IMG/VR virus record: IMGVR_UViG_2870479586_000005
Direction: 5' to 3' (one strand)
From: a virus
Taxonomy: Duplodnaviria; Heunggongvirae; Uroviricota; Caudoviricetes
DNA length: 42,950 bases
Shown: one piece after another, positions 1-42,950 of the stretch
Layout of the letters: each line of letters starts with the position of its first letter
How positions within the stretch are numbered: the first letter of the stretch is position 1
Translations under genes and position numbers: made by a program
The notes under the pieces: model-generated
Databases searched by the model: none
Told to the model about the DNA's origin: nothing
Seen by the model: the letters and a program-made list of their open reading frames with translations, nothing else

Positions 1-1044
1 TTACTCCAGAGACAGCCGAACCGAAAAACCGTTTTCAGCGAGCGTCAGACTCAGTGTGTTGATAGTCCAGTCCCGGTCCTCCTCGGTCCCGAATCCTTGA
101 GTTGTGACTTTGCATTCTGCTGTCAGCGACACTAAATCGAGCGTCGCTGGCGTCGTGTACGTCATAGAGAACTCTTTTTTAGCTGCACCGCCCTTGAGCC
201 CTGGTGCAGCTTCTTTCGCTGCGTCGAGCGACGGCTCAACTGCCGGCCATTCAATGACAGGATCGCCGCCACTACCTGTCCGCAATTCTTTGATCTGCCC
301 AGTTGCTGTGTCGTGATATTTAATCAGATACGTCGGTTCCGGATTTTCGCCACCGCTACCACTATCGCCACTTTGTCCATTTCTCGAATAGCCCCAGCTG
401 GAGTTATCACGACGAGTTAGCGTGTAGTGCTGGAGCGGAGCACCGCTAACAGATTCGCCCGCGCCGCGCGGCAGGAATATCCAGTACCCGCCCGCGGGTT
501 TACTCACCGCATCGAATCTCGTTGCGAGCCGCGACATCAGGTGCATATCTGACTCGCCGACCTGATCGAGTTGCGTGATAACATTGTCTGCAAACCGCTT
601 TGATACGCGTGGTTTTAGCCCATTATCGCTCGCTATTGTCGCAACGATATCGCTGACAGTGACGTCGCTCCAGGAACGAGTCTTTTTGCTCTGAACTGTC
701 GGAGATCCTTTTGCTGCGTTCATCGGAGCCGCTTTTGCTGTGAAATCAACTACCCGGGGTTCACCGCCACTGCTAGCACCGTCAACGATGTATATCCCTT
801 TATCAATTATCTGATTACCGAAACCGAGCCCAATACTGATTTTTACTCCGCGGGCCGGAATTTTCAGAGTTTCAGAAACTATTGCTACGCGGAGTTCGTC
901 TGTCTGTTTACTGGAGCCGCCGTAATCTGTCAGCGTGATATTGATCAAACCTTTTCTTATTTTATCCGTGATGTTTTTATTATCAGCAGATATATAAAAA
1001 TTAGGTTTCCACGCCTCCACGCCAGTATTTACGTAATCACTCAT
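1..1044 (-). CDS. phage tail protein D (P2 gpD-like, late control D family)
   Basis: 347-aa ORF with stop at window edge; terminal position of a P2-type tail module after U and X; family assigned from recalled resemblance only. Confidence 0.55.
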   Translation of the reverse strand: MSDYVNTGVEAWKPNFYISADNKNITDKIRKGLINITLTDYGGSSKQTDELRVAIVSETLKIPARGVKISIGLGFGNQIIDKGIYIVDGASSGGEPRVVDFTAKAAPMNAAKGSPTVQSKKTRSWSDVTVSDIVATIASDNGLKPRVSKRFADNVITQLDQVGESDMHLMSRLATRFDAVSKPAGGYWIFLPRGAGESVSGAPLQHYTLTRRDNSSWGYSRNGQSGDSGSGGENPEPTYLIKYHDTATGQIKELRTGSGGDPVIEWPAVEPSLDAAKEAAPGLKGGAAKKEFSMTYTTPATLDLVSLTAECKVTTQGFGTEEDRDWTINTLSLTLAENGFSVRLSLE

Positions 1045-1047
1045 TCA

Positions 1048-1272
1048 TCAATCCCATAATTGCGTTTCTTTTTTAACCGGCTCTGGTTCGATATCTGGTA
1101 AAACAATTTTTTCTCCAGCACGAAACACGGCACACATATCCGTTACGCCGTAATTCGAAACCTGATATAAAACAGTCTCTGTCGTTTTTGACGCTCTCCC
1201 GTAGACCGCAAGGCAGATCTGATCGAGACGGTCACCGTCCCGTGTAGTGTATGTAATCATTTGGGGCCCCAT
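1048..1272 (-). CDS. phage tail protein X (gpX-like, LysM-like)
   Basis: 74-aa ORF; GDRLDQICLAVYGR...ETVL...LPD...LWD pattern recalls P2 gpX; sits between U and D. Confidence 0.7.
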   Translation of the reverse strand: MGPQMITYTTRDGDRLDQICLAVYGRASKTTETVLYQVSNYGVTDMCAVFRAGEKIVLPDIEPEPVKKETQLWD

Positions 1273-1432
1273 TAATTAAAAGGATTTCATAATGAGAATT
1301 AATTTTAGTAGTCGGAGAGGTATTAGTATTTCGGCGTCAAAAAAAATACCATCAGGTTGTTTTACATTTATGTTCGTAGTTTTTTTATTATTTTTATACT
1401 TGTTAAGTGCTCTGGTAGCGCTTGATTTTGTA

Positions 1433-1861
1433 TTAATCTAGCGAAGCTCCATAATATTCGAGCGTGAGTGAAAAGTCCTGCGATTTAGGTGTTCCGCCCA
1501 TCAAAAAGCTGTTTTGCGTTTCAGTTAGTTCTCGCAGCACCCAGTACCCTTTCACCTCCCCGGTCCCCAGCACTAGCTGCTGGGGTTCTCCCGTGTTCCC
1601 GAGCGCTCGCAAATCTGTCAACAGGCCGACGCCGCACCCGTCAAGAAATAAAGCGTTTATCTTTCCATCGATAGTAATTGTGGGGTTCGGTCGTCCGGTT
1701 ATCTGCAACGCGTCGTTTTTCCCGAATCGTGTTTGCTGAGCCCAGCGCCAGGCGTCACTACGTTGCAGTTTGTTGTACGCTACTGTTGATATAGCAAAAA
1801 TGAAATCACCCAGGCCGAGCATGATATCCTCAGCACCGTTTATTGCATCACTCATTGTCAC
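1433..1861 (-). CDS. phage tail protein U (gpU-like)
   Basis: 142-aa ORF; LQRSDAWRWA...FLDG...DFSLTL pattern recalls P2 gpU; immediately downstream of the tape measure. Confidence 0.75.
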   Translation of the reverse strand: MTMSDAINGAEDIMLGLGDFIFAISTVAYNKLQRSDAWRWAQQTRFGKNDALQITGRPNPTITIDGKINALFLDGCGVGLLTDLRALGNTGEPQQLVLGTGEVKGYWVLRELTETQNSFLMGGTPKSQDFSLTLEYYGASLD

Positions 1862-3496
1862 CCCGCCGCCGCTGGTTTATCAAACATCGCGCCACGATTG
1901 TACGAACTCGCAGCCTGTCTCAGTCCATCGAGCACCCCCGACGCTGCAGATTGTTGTATTGACTGCGGATCTGTCGCACCGACAATATTGATTTCGATTT
2001 TATTGTTTTGCTCCGGCGCAGGTGTCGAGACTGCCTGCTTCAACGTATCAATATTTAACGTCGACGAATCCAGTGCTGCAGGCGCGGTATTTTTATTTAC
2101 CATCCCGGATAATGGATTAACAAACGCGAGCATTGATTCTGCCTGAGATTTTGCCTGTTCTTGCCGTTCTGGATGCCGCATATTTTCGACAGCCTCTTCG
2201 GCTTTTGCCTTCGCAATATTATCAGCAGTCAATCCAGCGTTCGGTGAATATTTACCTCCCGAATCCATAAACTCTTGATATGCCCGATTATATTCGTCAT
2301 TATAAGTTTTCTGTTCTTCATCTGATTTTTCATCCGGAATAAGCCACTCCAGTTTCTTTACGACAGCCCATATAATCTTCCCGAATTTGACGCAACCTTC
2401 TCCAAAATTGACGATGCCATCCCACATTTTTTTCATATTTTCTGGTTTTACCCACTCAGTAATTGTGCTGACAAAACCACCCTGATTATCCTTAAACCAG
2501 GATGTAAATGTTTCACGTACTGAGTCAAACGTCGGCGCGAGTTCCCCCCGATTTTACCGAGTGTATCTGCAAGTCCCGACGTAATAGAGCCCCACAGATT
2601 TGTCACTGATACATGCGCACGCGCCGCCCCTTCCGCACCCTCTTTTGTTAACAAATTCGACTTTTGCGCGTCAGACATTGTCTGTTCCCAGCTTTTACCC
2701 GTCGCCTTCATATACGTCATGATCTTATTAGCCTCGCCCCCATGAGCTGGTCAGCGAGGCTCGCCGCTTGCTTCTCATCTTTCATTTCAGAGATGCGACG
2801 CATAACCTCATTAAACTGTTTTTCCCGATCCCAGCCAGCCATTCGTTTTTTCGTCAGGCCAATTTGAAATAACATGGGATTCAGGCTTTTTTCGTTTCCG
2901 ATTTCGCCGATTTTATTTGTAAGTTCTTCAGACAAATCCCCGATATTTTCGCCGTTCAGGCCCGCGGCTTTACCAATATTTTCCCACGCAGCGTATTTTT
3001 CGACGCCAACGCCGTAGGACTTCGCCAGACCGAGTTTTTCTGACGTCTCTGCATTCATTGCCAGCGAACCAGCTGCAGCACCGCCAATGAGCCCTGCCGC
3101 GCCAAGTGTCCCCCATTTGATACCCCGCCCCGTAGCCCTCACCGCACCTGCGGCGGCTCGTCCGCCCCATTTTGCAGCTCCTTTTGCGCGACCCGTCCAC
3201 TTCTCCAGCCGCTGTTTTTTAGCAAGTTGAGTATTCAGCGCCTCCTGGTCCTGCGTTGTCGCTTTTATCCGACGGTCCAGCTTTTGATACTGAGCAGATA
3301 AATCAGAAACGTCTTTACCTGCCAGTTTCATTGCTGCGATTTTGTCTTTTAATTTATCCTGACTTTTCGTTAATTTCCCGACAGTAGACGACGTCTGCCG
3401 AATCGCATCATTGAGTTCTGTTGTACCGCGACGAAACGACGGGTCTATTCGCCCACCGAATACAACCTGCGTTTTAAAGTTTTGAGAAATAGCCAT
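1858..3496 (-). CDS. tail tape measure protein (gpT-like), interrupted by two apparent 1-nt frameshifts
   Basis: Three consecutive minus-strand ORFs (2717-3496, 2448-2720, 1858-2436) with coiled-coil, Gly/Ala-rich tape-measure character; frames rejoin if one base is added in the C5 run at 2737-2741 and in the C6 run at 2544-2549. Confidence 0.7.
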
Positions 3497-3604
3497 CGAT
3501 TTTCATGACCTCGTTTACATAGAAATTAAAAACCCGGTACGGCAGGTCCATTTGCGTATCGGGCGGGATGGCAAGTTTTTTCGCAATAAACGGAATCAGA
3601 ATAA

Positions 3605-3886
3605 CTATATCTGATGTCGGTCTTTCGGGGGCTTTACCAGTTCGTTAAACGCGGCCTCCATTTGATCGTAATCGCACGCAGGCAGTGCATATAAATCCTC
3701 ACGCTCCAGATTTGCCAGGCGCGCCAGCATTGTCGCTGTCCGCTCTTCAAGACCACTTTTATCGTTACTGAACATAATGCGGTCGCGTAATTTTGGTTCG
3801 CGAATAGTAATTGTATCGCGGCTCTCACCCTTAATAATAAACGGGCGAGAGAGCGTAATAGTCATACTGTCTAATAATGATTCCAT
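3605..3886 (-). CDS. tail assembly chaperone (gpE-like)
   Basis: 93-aa ORF between tube and tape measure genes, the conserved chaperone position; no in-frame slippery heptamer found for an E-prime product. Confidence 0.45.
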   Translation of the reverse strand: MESLLDSMTITLSRPFIIKGESRDTITIREPKLRDRIMFSNDKSGLEERTATMLARLANLEREDLYALPACDYDQMEAAFNELVKPPKDRHQI

Positions 3887-3898
3887 TTTATTTGCCTT

Positions 3899-4411
3899 TT
3901 AATATACATGGAGAATACGAGCAACGCCCGCAAGAACGTCAACACCATTAATTACTCGTTTCATTTTTGCAGGATGAATCTCGTAAATAACTTTTCCATT
4001 TTGAACTCGTTTATAATAGCTCGGCGCAATCGTTACTGATTGCCCAACTGCTGATTTTGAATCAGTCCCCTGCGCGTCATCAGTAATCGCCGTAATAAGC
4101 CCCTCATATGTATCAATACGTTCAAAATTGACACCGTAATTGTCAGTATATGCACTTCGAATTTCGAACCTTGTTTTAGCACCTGGTATTAATCCAAAAT
4201 ACCCCATCACACCAGAATCGGAGCCAGAGACTTTAAAACTGGCTGACATTTTCTCCATCCCCCCATCCAGAGTGATAGCTGTATCCATCGCGCCTGTTTT
4301 AAACTCGTCTTCGATTATTTTCATATCGACTGGAGTATATTCAGTACAATTTAAAACCCGTTCGCCCTGCACGAATAGCGCAAACGCGCGGTAAGCGTTG
4401 CTGTCTGACAT
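3899..4411 (-). CDS. contractile tail tube protein (P2 FII-like)
   Basis: 170-aa ORF directly downstream of the sheath gene; C-terminal INGVDVLAG recalls P2 FII. Confidence 0.7.
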   Translation of the reverse strand: MSDSNAYRAFALFVQGERVLNCTEYTPVDMKIIEDEFKTGAMDTAITLDGGMEKMSASFKVSGSDSGVMGYFGLIPGAKTRFEIRSAYTDNYGVNFERIDTYEGLITAITDDAQGTDSKSAVGQSVTIAPSYYKRVQNGKVIYEIHPAKMKRVINGVDVLAGVARILHVY

Positions 4412-4428
4412 ATTTAATCTCCGAATTA

Positions 4429-5930
4429 TCAGGCTGCTTCTTTAAAAAGGGAGGCCAGTGCTTCAACTGTATAGTCATTATTAATGCGGTACATTAACGT
4501 AATTGTTTGTGCCGGAGATTTCGGACCAAAATCAACATTAATATAAAGATTACCCGCAGCCAGGCTTTCTTTTGTATTCAGCTCACTGTCTAACCACGCA
4601 CGCCCTCCGTTAATCGCACCCTGCTCCTCTAATTTGTGCAGATATGCGTTTATCGACTCGACAACGTCTGTTCCGAGGTGCAGGTCTATCGGACGATCAA
4701 TAAAATCGGTCATCATTGCCCGGGCTATAGAATCCTCAATTACGTCAGCTGTTCGACGAACGCTCTCGAAAGACCATTGCGGGCTGAGGCTGCACAAATA
4801 GTTACCCCAGTGTCTGAACCCGTCATAGCGAATAATCGTGCTGACCTGGCTGGCATTCAGCAGGTTCGCTGTGCAGTTTGTCTCACCAATAATAAAATCG
4901 TCGACTTGTTCAAGCCCTGTAACTCCGTAGATATTCTGGTTCGATTTACTCCACCAGAATCCTTTTTCATTATCAATTCGGGCTCGTAAACCAGCAGCGA
5001 TAGCTGAATACGGACGAGATAACCCACTGACATCACTCGTAGAATAAACGCGAGGTCGCAACAACTCAGCGCGTCCGCCGAGTTTTTGCCTGCGATTCAC
5101 AACGTCTGCAGGGGTAGCAGCGCGCGGAGAGTCGATATAACACACTCCCCGGAGTTTATTTGCAACCACTTCAAGCTGAGCCGCTATTTCGTCTCGTGCG
5201 CTGTAATCCGGCGCTATAATAATTCGCGGGGTAACTTCGTTAATTTGCGCTGACGTCAAAAGCGAATTAATTCCGGCGATAACATTTTCGCTCATATCAG
5301 CGTCGTCGCTACTCTCTACAACGCGAACAACAACGATTAATGCATCAGTCTGATTTAAAATATCAGAAATAGCGGGGGGCAGAGTCCCGTATTTCCCGAG
5401 CAGGGCGGCTTTCTTCTGACTACCTGCAATTAATACAGGAGAATTAATCGGGAATGCGTCATCCGTTCCACCTGATAAATTTGTAGGTGGAAGACCAAAT
5501 ACTGTACCGGTTCCGGAATGCTCGCCACCAAAAGTTACATTAATCCACTCTCCGTCTGTTTTCCCCTCTCTATATTCCTGATTCTGATCATACATTTTGC
5601 CGGGGTCATTCCCGGCTCCGTAATCATCGTTAATTTTTTTGTTCCGTCGGGCAGCGTGCTATATCCTGGAGTGCAGGTTGCGCCCTCAACTGTCATATCT
5701 ACAATTTCAACAACCCATTTATTCCCGTCGCTGCCCGGTGATACAGTTGAAAACTCAACGAGATTATCAGCCAGCGATGAGCCCCACGTTAATGATGCTC
5801 TCGTAGCCTCCGCGACGTTCGTCGCAGTACCAACAATCCCAATCACGGAAATATCTACTGTGTTGATCTCTTTTGTGCCGTCGTCGTATTCGAGCGTGCG
5901 AATACCGTGCAAAAAATTAGTTACGCTCAT
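4429..5930 (-). CDS. contractile tail sheath protein (P2 FI-like), split across two frames at a T7/A7 run
   Basis: ORF 5535-5930 begins with a sheath-like N-terminus (MSVTNFLHGIRTLEYDDGTKEINTVDISVIGIVGTA); ORF 4429-5595 carries the rest (FPINSPVLIAG...IIRYDGFRHWGN...LYINVDF); frames join with one extra base in the run at 5634-5640. Confidence 0.75.
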
Positions 5931-6316
5931 TTTATTCCTTCTCTATTTTCACCAATTCGCGTCGCTATTGCTTCTTTAAGCTCGGCCAAGTTTTCGATTT
6001 GCGCGTCAGATGCGGTTCCGGCATCTACTGCACACTGAATTGAGAATGCCTCAATTGACAGATCGCCAACAGTCCGTAATGTAGTCTGGAGTTTTTGCGT
6101 CTGCTCTTTTTTTACAAATTTAGAAATGCTCCCATAATCCCCGCTCAGCGCTCTTTCATATAAAACCCTACCGTGTTCCTCGCAATCATTTTTCATTGCG
6201 GTGAATGGAATGTCGTTTCCAATCCCGTCAATATCGCAAATAATATTTATAGATAACCCATGCTCGTCATTAAAAACAGGGTTTGTTATTTTTCTAAATG
6301 AATCAACACTTATCAT
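5927..6316 (-). CDS. tail fiber assembly chaperone (gpG/Tfa-like)
   Basis: 129-aa ORF immediately downstream of the tail fiber gene with 1-nt overlap. Confidence 0.5.
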   Translation of the reverse strand: MISVDSFRKITNPVFNDEHGLSINIICDIDGIGNDIPFTAMKNDCEEHGRVLYERALSGDYGSISKFVKKEQTQKLQTTLRTVGDLSIEAFSIQCAVDAGTASDAQIENLAELKEAIATRIGENREGIK

Positions 6317-7500
6317 TACGCAATCCTAATAGCTAAAAAACAGGCAGTCCCAATATCACCGACTCCACCTGGTGAATACGCCATAGCTCGCCATGAGCCA
6401 ACAAGTGGTGTGTCATAAAATGGTTTTGTGGCAATATCCGTGTTATATGAACCGGTATTATTTATACTAGCGTAATATAAATCACCTCCAGCCCATATGG
6501 AGCCCGGGAGTATTTGGGGTGCATGATTAATAGCGACAAGCGCATAAGTATTAACCGCGCCAACAACACCTATTTCCGGTGATGGGTCCGGTGAAAGACT
6601 TATATCTATGTTGCCATTTTCATCCGGCGACTCCCCGTTAATCGTTTTAACCGGTTTAAGATTAGCCTCATTCCAGTATTTATACGTCCGTCCGCCACAC
6701 AGTAATACCAGGCCATCATAGTGAACTCCGCGTAATCTATAAAAAACCTTCTGATTGTTTTCTCCACGGGTCGAAAAATCTAAATAATCGCCCGACACAT
6801 CTGATAAACCAGCAAGTGAAAACAACGTCAAATCAGTGCCCGGTTTGTTTATATTTATTTGTTTTTTAGAGGATAAAACGTCTTCAAAAATCACATCATC
6901 TTTAAAAGTATTTGGATGAGTAAATGCATTACCCTTATCTCTATATGCAACGTCCCCATCTATACCAATATTTTTCCGCGCAGCCTGCTGAGCAGTATCA
7001 CCATTTGCGGAAATTTCAGATAAGTTTTTACTTATCTGCAAATATTTTTTGTCAGCTTCCTCGGGAGTTACGTAGTTGTCATATACTACAACATTAACCG
7101 TAGATGTGCTGGACACCGCGAGGGTGTATTTATACGTGATTGAAATCAGCGCGCCGTTGCTGTCCGTGGGTTTTAAAATATCCGGCGAACGCGCTACAGA
7201 GTACAGTTCACCTTTATCTGTCAGTATTCCCACTTCGCGGATAGTATAGCCGCCGGTTTCCGGTGGTACGTATAGCGTAAAAATAACCTGATTACCGCTA
7301 TTTTCTGACGATTTAATATCACCGCGATACGTCTCGTGAATTAATGCTGTTCGTGCAGGGTCTGGTGTTACATCGTCGTTTCCGTTCGCGTCACCGATAA
7401 CAAATTTGTTCAGCACCACTGGAACGCCTGACGCCAGGGCGGCGGCCTCGAGTTGTGCGCCACGGTCTGTCAGTACTGCGTAAATTTTATTTTCAGCCAT
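6316..7500 (-). CDS. tail fiber protein (gpH-like N-terminal domain)
   Basis: 394-aa ORF; N-terminus (RTALIHETYRGD...YTIREVGILTDKGELYSVA) recalls the conserved N-terminal domain of P2 H; follows baseplate gene I. Confidence 0.7.
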   Translation of the reverse strand: MAENKIYAVLTDRGAQLEAAALASGVPVVLNKFVIGDANGNDDVTPDPARTALIHETYRGDIKSSENSGNQVIFTLYVPPETGGYTIREVGILTDKGELYSVARSPDILKPTDSNGALISITYKYTLAVSSTSTVNVVVYDNYVTPEEADKKYLQISKNLSEISANGDTAQQAARKNIGIDGDVAYRDKGNAFTHPNTFKDDVIFEDVLSSKKQININKPGTDLTLFSLAGLSDVSGDYLDFSTRGENNQKVFYRLRGVHYDGLVLLCGGRTYKYWNEANLKPVKTINGESPDENGNIDISLSPDPSPEIGVVGAVNTYALVAINHAPQILPGSIWAGGDLYYASINNTGSYNTDIATKPFYDTPLVGSWRAMAYSPGGVGDIGTACFLAIRIA

Positions 7501-8119
7501 TTGGCCCTATCTCCACATTTAAACTAACAATTGGTGAGCCCGATATATATAGCCCGCCGTTAATTTTTACACCGCCGTCGCCGTCTGCTGGGACGTTTAC
7601 GCCTATTTTCGCGTAAGGTGTACCGGCTATAAAAAACTCACCATCGACACCCGTTTCGAAATTTATTTCCTTTAATAATGAACGACAATTTTTTGCATCA
7701 AATATTTGCGCTATAAATGTATTCAATAGCTCTAAATCTAACCCTATACTTTTTAGCAGATATATTTTAATTGCGAATGTATACGGGTCGTCCCTGGGCG
7801 TGGCTTCAAACCACTCTCTCATTTTGCTCTCAAATCCCACCGTTAATAATGCTCGTTCGACGGCACCACGCGTGCCGCGATGTTTATTTTGCCAGGCTGC
7901 GGCCTTAATAATTTCGCGTTTTTGCTGCTCGCTCCAGTCGGGGTTCCAGTAGGTGACCGCGTACTCCCACGCCAGCCACGGCAACAGATTTGCAGGGCAC
8001 AAATCGGGATTTTTAATAATTCGAATATCGCCAGGCAGATCGCCGACGTGAGATAAAACAACCTCAAGCGCCCTCTCAGGGGTTATTGCGTTCGGAGGCA
8101 GTACGCTTTGACTTGTCAT
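7493..8119 (-). CDS. baseplate/tail protein I (gpI-like)
   Basis: 208-aa ORF between J and the fiber gene, as in the P2 V-W-J-I-H order. Confidence 0.6.
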   Translation of the reverse strand: MTSQSVLPPNAITPERALEVVLSHVGDLPGDIRIIKNPDLCPANLLPWLAWEYAVTYWNPDWSEQQKREIIKAAAWQNKHRGTRGAVERALLTVGFESKMREWFEATPRDDPYTFAIKIYLLKSIGLDLELLNTFIAQIFDAKNCRSLLKEINFETGVDGEFFIAGTPYAKIGVNVPADGDGGVKINGGLYISGSPIVSLNVEIGPNG

Positions 8120-8121
8120 GG

Positions 8122-9042
8122 CTACCCCATTTGCACGCTGAGTTTGATTTCTGTGCAGTACGGAGCCTGTCCGACGCCAGCAATCACATCCTCTGTTGGC
8201 GATATCAGAATCACACGCTCCGTTCCGTCACGATGTATCGCGTCGTAAATTCCTGACAGGGCTGCTGTCGCCCCGATTTTATGTTGTGTAGCCACGTATA
8301 TAGCTAAATCGCTTTGAGCACCGTTGAGCAACACGTTCTGATCGGGACCGAGCCCCGCTACGATAACGGCTTCAACCCGGTAATTCAGGTTCGACGCAGG
8401 TTTTACAGTCACGAAATCAGTCAGCGGTCGAGTATCGTCAGGAGACAGGGCCGCATTCACTGTATTCAGTAGTGATTGAGGCGGAGTGCCGTCGCCGGTT
8501 CGCGACAAAACATACATATCGACGTATCCAGGCTGGGTCACCGGCGGGCCGTACGCCTGAGCTGACAGAACGTCGGGATCACTCGACAGCGCGAAATAGT
8601 TATAGGCGTTCGTACTGCCGGCAGTATTCCGCGCGTACCATGATAGCTGTATGCGATGACGATACTCGTCGTCACTCTCGTAAACCGCCTCAGTCGGAGG
8701 AATTGCGTCAGGATTAGCTGGCGTTATCAACAGCCGCAGGCAGTCAAAATTAGCGCCGATCTGGTCGAGGTCACTCCCTTTTGCAAACGCGAGCAATACA
8801 GCGAGCATCCCCTGATTTACCCGAGCTGTAATAATGATTTCTCTGTATGCAACTATTTCCAGCAGTTTAACGGCCGGGTCTGACTCCAGGAGTGCGTTAA
8901 ATTGTGGATATAATATCTGCAATTCTGACAGTAGACTGGATTTAACATCTGAAAATAATGGGGTTTTAACGAATGCTGGCGGCGGCAGCAGACTCATATC
9001 AATAGTTTTCACTATCGAATTCTGAACTGTTGATGTTATCAA
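8122..9042 (-). CDS. baseplate protein J (gpJ-like)
   Basis: 306-aa ORF following the W-like gene; size and position match P2 J. Confidence 0.75.
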   Translation of the reverse strand: MITSTVQNSIVKTIDMSLLPPPAFVKTPLFSDVKSSLLSELQILYPQFNALLESDPAVKLLEIVAYREIIITARVNQGMLAVLLAFAKGSDLDQIGANFDCLRLLITPANPDAIPPTEAVYESDDEYRHRIQLSWYARNTAGSTNAYNYFALSSDPDVLSAQAYGPPVTQPGYVDMYVLSRTGDGTPPQSLLNTVNAALSPDDTRPLTDFVTVKPASNLNYRVEAVIVAGLGPDQNVLLNGAQSDLAIYVATQHKIGATAALSGIYDAIHRDGTERVILISPTEDVIAGVGQAPYCTEIKLSVQMG

Positions 9043-9428
9043 AATATCAGTTCCATATTATTAAACTCTAATCGCTGTTGTGTTTCGATATCTGTTGCGA
9101 TAATTAATATTGTTATTTTCCCGATGTCCACTGCTAACACATTTATTCTGTCAATTCTGACGCGTGGTTCCCAGCGTGCTATTGCTCCTGCACTTTCCAT
9201 TATTATTCTCATAGCAAGCGACGGATCAGTGGGATTATCAACGAGGTCAAATAATTTGCTGCCGTATTCCGGCAACATTACACGGGTTCCCAGCGGGGTC
9301 GTTAAAATATCAACGATAGACTGACAAATGTGATCAGTCCCCGATAAAGGCTTACCGGTGTTACGGTCCATTCCAAGCATATTTACGCCATTGGTTGGTT
9401 CGGTTGTTGTGTTTCCCCGTTCGGACAT
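9039..9428 (-). CDS. baseplate wedge protein W (GPW/gp25-like)
   Basis: 129-aa ORF; LGMDRNTGKPLSG...SIVDILTTPLGTRVMLPEYGS...WEPRV recalls P2 gpW. Confidence 0.8.
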   Translation of the reverse strand: MSERGNTTTEPTNGVNMLGMDRNTGKPLSGTDHICQSIVDILTTPLGTRVMLPEYGSKLFDLVDNPTDPSLAMRIIMESAGAIARWEPRVRIDRINVLAVDIGKITILIIATDIETQQRLEFNNMELIF

Positions 9429-10299
9429 ATATGAGTGTGTCCGTTGTACGTTGTGCGGACCTCAGTCATTGTGCCTTGTCGGTCCTGCACCTCTTGCCCT
9501 GCTAACACACTACCGCGAGTTGTGATATTACCTGTTCCACCGTTATCTCCAGTGACAGAAATATCGTTACGGAATGTCGCTAATTTATCTACTACTAATG
9601 TCTCGGTAATATGCGTTGGACCAGCTAGTGTTATACCACCCGGAGCCCACGCGCTGATTGTTTGAGCTGTCAGCGATATTCTGTTCGCAGCAGTAACACT
9701 AACAGAACTCGTTGCTATAACGTTCACTAAATCAGCATGTGCGTTAATTGTATCTGTCGCTGTGACATTAATAATATCAGCGTCTGCGTTAATTAATTTC
9801 CCACCATGGATATTAACTACATTTTCGCTATTAATAGTAACATCTGCGCGTCCAAATATTTCTATTTCAGACTCACCGAGTATTTTTACCACGCCGTCCG
9901 GTACGCCCTGCCATGTCAGAGTGTGATTTTTTGTGTTATACGTCATCGTAGCCCCGTCACAGTATGCAGTGACATGATCATGGGGTCATTGCTTGGCGGA
10001 GCTTTGTCGTCAATGTGCAGCCCGAGCATAACTACACCGTTCCGCGTATCCCCACCCTCAGAAACAACAGTAACGGGATCGCCCACTGATGGTGCGCTCC
10101 AGTCGACGCGTTCTGAGGTGGCGTGAGTAAACCACTGCAGCCAGCCTGACTGGTGTTCGCCACCAAATGAGACTCGGCAGCGTGGAGGATTCATTTTAAC
10201 TGCAGCTATCGTGCCGCGTTTAACTGCGTCACGCAGCCTGCGCGCGTTCTCCGCTGCAGCATATTCATCGTCCGATTGGGCCATAATAGTCGCCCTCAT
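9383..10299 (-). CDS. baseplate hub/spike protein V (gpV-like), encoded as two ORFs
   Basis: ORF 9943-10299 resembles the gpV N-terminal region (CRVSFGG...WLQWFTHA...WSAPSVG); ORF 9383-9946 resembles the C-terminal spike (beta-helical repeats, HTH metal-site motif); junction is an ATGA overlap beside a G4 run at 9982-9985. Confidence 0.65.
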
Positions 10300-10801
10300 G
10301 TTCTGCGCCGATATCTGGTGCTATTCCGACGTATATATTTTTCAGGGTCCCCTGTGAGGGATAATCGAAAATATCTGGACCAACGCCTACAACCTGCGTG
10401 AACGACACGCACTGAACTGAATGCGAACCGACTGACTGCCCGTTTTTAATCCAGTCGCACGGTTCCGCGTCGCTGAATTTTGCCGGTTTAGTTCCGGGAC
10501 CGAACATTCGCCCATTGATCCAGCTCGTCATATAGAGCGCTGCATTCTGCGATTTCAGTCCGTACTGATCAGCTGCAAATTCACGCAGCAAATACAAATT
10601 ACACGACAGCTCGACTGACTGAATTGAGCCTGGAACCGATTCGTCACTCTGTGACCAGTTGCTGATTTCCAGGAACAGAGCTGGCGTTTCAAATCCAGCC
10701 GGAATTTCCGGATAAATTCCGAATGTTTTGATGAACGGTATTTGTAAAACCGCGCCTTTAACGCGATCAAGATATTCGTCAAATGCATCCAGTCCGCTCA
10801 T
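10265..10801 (-). CDS. hypothetical virion protein (possible tail completion protein)
   Basis: 178-aa ORF between head and baseplate genes; assignment by position only. Confidence 0.3.
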   Translation of the reverse strand: MSGLDAFDEYLDRVKGAVLQIPFIKTFGIYPEIPAGFETPALFLEISNWSQSDESVPGSIQSVELSCNLYLLREFAADQYGLKSQNAALYMTSWINGRMFGPGTKPAKFSDAEPCDWIKNGQSVGSHSVQCVSFTQVVGVGPDIFDYPSQGTLKNIYVGIAPDIGAEHEGDYYGPIGR

Positions 10802-11100
10802 AATCGTTTACCTGTTTTTGGGTCTACGTGGACATTACCTTTCACGCGACCGCGCAAATCTTTCTCAAAAAAGCCCATAAAAACAGGGCCAATGTTTTCA
10901 AAAATATAATCATCGATAGCATCCTCCAGCGCGTCGTGCACAGGTACGCGAGCCTCTTCGATTCCTCCGCGATCCAGTCGAATCCAGACACTTTTCGCAC
11001 CGTAGCGTTTCGCTACGAATGAATCGGGCCAACTCATCATCGCCAGCCCTGCACTTTTGGGTGTAAAAGTTGCCCCTCTAGCGCCTTTTTTGGTTTTCAA
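10798..11100 (-). CDS. hypothetical virion protein (TTG start; may be 3' part of a frameshifted gene with 11214-11477)
   Basis: 100-aa ORF; its reading frame stays open upstream to about 11245 and can be joined to the 87-aa ORF by a 1-nt change near 11230-11240. Confidence 0.3.
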   Translation of the reverse strand: MKTKKGARGATFTPKSAGLAMMSWPDSFVAKRYGAKSVWIRLDRGGIEEARVPVHDALEDAIDDYIFENIGPVFMGFFEKDLRGRVKGNVHVDPKTGKRL

Positions 11101-11213
11101 AAACAGGCCGGTCTCAGGATCGCGAGGCTGTTTTTGCCTCCGTGGATTTTGTAATCGCCCCTTTAGCTCAGATACCCGGAAATCATTCAGACCGTACCAG
11201 AGCTTGGCGCTGC

Positions 11214-11477
11214 TCAGGTCTCCTGCCCTTCTTTTGTAAAATTACGGCGCTTAATGAACGGCTTGATTCGTTTATCTACGGCCTTATGATTTTTAGCTGC
11301 CAGTGCAGTCAAAATCATTCCTGCTGAAATTCGGTGCATATGTTTTGCAGTTCGGTTCAGCGCCCTGTTGTATACCATTAACATTTGATGTTGCGTCGCG
11401 CTGATTTCGACTCTGAGCTGCTCCAGCGCCGAAACATCGATATCGAACATCTGCGCGTTACTACGTAAATCGGCCAC
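11214..11477 (-). CDS. hypothetical virion protein
   Basis: 87-aa ORF downstream of the FII-like gene. Confidence 0.3.
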   Translation of the reverse strand: MADLRSNAQMFDIDVSALEQLRVEISATQHQMLMVYNRALNRTAKHMHRISAGMILTALAAKNHKAVDKRIKPFIKRRNFTKEGQET

Positions 11478-11508
11478 GGTTCCCCCTTAAGTGGGACCGA
11501 GGTCCCAC

Positions 11509-11889
11509 TTAGTATTTTGAATACTCGCTGTTTTCGCTGGACGTGTGAGGCTCTAAAAAAATATTCGTGAGCCCTGTGCCATCAGGTTGAGGCTCTTTAA
11601 CCACGTAATCGGTCCAGCCAGACCAGGTAACAGAGCCGTCAGGTTCGATGCTGCGCTGCTTTGGAACCTGGACGACGTCACGCGCAACAACGCCAGCGAC
11701 GTCGTCCGAGAGCGCCGTCAGGCTCGTTACTGTACCGGTAATAAAACCAGCGTGAGGAACGTCAACGCGCGCGTAAGGCTCGTTGAAAATAGCGATAATG
11801 GGGTCGGTTTTACCGCGTAATTTAACGGGCCGTCCCCACTCACGGATCATCTCCTCGTCGCCGGCCCGGAGGTCATCGTAGTAGCTCAT
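11509..11889 (-). CDS. head-tail connector / head completion protein (lambda FII-like)
   Basis: 126-aa ORF directly after the FI-like gene, in lambda head-gene order. Confidence 0.45.
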   Translation of the reverse strand: MSYYDDLRAGDEEMIREWGRPVKLRGKTDPIIAIFNEPYARVDVPHAGFITGTVTSLTALSDDVAGVVARDVVQVPKQRSIEPDGSVTWSGWTDYVVKEPQPDGTGLTNIFLEPHTSSENSEYSKY

Positions 11890-12305
11890 AGAGCGTAAAC
11901 GTGATCAGCTGCGATAAGGTCTGCGACCTCCGGTGAATCAACAACAATTTCACGGCCTGCGGCAACAATCTCGCGAACGCGACGCCCGTTCACGTAGTGA
12001 TAAACGTCCAGCGTGTTACGCAACTTGACGCGGCGCGTAGCCGGTGCGAGCTCCTGCTCTTGTGACTGTGAAACGATAGCGCTCGCGATTGATTGAGCGA
12101 GTTCATTATCGGTCCCGGACGCAGTATTCACTGTAATCTCGATGCCTCCCGCGTCACCGGATTGCTCGTTCAGAATATCGAGCTCTGACTCAGCGCCGGC
12201 AACGATTGATTCCAGTTCCGCAATAGTCCCGCTGCGCGGTAATTCGCGACCGAGCTGAGCGCTCAGATCGTCAATACGCGCCAGCAATTCTGTTTTTGTG
12301 CTCAT
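11886..12305 (-). CDS. DNA packaging protein (lambda FI-like)
   Basis: 139-aa ORF; N-terminus MSTKTELLARIDDLSAQLGRELPRSGT recalls lambda FI; follows the major capsid gene. Confidence 0.6.
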   Translation of the reverse strand: MSTKTELLARIDDLSAQLGRELPRSGTIAELESIVAGAESELDILNEQSGDAGGIEITVNTASGTDNELAQSIASAIVSQSQEQELAPATRRVKLRNTLDVYHYVNGRRVREIVAAGREIVVDSPEVADLIAADHVYAL

Positions 12306-12339
12306 GTTGATTCCTTAACAAAAAAGAGCCTTTCGACTC

Positions 12340-13374
12340 TTACGCGATTTTTACGACAACGAACGCGTCGGCGTCCGTGAGGACCATTGCTGGCGCGGAT
12401 TGCGTCATTGTTTGCGTCACTGCCGGATCACCGGTAGTGGTCCAGACTTTTGGATAGCGCGTCGCTTCGGAAATACCCTCTTTCAGCGCGTCTTCGTCCT
12501 GAATTGCGCCATAAGTGCGGAGCCCGCGGTTTTTTGTGTTGCCAAGGATCATCGTGTTATCCGGCATATAACGCGTTTCAGTGTCTGTTACCGGGTCGAG
12601 GTATTGCCCTTTGTAGACAAACAGCGCAGTGTCGCCGTAGTAGCCTTTAAAGCTGACAACGTCGCCCAGGTTTTTCAGCGCGACCTCGAGCTGGCTGTTT
12701 GAGCCACGGCGCGTATCCAGTGCCGTCCAGAATTTTTTAAAACGCTTCAACTGCTTCCAGGCTTTACCATCCATGATGATCACGTTAACAGCACCGGAGG
12801 CGAGGTCTGCATAGGATTCGATATCGTCGCTCGGGTCATACGTTTCCGCGTCCTGCGTAGACCAGGCTGTCGAACCAGACTGAGTGACGTTATTCGTCGC
12901 GCTGCGGCTCATGTCGATCTCATAGGTCTCGATATTGCTGCCGGAAACTGTGTATTTACCGTACAGAACCGCCTGCACAGCCTGAAATTCTTCGAGCTGG
13001 CTGATGCTCAGTTCCTCATCGAGCAAGTTCTGCATGATGATTTTTGCACGACGTTCGACCGGTGTTTCCGGCTGGCCAATCTGCTCTCCGGCGGCGCGCT
13101 TGATGCTCATATTCGGATTGATCGTGTGTTTGGGTTTCGTGTAACCCGGCTTAAAATGGTTAGTTGAATAGCCGCGGGTGCGATCTACTTTGCCGGTGAT
13201 CATCGGCGCGCAATACACCGCCATATTGACCTTACCCGGGATTTTATCCAGAAAAACCTCTTCGCTCGTAAACGTGTAGGTCTCACGGAAAAACAGTCTT
13301 AAAAACAACGAATTGAACTTAAATACCTGCTGTGTCGCGGTAATCAATTCTGACGTAGTAAACGAATCGCTCAT
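12340..13374 (-). CDS. major capsid protein (lambda gpE-like)
   Basis: 344-aa ORF; long colinear resemblance to lambda E (FKFNSLFLRLFFRETYTFT..., RGLRTYGAIQD..., YPKVWTTTGDPA...). Confidence 0.9.
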   Translation of the reverse strand: MSDSFTTSELITATQQVFKFNSLFLRLFFRETYTFTSEEVFLDKIPGKVNMAVYCAPMITGKVDRTRGYSTNHFKPGYTKPKHTINPNMSIKRAAGEQIGQPETPVERRAKIIMQNLLDEELSISQLEEFQAVQAVLYGKYTVSGSNIETYEIDMSRSATNNVTQSGSTAWSTQDAETYDPSDDIESYADLASGAVNVIIMDGKAWKQLKRFKKFWTALDTRRGSNSQLEVALKNLGDVVSFKGYYGDTALFVYKGQYLDPVTDTETRYMPDNTMILGNTKNRGLRTYGAIQDEDALKEGISEATRYPKVWTTTGDPAVTQTMTQSAPAMVLTDADAFVVVKIA

Positions 13375-13432
13375 TTATATATCCTGTTATAAAAAAACCG
13401 CCCGGAGGCGGCTTGTTTTGAGTTTTTTGCTA

Positions 13433-13762
13433 TCAGCCGACGCTGATCGGCGTACCCGCAAATGCTGATTTGCGTTTAGCTACGTCGGTAACCGTACCCC
13501 AGTTAATCGCCGTGTAACGGAACGAGCCTGATTTATAGTACGAGCAGTCTGCAGAACTGGAGCCAGTATTAACTGCGGTGGCAGTGAGGCCAATAGCTTT
13601 ACCGACTGAGCCGTCCCAAACCTTAAACGTCCCGACAGTAGCGTCGAGCATAATCGGTGTCAGCCGGGGTACGTTGATCCCGCCCTGAAAATGACCGACG
13701 GTCGTGACAACAAGGTCAGGCCCAAGAATAAAATCGTCCGGGCTATACGTTTCTGTAGTCAT
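13433..13762 (-). CDS. head decoration protein (lambda gpD-like)
   Basis: 109-aa ORF; YYKSGSFRY...KRKSAFAGTPISV recalls lambda D. Confidence 0.8.
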   Translation of the reverse strand: MTTETYSPDDFILGPDLVVTTVGHFQGGINVPRLTPIMLDATVGTFKVWDGSVGKAIGLTATAVNTGSSSADCSYYKSGSFRYTAINWGTVTDVAKRKSAFAGTPISVG

Positions 13763-15069
13763 TATTCATCCCCTAAAATTGAACGCCCTGCAGCAACCAG
13801 CATCGAGACGTTTGCGGTTGTTCCTGTTGCCGTAGTACTGCCAGCATCCTGAATAGTCGCTGGTGATTCAGTGCTCATTAGTGTATCGAGCGCCGTTTCT
13901 GTCCGCGCCTGCGCCGTTTTAGGTGCTGCAGCGAGGACTACCTGCGCCTGCCCGACCGTCATCCCGGGGACGCCAGCGAGCGCTTTTGCCTGCGCCTCGC
14001 GCCCAACAGCTTCGGGACAATTGATGATGGCCATCACACGCGCCAGTTCGCTTGATGCGGCGTCCGCGCGAATCTGCTCCGTGTTAAACTCAACCTGCGC
14101 GACAGTAGTCGTGGTCGCGGTTTGTTCTGTGGTCGTGGTCTCCGCCGTGGTTTCTGTACCAGACATAAAGCGCTCCATTTTTGGTTTCAGTGCGTCGGCC
14201 ATCACTGCGATAGCGTCCGCGTAATTAACGAGTTGATCAGCGAGACCAGATTTAATCGCGTCCGCGCCGATAAATACTGCAGCTTCCGTGGCCAGCACCC
14301 TGGATTTTTTCAGCCCGGTATAATCCGAGACTTTTTGCGCGAACTGCTCGCGCGTGCTGTTAATACTCAGCTGGAATTCGTCGCGAACGTCGCCTGGCAG
14401 CTGGGAATACGGGTTCCCGTCAACTTTGTGCGCGCCGGCGTAAATCAGCGTCACGTCGACGCCAGCAATCTCCAGCGCTTTTTCGACGCAGCGGTGAGCC
14501 ATCAGGACACCGATTGAACCAACTGTGCCTGTCTGCGTTATCAGCCGGCGCGAACACGCTGACGCCAGCAAATAGGCAGCGCTGCAGGCCGTATCGCTGG
14601 CCAGCGCCCACACAGGTTTTTGCTCTCGCGCCCGGGCGATTAAATCAGCAGTATCAAACGCGCCGGCGACTTCACCGCCAGGGGAGTCAATATCAAGCAG
14701 GACCCCTCTTACATCGGGATCAGAAATCGCCTGCTGCAGGCGTTTTGCGATTCCGTCGTAACCGCTCATCCCGCTAACTGGGTTGATATAACCCAATTTA
14801 TGAACCAGCGTCCCGGTAACCGGCAGAACGGCTATACCACGCTCCACGCGATACGATTTCTGGCGTGTTCGCTCGCTGCTGTCCCACCCCATCGCGAGCG
14901 CGTTCATTTCGTCGCTGTTCATTACCTCTCCAGACGCTGTATCAATCAGTCGCCCGGTACCGAACCGGTCGCTCAGCGCCGAAAAAAATACCCGCGCGTA
15001 GGTGGGCTCCAGCAAAAGCGGTTGATTGAACGCCCTGGCGGCGAGGTGCGGAAAATTGTTCCACGGCAT
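13762..15069 (-). CDS. head maturation protease / scaffold (lambda gpC-like, S49 peptidase family)
   Basis: 435-aa ORF between portal and decoration genes; ClpP/S49-like core with Ala/Thr-rich C-terminal scaffold-like region. Confidence 0.8.
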   Translation of the reverse strand: MPWNNFPHLAARAFNQPLLLEPTYARVFFSALSDRFGTGRLIDTASGEVMNSDEMNALAMGWDSSERTRQKSYRVERGIAVLPVTGTLVHKLGYINPVSGMSGYDGIAKRLQQAISDPDVRGVLLDIDSPGGEVAGAFDTADLIARAREQKPVWALASDTACSAAYLLASACSRRLITQTGTVGSIGVLMAHRCVEKALEIAGVDVTLIYAGAHKVDGNPYSQLPGDVRDEFQLSINSTREQFAQKVSDYTGLKKSRVLATEAAVFIGADAIKSGLADQLVNYADAIAVMADALKPKMERFMSGTETTAETTTTEQTATTTTVAQVEFNTEQIRADAASSELARVMAIINCPEAVGREAQAKALAGVPGMTVGQAQVVLAAAPKTAQARTETALDTLMSTESPATIQDAGSTTATGTTANVSMLVAAGRSILGDE

Positions 15070-16643
15070 CAGTTACCTCCCCAGCCGTTATCGTTGGTAT
15101 TTGAGGGGTGAGATACAGACCATGACGGTTCGCTCAGCCCCATTTCACGCCGGCGCTGAATTTCGTATTCCTGCTGCTCCATAACCTCCTCGTAATCCTG
15201 TCCCTGCAGCGCCAGTTCGTTCTGATACGTGCTGAGGCCAGTTGTGATGCGCATGGCGCTCTCCTGAACCTCTTTCAGCCCATCAATCGCCATGCGACCA
15301 GCGCCGATCCAGAGCGCGTTCGTCCAGGAGTTCCGCGCCTCATAAAACGACCGGACAGCTGAGCGTGGCAGGGTGATAATTCCGCGTGCCAGCGCCTCTT
15401 CAAACCAGCAGCAGAACATCAGCGACGCCTGTCGCGCGGCGATAAAACGTCGACGCCCCATGAAAAATCGCCAGCTGACGTTAGCACTGGCCCGGGCGCT
15501 GGAGTAACTGACCTGGCTGTAGTCCCGGCTAAGTTCTTCGTATGACGCGCCAACGCCAGCTGCAACGTAACGCAGGAGTGATTTTTCCAGTGAACTAAAA
15601 CCAGCATCAGCATTCTGAGCGGTCTGTAAACTGAGTTTGTCGCCGGGATGCAGGTGGGGAACTTTCACACCACCGAGCTTGATATTTGCGCCGTTGTAGT
15701 ACGTCACGTAACTCTGAATAAACGAATTCAGCGGGTTCGAGTCGATATCAGTACCCGCGCCGGCGATATATTCAAACGCCTGCTGGCTGTCGAGCTCTGA
15801 TTCGATTGTCGCGGCATACATCGCCTTCACAATGGCGCTCTGCAGTTGTGTTTGCTGCAGTGTGTCGAGCATTTTCAGGCGCTCCATGACGCTGTAAAAA
15901 ATATTGTCCCCGCGGGTCTGTCCGTCCTCGAGCGGCTCGAATATGTGGATGAATGCGTGTCTGCCGCTGCTGAGCTGTGCTGGGATACGCCGGCATTTAC
16001 CGACTCCGCCGAGAGGGTAAGTATCCTCGGCTATCCAGTACCCGACCGCGGCCCCGTTTTTATCGATATCAACACCGGCGCGGCGAAATTGAGTGTCAGC
16101 TGCGTAACCCGGATTTCGAATCCGTTTCGGTGAGACCATTTTGAATCGCGTCCGAAAAACGCTGCCGGCACTACTCTCCCATACTGGTTGTACGCAGGTT
16201 TCACCGTTGAAAGCGTGAGTAGCCACGCCCTCGCGGATCATCATTGTGAACGTCCGTTTCCGCTCGATATCAATCGTGCAGTGAGGGTCCTCGGCGTATT
16301 CAGTCCACGCTACCTCGACGTCACGCGCCAGCGCCCTGGCGTCCTCGCGAGATATGCCGAGGTAACGCCAGTTAGGGCGATAACTCAACTTAAACAGATT
16401 GCCGACGATATGATCCTGGTGCAGCTGCACGGCGTTCGACGCGACGCCGTTATTGCGAACGAGATCGTCTGCTCGCGCGTTACCGCGATAAAAATTCGGC
16501 AACAGTGCTGCGTCGGCGCTCTGCTGTGGTGCGTTCCAGTCAATCAGCTGGCCACCGAAACCGGGACCGCCGCCGTTATACCCCGCGTAACGGCGTAGTG
16601 GCGTTTTACCGTCAGGCCCGAGCAGCTGCTGCGGAGCAGTCAT
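15069..16643 (-). CDS. portal protein (lambda gpB-like)
   Basis: 524-aa ORF; extensive resemblance to lambda B (LLGPDG...YAGY.GGG.GFGGQL..., FTMMIREGVA.HAFNGE, QSAIVKAMYAATIESELD, WIGAGRMAIDGLKEVQE). Confidence 0.9.
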   Translation of the reverse strand: MTAPQQLLGPDGKTPLRRYAGYNGGGPGFGGQLIDWNAPQQSADAALLPNFYRGNARADDLVRNNGVASNAVQLHQDHIVGNLFKLSYRPNWRYLGISREDARALARDVEVAWTEYAEDPHCTIDIERKRTFTMMIREGVATHAFNGETCVQPVWESSAGSVFRTRFKMVSPKRIRNPGYAADTQFRRAGVDIDKNGAAVGYWIAEDTYPLGGVGKCRRIPAQLSSGRHAFIHIFEPLEDGQTRGDNIFYSVMERLKMLDTLQQTQLQSAIVKAMYAATIESELDSQQAFEYIAGAGTDIDSNPLNSFIQSYVTYYNGANIKLGGVKVPHLHPGDKLSLQTAQNADAGFSSLEKSLLRYVAAGVGASYEELSRDYSQVSYSSARASANVSWRFFMGRRRFIAARQASLMFCCWFEEALARGIITLPRSAVRSFYEARNSWTNALWIGAGRMAIDGLKEVQESAMRITTGLSTYQNELALQGQDYEEVMEQQEYEIQRRREMGLSEPSWSVSHPSNTNDNGWGGN

Positions 16644-16873
16644 AATCGAACTCCCACGGGCCGACGGCGTCCCGTACTCAGACCGAGCTGTGATTTCAGC
16701 TCGATAATGTACGTTCGGAGCTGCTCAATACTCGCCTGCGAGTATTGATAGCTCCGGTTATTTCCTGCTGAATCGCCGTGAGACAGCGACACGGTCGATT
16801 TACCCGTTAATAATTTGTGCAGAGCGATTTCCGCTTCCAGCAGTCGTTCTGTTAAAACCTCGCGCGACGTCAT
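16640..16873 (-). CDS. head-tail joining protein (lambda gpW-like)
   Basis: 77-aa ORF between terminase and portal genes; coupled overlaps with both. Confidence 0.75.
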   Translation of the reverse strand: MTSREVLTERLLEAEIALHKLLTGKSTVSLSHGDSAGNNRSYQYSQASIEQLRTYIIELKSQLGLSTGRRRPVGVRL

Positions 16874-18834
16874 TAGCTCCCTCCGAGCATTCTGGCCATC
16901 TCCTCGAGAGACAGTTTGTTTTGTGATTTTTTCCGTTGCTCAGCGAGCGTCTCGAGATTGAGCTGGAAACGAATTTTACTGATACGCAGCGCTGCCAGTC
17001 CGTACACCCAGCAGTCGAGCGCCTCATTTCGCCGGCCCTGGTTGTCCCAACGATAAACGACGCGACCGTTAATGAGTTTCGGGATCAGAACCTCGGAGAC
17101 GAGCTGTTTTGCCTCTGTCGTGCTGAATATTTCGTCGTCGTTGGGAAAATGAATCGCACCTGGTGTCGCCGATTTGGAGTCGGGTTCCAGCTGCAGGCGC
17201 ATTGCGAGCAGGTCTTTCGCTGTATCTGTCCCAATCAACGACAAATACACTTTATTCGCGTTACGGGTACGAGGCATATTTACGACCGGCTGGCCGTATG
17301 AGCTCGCACCCTTGATTGGAATGACCCACAGCGGACCGAGTTTCAGCGAGCGGTTATAAACGACCTGCGCATCTATGCCGCCGGTATCCCACGCCCAGCG
17401 ACTGACGCCGATTGTGGTCCCGTCGCTGCGCCGGTATTGTTTGCGAATCACGCCGTCGACGCGCTGCAGCGTATCCTCCTCGTCGTAGCGACCGAGGACG
17501 ATTGTTTTATCAATCAGCCAGCACTCCTCCTCGGCTCCCCAGCCCCACACGTAACACTCGTAGCGCCCGGACGTCTGAGAGTCGATGCCGCCGGTTATAT
17601 AAACAACACCGTCAGGAACCTGGCTGGCGTATCTTTCCCGGCGATTAACGAGAATATCGTGTTCCAGCTGCTCGCTGGCCACTTCGCTCCAGAGTTCGCC
17701 GAGCGTAGTGTTATGAAACGTTTTTTCTTTGAGTGGTTCGCCCTTCGCTTTCAGCCACTCGCTGACAATCTCGCCCCAGCCGTCGAGATTCAGTGAATAC
17801 AGGGCGTTTATCACGATCGCCGCGTGTTTCGGCGCGCGAACGACGCCACCGTCATGATCAAAAAAATGGATTCCGTCTCGGGTCCAGGTGCAGTCCTCGG
17901 CTATCCAGCGCCCCCCGAGCTCCATTTTTTCGAGATCGCGATAGTAAAAATGCTCCGGGCAGTGGCAGCACTGGTAATACGCGGACGACGATTTCGACTC
18001 GTTGGTCTGCAGGCTGTCATCCCACTTGAGACCGTATTCGATACCGTCGAAACCAAATACCAGGGTCTGCTCCTCGCTACAATGCGGACACTTCAGGTAA
18101 AAACGAAATGTCAGATCAGCAGCGTCTTCCAACATTTCGATATGACTTTTACCGGTGACTGTCGGTGTCGAACCGAAAATCGCCTTCGGGTACGCTGCCC
18201 CTTTAATTCGAACGAGCGCCAGTTCGATGGGCGAGCCCTCGCCTTTGCCTTTTTTGGCAACTTCCAGCGGCCAGCCGTCAACTTCGTCACCCTCGACAAC
18301 CTGTTTCGTTAGTCGCCGGAAATTTCCTGGCGTACTCGCGCCGCGAAAATCAATAATCGCGCCGTTCATTTCTTTACGCTGGAGATTGTTACGCTCGTTG
18401 CTTTTATCCCAGTCGGGGAAAATTTTCTGAATCACCGGCATTTCGGCGATAGCGGGGTCAACCTCATCGGCGACAAATCCATCCGATTCGTCATCGATAG
18501 GCTGATAGACCACGGCACTACGTTTTTTGTGCTCAGCGAAATAGAGCAGCGCCGCGACGAGTATTTTTGTATAACCGAGACGAGCTGATTTGCGAACAGA
18601 CACGATTTTTATCGCGTCGTTAGTCATCATATTGAGCATCACTACCTGGACCGGCTGAGTCGTCCAGTGGCCAGCGATGTGGCTGGAGCCCTCAGGGAGA
18701 TAAAAATATTTATCAGCCCACTTAACCCCCGTCATCGGTATCGTCACGCGCAAGGGATTCAACCCTGTCGAGATCGCGTTCGATATCGCTGACATCGTAA
18801 TCGCTGAAATCGACTCGTATGTCTGCCAGTTCAT
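16873..18834 (-). CDS. terminase large subunit (lambda gpA-like)
   Basis: 653-aa ORF; resemblance to lambda A including CPHC...C motif, GIDSQ and ALDC motifs; true start probably downstream of 18834 since the ORF overlaps the small-subunit gene by about 110 bp. Confidence 0.9.
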   Translation of the reverse strand: MNWQTYESISAITMSAISNAISTGLNPLRVTIPMTGVKWADKYFYLPEGSSHIAGHWTTQPVQVVMLNMMTNDAIKIVSVRKSARLGYTKILVAALLYFAEHKKRSAVVYQPIDDESDGFVADEVDPAIAEMPVIQKIFPDWDKSNERNNLQRKEMNGAIIDFRGASTPGNFRRLTKQVVEGDEVDGWPLEVAKKGKGEGSPIELALVRIKGAAYPKAIFGSTPTVTGKSHIEMLEDAADLTFRFYLKCPHCSEEQTLVFGFDGIEYGLKWDDSLQTNESKSSSAYYQCCHCPEHFYYRDLEKMELGGRWIAEDCTWTRDGIHFFDHDGGVVRAPKHAAIVINALYSLNLDGWGEIVSEWLKAKGEPLKEKTFHNTTLGELWSEVASEQLEHDILVNRRERYASQVPDGVVYITGGIDSQTSGRYECYVWGWGAEEECWLIDKTIVLGRYDEEDTLQRVDGVIRKQYRRSDGTTIGVSRWAWDTGGIDAQVVYNRSLKLGPLWVIPIKGASSYGQPVVNMPRTRNANKVYLSLIGTDTAKDLLAMRLQLEPDSKSATPGAIHFPNDDEIFSTTEAKQLVSEVLIPKLINGRVVYRWDNQGRRNEALDCWVYGLAALRISKIRFQLNLETLAEQRKKSQNKLSLEEMARMLGGS

Positions 18835-19288
18835 TCAGGGCTATCGCCAGCTCCTCTCGTAATACACTGCTCGCCTCCTGCGGCATTTCAGGCCACACCT
18901 TTTTCAATCGTGGTGGCCACGACTCGACGCGGGTACGTAATTCAACGGCGACGCGAGATACAGCAACGCTAATTAATTCAATTGGCGCGTAGCGTTTAGC
19001 GAGAATGCGGCGTTTTACTCGTGCCATCAGGATTCGCTCCTGTCGTTCCTCATTTTTCAGCCACTGCTCGCGATTTTTTTCGGGAGAATTGTCCCCCACT
19101 TCCGGTTCGTCAGTACCAATTGTGTCGCGTCTATTACTCCGGAGATAATGAATATAAAAATGGCGCCAGGCATCAAGGTCCCAATCGCCACGTCCCTGTG
19201 GGACTGGAGCTCCCGGAAGTTTTGCGAGATCGCGCAGACGACGATCAGATAGCAGTAAATGTGCTGCGACCTCAGCCTGACTTGCCAT
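18722..19288 (-). CDS. terminase small subunit (lambda Nu1-like)
   Basis: 188-aa ORF immediately upstream of the large subunit; N-terminal HTH-like segment. Confidence 0.65.
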   Translation of the reverse strand: MASQAEVAAHLLLSDRRLRDLAKLPGAPVPQGRGDWDLDAWRHFYIHYLRSNRRDTIGTDEPEVGDNSPEKNREQWLKNEERQERILMARVKRRILAKRYAPIELISVAVSRVAVELRTRVESWPPRLKKVWPEMPQEASSVLREELAIALNELADIRVDFSDYDVSDIERDLDRVESLARDDTDDGG

Positions 19289-19643
19289 TAAAAATCCTCA
19301 CCGGAACCGGAAATACCCAAAATGAAAAAATACTAAAAATGAGTGAGTTTTTGCGCGTCTACCGACCCTCGGTGTTTTGGATTTCGGAAAGGACCCGCGA
19401 CCAGGGTGGGCTATCTCCCTTTCAGGACAGGAATCGGGGGCTCGCATCAGGTTCATCAAACTCGACTGTAGCCTCGCGGCGTACTTGTTTGCATACATCA
19501 GCTTTGTGTATCTGATTATCAGCGTAAGCTTTCACTTTGGCAGCGAGCCATCCTTTTGCGCTGTATCGATAGACTACCGAACAAGTTTTCGATATATGTA
19601 TATATCTTGAACTTATTGATATCCTTACAGAAAAACAACAACC

Positions 19644-19904
19644 ATGAGAACGCAAAAAATGAACAGAGAAAAAATTGAAGCCTTAATGAGCGTAATATTA
19701 AAAGAAGCTGACCCAAAAAAGTTTCCTGAGACGTTATCAGAGGACGCCATCGTATCTTTTTATCGTGCGAACTCCTCTTATCTAAATTGTTCAACTTTAA
19801 GAGAATGGCTAAGCGGCGAAGCAGAGCCTTCAGATGAGATACTTCAGAAGATTATGGTTCAGAACAACTGGCGCGCAACAAAATGGTCAAATCAGTTACC
19901 TTAA
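19644..19904 (+). CDS. hypothetical protein (possible moron, opposite strand to the late operon)
   Basis: 86-aa ORF in an AT-rich segment between the lysis cassette and the packaging genes; no strong RBS. Confidence 0.3.
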   Translation: MRTQKMNREKIEALMSVILKEADPKKFPETLSEDAIVSFYRANSSYLNCSTLREWLSGEAEPSDEILQKIMVQNNWRATKWSNQLP

Positions 19905-19963
19905 TCTGTTGAATGTGTGCCGCCTTAAAACAAAAAGGCGGCCTCTCGTTAAAGTAAATTACC

Positions 19964-20158
19964 CTATTTTCCACCAAGGCATGAAGCCTCTGCCCCGGTT
20001 GAATCAATACAACCACCGTTCGCAGTAGTAATCTTCGTACCCGGCGCGATCATCACGTGTTTAATACTGCTGCCGTCAGCGCGAGTCGCTTCGGTGTATG
20101 TCGAATGTGTGCAGCCTGCCATCGTGAAGAACGCGACAGCTAAGAGAAGTTTTTTCAC
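19964..20158 (-). CDS. small lipoprotein at the end of the lysis cassette (possible o-spanin-like or lysis accessory protein)
   Basis: 64-aa ORF with signal peptide and lipobox (LLAVAFFTMAGC); directly downstream of the endolysin gene. Confidence 0.55.
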   Translation of the reverse strand: MKKLLLAVAFFTMAGCTHSTYTEATRADGSSIKHVMIAPGTKITTANGGCIDSTGAEASCLGGK

Positions 20159-20165
20159 GTTTTAC

Positions 20166-20645
20166 CTACGCTTCTGAGATAGATTTCTCAGCATTCACCA
20201 ATGGAAGTGATTGTGGAACATCCGTTTGACCTGCTGGCCAGCGGTAGCCTGTTACGCGGGAACGAGGAAAAGCTTTGATATTCACTGCGTCTGCCTGGTT
20301 GCCACCCAAAATCATTAAATCCCCGGCGGCATTTTTCCCGACAACAAAGCCAACGTGACCACCGCCAGACCGAGACAGAATAGCAATGCATCCATAGGCG
20401 GGTTCCTTCAGTTCATTACCCCAATCGAGATAAGAATTCGCAGACTCAAAACGCGTTGAGCGAATACCCGCACGTTCCAGCATTGCCCCGGTGAAAGCAG
20501 CGCACCACGGTGTTTCGTCATCCTTAATGCCGCCGCGTTTGATATCTTTCCAGTACTGCACAATTTCCGCAGCATGTTGCTTCCCTTTCATTTCCCGAAT
20601 GCCGAGGTTTTTTCGAGCCTCAATTAGCCATTTAGGATCGGTCAT
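20166..20645 (-). CDS. putative endolysin (Cys peptidase-like, TIGR02594-type)
   Basis: 159-aa ORF after two membrane-protein genes; candidate catalytic Cys in WCAAF and His in GGGHVGFV. Confidence 0.55.
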   Translation of the reverse strand: MTDPKWLIEARKNLGIREMKGKQHAAEIVQYWKDIKRGGIKDDETPWCAAFTGAMLERAGIRSTRFESANSYLDWGNELKEPAYGCIAILSRSGGGHVGFVVGKNAAGDLMILGGNQADAVNIKAFPRSRVTGYRWPAGQTDVPQSLPLVNAEKSISEA

Positions 20646-20917
20646 GACCTGTCTCCTGTTATTTTTGAAATATTCCCTCGTGCCCGCCAGACAGCAATAC
20701 AGATGGTGAGGTTGAGAAAGAACTCTGCGGGATCAACCTGCGTATATTTCCCGTAAAAAATTCGTAGGGCTATCCACGCAGCAGACAGAATCGCGAGGTA
20801 AGCAGTTAGTGAGATGAAAAAACGATAGCGGCCTGTTTTTTGAAAAAACATCAACCGTAGTGCCAACATCAGACAAATAATTGCATTGGCATTGATGAGG
20901 ACAGAGTGCAGGGTCAT
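20642..20917 (-). CDS. holin-like / antiholin-like membrane protein
   Basis: 91-aa ORF with about three hydrophobic helices; coupled between holin and endolysin. Confidence 0.5.
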   Translation of the reverse strand: MTLHSVLINANAIICLMLALRLMFFQKTGRYRFFISLTAYLAILSAAWIALRIFYGKYTQVDPAEFFLNLTICIAVWRARGNISKITGDRS

Positions 20918-21255
20918 TATTTCATCCCCTTATCTGATTTCCATAAACGAGCTTGTGACATGATCCGCAACAGTGATGTAACGCTGATTACTGATGCAAC
21001 CAGTGCACCAATGGCGGGAGAGACTTTTACTGTTACGGGAGGGTTCAGGTGACTCAGCACCGCGTTCAGAATACCGGTAATGATGGCTGATGCTGTTTCA
21101 GCGCAATACACACCACCAACAAATGAAATGAGTGCGAAAATAACCTGCTTCCAGAATCGATGCTGCCCGGATGACAACACATAGAGAGCTGCGCCTGCCA
21201 GCGCACAGATCATCACTGCAGGTGTTGCCTCAGGAAATAACGCAGCAAACGTCAC
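20917..21255 (-). CDS. putative holin
   Basis: 112-aa ORF (GTG start in track, internal Met nearby) with multiple TM helices; first gene after the Q-like gene. Confidence 0.5.
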   Translation of the reverse strand: MTFAALFPEATPAVMICALAGAALYVLSSGQHRFWKQVIFALISFVGGVYCAETASAIITGILNAVLSHLNPPVTVKVSPAIGALVASVISVTSLLRIMSQARLWKSDKGMK

Positions 21256-21496
21256 CCCGCCGAGCCAGCAGCAACGCCAGCGGTTAGAGGTTCAGACATG
21301 ATTTTTCCTGATTCAGAAACGACAAAACCCGCCGTGGCGAGGTTCTTAGAGATTTGGCAACATACCAAATTAGCGTTAAATATGGCCTATTTTGTTCGGT
21401 TTTGCAAGCATTATACGCAAACGTCGTCTAAATGGTTCTGATAATGATGCAAAGTTGCAAGAAGTGCCACTTCATCAAGTGCTCTCACCGCCTCTT

Positions 21497-22081
21497 TCAT
21501 TCCTGCCCAGTGCGGGAGTATGTTTCGCACCAGGTGGAACGAGAAACAGACAACATTCCAGCTAGCGCAGATCCGGCCATCTCCTTAAAATCCTCGCGTT
21601 TATTTGCTGCTGCGACCGCCTGCACGGACAACCACACCAACGAAAGCAGGCGCTTGACTACTTTTCTCTGAGTTGACGCAGAGATGTTTCCTTTATAGCG
21701 ACTCCAGACAGCCTCACAAATAGCTGTTTGGTGTTTGAACGCCAGGTTACCACCGTAGCAATAGCGCAACCACGCCTGCTGGCTAACGTCGAGCGCGTTC
21801 ACAGCGCGGCGCCACGATGAATCAGCGAATTCAAAATCATTCATCGGCGGCGCGGGGCGACGTCTGCTGAAACTTTCCAGGGCATAAACTGGCGTAACCA
21901 GAGCATCAACGGTCCGGTCCTCCAGTTGCACACGATGAATATGTTTGCGTGGGTATGCGTTTTTATCTGCTGGCGGGTGCTCACACAATGCTTCCAGTTG
22001 CCCCTTAGAACCACCAGACAAATCCCGCAATGCAGCGCGCAGTTTTATGCGGGTATATTCCAATAAATACTCGTTACTCAT
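21497..22081 (-). CDS. putative late-gene regulator (antiterminator Q-like by position)
   Basis: 194-aa ORF immediately upstream of the lysis genes and downstream of nin-like genes; no sequence motif recognised. Confidence 0.4.
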   Translation of the reverse strand: MSNEYLLEYTRIKLRAALRDLSGGSKGQLEALCEHPPADKNAYPRKHIHRVQLEDRTVDALVTPVYALESFSRRRPAPPMNDFEFADSSWRRAVNALDVSQQAWLRYCYGGNLAFKHQTAICEAVWSRYKGNISASTQRKVVKRLLSLVWLSVQAVAAANKREDFKEMAGSALAGMLSVSRSTWCETYSRTGQE

Positions 22082-22374
22082 CAGATAAACTCCTCATCGC
22101 GCCAGATAGCCAGTGTTCTGAAAACTCCCTCAGCGTGCATCAACAGCAATGAGTCGTGCTCGTAATCCGTTTTTGTACGTCCGTCGATAGCATCGTGACA
22201 CGCACTACAGGCGATAGCGCCCTGCATATCGTGAGGTTTGATGGCTGTGCCGCACGTTCCGGCGAGACGATAATGAGCCAGTACGCTGGTTTCAGGATTG
22301 TGATTGCACACACCGGGGATACGCACAGTACAAGCGCGACCACGTGCAGCTTTTCTCAGGTCGATTTTTTTCAT
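22081..22374 (-). CDS. YbcO-like protein (DUF1364)
   Basis: 97-aa ORF; KAARGR.C.VRIPGVCN.NPETSVLAH.RL.G.CGT..KP.D...AIACSACHD.ID.RT motif recalls DLP12 YbcO. Confidence 0.7.
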   Translation of the reverse strand: MKKIDLRKAARGRACTVRIPGVCNHNPETSVLAHYRLAGTCGTAIKPHDMQGAIACSACHDAIDGRTKTDYEHDSLLLMHAEGVFRTLAIWRDEEFI

Positions 22375-22967
22375 GATGTGTAATCCAGCAGCTGCGCGGC
22401 GGCATTTTCAGCGGCCTCCTGAGAGGCAAACGTGCGGAACAAAATATAATTCCACAGCACATCTAAAACGGCTGAATACAGTTGACCGAACTCAAGATCG
22501 TCCATCGCAGCAAACGAGATTGAACGAGGTACGCGCATCAAACTGCCGTCTGGCATCTGATGAACGTCATAAAACCCAGCTTCCATAATCGCCCATGCGC
22601 GAAACGCCTCGAACGACTTCACCGCACTGATATTCCCCGCGCGCTTTTCCGACTCATCGAGAAGATACTGATCAGCCAGCTCTGCCATGACATCACCGTG
22701 TCCACCGTAATACGCCAGTAACTTAACGTAGCCATGGACCAGTTCGCGCTCCGCAGGAGAAATAGCCCCTCCGGACGGATGCCAGTAATCAAAGCCCAGG
22801 TTTAGAAGTGAGAAAAATTTACGATGAAACGCGGGATTACGCGCCTGTTTGAAATCTGCATACACAACAGCACCTGGTTTGACTCGTTCAGTCAACCAGC
22901 GTTGCGTGTCTGGTGTCGCGGGTATTAGCGAACCGCCGGATACCCTGATAAATGAATGCTGCGCCAT
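22371..22967 (-). CDS. DUF1367-family phage protein
   Basis: 198-aa ORF, coupled (4-nt overlap) to the YbcO-like gene; family assignment from recall. Confidence 0.5.
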   Translation of the reverse strand: MAQHSFIRVSGGSLIPATPDTQRWLTERVKPGAVVYADFKQARNPAFHRKFFSLLNLGFDYWHPSGGAISPAERELVHGYVKLLAYYGGHGDVMAELADQYLLDESEKRAGNISAVKSFEAFRAWAIMEAGFYDVHQMPDGSLMRVPRSISFAAMDDLEFGQLYSAVLDVLWNYILFRTFASQEAAENAAAQLLDYTS

Positions 22968-23044
22968 GTTTAACTCCAGGTGGCGCGGCAGTGTTCAGAA
23001 AATGGTGCCGGGTGTTCAATCCAGCACCGATATTATACCGTGTT

Positions 23045-23224
23045 TTACGCGTCAGGGGGTGTAATAGTATATCCAGCTATTTCTGCCAACTCGAGAAACG
23101 CCATCAGGCTGGCAATCCGTTCATCATCAGTCAGAACACGCACACCAACGATGTGTCCGTCCTTACGCTTGATAACAGCCCGGCATGTTTCCGGTAGTTC
23201 GCCTATAGATTCTTGAATATTCAT
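23045..23224 (-). CDS. small hypothetical protein (59 aa)
   Basis: ATG at 23224 preceded by an AGGGGG Shine-Dalgarno; below the ORF-track length cut-off. Confidence 0.25.
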   Translation of the reverse strand: MNIQESIGELPETCRAVIKRKDGHIVGVRVLTDDERIASLMAFLELAEIAGYTITPPDA

Positions 23225-23375
23225 GTCTTCCCCCTAACGCCATTGCCTGTGCATTTATACAGTATTTTATGGCATTTGTCATAACGCCAGATACAATGAG
23301 GGAATAATGAACAATTATATTCACGTCGTGAATTTTATTAAACGGTTTTATAGGGGATTAAACCGTTTATGGTCA

Positions 23376-24017
23376 TTATTTATCACTCCTGTAAATTGAA
23401 ATTAACCATTTTCTAATCGTCGACGCTGCAGGTGGGTCAGAGTATTTCGCCACAAAAATACCGGATATGTATTGCACACCACGCGATAATGGCGCTGTCG
23501 GGTTTTCAGTAAAAAAACGATCAGCCAGTTCAATGGCTTCGCTTTTTAATCTGTGCTGTGGCCGTCCTCCGCCCTTAGTGCCAAGGTAACGCGCCAGTTG
23601 TTTGAAACGGTAGGCGATGATTAACGGTCGCATCATCATATTGAAAAAATCTCGGGCATCGTTGTCAGCGCCTTGCGCTATCAACAGTGCAAAAAACAGA
23701 TACGGGATTGTGTACACTTCAGGAGATATACGAACCCGTTCACAAGTTGGTGGAGCCAACTCAATAAGTAAGTCAGCCAGCGGATCCCCCTTTTCTCCAT
23801 GTTTGTAATAGCGATACAGAGGCCCGATATCGAGTTCACTCACGTCAATTTCAGGATGCCCGGCAACGGTTGTACGTATCTCTTCTGCCAGAGCGTCAAA
23901 TATTACCCCGGTCCGCTCAAGATAGAGCCTCCGGGTCGAACCGCGATCATCCAACGCCCGTAACATATCTAACCGGCTTACGAAAGTTTCAGGCCAGTCC
24001 TCATAGAAAGTTTTCAT
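23376..24017 (-). CDS. hypothetical protein (213 aa), accessory island
   Basis: Track ORF 23376-24053; internal ATG at 24017 has a GAGGT Shine-Dalgarno 5 nt upstream, so the upstream extension is probably not translated. Confidence 0.5.
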   Translation of the reverse strand: MKTFYEDWPETFVSRLDMLRALDDRGSTRRLYLERTGVIFDALAEEIRTTVAGHPEIDVSELDIGPLYRYYKHGEKGDPLADLLIELAPPTCERVRISPEVYTIPYLFFALLIAQGADNDARDFFNMMMRPLIIAYRFKQLARYLGTKGGGRPQHRLKSEAIELADRFFTENPTAPLSRGVQYISGIFVAKYSDPPAASTIRKWLISIYRSDK

Positions 24018-24088
24018 AATTACCTCGAATAATAAAAACTGCATTATTTGCACAATTTATTATTCGTTTTCACATCGCAGGGTTCTAT

Positions 24089-24115
24089 AAAAAAGAAAAC
24101 CCGCCGAAGCGGGTT
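24089..24115 (-). terminator. rho-independent terminator
   Basis: Hairpin AACCCGC-CGAA-GCGGGTT followed on the minus strand by TTTCTTTTT, 20 bp after the stop of the 92-aa gene. Confidence 0.55.
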
Positions 24116-24135
24116 AGTTAATAAGTTACACCAGG

Positions 24136-24414
24136 TTATGAGGCCATACCGTAAGCTTTTTTATGCATCCCATGGTCATAGCCCATATTATATGCTTCAA
24201 AAGCATCTTTATGACGGACATGCCCAGCCTGGCTTTCGGGTAAATCACCTAAAACAGAGTCATCAACCGCACGCGGAACGCCGATTAATGCATGCCACAT
24301 ACCTTTATCATAGGCACATCCACAACACTTGTGCCGCCCAACGTTACCCTGATTTGCAGAAAGAACATCAAACATACTGTCGTGACGATGTGACTTTTTA
24401 CAGATGTGTTTCAT
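24136..24414 (-). CDS. hypothetical Cys/His-rich small protein
   Basis: 92-aa ORF (CKKSHRHD...HKCCGCAYDKGMWH...) with its own downstream terminator; weak Shine-Dalgarno. Confidence 0.35.
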   Translation of the reverse strand: MKHICKKSHRHDSMFDVLSANQGNVGRHKCCGCAYDKGMWHALIGVPRAVDDSVLGDLPESQAGHVRHKDAFEAYNMGYDHGMHKKAYGMAS

Positions 24415-24882
24415 TCATTGACCTATATCATTTTCGGTAATGAATGCTTTACACGGGATCCCGGTTGAGGTAATCTCCCAAACCGAGATCTCAACGAAAG
24501 CATTAACCGATGTTTTTGTATGGCCCTGACAGTTGGCGCTGTCAGGGCTTTCCCTTTGATGCGACTCTAAAAACTTCGCAACCTCCAGATCCTATCCAGG
24601 ACCAAGAAAAACTTCAATGAAAAGATCAAGTTAGATCTGTATTTTTTTACAGATGTAATAAATCACACATGTAATAGCCTTCCCTTTCCGTTCTCATCTG
24701 GCCTCTTGTGGCATCCATTTTTTTAAGAAACATATGGACGCCTAAAAAACCACTAATGTCATGATTATCATGTATGTTTTTACTGGAAACATTGAGCCAT
24801 CCACAATGCAGCGTAAAAAGCAAGCAATTCACAAGATTTTAAAGTGATTTATCTGGAAGACTTTACTACTAACAGTTAATAT

Positions 24883-24927
24883 CGTACCAGAAGTGCAGAA
24901 TTTGCACTTTCACAGGAAAGTGGTACG
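24883..24927. promoter_or_regulatory. nested palindrome / candidate operator upstream of the peptidase gene
   Basis: CGTACCA (24883-24889) pairs with TGGTACG (24921-24927); AGTGCA (24892-24897) pairs with TGCACT (24903-24908); lies 55-100 bp upstream of the ATG at 24982. Confidence 0.4.
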
Positions 24928-24981
24928 GAACATGTTGTCTATATTTCGACCAACAATCGTAATGCAGTAACTGGAGGAGCT

Positions 24982-25470
24982 ATGGCTACCAACCCAAGAG
25001 AGCACGCCCGGCGAGTGCTGGACACGTTCTGGTGCGGGCGTGGTTTCCCTGTTGATCCAGCGAAAATTGCTCACGACATGGGATTAGATGTTTTTATTAC
25101 CGATCTTCCTGGGAAAGTTTCTGGCGCACTGATTAAACAAAAAGATCAAGATCCAGCGATCTTTCTAAACAGTGATGACAACAAAGTTCGTCAACGTTTT
25201 TCATGTGGGCATGAGTTGGGGCATTACATCGCCCGGCAAGCATCGCATAGTGATGAATATGAGTACGTTGATTTACGTGGCGAAACCGCAAGCGCCGGAA
25301 CGCATCCTGATGAAATTTTTGCGAACAAGTTCGCAGCAGAACTTCTGATGCCGGTTGATGAGGTCAGAAAACTGCACGCTGACGGCCAACCAAGTTATAT
25401 AATGGCGCATTATTTTGGCGTATCTGACGATGCGATGACTTATCGTTTAAAGAACTTGAGGTTGGGGTAA
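24982..25470 (+). CDS. ImmA/IrrE-family Zn metallopeptidase (HExxH)
   Basis: 162-aa ORF; HELGHY motif within a DUF955/ImmA-like context; GGAGGA Shine-Dalgarno upstream. Confidence 0.75.
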   Translation: MATNPREHARRVLDTFWCGRGFPVDPAKIAHDMGLDVFITDLPGKVSGALIKQKDQDPAIFLNSDDNKVRQRFSCGHELGHYIARQASHSDEYEYVDLRGETASAGTHPDEIFANKFAAELLMPVDEVRKLHADGQPSYIMAHYFGVSDDAMTYRLKNLRLG

Positions 25471-25479
25471 CGCTTTAGA

Positions 25480-26085
25480 ATGCCATCGGATGACGATTTT
25501 AACAGCCGTTTCAAACAGGAAGTTGCACGCCGACTGAAGGATTCCCTCAACCTACACCGTCAGTTAGCAGAAGAGGTTGAGCCGGAGGACGATGAAACTC
25601 CGGTTCAGTCCCCTGATGAAACTTCACCTCTGCAAAAGATTTCGCACGACCCCAAAAAACCATCTGTCCGTATTCACGGAATAGCCAGAAAAAGAGCTGC
25701 CGAAGCTCGCAAAATGGCTGTAGCTGCGTCTAGCAAAAGAACTCCAACTGCTACACCATCTCAACAAGTCACCCGTACTGAGAGTAAAATCTTGACCGAG
25801 TTCACATCTGTGAAACAGGTGAGTTCACTTGATACCGAGCATGAGCGCAAACAACTCAACAACAAAGATTTTGAAGCTGAAATCGCTCTAAAAAAACGCT
25901 ACGGAAAATGGTTCCTGATAATCCTTGCTTGCCAACTTCTGATAATGAATGGGGTATTTATTGCCGACGGCGCAGGTAAGCTGGAATTTGAGGATTTAAC
26001 ACTACAGTTGTACATGGGCGGTACTTTGACAGAGGTATTCGGCCTCGTGCTGGTCGTGACAAAATACCTTTTTAAACGCAAGTAA
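25480..26085 (+). CDS. membrane protein with charged N-terminal region and two C-terminal TM helices
   Basis: 201-aa ORF starting 10 bp after the peptidase stop; C-terminus WFLIILACQLLIMNGVFIA and GGTLTEVFGLVLVVTKYLF are hydrophobic helices. Confidence 0.65.
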   Translation: MPSDDDFNSRFKQEVARRLKDSLNLHRQLAEEVEPEDDETPVQSPDETSPLQKISHDPKKPSVRIHGIARKRAAEARKMAVAASSKRTPTATPSQQVTRTESKILTEFTSVKQVSSLDTEHERKQLNNKDFEAEIALKKRYGKWFLIILACQLLIMNGVFIADGAGKLEFEDLTLQLYMGGTLTEVFGLVLVVTKYLFKRK

Positions 26086-26509
26086 CTCTCTCGGTCCAAC
26101 AGTCTTTCGAAAGCCCTGATCAAAGGGCCTTGATAAATTAGCAGTGCGTTGAAAACAGATAGTTATTCCCATCAGTTCCAACGTAATACACATCAAAAAA
26201 ATCACCATTCTTTTGCTCTACGTCAACACCTACCCTTAAAAAAATAATTCTCCAAGAATGAGAAAGTTATTGTGTGTATTAGATAAGATATGAGCTGACA
26301 CATCTATGGCGTGGAGCCAAACCTAATATGACAGTCCGCTCTGTGCCAAGAGCGAACATTACAAACACACTAAAATTTATGTTTGTACTTCGCTGTAGCC
26401 ACCTAAAAGTATTATTGCGGGTGGTTTCGTGACAATGTTAGATATTCTTCATTTTGAATTGATTACTGAATTAAGATAAAACCACCCGAATTAAAACTAT
26501 CAAAAGTAT

Positions 26510-27391
26510 CTATGGTTGTTCATCACTCTCTTCTGAAAGTATTTGTACTACTTGTCCACACTCTCCACATACTACGTGTAATTGACTATCTTCTTCGGAC
26601 TTGAAAATCTCACTAACTAAGCTATGACAGTTAGGGCATTTTATCTCGTTATCAAAACCTATGAATTTAAGGAATAAGTTTTGAATTAATGAAACTGCAG
26701 TGCAAGTGAGTATAAGGCAAATTTTAGCGTCAGGAATGTTTTTGTTTGAAGAGTGCACCGTCTCTGCGGAAAAATCCCATGCAGACTCAATCGTTGAGCG
26801 GCAATATTTTCTGAGACTTGAGTTTCGTTTTCCTGCGGCATACAACCCAATAATAATTCGGCAAATATTTTTAAAGTCAGCTGCTTTAATATTTTCTTTT
26901 TTTAATATATCCTCATGAGTTTTATAAAGGTGAGCAGCAAGCTCAACCATGCTCTCTCTACAAGTTAGTCCAATACTTTGAATATCTTCAGGGGCCTTAA
27001 TATTATTCAGAGCAACAGCAGAAGCATTTAACCTCCGGCTAATAGAACGAAGCATATCTATATCTAAAGGTAACTCATCAATAACATGTTTGAAATCATT
27101 GCTATGTCTTGCTTGTAGTCTTTGAGTTATACCCAAATGAAAAGAATATGCTTCATCAGCAGAAAAGAAAAACTCATTTTGAGTGTATAAGTTTAAAGGA
27201 ACGTTTTCACCTTCAGCAACCCACCAGTTACCATCATTTTTTGTTCTGACGTTCCAAATGTTAACCTCAAAACCTAAATCATTAAATGTTTGCTCAACTT
27301 GCATGTTTTTTATGTTTTCTATATTTTGAGTTTTTAAATATTCAGTAATTCTTTTCTCAGCATCGATTCTGTATTCTGGTGTCATGTGCAA
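26510..27391 (-). CDS. hypothetical protein with C-terminal zinc ribbon
   Basis: 293-aa ORF in AT-rich DNA; C-terminal CPNC...CGEC four-Cys motif. Confidence 0.55.
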   Translation of the reverse strand: MHMTPEYRIDAEKRITEYLKTQNIENIKNMQVEQTFNDLGFEVNIWNVRTKNDGNWWVAEGENVPLNLYTQNEFFFSADEAYSFHLGITQRLQARHSNDFKHVIDELPLDIDMLRSISRRLNASAVALNNIKAPEDIQSIGLTCRESMVELAAHLYKTHEDILKKENIKAADFKNICRIIIGLYAAGKRNSSLRKYCRSTIESAWDFSAETVHSSNKNIPDAKICLILTCTAVSLIQNLFLKFIGFDNEIKCPNCHSLVSEIFKSEEDSQLHVVCGECGQVVQILSEESDEQP

Positions 27392-27449
27392 TCCCTTTTA
27401 ATAAGATACTAAAAGTAAAAGCGCATTATAGCATAACACATACAATGCG

Positions 27450-27695
27450 TTAATGCGTATGCTTGTGCCCTGTAATGATTTCAAAATGAACGTTTGCATA
27501 CAACTGTTTTTTGATCTGGTTGTATTGCAACAGAATGATTTCCACTGCTCGTTCATAGCTGATCTTCAGTTTAGTTAGCATGTCCGTTCTGTGCCTTTTA
27601 AGTTCATTCTTGCCATACTTAGCCGACTTGAATGCTATTTCTTCTATCACTTTTTTAGTTGGCATATTGGGGCTAGAGTTCCGTTCCTCGCTCAC
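27450..27695 (-). CDS. small hypothetical protein
   Basis: 81-aa ORF (GTG start in track) just upstream of the 293-aa gene; start uncertain. Confidence 0.3.
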   Translation of the reverse strand: MSEERNSSPNMPTKKVIEEIAFKSAKYGKNELKRHRTDMLTKLKISYERAVEIILLQYNQIKKQLYANVHFEIITGHKHTH

Positions 27696-27862
27696 GGCAG
27701 ACCTTAAGCTCAGTTAGTTCGTCTGCTCCGTGCCAGAGCGAACGTTGTAAACACAACATTGCTTTAGTCGACAGGGGCCAATAGGCTACTGCGTACCCTG
27801 TGCTAGAGTAAGTATCAAATAGGTATTATCCATGTATATGACTGCTCGATGATGCATCATAA

Positions 27863-28942
27863 TCACAAACGTTCATGATCAAGACTGTTTTCATCATTAT
27901 TTAAGTCATTAAGCATTTGAAGTGCGTCACGAGTACGTTCATAATTACTTTCAGGGTATAATCTAAACTTCATATTTTCCAAATTAATTAATTTTCTTTT
28001 TAATTTGAAGGAATCGTTAGAAAGTGACATTTCGTAAAAATCAATATCCCCCTGTCTGGATTGTAATGCACTCATAACGGAAAACTTAGCAGATTCTTTG
28101 AACCTCAAACCGAATGTAACATCGCTTAACCGAAATGGTGAGTTCTGTAAACCTTGATTATTAATAACTCGATATTCATTTTCATATTTCCAAGAAGGAG
28201 CTTTGCTGAGAAGAATGACCCTATCAATCTCTTTTTTGGCAGTATTCTTTATATTATCATTGCTGCCAAATAACATATCATGAACTTGTTGAGTTCTAAT
28301 AAATCGATTCCCTTTGTAATCAACTGGATGGATATCTAAAGAGTCATTTTCAGAAGTATCATATCCAATACAAAATCCCTTATGTTGATCAGCATAATGC
28401 GACCACATTAAGGGGCAGTTAAATTTTCTTGCTAATGAAAGAACACCAACCTCATAATTTTTTAGCAAGTATCTTTTAATATAAAAACTGGCGCTAGCAT
28501 AAAAATCATCACCATAATTATCAACATCCCACGAAATATTATCAATTAATTTTCGAGCTTCGCTTTCACCTAGCATTTCAATTTTCTCTAATGTCCTTAG
28601 ACCTTTATATTTAATTTTTTTTGCTGCTTTCGCTAGTTCCTTTTGATGATTTTCTTTTACTAATTTATGAAGGATAGAGTTCAATTCATTGACATTATTG
28701 ATGTCGTTTAACACGGAAGGATTACAATCCAAAGGGTCATTGAATGTTGTTGGATCAGCAAAATACAGTCTATCGCTTACAAGCAAGTCAAGACTATCAA
28801 CACTAAAGCTTTTATATTTATATAATCGAGAGGGAATATTCTGTATCATCACTTTTATCTCATAAATTTTTTTGATATTATCTGCCAATTCTAGCCCCAT
28901 GGGCAATAGCAAAATCGAAAAATACTCTCTACGTAAGGGCAA
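27863..28942 (-). CDS. DUF2971-like protein (candidate defence-associated)
   Basis: 359-aa ORF in AT-rich DNA; RLYKYKSF...LYFADPTTFNDPLDC...PLMWSHYADQHKGFCIGYD...KYENEYRV motifs recalled as DUF2971 hallmarks; start may be at an internal Met. Confidence 0.5.
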   Translation of the reverse strand: MPLRREYFSILLLPMGLELADNIKKIYEIKVMIQNIPSRLYKYKSFSVDSLDLLVSDRLYFADPTTFNDPLDCNPSVLNDINNVNELNSILHKLVKENHQKELAKAAKKIKYKGLRTLEKIEMLGESEARKLIDNISWDVDNYGDDFYASASFYIKRYLLKNYEVGVLSLARKFNCPLMWSHYADQHKGFCIGYDTSENDSLDIHPVDYKGNRFIRTQQVHDMLFGSNDNIKNTAKKEIDRVILLSKAPSWKYENEYRVINNQGLQNSPFRLSDVTFGLRFKESAKFSVMSALQSRQGDIDFYEMSLSNDSFKLKRKLINLENMKFRLYPESNYERTRDALQMLNDLNNDENSLDHERL

Positions 28943-29514
28943 GCCCTTTCCCCATGGATATTCATCAAATTAAGCGGGTGTACTTAGGTCATATTGACCT
29001 GTTCCTAATTGACGATACACCTCGATGTTCATTAAGCCACTTAGAGTGCTGAGACAGATATGAACTGCAGCTTTTCGCTCACTGCTGCCCTTCAGTAAGC
29101 GAAAAAATGCCTACTCGGTGCCATATACAGTCATGGTTATTAACTACAGGGAATAATTCCACACTGAAATTAAATGTCTGCCTTTTACAGTAGAAATAGT
29201 TTCTCCAGGACACTATCCATTGCCGGGCACAATCACTCGGGGTATAACGATATAAAATATGTTCATGATAGTGCAGGTTCGTATATTAAGTTCAGCAGCG
29301 AAAACATGCCTTACAGGTTTCCGGTTTTGGGAGCGTCGTTACAGGATCCTGCGCATACCGTTCCCATCTGTTGAATTAAAGGTTTCACAGCCTTTGCCGA
29401 TATCGCCTTTTACCTTGCCTGTGATGCGTTCAGTGCTCAGCGTTGTTTACTGTAGCTCTCGGAACTGATTACAGACCGCGTCTTAAAAACCAATCCTTAC
29501 TCTAAAGGGAATTC

Positions 29515-30438
29515 ATGAGATTAAAATACTCAGTACTCTTACTCGCCATTGCCCTTACAGGCTGTGATAACAAAAAAGATGAGATCGGTTGTTCTTCGGA
29601 AATGACCCAATCAGCTCTCATGGATTTATTAAAAAAATCTGCTTATGAAGGACTCTCTGAACAGGTCGATAAATACCCTGATGTCACTAATCAGACCAAA
29701 CGAAGCACACTGGACAAGATCAAACTAGCCGTCTCTGAAATCTCCACAACATCAAGTGACACGGGCAGCACAATGAAAACTTGTGAAGGGACCGTGACGA
29801 TGACTCTACCTGCGAACGAGTACGTCCAGCTTTCAGATGCTTACAGAAAGAATTTTAATCGTAATCTCGACAAGCAAATGGAAAGCCTGTTTTTGGAGAA
29901 CAACGCAAACGCCTTTTCCAAACGTATCACCTACACCGTGCAGGCGACCGACGATCAGAAAAACGTTTTTGTAAAAACCTCTTCTGATAATCCGATATCA
30001 GTGGGCGCCGCTTTACTGACATCACTTTCTATTATCAACCCGATCGTTGAGCAGCAGAAAATCCAGCAGGCTAAGGATGCCCAACAGAGCCAAATTGAAG
30101 CGGAACAACAGGTGCAACTCAGGGCGCAGGAACAGGCTAAGTATGAGGCGGAGAAGCAAATAGAGAGACAGGCACAACTTCAGCCACAAAAAGCTGACAG
30201 CCTTGATCAGTCCCGAATGGCATTTGCGAATGCCGACTCTGATTTGAGTACCGTCTGGAGCAAGTTAACCCCGGCGAAGAAAAAAGATTTGCTGCCTTCT
30301 CAGCGTCAGTGGATCAAAACTAAGGATGCTATGTGCGGTAAAGTTTCAATGCAGGGAACAGATGCTGAAGTCAAGAAAATGCTCGACTGCCAGACGCAAA
30401 TGACCCTTTCAAGAATCGCTTTCCTCAGAAACCAATAA
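29515..30438 (+). CDS. lipoprotein with C-terminal LprI/DUF1311-like domain
   Basis: 307-aa ORF; signal peptide plus lipobox (LLLAIALTGC); Gln-rich coiled region; C-terminal QRQWIKTKDAMCG...KMLDCQT...RIAFL resembles lysozyme-inhibitor LprI-type domains. Confidence 0.65.
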   Translation: MRLKYSVLLLAIALTGCDNKKDEIGCSSEMTQSALMDLLKKSAYEGLSEQVDKYPDVTNQTKRSTLDKIKLAVSEISTTSSDTGSTMKTCEGTVTMTLPANEYVQLSDAYRKNFNRNLDKQMESLFLENNANAFSKRITYTVQATDDQKNVFVKTSSDNPISVGAALLTSLSIINPIVEQQKIQQAKDAQQSQIEAEQQVQLRAQEQAKYEAEKQIERQAQLQPQKADSLDQSRMAFANADSDLSTVWSKLTPAKKKDLLPSQRQWIKTKDAMCGKVSMQGTDAEVKKMLDCQTQMTLSRIAFLRNQ

Positions 30439-30458
30439 CTGAAGTTTCCTTCAAGCTG

Positions 30459-30492
30459 GCGCCAGGTGTTAACCTGGTGCCAGCTTAGTCAT
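30459..30492. other. strong stem-loop downstream of the lipoprotein gene
   Basis: AGCTGGCGCCAGG-tgttaa-CCTGGTGCCAGCT, 13-bp arms with one mismatch; not followed by a clear U-tract. Confidence 0.5.
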
Positions 30493-30515
30493 CAAGTGCA
30501 TATTTAACTGTTTTA

Positions 30516-30588
30516 TATGGGCGGTACTTTGACAGAGGTATTCGGTCTCGTGCTGGTCGTGGTCAAATACCTTTTTAAACGCAAATAG
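30516..30588 (+). repeat. orphan direct repeat duplicating the 3' end of the membrane-protein gene (26011-26085)
   Basis: About 73 bp near-identical to 26011-26085, including the stop region, but with no gene body upstream. Confidence 0.8.
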
Positions 30589-30612
30589 AGTATTTCCACC
30601 CCAAACAACCTG

Positions 30613-31401
30613 TCAAAATGCTGAATCAGCAACAGATACAGCCGACTTTTTCCCCATTACCATCAATTTATCCAGTGTCATACTTCGCAGATTGTCGCTG
30701 TGGATCACCAGATACCCTGCCCGCTCAGCGATCTCTTTGAAAGCGTCAAAGGTCATCAGATGTTCGCCTTTGGCAACATGGCGCATCCTTGTCACTTTTC
30801 CATTTTTGATAGTGGTGATAAAAGAAAAATCCGGAATGGTTGGCTGATTTTCATCGAGTAGCAGGCAGTGGATGTATTCAATCGCCTCTAACATTTGCGT
30901 CTGTGACAGTTGTTCTATGTGAGAGACGGCGAAGCGTTGATGAATCATGGTGTAGGCATCGGGATACATCATGCCTTTCTTACCGACCAGCATATTAACG
31001 GCATCACGTAAGGGAGTACGGTCATCGGTAGTTGTACTCCGCCTCTCTGGGCGCTGGCTAAAATAACAATCTTCAAGCTTTTCGAAAACTTCCCAAGCCT
31101 GTTCTGTTTCCAGCATTTTGGCATGGCGAGCTGCGCCGCGTTCTGTCCAGAGAATGAGGGATCGGGTATGTTTAGCAACTGACTGACTATCTGTCAGTCT
31201 GTTTTTGAAGTCGCGTAATTCATTACCTTCCAGCTTAAAAAAATGCTTTCCTACGACAAATCTGGCGATGTTGCGCTTGAAGTTTTGCTGGATACCATTT
31301 ACTTCCGTGCCATACAAACTGGCAAGCAATTCAGTAGTGATGACGGGAAGTTGGTTATGATGTAGCGGAGAAAGGGATTCCGCAGATATTTGGATTGTCA
31401 T
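30613..31401 (-). CDS. phage antirepressor (AntA/ORF6N-type N-terminus)
   Basis: Track ORF 30613-31449; ATG at 31401 has a GAGG Shine-Dalgarno; antirepressor-like character judged from recall. Confidence 0.6.
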   Translation of the reverse strand: MTIQISAESLSPLHHNQLPVITTELLASLYGTEVNGIQQNFKRNIARFVVGKHFFKLEGNELRDFKNRLTDSQSVAKHTRSLILWTERGAARHAKMLETEQAWEVFEKLEDCYFSQRPERRSTTTDDRTPLRDAVNMLVGKKGMMYPDAYTMIHQRFAVSHIEQLSQTQMLEAIEYIHCLLLDENQPTIPDFSFITTIKNGKVTRMRHVAKGEHLMTFDAFKEIAERAGYLVIHSDNLRSMTLDKLMVMGKKSAVSVADSAF

Positions 31402-31431
31402 CGCAGTGGCCTCACTTAGTGTTTTTTTCAT

Positions 31432-31462
31432 CACCACCAGCGACGCCAATCATCTGGTGGTG
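31432..31462. promoter_or_regulatory. perfect 9-bp inverted repeat (candidate operator of the antirepressor gene)
   Basis: CACCACCAG (31432-31440), 13-bp spacer, CTGGTGGTG (31454-31462), immediately upstream of the antirepressor start codons. Confidence 0.45.
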
Positions 31463-31673
31463 AACTGTGCAGGGTTGGCGTAACCGGCTAAGTGAACCCG
31501 GCGCTTCCGCAGAAGCCCCCACACAGCCCACCATAATGCGAATGTGGCCGTGCCTAACACATAAAAAAACCGCTAACGCGGCTATGCGTCACTTAGATAT
31601 CCGGGACGCCAATCCCGGCAACCGATTTTGCGGCTGCGCGGAAACTATAGCCCCGGGCTTTTTCTAAGTCAAT

Positions 31674-31895
31674 TCAATCAACTTCAAACCTCCGGTGTTC
31701 ACATTCCATACACTCAACGGGAACATCATCGCGATGCAAGTCCACATATCCGACCCGCTTATACAACTCAATAATGTCCGGTAACGTGACCAGATGTTTT
31801 TCCGGTTCCAACACCTCAGCCCTGGTTACTTTGTAATCTGAAATATAGAGCACTATCCGCCCGTTCCGTGGTAACTCCAGTTTATCGCCAAACAT
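31674..31895 (-). CDS. hypothetical protein
   Basis: 73-aa ORF in minus-strand early region. Confidence 0.3.
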   Translation of the reverse strand: MFGDKLELPRNGRIVLYISDYKVTRAEVLEPEKHLVTLPDIIELYKRVGYVDLHRDDVPVECMECEHRRFEVD

Positions 31896-32082
31896 GTCCT
31901 TTCCCTCCGGGAAACCAATGATATTGACGATATTACACCCACAACGATTCGTTTTACGTCACTCCGCAATCACCATACATACGTACCAATCCGTACATTC
32001 CCACCACAAAAATGGCATTCGGCGGGCACTGGTAATGGATTTTTAACGCGTGCTATTGCCTTGCGACGTATTTTCAACTCAC

Positions 32083-32307
32083 TCATACAGCCTCCCTGCT
32101 CTCAAATGGGCGAATATTGGTTGGTTCTCCACACGGAATAGCCCAACCCAGCCAGGTAAATATTTTCAGGTCACACATCGCGTCATACCGTTCGCCAGGA
32201 TTCACATCCACCATGCTGCAGGCAATTTCATATTGTTCACCATTATCAGTCAGTGCGATCTGGTCATTAATAAACCGGGGCACAAATGCCAGAAAAAGTT
32301 CTTTCAT
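32083..32307 (-). CDS. hypothetical protein
   Basis: 74-aa ORF, coupled to the upstream gene. Confidence 0.3.
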   Translation of the reverse strand: MKELFLAFVPRFINDQIALTDNGEQYEIACSMVDVNPGERYDAMCDLKIFTWLGWAIPCGEPTNIRPFESREAV

Positions 32308-32614
32308 GAAATCCTCCGCTCAAAATAAACATACTGATTCACCGCACCGATCGACATTTCGAGTTTTTCCGCGATATCCTGGCGATTAATACCCGACTGA
32401 TGTAATTCCCTTGCCAGCTCGATATCCTCCTGGCGGTATTTCACTGACTGGTGATAATTACCCGCAGATACATACAGATTTTCAACTCGCGCGCTTTTGT
32501 GCGTACCGCAGCACCGGTTCTTCCAATAAGCTGCCCTATACGTTCAACTGTCATGCTGCCCGCACATTGTTTGATGATTACGACTTCCGCACGCACCCAC
32601 CGTTTGTATTTCAT
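32304..32614 (-). pseudogene. HTH-containing small protein gene, apparently frameshifted
   Basis: ATG at 32614 opens a 57-codon frame (MKYKRWVRAEVVIIK...MTVERIGQLIGRTGAAVRTKAREL); a second frame continues to 32304 (...DIELARELHQSGINRQDIAEKLEMSIGAVNQYV); both halves look protein-like. Confidence 0.3.
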
Positions 32615-32847
32615 TGCTCCATCCCCCCTCTCCAGTAGTTCAGACGCTCTCTGAAAAATTCCCGGTACGTATCCGGCGTCATTCCGATTTGCTCAATCAC
32701 GCTTCCCCTCGGAATACGTTTCTCAAAGAGTTGGCGGATCAGCGTCGCCGCTCGCATGTCGTAGTGCTCTTTAAGCAGGTATTCCTGAGGCCATTTGGCG
32801 CGGTTGTGTGGTAAGCCGGGCGGCAGGTAATCTGATTGCCCTGCCAT
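32611..32847 (-). CDS. hypothetical protein
   Basis: 78-aa ORF with ATGA overlap to the downstream gene. Confidence 0.35.
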   Translation of the reverse strand: MAGQSDYLPPGLPHNRAKWPQEYLLKEHYDMRAATLIRQLFEKRIPRGSVIEQIGMTPDTYREFFRERLNYWRGGMEQ

Positions 32848-32848
32848 A

Positions 32849-33259
32849 TCACGTCCCTTTCTTTGCTATCGGAGTGATGGAACTCAGCAGCAGGCGACAG
32901 CGACCGGGCGCGCCAATGCGCTGTCCGGTTATCTTGTCGTAAGTTTCATGCGGTGAGGCACACCAGGTTGTCGCTGTTTCGTGGAGTTTCACTTGCCGCT
33001 CACCATTTCTGCGAATCGCGATCCCGATGTGCGTTTTACCCTTACATTTCACTGCTGGCGCTGCGGCTACGGATGCCTGACGGGCAGGCTGAGCTGGTGT
33101 TGAAAAATTGCCTGCTTTGGGTCTTGGTACAAAAACCGCACGAGTGCGCGCACGTGGCCCGGCGTTCATATTCCACAAAATGACGTCGAGATAGTTTTTA
33201 CCGTCGTCTATGTGTCCTTTGTCCGACGGGTACTCTAATTTGCCTGAAATGGTGGTCAT
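32849..33259 (-). CDS. hypothetical protein
   Basis: 136-aa ORF directly downstream of the helicase gene. Confidence 0.35.
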   Translation of the reverse strand: MTTISGKLEYPSDKGHIDDGKNYLDVILWNMNAGPRARTRAVFVPRPKAGNFSTPAQPARQASVAAAPAVKCKGKTHIGIAIRRNGERQVKLHETATTWCASPHETYDKITGQRIGAPGRCRLLLSSITPIAKKGT

Positions 33260-33297
33260 TGGTCTTTCCTCGGTTATTTCACGCTGGTCATGCGTGG

Positions 33298-34689
33298 TTA
33301 AAATGGGTCCGTATTAAAGTTTTTGTTTGAATACCGTTTTTCACGTTTTCTCGGTTGCTCTGCCTCCTTCTGGATGCGTAATTTTTCGCGTGCTACGTGT
33401 TGATCAACTGGCAGGAAATGCCCATTCCGGAATTCCTGATAAATAATTTCACCTGCCCCGCCAGAACGGTTTTTACCGATAATCACCTCGGCGATACCCT
33501 TTGCAGGTGAATCAGGTGTGTAAACTTCATCGCGGTACAAAAACAAAATGCTGTCAGCGTCCTGCTCAACACTGCCGGAATCGCGCAGGTCCGACATCAC
33601 CGGGCGACGCTGGCCAGCAGGTCGAGAATCCACCTGGCGGGAAAGCTGGCTAAGAGCAAAAACAGGGGTATGCAGACGCATGGCCATAGTCTTCATGTTG
33701 CGGGAGATATGCCCGACAGCGAGATCGTGGCGCTCGGCCTTCGGTTTTTTGATCAGGCCCATGTAATCAACACCAATCAACTTCAGGTGCGGATAACGGC
33801 GTTTATGAGTCTCTGCAATGGCGCGGATCTGCTCAATCGTCAAATCAGTGGCATCAACAATCCAGATATCGCGATCCTGCATGATTGCAAGCGCGGCGGT
33901 TAATCTGGTCAAATCCTCATCGTCCATTTCTTTTGGATTACGCAGACGCGACGTGGACATATTCCCAGCCCCGGCAACGGTACGTTCAACAATCTGCTGA
34001 GCGCCCATTTCCATGCTGAAAAACAGTGCGCCGCCGCCATCTGCGGTAACGCCATCGATAATCTTCAGGGTAAATTCCGTTTTCCCCATGCCTGGACGAC
34101 CGGCAACCACAACAAGGTCGGTCATGTTGATACCGCCCAGGGCGACATCCAGATCCTCGACTCCGGTTTTCAGCATCATTTCCTGCGCGTCGCCAGACAT
34201 CCGTTTATCAACGGTGTCAATGTAGAGCGGTAACAGCTCTTTGATGTGTACCGGCTGGACTGTGCCGGTAGCGGCGCTCATATCCAGCACCTGAGCAACA
34301 TGAGATTCAATAACCTCATCACGCTGACTCTGGTTTACAGCGTTACGGATACCATCCGCGCCAGATTGCAACAATGCCGCCATTTTGCGGCTCCGCCATG
34401 CCCGCACCATTTTCCCGGCATAGCCTTTCAGATTCGGTACCGTTGCCGGGATCCGGGATATTTGAGACAGATCCGCAAGGCTGGAACCGCCCAGCGCTTC
34501 GCTGATAAACAACATGTCGATCATGCCGTTCGCCAGTGCCTGCTTTTTGATTTCGCTGAAAGCGCGACGGTGAAACACGATGCTGAAGGCTTCCTCCGGA
34601 GTAGTGGCAATCACATCAAACGCGTCAGGCGTCGCGCCACCGTTAATCAGACCAGCGAGAACGATCGCTTCCAGTTCTTCTGGATTCAT
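33298..34689 (-). CDS. replicative DNA helicase (DnaB-like)
   Basis: 463-aa ORF; Walker A GRPGMGKT, Walker B-like IWIVD context, DnaB-type C-terminal motifs; follows the O-like gene. Confidence 0.85.
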   Translation of the reverse strand: MNPEELEAIVLAGLINGGATPDAFDVIATTPEEAFSIVFHRRAFSEIKKQALANGMIDMLFISEALGGSSLADLSQISRIPATVPNLKGYAGKMVRAWRSRKMAALLQSGADGIRNAVNQSQRDEVIESHVAQVLDMSAATGTVQPVHIKELLPLYIDTVDKRMSGDAQEMMLKTGVEDLDVALGGINMTDLVVVAGRPGMGKTEFTLKIIDGVTADGGGALFFSMEMGAQQIVERTVAGAGNMSTSRLRNPKEMDDEDLTRLTAALAIMQDRDIWIVDATDLTIEQIRAIAETHKRRYPHLKLIGVDYMGLIKKPKAERHDLAVGHISRNMKTMAMRLHTPVFALSQLSRQVDSRPAGQRRPVMSDLRDSGSVEQDADSILFLYRDEVYTPDSPAKGIAEVIIGKNRSGGAGEIIYQEFRNGHFLPVDQHVAREKLRIQKEAEQPRKREKRYSNKNFNTDPF

Positions 34690-35786
34690 AATGCCCCTTC
34701 CCTGGTTTTACGCAGTGTTTCTGGCTTCATCAGGTAATCAAACCCTGCCCGCCAGCCGGTGCGATATTCGCCGCCGAAATAGAAGTCTGGGGCGTTATCG
34801 CGGAATTTTTCGAAGTAGCCGATAAATGCGCCAAGAGTTTGCGTGCGCATATGTGCCAGCAGGCGCAGGATTGCCCGACGGCGGTCAGTATCAATTTCAG
34901 CTATAGGTAGCAGGTCGCCCAGAATCTCGTTGTAGCCCTTCACAACTTCAGCAGGGTCAACGGCAGCCTCAGCAGTGGCCCACGTCTCAGCGTCAGCCAG
35001 GTATCCGTCAAACCGGTTTACGCGGCAAATGTTCGCAGGTTTCGGAACGCTTCCGCTACGACGGCGCCATGTCGCAATAACCCAACGAATTACTAACTGA
35101 ATCTCAGCCACGCTGTAACCAGCGCGGGTGGTGGTGGCAGTTAGCAGCATGACAAACGGTTTAACGTCGCGGCAGCGGGTACCGACTTTCTCGTTGTAGT
35201 AGTTCAGAGCTTTTTGAGCGTCAGCGAGAATGATTTCCTCGCCCTCCCCCTTTTGGGGGTAAGGGGGATCTTTTATCTCTGTAGTACTCTCTGTTGTATT
35301 CTCTGTAGGAGATTGGGTCATTTTGACCTTAGCGCATGGGTCAACTTGACCTGATGCTTGGGTCACATTGACCTCTTCGATTGGGTCAACTTGACCTAAT
35401 CGATTGGCCACAGGGAATGTTGTCTCTTCAATCTTACATAACTGGGCATAATTGATTGAATACCACTTGGTTTTATCCCAGGCATCACTGTTAAAGTTCC
35501 CAGTAAGCAACACATTCAATTTTTCCAGATTGGCCAACACGCGTTTTATTGTCGACTCGCTCCAGAACGGGAATTGTTCTTGCCAGTCGGTCACACTGTT
35601 GTACACCCAGTGGCGATTTTCGAAGAAATTTTGAGACGAATTCAGCCAGTAGTGGATTTGCTGTAGAACGATGGCTTCATTCAACCCTATAGTGCATGCC
35701 AACGTGGGCAGGACCTGAAGGGGGTTTTCGTTAATCAGCAAACGACTCATACTCAGATCTCCAGAGCTTCGGCTATCTGACGACAA
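34686..35786 (-). CDS. replication initiation protein (lambda O-like) containing the origin iterons
   Basis: 366-aa ORF; four iterons lie inside the coding sequence (each translated as the GQVDP repeat), as in lambda O/ori; coupled to the helicase gene. Confidence 0.6.
   Translation of the reverse strand: MSSDSRSSGDLSMSRLLINENPLQVLPTLACTIGLNEAIVLQQIHYWLNSSQNFFENRHWVYNSVTDWQEQFPFWSESTIKRVLANLEKLNVLLTGNFNSDAWDKTKWYSINYAQLCKIEETTFPVANRLGQVDPIEEVNVTQASGQVDPCAKVKMTQSPTENTTESTTEIKDPPYPQKGEGEEIILADAQKALNYYNEKVGTRCRDVKPFVMLLTATTTRAGYSVAEIQLVIRWVIATWRRRSGSVPKPANICRVNRFDGYLADAETWATAEAAVDPAEVVKGYNEILGDLLPIAEIDTDRRRAILRLLAHMRTQTLGAFIGYFEKFRDNAPDFYFGGEYRTGWRAGFDYLMKPETLRKTREGAL
35331..35418. repeat. origin iterons (4 copies of an 18-19-bp palindromic unit)
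   Basis: TTGGGTCAACTTGACCT-like units, each an inverted repeat GGGTCA-N2-4-TGACC; adjacent 3x TCTCTGT(A/T)G direct repeat at 35276-35311. Confidence 0.7.
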
Positions 35787-35977
35787 CCGGCTTCATAGTC
35801 CGCATTGCTCAGCCCTTTGTCGCGCAACTCGACCTTCCTGGATTCATACTGCTCCCACACCGAAAGCGCGGCAGCCATACGCCCATCAAAAATAGGTTGG
35901 ATCTCTGCAACATGTGCCGGGCGCCCATTCAGGTGCCAGCCGTTACGCCAGGTAATGCGGTCAATATGTCTTAACAT
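35753..35977 (-). CDS. hypothetical protein
   Basis: 74-aa ORF between the YdaT-like and O-like genes. Confidence 0.3.
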   Translation of the reverse strand: MLRHIDRITWRNGWHLNGRPAHVAEIQPIFDGRMAAALSVWEQYESRKVELRDKGLSNADYEAGCRQIAEALEI

Positions 35978-36016
35978 CGGTCTTTCCTCGGTATAAGTTA
36001 AACGCTGGTCAGGCGC

Positions 36017-36493
36017 TCATGCATGGTGGCCTTGCGCAGTGCTTATCACTGCTCCTCGCGTCGCTACCAGCGCCGCTATTGCTTCGTCAATTTCCTGAAT
36101 AGTTAACTCTGGCGCGAAGTGGAGATGTACAGCGTTAATCGCTTCCACCCCTTCTTTTGCCGCCAGCGTTGCCAGCAAAACGGGATCGCCCGGCGACTCC
36201 AGACGCGCCCGCCGTTCTGCGGGTAGCACTGCTTTCATCACACTGGCCAGCACCTGAGTTTTTCGGCGCGCCGCCGTTGTCTCGCCACGTAACCAGCGAA
36301 AGATTTTCTGCCGGTTGTTGTTGATGGCTCTCCAGTCCACGTTGCCGTCCGTGTCCTCAAATTCATGTAGTCTCAACTCATCATTGCGTCCCTGACTGAA
36401 CCAGGCCCGGCAGATTTCAATCGTGACGAGTTCCTGCCCTGCCCTTGCCGCCCAGGTCAAAATCTCTTTTTGTAATTCCTCTTGGTTTTCCAT
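36017..36493 (-). CDS. YdaT-like regulator (CII-analogue position)
   Basis: 158-aa ORF; NNNRQKIFRWLRGETTAARRKTQVL recalls Rac YdaT (WLKGET region); second gene of the cro-side operon. Confidence 0.55.
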   Translation of the reverse strand: MENQEELQKEILTWAARAGQELVTIEICRAWFSQGRNDELRLHEFEDTDGNVDWRAINNNRQKIFRWLRGETTAARRKTQVLASVMKAVLPAERRARLESPGDPVLLATLAAKEGVEAINAVHLHFAPELTIQEIDEAIAALVATRGAVISTAQGHHA

Positions 36494-36552
36494 AGCGTCT
36501 CCTGTCGCTAAAAATTGATTACGCTTAATCAGATGTAATAAGCCGCCTTTTG

Positions 36553-36750
36553 CTAAGCTTTTTCATGTTTTGGAACATCGTAAAAAGTCGGGTCATATTT
36601 CAGTGCTCCATTAGTGATATGGTCGAGTCGAGCTGCTCGCTTTTCAGGAACTGTTGCCCCCCAACGAGTAACCGCCACTTGTGATATACCCAGCACCTTG
36701 GCTGTGGCTGTCTTTGAACCAAAAAAACTAATAACCGTCTCTGTTTTCAT
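36553..36750 (-). CDS. Cro/YdaS-like HTH regulator
   Basis: 65-aa ORF with an HTH (TATAKVLGISQVAVTRW); divergent from the repressor gene. Confidence 0.65.
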   Translation of the reverse strand: MKTETVISFFGSKTATAKVLGISQVAVTRWGATVPEKRAARLDHITNGALKYDPTFYDVPKHEKA

Positions 36751-36818
36751 AATTCCTCCGCGTAACTTTTGTTAGCAACATAAATACTAACGAAAGTTAT
36801 GTCAAGTTAACTTATATT
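36751..36818. promoter_or_regulatory. divergent promoter/operator region of the immunity switch
   Basis: 68-bp AT-rich spacer between divergent cro-like and repressor genes. Confidence 0.4.
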
Positions 36819-37232
36819 ATGAGGATGAAAAATTTGATGCTTAGCGACCGTTTATCTCAAAGACGCAAACAGCTTGGTCTAACCCAACAACAGCTTGCTG
36901 ATATGGTTGGAAGATCGAGTGTGAGCGTTTTTAAATGGGAAAGCGGACAAAATGAACCAAAGGGCCAGAACTTGTTGGCTTTGGCCAATGCACTCAAGTG
37001 TTCTGCCACATGGCTGCTTTTTGGTGACGAAGACCAGGCGCCAACTCCGGTAGACGAATTACCAACAGAGCTGGATTCACGTCAAAAAAGATTGTTAGAG
37101 TTATTTGATTCATTACCCGAGTCAGAAAAAGAAAAGCAACTAATTGAATTAGAAGATAAAGTTGAAAACTTTAATCGTTTATTTGAAGAGTTACTGGTTA
37201 CCAGAAAGAAACTAACCCCCACCAAAAAATAA
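36819..37232 (+). CDS. XRE-family HTH repressor (CI analogue lacking S24 peptidase domain)
   Basis: 137-aa ORF; HTH (LTQQQLADMVGRSSVSVFKWESG) then a coiled, acidic C-terminus; no Ser/Lys autoprotease motifs seen. Confidence 0.7.
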   Translation: MRMKNLMLSDRLSQRRKQLGLTQQQLADMVGRSSVSVFKWESGQNEPKGQNLLALANALKCSATWLLFGDEDQAPTPVDELPTELDSRQKRLLELFDSLPESEKEKQLIELEDKVENFNRLFEELLVTRKKLTPTKK

Positions 37233-37235
37233 AAT

Positions 37236-37270
37236 AAAGGCAATGTTTTCAATGCATTGCCTTTATTTTT
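37236..37270 (+). terminator. rho-independent terminator after the repressor gene
   Basis: AAAGGCAATG-9 nt loop-CATTGCCTTT followed by ATTTTT, starting 4 nt after the stop. Confidence 0.65.
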
Positions 37271-38178
37271 ACCCCAAATACTAACTTTTGTTATAAAACA
37301 TCTTGCACATAAAATTACCTTTAGTTATATTCATTCCATCAACAACGCTTACCCAGCGGCAGTTGTTCAGAAACACGTTCTGACAGCCGGAAAGACGGCA
37401 CCAAATTTTGCGCGTCGGCGCCAACACGGTGACAGAGGGAAAGACTTCACCGGCATATGGCACATGTGTCGAAGCGGTCTGGATGGAAGCGGAGCCTTAA
37501 CGCGTTGTCTCCATAGCAGGTAGCCGGAATGTGCAAGCCACAGCCAGGTATGAGCGATTGATTCACCATCAAGGCGATACGGTGTGACCACCAGGGAAGA
37601 GTCCTGGCTACAACACGAGAGCGCACTTCATCGACTCAACTTTGAGCTTTGTCGTTAAATTTTGAAATGGCGGAGTGCGCTCCCGGTTGTGGTGAACAGG
37701 TGTTTAACGGGAACTCCCTGCCCGTTACCCGGTTCGATTCCGGGCGCCCATCATCAATTTGCTGTGTTTAGTCTTTGCCCAGTCCGCACGATGGGCCATT
37801 TTTTCACACAGCCAGGTTTTATCGCTGTGCCTGAGTCCCCAACAGGAGAGGCCAAACCCGCAGCGTGACACCAGGGAAAGACCGGAGGAAGTACCACGCC
37901 TGACCAGCGTTGACCATGAGCCTGACCAGCTCAAAACAGGAAAGACCAGCCCTGTACGGTCGTAATGGAAACATAACGACGCCGGAAACGTAACCGGCAC
38001 CCTTTAGATAGCAAAAGACCCGCACAAGGCGGGCCAGTTACCCCGAACGGCGACCAAACCATTCGGATTTATCACAAGTGACCAAACTTGTGATGAGGAA
38101 AGACCAACGACACTGACGCTATGGAAGCTGATCAATATTCGCTGATCGGCTCTGAGTATACATTACCAAGGAGTCGCT

Positions 38179-38499
38179 ATGGAAGCGCGCACCATCCCAG
38201 TAACACTCTTTATTCATTATGCAACTTCAACTTTCAGCCACGAAAAGCTGCTTGTTGCGACGGTTGATATGTCAAAAAATTTTCCAGACAGGTACATCCT
38301 TCTGGAAAGCCGCGAAATTGAAATTACCGTCAACCAGCCCCAGCCAATCGACATCATCGGTTTACAGGTCGAGCAGCTGCATGAGCAAAAACAGAAAACA
38401 GCCGCCGACGCCCAACAGCGTATTGCTGCTATCGATGACGAAATCCAGCAGTTACTTTGCATCGAATACACGCCAGATACCGATGAAATCCCCTACTAA
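38179..38499 (+). CDS. hypothetical early-left protein
   Basis: 106-aa ORF with AAGGAG Shine-Dalgarno. Confidence 0.4.
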   Translation: MEARTIPVTLFIHYATSTFSHEKLLVATVDMSKNFPDRYILLESREIEITVNQPQPIDIIGLQVEQLHEQKQKTAADAQQRIAAIDDEIQQLLCIEYTPDTDEIPY

Positions 38500-38529
38500 A
38501 GACCACTGACCTGTAATGAGGAAAGACCA

Positions 38530-38859
38530 ATGACCATTTTTAACGGCTTGTTAGAAGCGAAAAAAGGCGCGCTCAAAAACGGTGCGATCCCGGCGCTGGC
38601 CATCGCCATCGACGCCCCTAACAAAAAAGTTGCCGAGAACATCATCATCGGCAAATTGTGGGAAGCCTACCCTGACCACGGCGACAACTATTTCAAACCT
38701 AAAATCTGGGAGGATGCCCCAGGCCAACCGCGCCCAGGCGTCGGTGAGTTTGATGAGACGTTTGCCACAGAACACAGTTTTGATGGCGAAAAATGGGTAG
38801 TTAACCCCCCGCTGATTCAGATAGCGGTTCAGCAGATATCGCACAGGTTAACGACCTGA
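38530..38859 (+). CDS. hypothetical early-left protein
   Basis: 109-aa ORF; ATG directly follows the repeated TAATGAGGAAAGACCA initiation module. Confidence 0.45.
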   Translation: MTIFNGLLEAKKGALKNGAIPALAIAIDAPNKKVAENIIIGKLWEAYPDHGDNYFKPKIWEDAPGQPRPGVGEFDETFATEHSFDGEKWVVNPPLIQIAVQQISHRLTT

Positions 38860-40745
38860 TGAAACTGCCTGCTCGTGAACGCTTCGCCGCCGTCCTGCTG
38901 TTCAGCCACGACGCCAACGAAGTCGACAGTGAATTGCTTGCGCAGACGCGTGAATACCTGGAGATGCTCGACAACAGTGATACTAACAGTGAGGATGAGG
39001 TTGACGCGTTTAACCGCATCGTCCTCGATGCCATGGTAGCGTGTAAGCCCATTGAGTACATGCATATTGCTGGATTGAATAATCTGGTACATGCAATTTT
39101 GGCAAGTTGCGATACCCAGGAACAAAACCCGACCAGTTGGACTATCTCCAAATTTATAAAAAAATGGGTAGAGAATCCCGGTAAACGCGATGAAATGCTG
39201 CCGGAGGTAAAACCACAAACAGCATCCGCACGTCCTTACCAACAGACTCACGCCACACTGGATCGTGAAATTGCCTGCGCCCTGTTACCTGTTGCCCCGG
39301 AAAAAATCACCCCCAGCATCCTGAAAGCGGCAGACGAAATAATCAGTCAGGACAGGGAAGATTTTAAACGCTGGTCAATGGCCTTGCGCACAACGGATCA
39401 GATCCTTGCCTATGACCGCGCATCAGTATTCGGTGTTATTCAGAGCGCCCCCGCAAAAGACACGTACCACTTCCCACAATCCCTGCGCAGTCACATCGAC
39501 AACTGGCTGCAAGCTAACGGGCAGCGTGATGCAAATGCTGTTGAAGAGAAGCCAAAGGAAGCAGCACCAAAGGATGATGTAAAAGTCACCAACCACGGCG
39601 GCGGACGATTCTCAATTGATGGGATGATGTCAGAAACATCCTCAAATCAGGGCGAAAAAAGCGAAGCAGCAAATGCTGGAGAACGTAGTTTGCAGCAGTT
39701 GCGTGAGCAGTTTGTCACGCCCCGCCATGTGTATGGCGTACCAGAAAATAACGCCGTATCACAGCGGGAATCTGTAACTGTTATCCTGGAAGAAGAGACT
39801 CCTCCACAAGAAAAACTTAGCGAGCAGGTAAAGGAGCCTGTGCAGAACGTTGACGCGCTGGTTGAGCGGATCCATACCGAAGAGCACCAGCGGCAGAATG
39901 CAATCTCAGCTATCGAAACGGAGTTAAATGACTCCAGTGATACGGATAACCTGGCATTGTGGAAGAACGTATTCAAAACCGATGAGCGTTTCACCAAAGC
40001 TTTCTCTCAGAATGGCGGCGGCACATCCATCAACGGTACTTATATAGCGATGAAAGCGACTCGCGAATTTGGGCCGTTTGGTATTGGCTGGGGTGTAGAG
40101 GTGGTGGAAGAGCGTTTTGATAAAGGCGCACCGATAGTTCGCAAAAAACAGGTTGGTGAAAAAATAGAATGGGATCTGATTCAAGACGGAGTTGGCGGGT
40201 ACCTATGTGAAATGCACCACACCATGAAAGTTAGAGTCTGGTACATATTGAATGGGGTGCGCGGTGAGTCCGAGGCTTACGGATGCACACCTTATATCTA
40301 CGACACTAAATACGGACCAACAAGCGACGGCGAAGCGCCGAAGAAATCCTGGACGGATGCTGTTAAGAAAGCGCTATCCCCTCTCGGATTCAGCGCCGAT
40401 ATTTTCATGGGCCTGTACGACAATCCGGAATACCGCCAGAGGAATAAAGCTGAGTTTGATATCAAGAATGCCAGCGAAAATGCGGAAGATGCTACCCGTC
40501 TGCGTAAGGAACTGGATGAGAAGCTTATCAACGTTGCCAATACGCTGGCCGCCGCGGTAACCGCCAACGAAGTAAACAAGGTATTTGGCCTCATCGCCCG
40601 CGAAGTGGATGTACACCGAAAAGCAGCAGAAGCCAAAGGCGATAAAGAATATTCATCGTATCTGGGATCGCGCCTGCGCCGTATCACCGACATCAAAACT
40701 GAACGCCTCGCCGCCCTCACCGCTGCACAGGAGCAAACCGCATGA
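38859..40745 (+). CDS. large early protein, possible single-strand annealing recombinase (Erf/Rad52-like C-terminal region)
   Basis: 628-aa ORF; C-terminal KKSWTDAVKKALSPLGFSADIFMGLYDNPEY loosely recalls the Erf-family conserved segment; upstream of a Gp157-like gene. Confidence 0.35.
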   Translation: MKLPARERFAAVLLFSHDANEVDSELLAQTREYLEMLDNSDTNSEDEVDAFNRIVLDAMVACKPIEYMHIAGLNNLVHAILASCDTQEQNPTSWTISKFIKKWVENPGKRDEMLPEVKPQTASARPYQQTHATLDREIACALLPVAPEKITPSILKAADEIISQDREDFKRWSMALRTTDQILAYDRASVFGVIQSAPAKDTYHFPQSLRSHIDNWLQANGQRDANAVEEKPKEAAPKDDVKVTNHGGGRFSIDGMMSETSSNQGEKSEAANAGERSLQQLREQFVTPRHVYGVPENNAVSQRESVTVILEEETPPQEKLSEQVKEPVQNVDALVERIHTEEHQRQNAISAIETELNDSSDTDNLALWKNVFKTDERFTKAFSQNGGGTSINGTYIAMKATREFGPFGIGWGVEVVEERFDKGAPIVRKKQVGEKIEWDLIQDGVGGYLCEMHHTMKVRVWYILNGVRGESEAYGCTPYIYDTKYGPTSDGEAPKKSWTDAVKKALSPLGFSADIFMGLYDNPEYRQRNKAEFDIKNASENAEDATRLRKELDEKLINVANTLAAAVTANEVNKVFGLIAREVDVHRKAAEAKGDKEYSSYLGSRLRRITDIKTERLAALTAAQEQTA

Positions 40746-41311
40746 GCACAGCTATCGCTATTGCAAAAGAATATGCCAGCCTGATTGACCTGCTGGAAAC
40801 CTCCGACGAACTGACGCCAGAGATGATCGCCGACACGCTTGAAGGTATGGAAGGAGAACTGGGAGACAAACTGGACGCCATGATGGTCATCTGCCGCAAT
40901 TTACAGGGCAATGCCAATACCTGCGCTGAAGAAATGTCTCGCCTGGCTACCCGTAAGACGTCCTTTGAAGGCAAGGAAAAAGCAATCCGAAAGCATATGC
41001 TCGCCTGCCTGCAAGCTGCTGGCCTGGATAAACTGAAAACCGCAAAAAACACATTTACTGATGCACAGGGGGCTATCCGGGTAATTATCGATAGCAAAGA
41101 TAAGATCCCGGATGAGTATGAAGGCGTGTCACTTGTTGATGTAGAAACGGTTATTACACCAAACAAGCGAGCCATTAAAGAAGTGATTGAATCTGCGGAG
41201 GCGGTTGCCGCCGAAATACTGGCGCGTGGAGAAACACCACCAGCCGAGTTATTAAACCCGGTACCAGGCGCACATCTGGAACGCGGCGAACGTTCACTGA
41301 GGGTACGCTAA
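40742..41311 (+). CDS. Gp157-like protein (recombination-associated family)
   Basis: 189-aa ORF coupled to the upstream gene; family assignment from recall. Confidence 0.4.
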   Translation: MSTAIAIAKEYASLIDLLETSDELTPEMIADTLEGMEGELGDKLDAMMVICRNLQGNANTCAEEMSRLATRKTSFEGKEKAIRKHMLACLQAAGLDKLKTAKNTFTDAQGAIRVIIDSKDKIPDEYEGVSLVDVETVITPNKRAIKEVIESAEAVAAEILARGETPPAELLNPVPGAHLERGERSLRVR

Positions 41312-41471
41312 TGCTTAAACTCACATTAAAGCGTGGTGACGCGGTTCACCTGGTACTTGCCGATGGAACCAACGGCATTATTGAAGCACGGAGCCGCTGC
41401 GAACTTGGGCTACACCTGCCAGAAAACATTAAGGTCACGCGGGAGAAATCGGCATTCCCCCACCAGAACTG
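41310..41471 (+). CDS. small hypothetical protein (53 aa)
   Basis: ATG overlapping the upstream stop (TAATG); MLKLTLKRGDAVHLVLADG... ; below the ORF-track cut-off. Confidence 0.25.
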
Positions 41472-41701
41472 ATTACGCCTAATCAGAAATAAAAACTCAC
41501 CATCGCTAGCATTGCGATTCACCAGTAACCGGAGGATCACAATGCTGCGATGGCAACCGGGAGCAACTCTGCTCTCCGCATTTGATATCAAAATTGGCCG
41601 ACTGTCGGCCAGCGTCAGGAAACAGGCTGTGACCGAGTCTGATATTGCCCGTGCCTGCAAGGCGGCAGATGACGCAATAAGCTACATAATGAGGAAAGAC
41701 C

Positions 41702-41965
41702 ATGAGAAGCGATCACGACATAATCACCAGAGAAGAAATGGTCGAGCTGACGGGAAGCCCACTTAAATCAAAGCAATGTGAGGCTCTTCGCCGGGCTGGA
41801 ATTTTCTTCATGGAAAGGGCTGACGGGCACCCAAAAACAACCTGGGGCCATTTCATGAACCCAATAAAATTTCGCAATTTACAGGAGGTGACGACGCGAA
41901 AAGATGATGAACCTGATTTTGGAGCAATATTTAATGGCCGGAAAGAGAAAGAACCCAGCAGATAA
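41702..41965 (+). CDS. DUF4224-like small protein (possible excision/directionality factor)
   Basis: 87-aa ORF immediately upstream of the integrase; ATG follows the repeated initiation module. Confidence 0.45.
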   Translation: MRSDHDIITREEMVELTGSPLKSKQCEALRRAGIFFMERADGHPKTTWGHFMNPIKFRNLQEVTTRKDDEPDFGAIFNGRKEKEPSR

Positions 41966-42950
41966 CTGGATGCCGCCTCGTGTTTACCAGGGCAAAGCGG
42001 CCTACGAATTCAGGAATAAAGATAACAAAGCGATACGCCTGTGCGCATTGGATGCGCCACGATCAGCCGTATGGCTGGCATATGAAAAAGCGGTCGGTGA
42101 CGAAAAAGAAAGAAATACTTTTCAGGCGCTCGCGGAACAATTCATGACCTCCCCTGATTTTATGGATTTGGCAGTCGAAACCAGGAAAGACTACACAAAA
42201 TATTCCGGAAAAGTTCTGCCTGTCTTCGGGAAGATCGACCCGGATAAAATCAAACCTGAACATATTCGGCGCTATATGGATCAACGCGGTTTATCAAGCC
42301 GAACTCAGGCAAACAGGGAAAAAAGCTTTATGTCCCGGGTATTCCGTTGGGGTTATGAGCGAGGTTATGTCCAGAGGAATCCTTGCCAGGGAGTTAAGCA
42401 GTTTAAAGAGACAGCACGCGAACGTTATATTACGGATGAAGAATATCAGGCCGTTTATGAAGTGTCTCCTGACGTCGTTCGCGTGGCAATGGAGATTGCC
42501 TACTTATGCGTGGCCAGACAGAGTGATGTACTTTCATTGCAGAAAGACCAGCTGTTCAATTCCGGGATCTACATTCGTCAGGGAAAAACCGGCGTTAAGC
42601 AAATCAAAGCCTGGTCGCCTCGTCTGCAGAAAGCGATAGCTCTGGCTCGTTCTCTGCCATTAAAAACGGGAATCAGTAGCCTGTTTGTGATTCATCAAAC
42701 TACCGGTGGCAAGTACACCCGTGATGGTTTTAACTCTCGTTGGCGTGATGTCAAAGCGGCAGCACAGGAAAAATATCCTCATCTGCAAATAGACTTCACA
42801 TTTCATGATCTGAAAGCAAAAGGTATCTCTGATCTGGAAGGCAGCCTGGAAGAGAAGCAAGCAATTTCCGGGCATAAGAACCCACGACAGACAGCTGCCT
42901 ATGACCGAAAAGTTAAAGTAGTGCCCGTAGTTGGTGGCCAGAGAAAATGA
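41904..42950 (+). CDS. tyrosine integrase (site-specific recombinase)
   Basis: 348-aa ORF ending at the window edge; C-terminal catalytic region FHDLKAKG...GHKNPRQTAAYDRK with His and Tyr; true start probably at 41934 or 41970. Confidence 0.85.
   Translation: MMNLILEQYLMAGKRKNPADNWMPPRVYQGKAAYEFRNKDNKAIRLCALDAPRSAVWLAYEKAVGDEKERNTFQALAEQFMTSPDFMDLAVETRKDYTKYSGKVLPVFGKIDPDKIKPEHIRRYMDQRGLSSRTQANREKSFMSRVFRWGYERGYVQRNPCQGVKQFKETARERYITDEEYQAVYEVSPDVVRVAMEIAYLCVARQSDVLSLQKDQLFNSGIYIRQGKTGVKQIKAWSPRLQKAIALARSLPLKTGISSLFVIHQTTGGKYTRDGFNSRWRDVKAAAQEKYPHLQIDFTFHDLKAKGISDLEGSLEEKQAISGHKNPRQTAAYDRKVKVVPVVGGQRK

Follow-up and report, generated by a model that had tools for sequence, protein, structure and literature searches.

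In the immunity systems of P1 and P4, a phage-encoded small RNA is complementary to targets that are repeated within an early transcript. Early transcripts of phage lambda carry boxB hairpins, the loops of which are GAAGA or GAAAA. On the host side there is the small RNA RprA, the 5' two thirds of which contain its rpoS-pairing region. A processed, 47-nt 3' form of that RNA, RprAproc, has activity of its own in E. coli (PMC9262595). Also found just past early promoters, and before terminators, are the structured put RNAs, i.e., putL and putR of phage HK022 as well as putL of phage HK639 (PMC9378689). Cluster K mycobacteriophages, lastly, possess start-associated sequences (SAS), that is, a short asymmetric motif with a Shine-Dalgarno core found near the start codons of non-structural genes, in a single orientation, and within one phage group, with an inverted repeat preceding a subset of copies (extended SAS). 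What binds SAS, whether RNA or protein, was left open by its describers (Pope et al. 2011; PMC3203893).

Considered here is a stretch of Caudoviricetes DNA of 42,950 nucleotides from an E. coli prophage (the window; IMG/VR record IMGVR_UViG_2870479586_000005) and, within it, the interval at 37270-38178, between a repressor gene and the first early-left gene. A preliminary description had suggested three possible identities for this interval: a regulatory leader, a small-RNA locus, or a decayed gene. Judged from its sequence and from those of relatives, the interval is probably an untranslated region that controls the early-left operon, i.e., a block of non-coding RNA genes that includes a predicted antisense small RNA complementary to a repeated motif. 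The regulatory-leader suggestion thus holds up, with operator copies and a promoter opening the interval and with conservation beginning at the predicted transcription start among relatives whose immunity regions differ. So too does that of a small-RNA locus, the interval containing a number of RNA modules whose structures are supported by covariation. The decayed gene is unsupported.

Searching for related loci by means of a single protein gave close relatives only, for which reason metagenomes were scanned by alignment. The arrangement of motifs, as checked in related prophages, is kept in dozens of relatives. The non-coding block as a whole is nearly invariant even as the neighboring protein drops to 40% identity, though this apparent invariance is biased by the use of exact 19-mer and 21-mer retrieval patterns, a bias that is only partly offset by a second anchor and by protein-anchored loci. 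Throughout the interval, promoters, RNA ends and processing are predictions.

The repressor gene (36819-37232) has an HTH_3 domain in its product, and the gene divergent from it is P22_Cro-like. Following it is a terminator hairpin (37231..37269, assigned to neither strand; inverted repeat I2, 15 nt, 100% complementary) with an A-run to one side and a T-run to the other. OL operator copies are next (37276..37294, plus strand; direct repeats D1 and D2 along with inverted repeat I5), with the sequences TAACTTTTGTTA and AAATACTAAC....GTTAT repeating operators from between cro and the repressor gene (36763-36800). A promoter scan then finds a PL-like sigma-70 promoter (37303..37331, plus strand; -35 TTGCAC/TGCACA, -10 TATATT), with its predicted start near 37338-37340. 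Relatives' promoters differ in alignment A3, conservation setting in at CATCAAC (37337-37343).

From this start to an intrinsic terminator at 37805 the predicted plus-strand leader RNA is approximately 470 nt long. Its 5' hairpin, as read from the sequence (37341..37367, AACAAC ... GUUGUU), is AACGAC/GUUGUU in relatives, with pairing preserved via a G·U pair. Hairpin H1 (37381..37399) consists of UGACA and then GCCG-GAAAGA-CGGC, and bears a copy of the motif GGAAAGAC at 37389. Relatives have for this hairpin the stems GCCCG/CGGGC, UCUG/CAGG or AUUCG/CGAAU around an unchanged loop, and two of them, L003 and L004, have a gene inserted exactly there. There follow a GCGC-GUCG-GCGC hairpin (37410..37421), which as UUCGG-GUCG-CCGAA in relatives keeps its loop while altering its stem, and hairpin H2 (37430..37448), i.e., UGACA and then GAGG-GAAAGA-CUUC, bearing the GGAAAGAC copy at 37438 and found in relatives as UGCGG-GAAAGA-CUGCA or CCGCA. 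All of these hairpins are on the plus strand.

Beyond H2 is a 163-nt core RNA of an undescribed family (37448..37610, plus strand; covariance model R1, 132.8 bits, E = 4e-44). It is built of helices P1 and P2, a closing helix, P4, and P5, the last with a GAAGAG loop. A pseudoknot, PK2, is formed between the CACC of the P4 loop and a downstream GGUG, and a second, PK1, is possible between the GCACAU of the P1 loop and AUGUGC. With 73 distinct sequences compared, pairing holds in 96.9% of cells and compensatory changes are seen at 14 pairs, values attained by none of 500 shuffles, and pairing is just 27-48% when the 3' partner is slid by one to three columns. No Rfam family matches the core, whether the cut-off is the gathering score or E <= 10, and this is so for 12 related loci as for the window; a literature search employing words of its sequence returned unrelated papers only.

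The core is found in more than 170 retrieved phage or prophage loci and, among 5426 complete E. coli genomes, in 669 (approximately 12%), being carried there both by chromosomes and by probably P1-like plasmids. It is unannotated in all 40 E. coli records among the matches listed, as well as in the other records examined. As an unannotated, Rfam-less structured RNA with covariation support that is this widespread, it is a new target for RNA biology. Species genomes supplied 23 matches, all from Enterobacterales save for one 1.7-kb contig labelled Bacillota. Nor is the core confined to one setting. It accompanies a cluster of 69 LexA-like repressor genes that are unrelated to the present repressor, with the order of repressor, core, and then early-left genes common to the four such loci examined, and is present also in ε15-like (Uetakevirus) phages of Salmonella, where terminase and portal genes flank it. 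Of 49 loci of the present prophage family, 24 do without the core, which is thus inessential to the leader, and in several loci (L031, L044 and L087) it is followed directly by a terminator-like hairpin rather than by an array. Clustering of ORFs around 150 core copies yielded only neighbors typical of each phage group, with no ORF family common to the different types of context that might be a partner protein. The core could be a new class of functional RNA, e.g., an antiterminator, a ribozyme, or an anti-defense decoy.

A mosaic of RNA cassettes takes up half of the interval. Cassette 1 (37611..37689, plus strand) is a long hairpin, CAAC-ACGAGAGCGCACU ... AGUGCGCUCCCG-GUUG, having conserved arms and a variable interior, these arms enclosing differing interiors in 82 of 135 distinct arrays. 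Cassette 2 (37688..37756, plus strand) is closed by GUGGUG ... CAUCAU and contains a hairpin resembling the T arm of a tRNA (CCCGGUUCGAUUCCGGG, 37728-37744). A tRNA as such was considered for cassette 2 and rejected: ARAGORN reports no tRNA or tmRNA gene, and the Rfam tRNA-Sec model scores 19.3 bits versus a gathering score of 47. In other phages a genuine tRNA-Arg(UCU) occupies this same place. Like the core, the two cassettes are unmatched in Rfam under both cut-offs, whether in the window or in the 12 related loci. Cassettes and core alike appear as optional inserts between the conserved 5' hairpins and a 3' module.

That 3' module, UUGCUGUGUUUAGUCUUUGCCC (37757..37805, plus strand), resembles the 3' end of RprA, as indicated by an Rfam RprA score of 37.4 bits (E = 0.012, 37696-37806), which is short of the RF00034 gathering score of 70 bits, and by alignment to K-12 rprA. 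The last 47 or so nucleotides of K-12 rprA align with the module, TGCTGTGT.TAGTCTT.GCCC is invariant in four of four sequences, and the terminator hairpin is almost identical to that of K-12 rprA. A terminator scan places the stem at 37777-37796 and the U-run at 37799-37805. This module is present in every relative examined, core-less ones included. What the phage module and RprA have in common, that is, is the 3' portion with UGCUGUGU.UAGUCUU.GCCC, whereas the 5' two thirds of RprA are not conserved in the phage leader; no meaningful conservation is seen over columns 1-58 of alignment A5 in the 5' and central portions, through which RprA pairs with rpoS, csgD and narP. The phage module furthermore differs in being the 3' end of a long leader transcript. 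An apparent copy of the active part of RprA, at the end of the first early transcript of temperate phages, suggests interference with the host small-RNA network, the timing of which would be that of induction or infection. A literature search on RprA together with phage small RNAs yielded nothing specific to this.

The preliminary description had pointed to four copies of GGAAAGAC within the interval as exceeding chance, along with clustered TGACCA elements. Those copies are at 37438, 37875, 37939 and 38097, i.e., within 8 nt of where they had been placed, and there is a fifth, that of H1, which had been overlooked. The window altogether has 10 copies of GGAAAGAC versus 1.18 expected by chance, a count reached in none of 100 shuffles, and 6 copies of TGACCAGC versus 1.05 expected, also reached in none of 100. 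TGACCA is confirmed as clustered, at 37901, 37911 and 37923. Absent from that description as well were the placement of the motifs within hairpin loops and ribosome-binding sites, the mosaic of cassettes, and the predicted small RNA of the opposite strand. All 10 copies of GGAAAGAC are found within 33262-42191, i.e., the early region, on the same strand as local ORFs, and both the early-region placement and the one orientation recur in relatives.

Past the terminator, and on the plus strand, GUGACA precedes a weak stem with the GGAAAGACC of copy 37875 (37865..37885), an arrangement like P5 or H1 that is kept in L001 and L054. Two hairpins with CUGACCA loops follow, ACGC-CUGACCA-GCGU (37896-37910) and GAGC-CUGACCA-GCUC (37918-37932), for which relatives have GAGC-AUGACCA-GCUC and GGGC-(C/A)U(G/A)ACCA-GCCC. 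A copy of GGAAAGACC lacking a downstream start codon, as found by motif scan, is at 37939..37947. At 38095..38108 is GAGGAAAGACCAAC, an exact complement of the 5' part of the small RNA discussed below, after which the window has ACG whereas most relatives have an AUG that opens a variable upstream ORF of 34-48 aa. The same motif system is seen outside of the interval as GAGGAAAGACCAAUG at the start of an exonuclease-like gene (38518..38532, plus strand) and as GAGGAAAGACCAUG at the start of a small gene upstream of the integrase gene (41691..41704, plus strand). On the minus strand, two early-right genes begin in like fashion, i.e., a 74-aa gene (35975..36016; phrog_2465) with the hairpin AGCGC-CUGACCA-GCGUU, 11 nt, and then GAGGAAAGACCGAUG, and a 136-aa gene (33257..33295; phrog_5148) with CACGC-AUGACCA-GCGUG, 8 nt, and GAGGAAAGACCAAUG. 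The unit of CUGACCA-loop hairpin plus GGAAAGACC directly precedes at least four early-gene starts, on both sides of the immunity region.

The opposite strand of the interval is predicted to encode a small RNA of about 140 nt (38008..38148, minus strand), converging upon the leader, as indicated by a terminator, by folding, and by covariation. Its 5' hairpin takes in the first UUGGUC, and UUUCCUC is an exposed stretch. Hairpin 1 (38094-38071) has the loop UUGGUC and hairpin 2 (38066-38043) the loop UUUGGUCG, and these are followed by an intrinsic terminator for which a minus-strand scan gives a stem at 38035-38017 and then a U-run. The fold has a free energy of -63.7 kcal/mol (z = -6.7), the plus strand folding at -49.6 kcal/mol (z = -5.0). 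Better folding of the minus strand, with G·U pairs more numerous, is seen in 14 of 15 variants, and bases that are mismatched on the plus strand form G·U pairs in the hairpins of the small RNA. RNAalifold finds 13 pairs with compensatory changes. Rfam offers nothing above 19.4 bits for the window's small RNA and no match in 12 related loci. The promoter has a weak -35 but a -10 element, TATACT (38155..38160, minus strand), that is kept in relatives: TATACT or TATAAT is within 7 nt of the matching position in 23 of 23 distinct protein-anchored relatives, TATAAT being an improved form, and these relatives having been retrieved via the neighboring protein rather than via the small RNA's sequence.

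Within this RNA are complements to the motifs, i.e., GGUCUUUCCUC and three UUGGUC, two of the latter in loops and the first predicted to be within a stem. GGUCUUUCC together with the UUGGUC loops is a putative seed. As calculated without taking intramolecular structure into account, its duplex with the exonuclease-like gene's start, at -44.9 kcal/mol, is the best of 52 ORF starts (mean -27.2, sd 6.4 kcal/mol), with -40.2 kcal/mol for the small pre-integrase gene (41691..41704) and -38.7 kcal/mol for the 136-aa early-right gene. The strongest predicted duplexes are with motif-bearing starts. Any antisense RNA overlapping one motif copy is, by necessity, complementary to every copy. Across loci, 50 viral ones with the small RNA contain 396 copies of GGAAAGACC (8.0 per 10 kb) and 114 without it contain 3 (0.03 per 10 kb), a co-occurrence that is confounded by ancestry since loci possessing both represent one prophage family. 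Upon comparing seed with motif for co-variation, no variation of the motif was found among any relatives possessing it, and those most distant at the protein level (24-35% identity) are without either motif or small RNA.

Taken together these features may tentatively be read as describing, for a temperate-phage family, a phage-specific small RNA directed against ribosome-binding sites, i.e., against the start-associated sequence of both early operons, with a motif-studded leader RNA that titrates it; this broad reading we view as possible, though less likely than not. In the explanation favored here, which we hold to be somewhat more likely than not, the GGAAAGACC and TGACCA elements would act at the level of RNA as start-associated elements, the complements of which the antisense small RNA would present. 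In cis, its partner would be the 5' untranslated region belonging to the first early-left gene; in trans, it would pair at the ribosome-binding sites that serve the exonuclease-like gene, the pre-integrase gene, and two early-right genes, thereby lowering or timing the translation of those genes. Once PL fires, leader copies of the motif that lack a start codon would be decoys, competing to bind the small RNA. The default product of PL would be a structured RNA of approximately 470 nt with a 3' end like that of processed host RprA, and the early-left genes would be reached solely via read-through of the 37805 terminator.

The motifs might instead be no more than strong ribosome-binding sites and module boundaries, with start-codon-less copies in the leader being relics of small genes since deleted or exchanged, opposite-strand hairpins being 5' UTR structures or a bidirectional terminator, and no RNA-RNA regulation taking place. 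We consider this unlikely. An ATG is found 0-2 nt downstream of 215 of the 396 GGAAAGACC copies in the 50 loci with the small RNA, small inserted genes sit exactly at motif units in L003, L004 and L226, the 38097 copy opens an upstream ORF in most relatives (even if followed by ACG in the window), and in some variants of the terminator a U-run is found to either side. Start-codon-less copies and hairpins nevertheless are kept, with compensatory stem changes, at 40% protein identity; the G·U asymmetry favors the minus strand, as noted, in 14 of 15 variants; and the minus-strand -10 of all 23 relatives has no role on the plus strand. A more extreme emphasis on translation would have small protein genes hidden within the interval, e.g., at 38121-38267 or among ORFs of 88-91 aa, and this we judge to be very improbable. 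Mechanical ORFs of 60-91 aa do exist (37257-37523 from a TTG start, 37662-37868, 37759-37965, and, on the minus strand, 37725-38000 and 37819-38025), a same-frame upstream ORF (…LIGSEYT..RSRYGS…) is present with the start-associated motif before it in most relatives, and GenBank annotates a 38-aa ORF in phage BUCT708. That upstream ORF, however, lacks an ATG in four loci, varies from 34 to 48 aa with some loci extended further upstream, and in its window copy has no ribosome-binding site at its start. The interval's ORFs, moreover, match no PHROG, whereas the flanking genes do at 1e-42 to 1e-86, nor do they match Pfam; RefSeq calls no gene in the interval in the near-identical genome examined; and indels that are not divisible by three separate relatives across the interval, breaking the longer ORFs. 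Because of these PHROG-less ORFs, RefSeq silence, and frame-breaking indels, the earlier statement that 37270-38178 holds no credible ORF stands. Long empty spacers beside prophage repressors should not, in annotation, be taken for decayed genes.

A further pair of possibilities involves antitermination. The constant 5' hairpins or the core could be a cis-acting, put-type processive antiterminator, carrying RNA polymerase from PL past the 37805 terminator and the 38017-38035 hairpin and on into the early-left genes, a suggestion that is compatible with the small-RNA explanation favored above and that we likewise rate as unlikely. As with the put RNAs, there is here a structured RNA just past an early promoter and no detectable N-like protein, this placement is common to two prophage groups with unrelated repressors, and at least one strong intrinsic terminator, with no sigma-70-like promoter after it, separates PL from the first gene. 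But put RNAs are about 70 nt with two stem-loops, whereas the core is 163 nt with pseudoknots, is optional within its family, and has no sequence or structure similarity to them: R1 has no match in HK022 or HK639, and local (Smith-Waterman) alignment to the HK639 putL leader is within the range of shuffles. The core also is gone from half of the family though terminators persist, is followed in L031, L044 and L087 by its terminator-like hairpin without an array, and is found in ε15-like phages between terminase and portal genes. Considerably more doubtful still is that the GAAAGA/GAAGA and UGACCA-loop hairpins are nut/boxB-like sites for an N-type antitermination protein. Their stems of 4-5 bp and purine-rich loops are like those of lambda boxB, they lie downstream of both early promoters, and relatives carry CCCUC-GAAAA-GAGGG just past the terminator. 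Contrary to lambda-type nut sites, however, most copies abut start codons at ribosome-binding distance, and no boxA-like YGCTCTTWA is found at up to one mismatch in 37339-38178. Neither do the early-left ORFs at 38179 and 38530 have a Pfam match, and the product of 38179-38499 is not arginine-rich.

Returning to the start-associated motif and its complementary RNA, the likeness to Cluster K SAS extends to a short asymmetric motif with a Shine-Dalgarno core near the start codons of non-structural genes, one orientation, and one phage group. It extends also to the extended form, for which (C/A)UGACCA-loop hairpins are found 8-11 nt upstream in the window (36000-36016 and 33279-33295). The motif sequences differ, GAGGAAAGACC here versus GGGATAGGAGCCC, and host and phage lineage are unrelated, such that the resemblance, in terms of sequence, is one of analogy and not of shared descent. 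GAGGAAAGACC contains a strong Shine-Dalgarno sequence, and its conservation could stem from that alone. Unlike with SAS, several copies in the window are in an untranslated leader without start codons, and the present phage encodes as well an RNA that is complementary to the motif. Motif and RNA together supply a candidate binder, with respect to a question open since 2011, that is testable in E. coli, and an anti-ribosome-binding-site small RNA, if true, would be the first mechanistic reading of start-associated sequences.

With C4 of P1 and P7 and with CI of P4 (RF01695 clan), the predicted RNA has in common a complementarity to early-transcript repeats and loops that present the complement. 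It differs in sequence, in converging from its own predicted promoter rather than being cut from the leader, and in that its proposed targets, spread over two operons, are the ribosome-binding sites of several genes. No match to the C4 clan is found in 37200-38250 at E <= 10. The window does possess a genuine C4/IsrK/a1b1 locus, which is found elsewhere, at 31453-31538.

The interval at 37270-38178 is a mosaic of RNA modules, with both strands contributing, modules whose sequence, structure, conservation and distribution are shown here, and whose expression, processing and regulatory action we infer. For two of these, a 163-nt core RNA and a predicted antisense small RNA, there is no described family that fits, while one further module is an RprA look-alike. 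The preliminary description had suggested a regulatory leader, a small-RNA locus or else a decayed gene. The first two of these readings were right, and the last was wrong.

The window, an E. coli prophage, is over 36500-39000 99.9% identical to several complete genomes. An operator region separates two divergent genes, one P22_Cro-like (36553-36750, minus strand) and one encoding an HTH_3 repressor (36819-37232, plus strand). Beyond the former on the minus strand lie a YdaT-like gene, a replication initiator and a DnaB-like helicase, and further on along the plus strand there are Gp157-family and integrase genes. The interval itself sits between the terminator of the repressor gene and the first gene that follows on the plus strand, phrog_2479 (38179-38499). 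Mechanical ORFs of up to 91 aa are present in between, but a PHROG search with these gave no match, versus 1e-42 to 1e-86 for the flanking genes. RefSeq annotation of the interval is absent in one near-identical genome, and, upon alignment, the frames of these ORFs are broken by indels between relatives. Further along, at ~38805 (in 38530-40745), the window has a C6 homopolymer versus C7 in the near-identical NZ_CP098214, which splits the relatives' 738-aa ‘exonuclease family’ gene into 109- and 628-aa ORFs, the cause being one of frameshift, sequencing error or slippage.

The word GGAAAGAC occurs 10 times in the window versus 1.18 expected, with no shuffle attaining 10, and all 10 fall within the early region, each on the same strand as the local ORFs. 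Five are within the interval (37389, 37438, 37875, 37939 and 38097). The preliminary description's four sites are real, each being no more than 8 nt from its true position, as is the motif enrichment that it noticed. In addition, TGACCAGC is present in 6 copies versus 1.05 expected, and three TGACCA words are found at 37901-37928.

A predicted early-left promoter (PL) precedes the plus-strand leader. Operator words TAACTTTTGTTA and AAATACTAACGAAAGTTAT of the cro/repressor intergenic region reappear at 37276-37294, and a promoter scan places a sigma-70-like promoter at 37303-37331 (plus). In an alignment with five relatives, ones whose promoter and operator sequences differ from the window's, conservation sets in abruptly at CATCAAC (37337-37343), some 6-8 nt past the -10. 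Such a pattern would be expected if it is the transcript which is conserved. From the predicted start there follow, in order, a 5' hairpin (37341-37367, plus), hairpin H1 (UGACA, GCCG-GAAAGA-CGGC), GCGC-GUCG-GCGC, and hairpin H2 (UGACA, GAGG-GAAAGA-CUUC). In relatives the loops are kept with each stem swapped for a different complementary stem, so that two of the GGAAAGAC copies turn out to span the loop and closing pair of a conserved hairpin. The shortest leaders examined (L197, L199 and L222; ~190 nt) consist of 5' hairpins joined to the RprA-like module only, so everything between is optional cargo. In three related loci (L003, 2381-2885; L004, 2381-3060; and L226), at counterparts of window 37380-37405, small genes of 74-124 aa are inserted exactly inside H1, coming with an antisense ORF or terminator; the leader is a hotspot of gene insertion. 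The whole leader is also shared, at 72% identity over 91% of the query, with ‘Stenotrophomonas phage’ BUCT708/709 (OM816834/OM816835). Neighboring genes there are ordered as in enterobacterial prophages, and elsewhere the core RNA family keeps to Enterobacterales; the host named for these phages may need checking.

The core RNA (37448-37610, plus) is predicted to be pseudoknotted, with conserved single-stranded blocks alternating with helices that display compensatory sequence change. Among 25 representatives, 96.8% of cells are paired, with double changes at 11 pairs, and among 73 distinct copies aligned to the covariance model, 96.9% are paired, with double changes at 14 pairs (176 cells). 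None of 500 shuffles reaches the observed values, and sliding the 3' partner by 1-3 columns reduces pairing to 27-48%. One pseudoknot, in which the P4 helix's loop, CACC, pairs with a downstream GGUG, has A-U in place of C-G in 9 sequences, with none broken at that pair. The pairing of the P1 loop, GCACAU/AUGUGC, is invariant, and a second pseudoknot thus is possible only. No Rfam family matches the core. A subgroup of variant cores (L012, L013, L036, L045 and L052), which still score 119-125 bits, have a ~45-nt insertion (CAGCCCAGACGATATCTGAGTGGCT…GCCGGTGGAATCCCGGC) in place of helix P5.

In distant BLAST comparisons it is this stretch alone which is common to unrelated phages, always in unannotated DNA: the ε15-like SPN1S, PAT1 and Tyrion, the P1-like D6 and SJ46, and SopranoGao. 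An exact 19-mer from the core retrieved at least 120 viral stretches. A second, independent anchor gave 23 true matches in species genomes, all of them Enterobacterales but for one full-score match (162.5 bits) on a 1753-nt contig of a ‘Bacillota’ MAG (JAIIAN010000430.1), which, given the remainder, probably is mis-binned. Among complete E. coli genomes, 669 of 5426 carry the core, in 477 chromosomal and 206 plasmid places, with no annotated feature beneath it among the 40 records listed.

The core's position varies. In the window's family it follows PL, while in a second set, a cluster of 69 LexA-like repressor genes unrelated to the window's repressor, all four loci examined have it 100-400 nt past the repressor gene, before same-strand early-left genes. 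In ε15-like phages (Uetakevirus) it lies between portal and terminase genes, and in two viral contigs with a D6-resembling core it is found just before a DnaB-like (Ban-type) helicase ORF. The core lies past PL with terminators downstream, in phages where no N protein is detectable. In this it resembles the put antiterminator RNAs described from HK022 and HK639, and the core or leader might be a put-like cis-antiterminator, either instead of or in addition to other roles. We consider this unlikely, as the core model (R1) has no match in HK022 or HK639, alignment to the leader of HK639 scores no better than shuffles do, half of the window's prophage family dispenses with the core (24 of 49 loci have the leader without it), and in some phages a terminator-like hairpin comes immediately after the core, where an array is missing.

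Of 135 distinct arrays 3' of the core, 82 have hairpin cassettes whose arms are conserved and whose interiors vary, 24 have a genuine tRNA-Arg(UCU), and at least 39 have a terminal module that is RprA-like. The window has cassette 1 at 37611-37689 and, at 37688-37756 (both plus), a cassette with a T-arm-like hairpin only; the latter is not a tRNA. Cassette interiors in other phages, namely L071 (~+250 to +300 nt past the core), L005 and L102 contain seeming cellular-RNA fragments, one stretch presumably being 16S-rRNA-like (AGCTAGATGGTGAGGTAATGGCTCACCATGGCGACGA), the others T-arm-like hairpins. The leader's 3' end (37757-37805) aligns with the 3'-terminal ~47 nt of E. coli RprA, with terminator hairpin and U-run near-identical. 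As RprA proper it is rejected, at 37.4 bits versus an Rfam threshold of 70. That 3' ~47 nt of RprA is the processed, active form in vivo (PMC9262595). Just past this terminator, relatives lacking the window's 37806-37860 sequence (L197, L209, L273 and others) have CUUCAGU-GAAAA-CUGAAG and CCCUC-GAAAA/GAAGA-GAGGG hairpins, the second in the stem/loop format of lambda boxB; the window lacks any such hairpin.

Past the terminator, at 37865-37947 (plus), a GUGACA-GGAAAGACC unit is followed by two perfect CUGACCA-loop hairpins (37896-37910 and 37918-37932) and then a second GGAAAGACC. Relatives have extra UGACCA-loop hairpins, with stems varying (GAGC, GGGC, ACGC) and loops constant. A composite, that is, a (C/A)UGACCA-loop hairpin, 8-11 nt, GAGGAAAGACC, one nucleotide and AUG, precedes both the 74-aa (35975-36016) and 136-aa (33257-33295) early-right genes. 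The motif on its own, with no hairpin, is found before two further genes, the exonuclease-like one (38530) and the small one upstream of integrase (41702).

On the opposite strand, a ~140-nt small RNA (38148 to 38008) probably exists. A terminator scan finds a strong minus-strand terminator at 38035-38017, and 15 distinct variants have, on that strand, a -10, 5' hairpin, exposed UUUCCUC, two hairpins and terminator. In the 5' hairpin GAUCAGYG pairs with CRUUGGUC, including a U-A to C-G exchange, and the inner hairpins have loops UUGGUC and UUUGGUC(G/A). RNAalifold reports compensatory changes at 13 pairs. Assignment to the minus strand follows from wobble pairs: where the plus strand would have an A·C or C·A mismatch, the minus strand has G·U. 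The minus strand is also the better-folding one in 14 of 15 variants, at a mean of -47.1 versus -41.8 kcal/mol, with more G·U pairs. The window's own copy folds at -63.7 kcal/mol (z = -6.7) on the minus strand versus -49.6 kcal/mol (z = -5.0) on the plus. As the first set was retrieved by a 21-mer containing the -10, a second was gathered via the neighboring protein, against retrieval bias. All 23 distinct protein-anchored relatives have minus-strand TATACT or TATAAT at the corresponding position (within 7 nt), in several improved to consensus while adjoining bases changed. The -35 is weak.

In the same area (38121-38267 and homologous places), a short upstream ORF (…LIGSEYT..RSRYGS…) of 34-48 aa overlaps the first early-left gene's start in another frame. 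In most relatives the motif-associated AUG is its start; the window has ACG there, with a duplicated ‘GCTATGGAAGC’ supplying a different AUG. Some loci have longer upstream extensions, and four lack an AUG.

Being encoded antisense to the motif copy at 38095-38108, the small RNA carries GGUCUUUCCUC, the complement of GAGGAAAGACC. Its three UUGGUC copies pair with the GACCA of GACCAA and UGACCA, and the GAAAGA loops of H1, H2 and 37875 as well as the UGACCA loops are likewise complementary. Fifty viral loci with the small RNA hold 396 copies of GGAAAGACC (8.0 per 10 kb), 215 of these having ATG within 0-2 nt after, and 114 loci without it hold 3 (0.03 per 10 kb), counts that are confounded by common descent. 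Predicted duplexes, with energies that ignore intramolecular structure, rank motif-bearing starts highest: -44.9 kcal/mol at 38530 (exonuclease-like gene), -40.2 at 41702 (gene before integrase), -38.7 at 33259 (136-aa gene) and -30.4 at 35977 (74-aa gene), versus a mean of -27.2 (sd 6.4) for 52 control ORF starts. Similarity between the site at 38530 and the cis target extends over ~24 nt, and the non-coding block is nearly invariant, yet the adjoining protein falls to 40% identity. The small RNA may act in trans on the start-associated motif, a reading that we hold tentatively and with distinctly less confidence than we do the small RNA's existence. Both gradings reflect shared descent, a motif which never varies among relatives bearing it, its containing a strong Shine-Dalgarno sequence, and structure-blind duplex energies.

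Among known systems, the start-associated sequences (SAS) and extended SAS of Cluster K mycobacteriophages are, like the window motif, asymmetric, with a Shine-Dalgarno core a few nt from start codons, found at non-structural genes only, and with an inverted repeat before a subset. SAS function is unknown, its authors leaving open whether phage RNA or protein is the binder (PMC3203893). The sequences are unrelated, however, and the likeness thus is analogy rather than homology. Nut-type sites were rejected, there being neither boxA nor an N-like gene. The small RNA's antisense logic resembles that of the P1/P7 C4 and P4 CI RNAs, though the interval has no similarity to the C4/IsrK models. A true C4/IsrK locus, a complete P1/P7-type antisense immunity locus, lies instead at 31453-31650 (minus), with C4 RNA at 74.5 bits, IsrK at 80.4 bits and the a1/b1 target at 52.9 bits, which suggests that this prophage carries an antirepressor control module as well.

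Follow-up and report, generated by a model that had tools for sequence, protein, structure and literature searches.

An 11-nt box at early-gene start codons of an Escherichia coli prophage and a candidate antisense RNA complementary to it

The early region of a temperate E. coli prophage carries an 11-nt box, GAGGAAAGACC, that is repeated immediately 5′ of early-gene start codons, and its complement lies within the gene of a structured, apparently undescribed candidate sRNA on the minus strand of the pL leader. We think it probable, judging from the sequence, that this gene specifies a trans-acting antisense RNA whose seed-match box overlaps the ribosome-binding sites of several early genes. 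The window, by which we mean the whole stretch of 42,950 nucleotides analysed here (IMG/VR record IMGVR_UViG_2870479586_000005), includes the early region of the prophage, with a CI-like repressor, a Cro-like regulator, the CII-like YdaT and divergent pL-like and pR-like operons. An intrinsic terminator is located at positions 37777–37804, between pL and the early-left genes.

Five copies of the core GAGGAAAGACC were found within the 8.8-kb early region, every one oriented along early transcription, and none in the remaining 33 kb of the window. Four of them lie 0–1 nt 5′ of the ATG of an early gene, in both divergent operons, with the GAGG of the box 7–8 nt from the ATG (Table 1); the start codons concerned are those annotated by PGAP in a near-identical genome. 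A preliminary description of this DNA had noted three occurrences of a longer repeat, all of which we recovered: the 14-mer ATGAGGAAAGACCA is present at 38093–38106 and 38516–38529, and TAATGAGGAAAGACC at 38514–38528 and 41687–41701. The two further core copies, on the minus strand (33271–33261 and 35989–35979), had been overlooked. When up to two mismatches were allowed, the 14-mer had 5 matches in the window against 0.25 expected, and AGGAAAGACC was the most repeated 10-mer of the window. The shorter sequence GGAAAGACC occurs 7 times in the 8.8 kb of the early region (80 per 100 kb), not at all in positions 1–33000 of the window, and twice in a 156-kb sample of the E. coli chromosome (1.3 per 100 kb), from which the 11-mer and the 14-mer are absent. 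The motif is thus far denser in the early region than in the host sample, and the concern that it might be equally common throughout the host genome does not apply.

The proposal that the repeat is an initiation module common to unrelated genes is borne out in part. In this prophage the box stands before four genes, and in 117 related phage loci before at least 10 gene families, raw counts that are biased because many of these loci were retrieved via the motif itself. The accompanying interpretation of TAATGAGG as a stop codon joined to a Shine-Dalgarno sequence, on the other hand, is not supported. No upstream gene ends at its TAA, the upstream stop codon being at 38497–38499; at 41687, the overlapping phrog_27062 ORF (41543–41766), whose coding sequence contains box copy E, reads through the TAA in another frame; and TAAT is limited to close E. 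coli relatives. The exact 15-mer of the preliminary description was found in 66 IMG/VR contigs, about 14 of which represent close relatives with two copies 3,175 nt apart, while the others are mostly single, chance-like matches in unrelated metagenome contigs, with a few singletons in the family.

Table 1. Coordinates of the features discussed, in window positions
Feature	Position	Strand	Remarks
Box copy A	33261–33271	−	1 nt before ATG 33259; 136-aa gene (phrog_5148) downstream of the helicase gene
Hairpin CACGC-AUGACCA-GCGUG	33296–33280	−	precedes box copy A
Box copy B	35979–35989	−	1 nt before ATG 35977; 74-aa gene (phrog_2465) downstream of the CII-like YdaT gene
Hairpin, loop CUGACCA	36019–35999	−	precedes box copy B
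CI-like repressor gene	36819–37232		neighbour of the candidate sRNA locus
Start-less GGAAAGACC copies	37875–37883, 37939–37947	+	pL leader (37866–37950); without start codon
Two small pL-leader hairpins	37896–37910, 37918–37932	+	loop CUGACCA
Candidate antisense sRNA, ~137 nt	~38148 to 38012	−	CI-like gene on one side, first pL gene on the other; antisense to the pL leader
sRNA 5′ helix	38147–38102	−	
Anti-box GGUCUUUCCUC	38105–38095	−	UUUCCUC predicted unpaired
SL1	38094–38071	−	loop UUGGUC at 38085–38080
SL2	38066–38043	−	loop UUGGUC at 38057–38052
sRNA terminator stem	38035–38017	−	followed by U run 38016–38013
Putative sRNA −10 hexamer TATACT	38155–38160	−	between the box and the Shine-Dalgarno sequence of the first pL gene; −35 weak
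First pL gene	start 38179		Shine-Dalgarno sequence beyond the putative sRNA −10, seen from the box
Box copy D, GAGGAAAGACC	38518–38528	+	1 nt before ATG 38530; exonuclease-like gene (phrog_2489), frameshifted in the window
Box copy E	41691–41701	+	directly before ATG 41702 of the DUF4224 excisionase-like gene

The predicted fold of the candidate sRNA locus, in or next to the immunity region, has an energy of −61.4 kcal/mol (z = −6.7). When 19 diverse relatives were aligned, 95.7% of cells paired, compared with 37–51% in slid controls, and compensatory changes were seen in 20 of the 33 pairs. The strand of this structure is indicated by its G·U pairs, which occur in the minus sense only: SL1 is 98.8% paired with 13 G·U pairs when read on the minus strand, and 91.1% paired with no G·U pair and 13 A·C mismatches when read on the plus strand. 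A canonical intrinsic terminator was called on the minus strand, and the terminator stems covary. In 23 of 25 diverse relatives, a −10 hexamer (TATACT in 18, TATAAT in 4 and TAAAAT in 1) lies on the sRNA strand, 24–34 nt 5′ of the anti-box. The spacing is 49 nt in the window and its close relatives, which exceeds the scored range and left the hexamer unscored there, and a consensus promoter scan called no sRNA promoter in the window. The ORFs in the pL leader are not conserved. An Rfam scan of positions 32500–42950 (E ≤ 1) gave no match at the sRNA locus, with weak RprA and STnc240 matches elsewhere, and in the relative L004 the sRNA strand gave only sub-threshold matches to Trp_leader, isrB and rsmX. 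Searching the literature for the motif and its complement returned nothing relevant.

The third plus-strand copy of the repeat (38091–38106), which is followed by ACG instead of ATG, had been suggested to be a dead start or a module-exchange scar. Our results do not favour this explanation, because the hairpin associated with it pairs correctly on the opposite strand only and because an ATG is mostly absent in the relatives, in which a hairpin and then the box, with ACG, are the commoner state. A dead start or leader peptide was rejected: 57 of 83 distinct sequences have no ATG at this position, and the ORFs in the others are 4–47 aa long and unconserved. The box in the third copy is instead the DNA complement of the minus-strand structured RNA. 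Its ACG corresponds to CGU in the sRNA, which can still pair with AUG via G·U.

To rank the potential pairing sites, we compared a 20-nt seed of the sRNA with all 85,848 positions of the window (mean −7.8 kcal/mol, sd 3.2), as duplex prediction with the full-length sRNA was too noisy. The four boxed start regions proved to be the best trans sites in the window, with −32.5 kcal/mol for copy D, −30.8 for copy A, −26.2 for copy E and −25.8 for copy B, and with −22.7 kcal/mol for the next site, a top rank that is due in part to the 11-mer that they share. The seed is complementary to 11–19 nt of each start region, overlapping the ribosome-binding site; the copy D duplex is 19 nt long and spans the AUG with one G·U pair. 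A site at 37926 in the pL leader gave −21.9 kcal/mol. The GGUC of the seed is paired inside the predicted 5′ helix, and some opening would therefore be needed.

In a set of loci selected through a protein and not through the motif, three gene families gave 66 distinct start regions, 64 of which have the exact box. The hairpins that precede boxes have covarying stems, with G·U pairs in the mRNA sense, and their loops (CUGACCA, GUGACCU and CAGACCA) all keep GACC, which is complementary to the GGUC of the sRNA loops, although this loop–loop complementarity extends over 4–5 nt only. The pL leaders of the relatives contain 2–5 start-less units each. A scan of genome contigs with a gapped 19-base pattern proved too permissive and returned 120 rows, mostly chance matches in unrelated bacteria, from which only enterobacterial loci with at least two copies were usable.

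The box exists in two variants, and each genome adheres to one of them. In Yersinia and Morganella, the sRNA gene and the targets share the same A-to-C change (GAGGCAAGACC), and the Rouxiella, Yersinia and Morganella loci and a ZF40-like locus are all of the C type, with 3–4 copies each. We found no mixed genome: 578 targets match the type of the sRNA and none mismatches, with the qualification that only two C-type loci hold both sRNA and targets and that the switch may be a single evolutionary event. In phage ZF40 itself, AGGCAAGACC occurs 7 times and the A form is absent; a clear copy of this sRNA architecture was not found in ZF40, and the repeat is not mentioned in the ZF40 genome paper. 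As another candidate for a trans partner, we inspected a complementary sequence in an RprA-like leader, which was rejected because it does not visibly covary with the A/C type.

These features suggest the following mechanism. The repeated box, GAGGAAAGACC with or without a further A, would be the seed-match site of the sRNA, whose gene on the minus strand is flanked by the repressor gene and the first pL gene and whose transcript would carry GGUCUUUCCUC, the two UUGGUC hairpins and the terminator. The same 11-mer doubles as the Shine-Dalgarno sequence and spacer of the exonuclease-like, the excisionase-like, the post-ydaT 74-aa and the post-helicase 136-aa genes, such that an 11–19-nt duplex extending from the Shine-Dalgarno sequence to the AUG would keep ribosomes from binding and repress the four genes jointly. 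Contacts between the UUGGUC loops of the sRNA and the GACCA loops of the small hairpins before many boxes may assist this pairing. Once pL fires, the start-less units of box and hairpin in its leader, carried on read-through RNA, could act as decoys that titrate the sRNA. Extended to the family, the proposal is that widespread temperate phages of Enterobacterales possess an undescribed sRNA that mimics the anti-Shine-Dalgarno sequence and silences a two-operon regulon via an 11-nt box until leader decoys lift the silencing on induction; we regard the chances of this fuller statement as about even.

The most serious alternative, though an unlikely one in our judgement, is that the box acts in cis, as a strong ribosome-binding cassette typical of this lineage (GAGG, an A-rich spacer and an insulating hairpin) that is kept uniform via gene swaps or conversion, any antisense RNA acting in cis on the pL leader alone. 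A spacing of 7–8 nt between GAGG and ATG is ideal for this role, and boxes are located at junctions where the genes do not overlap. When related phages are compared, homology breakpoints cluster at the copies: 69, 50 and 22 fall within 25 nt of three copies, compared with 6.6 expected, 94 further ones lie at 36000–36019, the far end of the cassette of the fourth copy, and the genes after the helicase gene differ between relatives while the cassette remains constant. A role at module junctions is therefore compatible with the data. Homologous conversion was nevertheless judged too rare, because the repeats are only 11–40 nt long. Nor does a function as a Shine-Dalgarno sequence account for the 64 of 66 exact 11-mers, which include 7 spacer bases, for the A or C variant common to all copies of a genome, the non-initiating one included, or for the complementary loops.

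It is less probable still that a protein binds the box on mRNA, either host CsrA or the 53-aa beta-protein encoded at 41311–41472, which is weakly CsrA-like, with the leader copies serving as a CsrB-like sponge. Host CsrA was rejected because the C-type box GAGGCAAGACC contains no GGA. The 53-aa protein scored 13.6 bits against the Pfam CsrA model (cutoff 27), with no CsrA score reaching the Pfam threshold, and had a probability of 2% in hhalign; Foldseek and fold searches with it found no CsrA. The presence of the complement of the box within a structured antisense RNA would, moreover, remain unexplained. We consider least probable of all that the copies are transcription signals on DNA or nascent RNA, either oriented operator-like sites that halt elongation, as do the stoperators of mycobacteriophage L5, or nut-like antitermination sites, made up of a hairpin and a linear box, that would be required for passing the leader terminator. 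All copies do lie along early transcription, an intrinsic terminator is present between pL and the early-left genes, and the hairpin loops are purine-rich and somewhat boxB-like. The box, however, is unlike the TAAC-N-GTTA operators and is confined to the early region, and its fixed distance of 0–3 nt to the ATG points to translation. As for lambda-type nut sites, selection on the leader hairpin acts on the antisense strand, and the leader has neither a conserved ORF nor an N-like arginine-rich one. HK022 putL, compared by eye with the start of the pL leader, showed no similarity, and the box and loop motifs were absent from the putL strand of the 10-kb stretch examined.

The preferred reading, a trans-acting sRNA, has partial precedents among phage RNAs. 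The c4 RNA contains short sequences complementary to phage mRNA sites, one of which overlaps a ribosome-binding site. Rfam contains a C4 family, whose covariance model gave no match at the sRNA locus (E ≤ 1). Like c4, the candidate sRNA described here is a small structured RNA encoded in or beside a phage immunity region and complementary to mRNA sites. In the immI region of P1/P7, c4 backs up the protein repressor, as summarised in PMC8198154 with reference to Citron and Schuster 1990. Whereas c4 is processed from the transcript of its targets and controls one operon (icd-ant), the sRNA here is antisense to the pL leader, apparently has its own −10 and terminator, and matches at least four start regions in two divergent operons. 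The CI RNA of the satellite phage P4 is a small immunity RNA in which seqB pairs with seqA and seqC on the early transcripts of the phage itself, and thus offers another example of one small RNA directed at repeated complementary boxes on a phage's own early transcripts. We detected no homology to it. P4 CI RNA brings about premature transcription termination at two sites, whereas the boxes here coincide with Shine-Dalgarno sequence and start codon, a placement suggestive of a translational block. Lambda OOP and P22 sar are short antisense RNAs from an immunity or early region and have their 3′ ends at intrinsic terminators, as is predicted for the sRNA here. While these RNAs act on the overlapping transcript only, the sRNA matches identical boxes elsewhere in the genome, which imply trans action.

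A close counterpart of the box is the start-associated sequence (SAS) of Cluster K mycobacteriophages. This motif, asymmetric and about 13 bp in length, includes a Shine-Dalgarno sequence, and many non-structural genes have it a few bp upstream of their ATG (PMC3203893). SAS copies share one orientation, mostly follow larger intergenic gaps, are rare in the host, precede unrelated gene families, often have an upstream inverted repeat, and are of unknown function (PMC3203893). The box resembles them in its asymmetry, its Shine-Dalgarno sequence, its proximity to start codons of non-structural genes, its single orientation and its rarity in the host. It is nonetheless an analogue rather than a member of SAS/ESAS: the motif, GAGG(A/C)AAGACC, differs from the consensus GGGATAGGAGCCC, the 17-bp ESAS inverted repeats are absent and the hosts are different. 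The hairpins here (4–9 bp, with GACC loops) covary, unlike the ESAS repeats, which are without RNA covariation. Because a complementary sRNA gene can be identified here, in contrast to SAS, a testable explanation is available. If it is correct, start-associated sequences of other phage groups may likewise be seed-match boxes of sRNAs, which would provide a mechanism for SAS of mycobacteriophages, and one common box would add control at the RNA level, of immunity or of timing, over genes of recombination, excision and the replication region. The model predicts that an RNA of 110–140 nt exists, that it has four defined targets and that the A and C variants form a natural compensatory pair; a pair of box and sRNA might also be used as a compact orthogonal switch for the translation of multiple genes.

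Some further features of this DNA were noted. ARAGORN found no tRNA, although a T-arm-like sequence, GGTTCGATTCCGGG, is present at ~37730. The previously described 109-aa gene after box copy D represents only the 5′ part of a 738-aa gene, which a C7-to-C6 indel at 38805–38810 has broken. Related phages are known from Serratia, Yersinia, Morganella and Pectobacterium, and the prophage region itself was found in 548 of 5,426 complete E. coli genomes, ST131 among them.

The repeat that precedes early-gene starts in this prophage has as its conserved core an 11-mer, GAGGAAAGACC (hereafter the box), with five exact copies in the window (see the table below), among them the three that the preliminary description had located. 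All copies point away from the genetic switch, along early transcription, and four have an ATG 0–1 nt downstream; the same ATGs are the PGAP-annotated starts in a near-identical genome. The top repeated 10-mer of the window is AGGAAAGACC, and GGAAAGACC occurs twice more in the pL leader (37875 and 37939). The counts of GGAAAGACC, GAGGAAAGACC and TAATGAGGAAAGAC were 7, 5 and 2 in the early region (8.8 kb), zero for each in the rest of the window (33 kb), and 2, 0 and 0 in a 156-kb host sample; thus, the motif is not of comparable density in the host. The stop codon that had been read into the motif proved not to be one, as the TAA within TAATGAGG terminates no gene; TAAT is confined to close E. 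coli relatives. The supposed 109-aa gene is the 5′ portion of an exonuclease-like gene of 738 aa (phrog_2489), broken into ORFs of 109 and 628 aa at 38805–38810, where six C residues stand in place of the seven of a 98.7%-identical genome; the missing C reflects either a genuine frameshift or a sequencing error in the homopolymer.

Positions of the boxes, predicted seed duplexes, switch elements and pL-proximal unit (window coordinates unless a related locus is named)
Feature	Position	Strand	Remark
Box	33271–33261	-	exact match
Box	35989–35979	-	exact match
Box	38095–38105	+	exact match
Box	38518–38528	+	exact match
Box	41691–41701	+	exact match
Seed duplex, rank 1	38087	+	-37.4 kcal/mol; own antisense site
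Seed duplex, rank 2	38510	+	-32.5 kcal/mol; exonuclease-like gene
Seed duplex, rank 3	33271	-	-30.8 kcal/mol; 136-aa gene
Seed duplex, rank 4	41688	+	-26.2 kcal/mol; excisionase-like gene
Seed duplex, rank 5	35989	-	-25.8 kcal/mol; 74-aa gene
Seed duplex, rank 6			-22.7 kcal/mol; best background site
Seed duplex, rank 8	37926	+	-21.9 kcal/mol; leader copy
Cro-like gene	36553–36750	-	genetic switch
CI-like gene	36819–37232	+	genetic switch
TAAC-N-GTTA operators	flanking CI-like gene, both sides		genetic switch
pL-like promoter	about 37288–37331		genetic switch
pL-proximal conserved unit	37337–37806	+	window
pL-proximal unit, compact form	L004 5274–5444	-	related phage locus
pL-proximal unit, compact form	L207 1384–1505	+	related phage locus

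A search of IMG/VR with the gapped pattern TGACCAGCGT-N5-30-GAGGAAAGACC matched 116 contigs. Across 117 loci (1.19 Mb), GGAAAGACC occurred 725 times against 9 expected, a raw count that is biased because the loci were selected with the motif, several locus sets having been retrieved by the motif itself. An ATG follows about 60% of these copies at 0–3 nt, opening genes of 10 or more protein families, and about 40% have none. When loci were instead retrieved by the 53-aa protein, an unbiased set, three gene families supplied 66 distinct start regions, of which 64 carried the exact box and the other two were one base off each. A small hairpin lies upstream of many boxes; its stem covaries (for example, GCGC, ACGC/GCGU, GAGC, GGGC and GGUGU/GCACC) and has G·U pairs in the mRNA sense, and its loop is usually CUGACCA and keeps GACC in every variant. 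Two cultured phages have the same layout, Pectobacterium phage ZF40 and 'Stenotrophomonas' phage vB_SmeS_BUCT708 (L118, OM816834.1). The early region is the same in the latter, which is 100% identical to enterobacterial prophage cassettes along 61 nt; Stenotrophomonas looks doubtful as its host.

The third copy, which lacks an ATG, had been described as possibly a dead start or a module-exchange scar. In relatives, the element at 38069–38106 combines a hairpin of 9 bp, whose GACCAA loop never varies, with an equally invariant box 2–3 nt further on. Most relatives have ACG after it, and where ATG occurs, the ORF is 4–47 aa long and unconserved; the copy is thus no decayed start. Read on the plus strand, 91.1% of the alignment cells pair, with compensatory changes at eight of nine pairs, 13 A·C or C·A mismatches and no G·U pairs. 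In the reverse complement those 13 become G·U pairs and pairing rises to 98.8%; because the non-canonical pairs fit as G·U only there, the pattern indicates that the minus-strand RNA is the selected form.

This candidate sRNA (about 38148 to 38012 in the window; fold -61.4 kcal/mol, z = -6.7) has a common minus-strand order of elements in 25 diverse relatives, including Serratia, Yersinia and Morganella prophages: a -10 hexamer (TATACT 18, TATAAT 4, TAAAAT 1; T1, A2 and T6 kept), a gap of 24–34 nt, the anti-box GGUCUU(U/G)CCUC complementary to the box, two hairpins (SL1 and SL2) and a terminator. The SL1 loop is UUGGUC, which recurs within the SL2 loop. The terminator, called on the minus strand in the window, is canonical with 4–7 U (for example, GCCCAC-UUCG-GUGGGC or GGCCCGC...GCGGGCC). 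RNAalifold on 19 sequences predicted a 5′ helix, an unpaired CUUUCCUC, SL1 and SL2, and the terminator; 95.7% of cells pair, against 37–51% in slid controls, with compensatory changes at 20 of 33 pairs and many G·U pairs. A conserved block (38139–38204) includes the -10 and the 5′ helix. The -35 is weak, consensus scans called no promoter for the gene, and no Rfam family matched the locus.

We scanned the 20-nt seed, GUCGUUGGUCUUUCCUCAUC, over all 85,848 window positions on both strands (mean -7.8 kcal/mol, sd 3.2; ranks in the table). The predicted duplex at 38510 is 19 nt long and runs through the AUG, with which the CGU of the candidate sRNA, the complement of the ACG after the third copy, pairs via one G·U. 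The GGUC part of the seed is paired in the predicted fold.

The box exists in two forms differing by one A-to-C change. ZF40 has GAGGCAAGACC at all seven copies; C-type boxes alone occur in Rouxiella, Yersinia, Morganella and one ZF40-like locus (3–4 copies each), A-type boxes alone in at least 12 enterobacterial genomes and 77 IMG/VR loci, and no genome is mixed. The sRNA gene of Yersinia and Morganella carries the matching GGUCUUGCCUC; the sRNA architecture has no clear copy in ZF40. This shared variation, which may represent one evolutionary event, is the strongest argument that the comparisons provide for putative action in trans. CsrA binding is disfavored by the same change, as it drops the GGA triplet, and plain Shine-Dalgarno function is insufficient, since the variable position pairs with 16S rRNA in neither form.

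Judging from these sequence comparisons, we consider a trans-acting sRNA a reasonably probable explanation. In the lysogen, where pL is repressed, the sRNA would be made and would bar ribosome entry on leaky mRNA of the exonuclease-like, excisionase-like, 74-aa and 136-aa genes; recognition may be sped by UUGGUC loops meeting the GACCA loops of target hairpins. Upon pL firing, convergent transcription and the complementary leader, which contains the full antisense site and 2–5 start-less box-and-hairpin units, would oppose it. The module-junction part of the preliminary description may hold as a consequence of, or parallel to, this arrangement, because homology breakpoints between relatives cluster at boxes. 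The candidate may resemble P1/P7 c4 RNA (PMC8198154) and P4 CI RNA in function, and differs from both in gene arrangement, target number and target spread over two operons; no homology to either was found. A close parallel in genomic signature is provided by the SAS/ESAS motifs of Cluster K mycobacteriophages, which have no assigned function (PMC3203893). No earlier description of the motif or its complement was found in the literature searched.

The prophage is temperate, and its region 36500–42950, present in 548 of 5,426 complete E. coli genomes, adjoins the tRNA-Leu/Cys/Gly cluster and pgsA-uvrC. The minus-strand pR-side operon comprises cro, CII-like ydaT, the 74-aa gene, an O-like initiator, DnaB helicase and the 136-aa gene. 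The plus-strand pL-side operon opens with a leader of ~850 nt, in which no convincing ORF was found, followed by a 106-aa gene, the exonuclease-like gene, a Gam-like Gp157 gene, the 53-aa gene, a phrog_27062 ORF, the DUF4224 excisionase-like gene and the integrase. The phrog_27062 ORF (41543–41766, +; E = 5e-33) is conserved, lacks PGAP annotation in the near-identical genome, overlaps the excisionase-like gene start by about 64 nt and translates through the box there as ...IMRKDHE. Within the O-like gene, two tandem 45-nt units (35313–35402) with GGGTCA...TTGACC repeats are probably origin iterons.

A conserved unit spans the first 120–175 nt of the pL transcript and ends at an intrinsic terminator (window 37777–37804), beyond which lie the early-left genes. 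In the 3′ part of this unit, AAUUGCUGUGUGUAGUCUUUGCCC, a hairpin and a U run align with RprA, a host sRNA, scoring 37–38 bits against an Rfam gathering score of 70 (E = 0.002, search limited to 231 nt); the unit is possibly an RprA-like phage sRNA or leader. Compared with compact relatives, the window has a leader insertion of ~310 nt (37446–37755) containing GGTTCGATTCCGGGCGCCCATCA, which resembles a tRNA T-arm (at about 37726–37745) plus acceptor 3′ end; ARAGORN called no tRNA there. Two further leader hairpins (37386–37399 and 37435–37448, +) have an invariant, G-C-closed GAAAGA hexaloop, UGACA before each, and stems that covary among relatives (GCCG, GUCCG, GUCUG, AUUCG, CCGG). ZF40 retains GAAAGA despite its C-type ribosome-binding-site boxes, and these hairpins are therefore a separate element.

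Follow-up and report, generated by a model that had tools for sequence, protein, structure and literature searches.

[quoted passage not shown] RecE ends in a PDDEXK nuclease and is paired with a separate RecT; the function of its N-terminal region has been described as unknown, yet that region boosts linear-linear recombination (reviewed in PMC11611040). In Firmicutes phages, gp157 genes adjoin the Erf and Sak4 annealase genes, as judged by gene context, and analogous accessory functions have been inferred for the genes that neighbor annealase genes (PMC8093625). Here we analyze a prophage locus whose large gene, when intact, probably encodes a Rad52-type annealase built on a RecE-like scaffold, accompanied by a Gp157-family gene and lacking a nuclease of its own.

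Layout of the early-left locus

The window (the whole stretch of DNA that was analyzed, 42,950 nucleotides) is a virus record of IMG/VR, IMGVR_UViG_2870479586_000005 (Caudoviricetes). Its early-left operon, flanked by an HTH repressor gene (36819-37232) and by xis/int (41702 onward), holds a 628-aa ORF and a Gp157 gene, and the position of both ORFs between the repressor gene and xis/int bears out their initial annotation as early-left genes. The 628-aa protein proposed in that annotation is present as an open frame at 38859-40745, but it is not a complete gene: it makes up most of a 738-aa gene that is split by a frameshift, and the protein whose size had been called atypically large is larger still in its intact form. 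In E. coli prophages with 97-98% DNA identity to the window, the gene is a single CDS of 737-738 aa; the 628-aa ORF is 96% identical over its full length to one 738-aa protein (P0001); and along the 728 positions of phrog_2489, the upstream 109-aa ORF covers 1-94 (E 3.4e-51) and the 628-aa ORF covers 109-728. The features of the locus are:

38530-38859, plus strand: 109-aa ORF, 5' part of the 738-aa gene, cut off by the frameshift (phrog_2489; alignment to intact relatives)
38805-38810, plus strand: poly-C tract, C6 in the window, the site of the frameshift (DNA alignment with the intact C7 relative L002)
38857-38861, plus strand: TGATG overlap between the stop of the 109-aa ORF and the ATG of the 628-aa ORF, which is the internal Met111 (direct sequence reading; ORF list)
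38859-40745, plus strand: 628-aa ORF, corresponding to intact residues 111-738 (ORF list)
40742-41311, plus strand: Gp157-family gene, 189 aa (PF05565; phrog_253)

From its N terminus to its C terminus, the 738-aa protein most likely comprises the YdfE_N domain, two further modules (D2 and D3), an acidic linker of ~90 aa, a long helix, a Rad52-type SSAP domain and a three-helix extension. As a whole, the locus, with its two translationally coupled genes, probably serves an E. coli prophage of the Gifsy/lambdoid type as its recombination module. No near-identical DNA was found in the phage collection, and the element is known solely from E. coli genomes, as a prophage; of 5426 complete E. coli genomes, 449-458 carry the gene family, and many Salmonella genomes do as well. 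The ORF list and profile annotation revealed no ssb gene in the window operon, and neither the large protein nor Gp157 nor either of the two small ORFs beside them matched a PADLOC anti-phage defence protein.

The C-terminal domain has a predicted Rad52-type fold

AlphaFold modeled the last 280 residues of the protein with a pLDDT of 94.6 and with the order of secondary-structure elements that is typical of Rad52. Two parts can be distinguished:

39954-40412, plus strand: Rad52-type core (AlphaFold, Foldseek, hhalign and weak Pfam Rad52_Rad22 matches)
40425-40739, plus strand: three long helices that form a C-terminal extension past the Rad52 core (AlphaFold H175-217, H221-244 and H248-279, pLDDT above 93)

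[quoted passage not shown] An hhalign comparison of a 74-sequence family profile with RAD52 residues 1-212, a sequence verified to be identical to that of PDB 1KN0, gave an E of 3.3e-5 over 128 columns, at a probability of only 72%. The alignment paired APKKSWTDAVKKALSPLGF with ARKEAVTDGLKRALRSFGN and in doing so brought the basic DNA-binding helix of RAD52 (the K152/R153 region, ..KEAVTDGLKRAL..FG..) into register with the family. This signature helix, K-x-x-x-T-D-x-x-K-[KR]-A-L-x-x-x-G, is conserved with RAD52, and among the 74 homologues K147, K148, D152 and G162 are invariant and K156 is nearly so. The Pfam profile Rad52_Rad22 (PF04098) matched 32 of the 74 family members weakly (best E 1.9e-5), and the window domain scored 13.6 bits (E 0.063), under the cutoff of 20.3; it is therefore assigned to a divergent Rad52-like clade and not, by the curated threshold, to PF04098. 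At the sequence level, searching the PDB by HMMER, whether from the single domain or from the 74-sequence profile, returned nothing below E 0.08. Among the PDB-directed searches, RAD52 was reached solely by fold comparison and hhalign.

The confidently predicted Rad52 fold, the profile alignment with RAD52, the recurrent weak Pfam matches and the conserved Gp157 partner described below support the earlier suggestion that the C-terminal part of the protein is recombinase-like, and the structure and profile searches that had been proposed as its check returned an annealing fold, with RAD52 as the top matches. The initial annotation had been less specific, naming an Erf/Rad52 annealing core; Foldseek and hhalign favor the Rad52 half of that description, and the Erf half has no profile signal. 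We conclude that the C-terminal domain is probably a Rad52-type single-strand-annealing (SSAP) domain, with an annealase activity suggested by its predicted fold and its motif. The three-helix extension, found in the fused forms and in many standalone homologues, is a candidate partner-binding region. The annealase family comprises 2729 clusters at 50% identity, most of them standalone proteins of 240-290 aa.

Other annealase families were also considered. Profiles for Erf (PF04404), RecT/Red-beta (PF03837) and Sak3 (PF06378) did not match the window protein, and none of the three was among the 25 families most often matched by the 74 relatives (E <= 0.1).

A Gp157-family gene accompanies the putative annealase gene

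That a Gp157-like gene is paired with the large protein, as first annotated, was confirmed by the Pfam Sipho_Gp157 profile, which matched at 99.6 bits (cutoff 28.6; E 2.4e-28). The alignment spans positions 4-149 of the 162 in the PF05565 profile, and phrog_253 matched with an E of 1.8e-46. The annealase and Gp157 genes overlap by ATGA (40742-40745), with GGAG located 8 nt 5' of the ATG. A Gp157 gene lies directly 3' of the annealase gene in all assessable IMG/VR loci, both fused (78/78) and standalone (79/79); that is, the pair is retained with or without the scaffold at all 157 assessable phage loci. It is also present in phages ZF40, BUCT708, PMG1 and PseuP_222, and nine diverse partner proteins matched PF05565 with E values of 1e-31 to 1e-45.

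PHROGs and some depositors label the Gp157 partner genes 'Mu Gam-like'. The Mu Gam profile (PF07352) matched neither the window Gp157, at E <= 10, nor any of the nine partner proteins, at E <= 1. In hhalign comparisons of Gp157 alignments with Mu Gam or with a Gam alignment, the probability was 0.2-0.5%, a value obtained with alignments that are shallow on both sides (Neff 2.1-2.6 and 1.7), on the Gam side because the Mu Gam homologue search gave only close relatives of at least 72% identity.

An N-terminal scaffold with sequence homology to phage exonucleases

In the N-terminal part of the protein, AlphaFold predicted three folded modules and a disordered linker of about 90 aa. The first module, D1, is the alpha/beta YdfE_N domain (residues 1-92, pLDDT about 90), and precomputed PF27430 YdfE_N matches are recorded both for a product identical to the 109-aa one and for full-length relatives. 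YdfE of E. coli K-12 is the namesake of this Pfam domain; our literature search found no function assignment for YdfE. The remaining elements are:

38871-39203, plus strand: helical module D2, intact residues about 115-225 (AlphaFold H115-H223, block pLDDT 71-91)
39231-39533, plus strand: helical module D3, intact residues about 235-335 (pLDDT about 90; PRK09709, phrog_607, phrog_2082)
39540-39815, plus strand: predicted disordered acidic linker, intact residues 338-429 (pLDDT below 50)
39603-39626, plus strand: short linker motif GRFSIDGM (conserved in long homologues)
39822-39935, plus strand: long single helix before the annealing domain, intact residues 432-469 (AlphaFold H432-469, pLDDT 78-92)

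The disordered stretch corresponds to residues 228-319 in the numbering of the 628-aa ORF, and the linker motif follows the pattern G-x-[FM]-[SAG]-[ILV]-[DES]-[GND]-[LMI] in 23 of 34 long homologues. The first 400 aa of the ORF had been described as acidic and of low complexity. They are mildly acidic (pI 4.96, 16% D+E, net charge -21), but low complexity did not hold up, as the mean entropy in 20-aa windows is 3.39 bits versus 3.32 bits in the C-terminal part and AlphaFold predicts folded helical modules.

Sequence comparison shows that two kinds of exonuclease, RecE-type (PDDEXK) and DEDDh 'ExoVIII-like', have homologues of the scaffold in their non-catalytic N-terminal parts. Homology to the 823-aa DEDDh 'ExoVIII' proteins extends over intact residues 42-331 (tblastn), and a non-nuclease stretch of RecE/ExoVIII, positions 260-370 of 877, is the homologue of D3, which also matched, by tblastn, the RecE genes of Gifsy-1/2, HK225 and Klebsiella. 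Structural searches with the N-terminal 472 residues, in which the modules were searched as one model and possibly with less sensitivity, gave no credible match in the PDB (best E 0.7) or in BFVD, a library of predicted viral protein structures (best E 0.07), and the role that we propose for the scaffold below is speculative for this reason.

The family is annotated 'hypothetical' or, wrongly, 'exonuclease'. Taken at face value, the PHROGs and RefSeq names would make the protein a RecE/ExoVIII-type exonuclease, which we regard as highly improbable. The label is attached to phrog_2489, phrog_7838, phrog_607 and phrog_2082, RefSeq uses the names 'exonuclease', 'exonuclease family protein' and 'phage-associated endonuclease', and the NCBIfam ExoVIII model PRK09709 matches residues 231-336 of P0001 in part (E 2e-12). 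That match, however, is far under the family cutoff (46 bits versus 1269) and is confined to positions 260-370 of the 877 in the model, a segment that does not reach the nuclease domain of RecE (residues 564-866; PMC11611040), and the protein does not qualify as a full-length PRK09709 equivalog. A Pfam search of the protein found no PDDEXK, DEDD or other nuclease family, whereas true nuclease relatives did match (Gifsy-1, DUF3799/PDDEXK; PhiR42_1, Rv2179c-like DEDDh). Foldseek found no nuclease fold in either half, and the standalone 248-aa proteins named 'exonuclease' consist of the Rad52 domain and a helical tail. With nuclease domains evident in the control relatives and undetectable in both the large protein and Gp157, domain analysis largely rules out a nuclease function. 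The occurrence of the scaffold in RecE-type PDDEXK and DEDDh exonucleases accounts for the label, and the combination of a Rad52-type tail, a head shared with RecE and a Gp157 partner indicates that the database 'exonuclease' is probably a mislabelled recombinase.

Length variation in a poly-C tract splits the gene in the window

Alignment to L002 indicates that C7 keeps the 738-aa frame and that the window, with C6, has lost one C. The 109-aa ORF contains native residues 1-93 (D1, PF27430 YdfE_N), after which 16 residues are read out of frame up to a TGA stop. This 1-nt deletion would detach the YdfE_N domain from the rest of the protein, and the window copy would produce at best an N-terminally truncated 628-aa protein, via a restart at the overlapping TGATG. 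Translational restart at this junction is possible; because the gene is disrupted, the window copy may be non-functional.

We give appreciable, though lesser, weight to the possibility that the window gene is a decaying prophage pseudogene whose function was abolished by the frameshift and whose 628-aa ORF yields no useful expressed protein. The deletion relative to intact relatives fits this reading, as do the in-frame C7 of all 11-12 RefSeq complete genomes with the poly-C allele, the existence of other broken copies (several strains with an IS3-family insertion inside the 3.4-kb region, and L011, which is split differently) and the lack of a strong Shine-Dalgarno sequence in front of the ATG at 38859. 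On the other hand, the detached piece is no larger than the first 93 residues, all 628 codons that remain are open and their product is 96% identical to the intact protein, the TGATG stop/start overlap is compatible with restart, and a second C6 prophage, 97.3% identical and from a different sample, also has an intact 628-codon frame.

Indel errors are typical of homopolymers of 6-7 bases, and C7 is in frame in the RefSeq complete genomes, as would be expected if the frameshift were a sequencing or assembly error and the true gene of the strain were the intact 738-aa form. We consider this unlikely, as assemblies of two independent read sets gave the identical C6 (ERR9979375, with 99.94% identity to the window, and SRR11484444, with 97.3%), and truncated products are on record for several lengths of the tract, those for C8 and C9 from several sources: P0271 (C6, 2 contigs, reading ...NPPL..), P0282 (C8, 14 contigs, ...NPPR*) and P0281 (C9, 36 contigs, ...NPPPL..). 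The C8 and C9 variants in other assemblies mark the tract as an indel hot spot, and these variants together with the recurrent C6 fit real length variation better than random error.

Such variation could also reflect a phase-variation switch that reversibly couples and uncouples the YdfE_N domain and the annealase. Alleles C6, C7, C8 and C9 all exist, C6 occurs on two diverged backgrounds, and in the C6/C9 frame the stop of the upstream ORF falls exactly on the ATG of Met111. We nevertheless find a switch quite improbable: in 429 of 449 complete E. coli genomes the allele is one that is 90-95% identical across a 121-nt stretch around the tract, the C run is interrupted (NTP, not NPP) in L001 and P0001, the two such alleles examined, and an efficient contingency locus would be expected to have a run longer than C7.

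Discussion

Our preferred reading of the intact gene is a Rad52-type annealase on a RecE-like scaffold, acting with Gp157. In such a system, the Rad52 domain would oligomerise, bind ssDNA through its conserved basic helix (KK..TDA..KK) and anneal complementary strands, and annealing would be used by the phage in recombination, replication restart and mosaic exchange. As the module itself encodes no exonuclease, host nucleases or replication forks would be the source of the ssDNA. Gp157 would be an obligatory accessory factor, with a part in, for example, DNA-end handling, nuclease modulation or loading, and the scaffold would provide a function in common with RecE, such as targeting DNA ends or a host factor. 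A more extended proposal, which we offer tentatively and with some doubt, is that YdfE_N-D2-D3 forms a shared docking platform of lambdoid early-left 'giant' proteins with swappable heads for the processing of DNA ends (PDDEXK exonuclease, DEDDh exonuclease or Rad52 annealase), that the Rad52 head and Gp157 make up a self-sufficient, nuclease-free system recruiting host activity through the scaffold and the linker motifs, and that the poly-C tract may toggle the first domain. If the docking-platform proposal is true, this locus gives direct access to the still unexplained role of the RecE N terminus.

The Rad52-type identification corrects existing annotation, including that of the standalone 248-aa proteins of Pseudomonas phages, and brings in a Rad52-like clade that is large, divergent and consistently partnered by Gp157 and whose members are candidate recombineering tools for Gram-negative hosts. 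With a nuclease on the N-terminal scaffold in some proteins and an annealase in others, comparison of the two also offers a way to learn what the RecE N-terminal region does. Rad52-like recombinases are described as driving relaxed recombination between temperate phages and prophages (PMC3945230), so an unrecognised Rad52-like recombinase in about 8% of E. coli genomes would be relevant to prophage mosaicism. In our literature search, no paper described the fusion of an N-terminal region of the RecE or YdfE kind to a Rad52-like annealase.

Compared with the Rad52/Rad22 annealases, the clade described here has the signature helix in common, and its standalone members, at 240-290 aa, are of ordinary phage-annealase size. 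The window protein differs in being sub-threshold in Pfam, as part of a divergent clade, and the enterobacterial prophage form is fused behind a scaffold-plus-linker of ~470 aa. A three-helix extension takes the place of the C-terminal half of RAD52, and a Gp157 gene is always downstream, whereas Firmicutes rad52/22 modules adjoin ssb (PMC8093625).

Like RecE of the Rac and Gifsy prophages, the gene is a large early-left gene located upstream of xis/int; both belong to recombination modules, D3 is homologous to RecE, and Gifsy RecE shares part of D2 as well. Gifsy-1 RecE, in which the scaffold carries a PDDEXK domain, is followed by the RecT gene. In the locus described here, by contrast, the C-terminal domain is itself the predicted Rad52-type annealase, a nuclease is missing from the module and the partner is Gp157. 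The 823-aa 'ExoVIII-like' proteins (mEp460 / PhiR42_1 / CP-933P-type) have in common with the protein described here almost all of the scaffold (residues 42-331, about 25% identity), several linker mini-modules and the position before xis/int, but they end in a DEDDh 3'-5' exonuclease (Rv2179c-like, E 2.4e-67) instead of a Rad52 domain, and their genes have neither a Gp157 nor a RecT gene adjacent to them.

The Firmicutes modules in which an SSAP (Erf or Sak4) is combined with gp157, Gam, DUF2483 or DUF1351 resemble this one in having Sipho_Gp157 beside an annealase. Their order is different, with gp157 upstream of erf or sak4 and ssb after it; here gp157 is downstream, overlaps the annealase stop and lies in an operon without ssb. 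Annealases of the Rad52 kind and Gp157 neighbors are both known, and the variant represented by this locus is best read as an annealase on a RecE-like scaffold with a downstream Gp157 gene.

A Rad52-type domain on a frameshifted early-left gene

The early-left operon (+ strand) begins with a repressor gene and extends to the integrase:

36819-37232 (+), HTH repressor gene, first in the operon
37250-38180, ~930 bp with no convincing ORF, after the repressor gene and ahead of the first early-left ORF
between that stretch and the 109-aa ORF, 106-aa ORF (phrog_2479)
38530-38859, 109-aa ORF, between the 106-aa and 628-aa ORFs
38859-40745 (+), 628-aa ORF
40742-41311 (+), Gp157 gene, 189 aa (Pfam Sipho_Gp157)
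41311-41472, 53-aa ORF (phrog_2482), after the Gp157 gene
3' of the 53-aa ORF, DUF4224 excisionase gene, then an integrase gene running off the window

The initial annotation had placed a 628-aa protein beside a Gp157-like gene, and both genes lie at the coordinates it gave, the 189-aa product matching Sipho_Gp157 at 99.6 bits (threshold 28.6). The 628-aa ORF, however, is a fragment of a larger, frameshifted gene. Profile phrog_2489 (728 positions) spans two ORFs, with positions 1-94 in the 109-aa ORF and 109-728 in the 628-aa ORF, and in strains Z0117EC0036 and TUM13936 both are fused as a single CDS of 738 and 737 aa, respectively. DNA alignment traces the frameshift to a poly-C run at 38805-38810, which is C6 in the window and C7 in the intact relative. 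The TGA of the frameshifted 109-aa ORF overlaps the ATG that begins the 628-aa ORF, an internal Met111 (TGATG, 38857-38861). The frameshift detaches the YdfE_N module described below, and restart at TGATG could still yield a 628-aa protein from the window copy.

Where the poly-C allele occurs in RefSeq complete genomes, it is C7 in all 11-12; most of the remaining E. coli copies (429 of 449) have an allele with 90-95% identity across this stretch, and the C run is interrupted (NTP vs NPP) in both such alleles examined (n=2). A larger collection contains the exact C6 product in two contigs, a C8 product (..NPPR*) in 14 and a C9 product (..NPPPLIQ..) in 36, and because these out-of-frame variants recur, the tract is an indel hot spot. 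The two C6 contigs derive from different read sets and are 99.94% and 97.3% identical to the window, the latter with 20 amino-acid differences within the 628-aa ORF. C6 in the window could be a homopolymer error or a real mutation, and we consider a real mutation more likely; the tract itself may be prone to slippage or be phase-variable.

The same C6 frameshift occurs on a prophage background just 97.3% identical. The large gene is split elsewhere (191 aa + 583 aa) in L011, an IMG/VR relative, and in several E. coli strains (H12-H15, e.g. NZ_CP107114.1) the IS3-family element ISEc52 is inserted in the 3.4-kb annealase and Gp157 region.

The C-terminal domain resembles human RAD52

The initial annotation had tentatively proposed an Erf/Rad52-like annealing core; the Rad52 part of that proposal holds, whereas a profile scan matched the protein to neither Erf, RecT nor Sak3, and none of the three is among the 25 families that its 74 relatives matched most often (E <= 0.1). 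An AlphaFold model of the domain, built from a 74-sequence alignment, has a pLDDT of 94.6 and consists of a short helix, hairpin, helix, long antiparallel strands and another helix, after which come three long helices at the C-terminus. The structure search suggested at the outset also found an annealing fold: the best seven Foldseek matches in the PDB are all the human RAD52 N-terminal domain (E 6e-7 to 3e-6, probability 1.0, ~170 aligned columns, TM-score 0.47-0.60 on target), and besides RAD52 no PDB match fell below E 0.05. HMMER against PDB sequences returned no match.

Weaker lines of evidence agree with this fold match. Pfam Rad52_Rad22 weakly matches 32 of the 74 family members (best E 1.9e-5), and when the family profile was compared by hhalign with RAD52 residues 1-212 (sequence identical to PDB 1KN0), it aligned over 128 columns with E 3.3e-5 and 72% probability. 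This alignment pairs family APKKSWTDAVKKALSPLGF with RAD52 ARKEAVTDGLKRALRSFGN, the basic DNA-binding helix that contains K152/R153; in the 74-sequence alignment, the K, D and G columns matching this helix vary little or not at all. With 13.6 bits against Rad52_Rad22, the window domain falls short of the 20.3 cutoff; by this curated Pfam threshold it is not a PF04098 member, and we therefore place it in a divergent Rad52-like clade. From the predicted structure and profile comparisons we assign, with high confidence, a divergent Rad52-type domain with putative annealing activity.

A search with the last 280 residues against 1.84 billion representative proteins (E <= 1e-3) recovered 2729 clusters, mostly standalone proteins of 240-290 aa; long fused forms (670-814 aa) make up ~30 of the best 150.

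A scaffold shared with exonuclease-labelled proteins

The N-terminal ~400 aa had been described as acidic and low-complexity. With a pI of 4.96, 16% D+E and a net charge of -21, this part is mildly acidic, but in sequence entropy it does not differ from the C-terminal part. AlphaFold modelling of residues 1-472 of an intact orthologue (22-sequence alignment, mean pLDDT 73.5) predicts the following segments, with block-mean pLDDT:

1-92, alpha/beta module, about 90
106-225, helical module D2, mostly 71-91
235-335, helical module D3, about 90
338-429, disordered segment, below 50
432-469, long single helix, 78-92

Precomputed matches identify the first module as Pfam PF27430 (YdfE_N). The N-terminal half had no credible structural match in the PDB or BFVD (predicted viral protein structures), nor did it match any nuclease family or fold. 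The disordered segment, a linker, carries the conserved short motif (N-L-G-x-)G-[RK]-F-S-[IV]-[DE]-G-[LM] (39603-39626 in the window) in 23 of 34 long homologues, and other mini-modules, such as GEYVEGISDPNDPKWVK, are common to the DEDDh 'ExoVIII' protein and the present family. Such motifs are typical of docking sites, for which we consider them candidates.

NCBIfam ExoVIII matches only at model positions 260-370 of 877 (46 bits vs a cutoff of 1269). The RecE nuclease domain comprises residues 564-866 (PMC11611040), so the match falls in the RecE N-terminal region, outside the nuclease domain. Scaffold relatives, identified by tblastn with the scaffold followed by Pfam scans, fall into three architectures that have homologous scaffolds and share the early-left position:

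Gifsy-1 RecE, 961 aa: Exonuc_VIII N-terminal and PDDEXK C-terminal domains, followed by RecT
PhiR42_1/mEp460-type 'ExoVIII', 823 aa: C-terminal DEDDh Rv2179c-like 3'-5' exonuclease (E 2.4e-67)
Present family: C-terminal Rad52-like domain on the scaffold, with a Gp157 gene

Neither a RecT nor a Gp157 gene lies beside the 823-aa gene, and its DEDDh domain is a third head on the shared scaffold. In Escherichia phage PhiR42_1 (L168:3875-6346) and its relatives mEp460, Evi, Tritos and PPompW, this gene is named 'exodeoxyribonuclease VIII' but lacks the RecE PDDEXK domain. RefSeq and PHROGs apply the name 'exonuclease' to the present family and also to standalone Rad52-like proteins of 248 aa, among them PMG1_00054 of Pseudomonas phage PMG1 (L006:3495-4241; phrog_7838), which consist of the annealing domain and helical tail. 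These names are best explained as annotation transfer via the shared scaffold.

A Gp157 gene always follows the annealase gene

The annealase and Gp157 genes form an obligate, translationally coupled pair. In the window, the annealase stop codon and the Gp157 start codon overlap as ATGA, 8 nt downstream of a GGAG, and the 53-aa ORF is coupled to the Gp157 stop likewise (TAATG, 41309-41313) and may be a third module member. E. coli relatives annotate its counterpart as a 60-aa CDS, and ZF40 and BUCT708 have similar small CDSs after Gp157. Among 160 IMG/VR loci scanned with HMMs from our own alignments, a Gp157 gene lies immediately downstream of the fused form in 78/78 assessable loci (the remaining two loci run out no more than 64 nt past the annealase gene) and of the standalone form (242-332 aa stop-to-stop, without a scaffold match) in 79/79, three of which were read manually as their stop-to-stop Gp157 frame begins well inside the annealase gene. 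Since both forms keep Gp157, the pairing goes with the annealase domain and not with the scaffold. Cultured phages ZF40, BUCT708, PMG1 and PseuP_222 also carry the pair.

PHROGs and some depositors label Gp157 'Mu Gam-like', but neither the window's Gp157 nor nine diverse partner proteins gave a Pfam Phage_Mu_Gam match, and hhalign against Mu Gam, with shallow alignments, gave a probability below 1%. In Firmicutes phages, gp157, Mu gam, DUF2483 or DUF1351 share one position beside erf and sak4, and analogous functions have been inferred for them (PMC8093625). Six of nine diverse Gp157 partners (from L058, L049, L062, L006 and others) weakly match DUF7307 (cyanophage Pam3 gp33-like; E 0.018-0.66) over the same central segment, and the two families may be remotely related.

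The module resides in a Gifsy-like prophage

Genes for Cro, a YdaT/CII-like protein, a replication initiator and a DnaB-like helicase make up the early-right operon, which diverges from the early-left one. Further features identify the prophage as Gifsy-like lambdoid:

31453-31650 (-), isrK, C4 antisense RNA and its a1/b1 target, all above Rfam gathering thresholds
30613-31449 (-), anti-repressor gene, directly downstream of these RNAs

This layout is the anti-repressor control arrangement of P1/P7 and Gifsy-type phages. Of 5426 complete E. coli genomes, 458 contain DNA 97-98% identical, in every case on the chromosome, and the integration site is beside the tRNA-Leu/Cys/Gly-pgsA-uvrC locus in both relatives examined; the isolated phages of the collection include no near match to the window.

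The counterpart of 37250-38180 in a 98%-identical E. coli prophage is unannotated. An RprA-like Rfam match of full model length lies at 37696-37806 (+) but is sub-threshold (37.4 bits vs a gathering score of 70, E 0.016), and a terminator-like hairpin with a T-run (37782-37796) lies at its 3' end.

Proposed mechanism and relation to known recombinases

The protein has a modular architecture, with a Rad52 fold and signature helix on a scaffold homologous to that of nuclease-bearing relatives. No nuclease was found in the annealase-Gp157 module or the rest of the early-left operon, none was recognised among ten early-right and neighbouring ORFs scanned, and the large protein, Gp157 and the two small flanking ORFs matched no known defence system. 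We propose that Rad52 domain oligomers would bind ssDNA, supplied by host nucleases or replication forks, and anneal complementary strands, with Gp157 as a stoichiometric accessory factor that might act in DNA-end handling, in nuclease modulation or as a mediator. Targeting of the enzyme to DNA ends or a host protein would fall to the scaffold and linker motif, which would provide the same targeting service to the exonuclease heads of RecE-like proteins.

We found no literature in which a RecE/YdfE-type scaffold carries a Rad52-like annealase. The annotation correction for this common prophage gene is solid, and the family makes up a large, so far unexploited clade of annealases whose partner is fixed. 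It also allows a comparative approach to the RecE N-terminal region, which enhances linear-linear recombination and whose function is described as unknown (PMC11611040). The protein is not a RecE, since the defining nuclease domain is absent; its underlying biochemistry is probably of a familiar type, and the present family would work much like the Rad52/Sak-type phage annealases.
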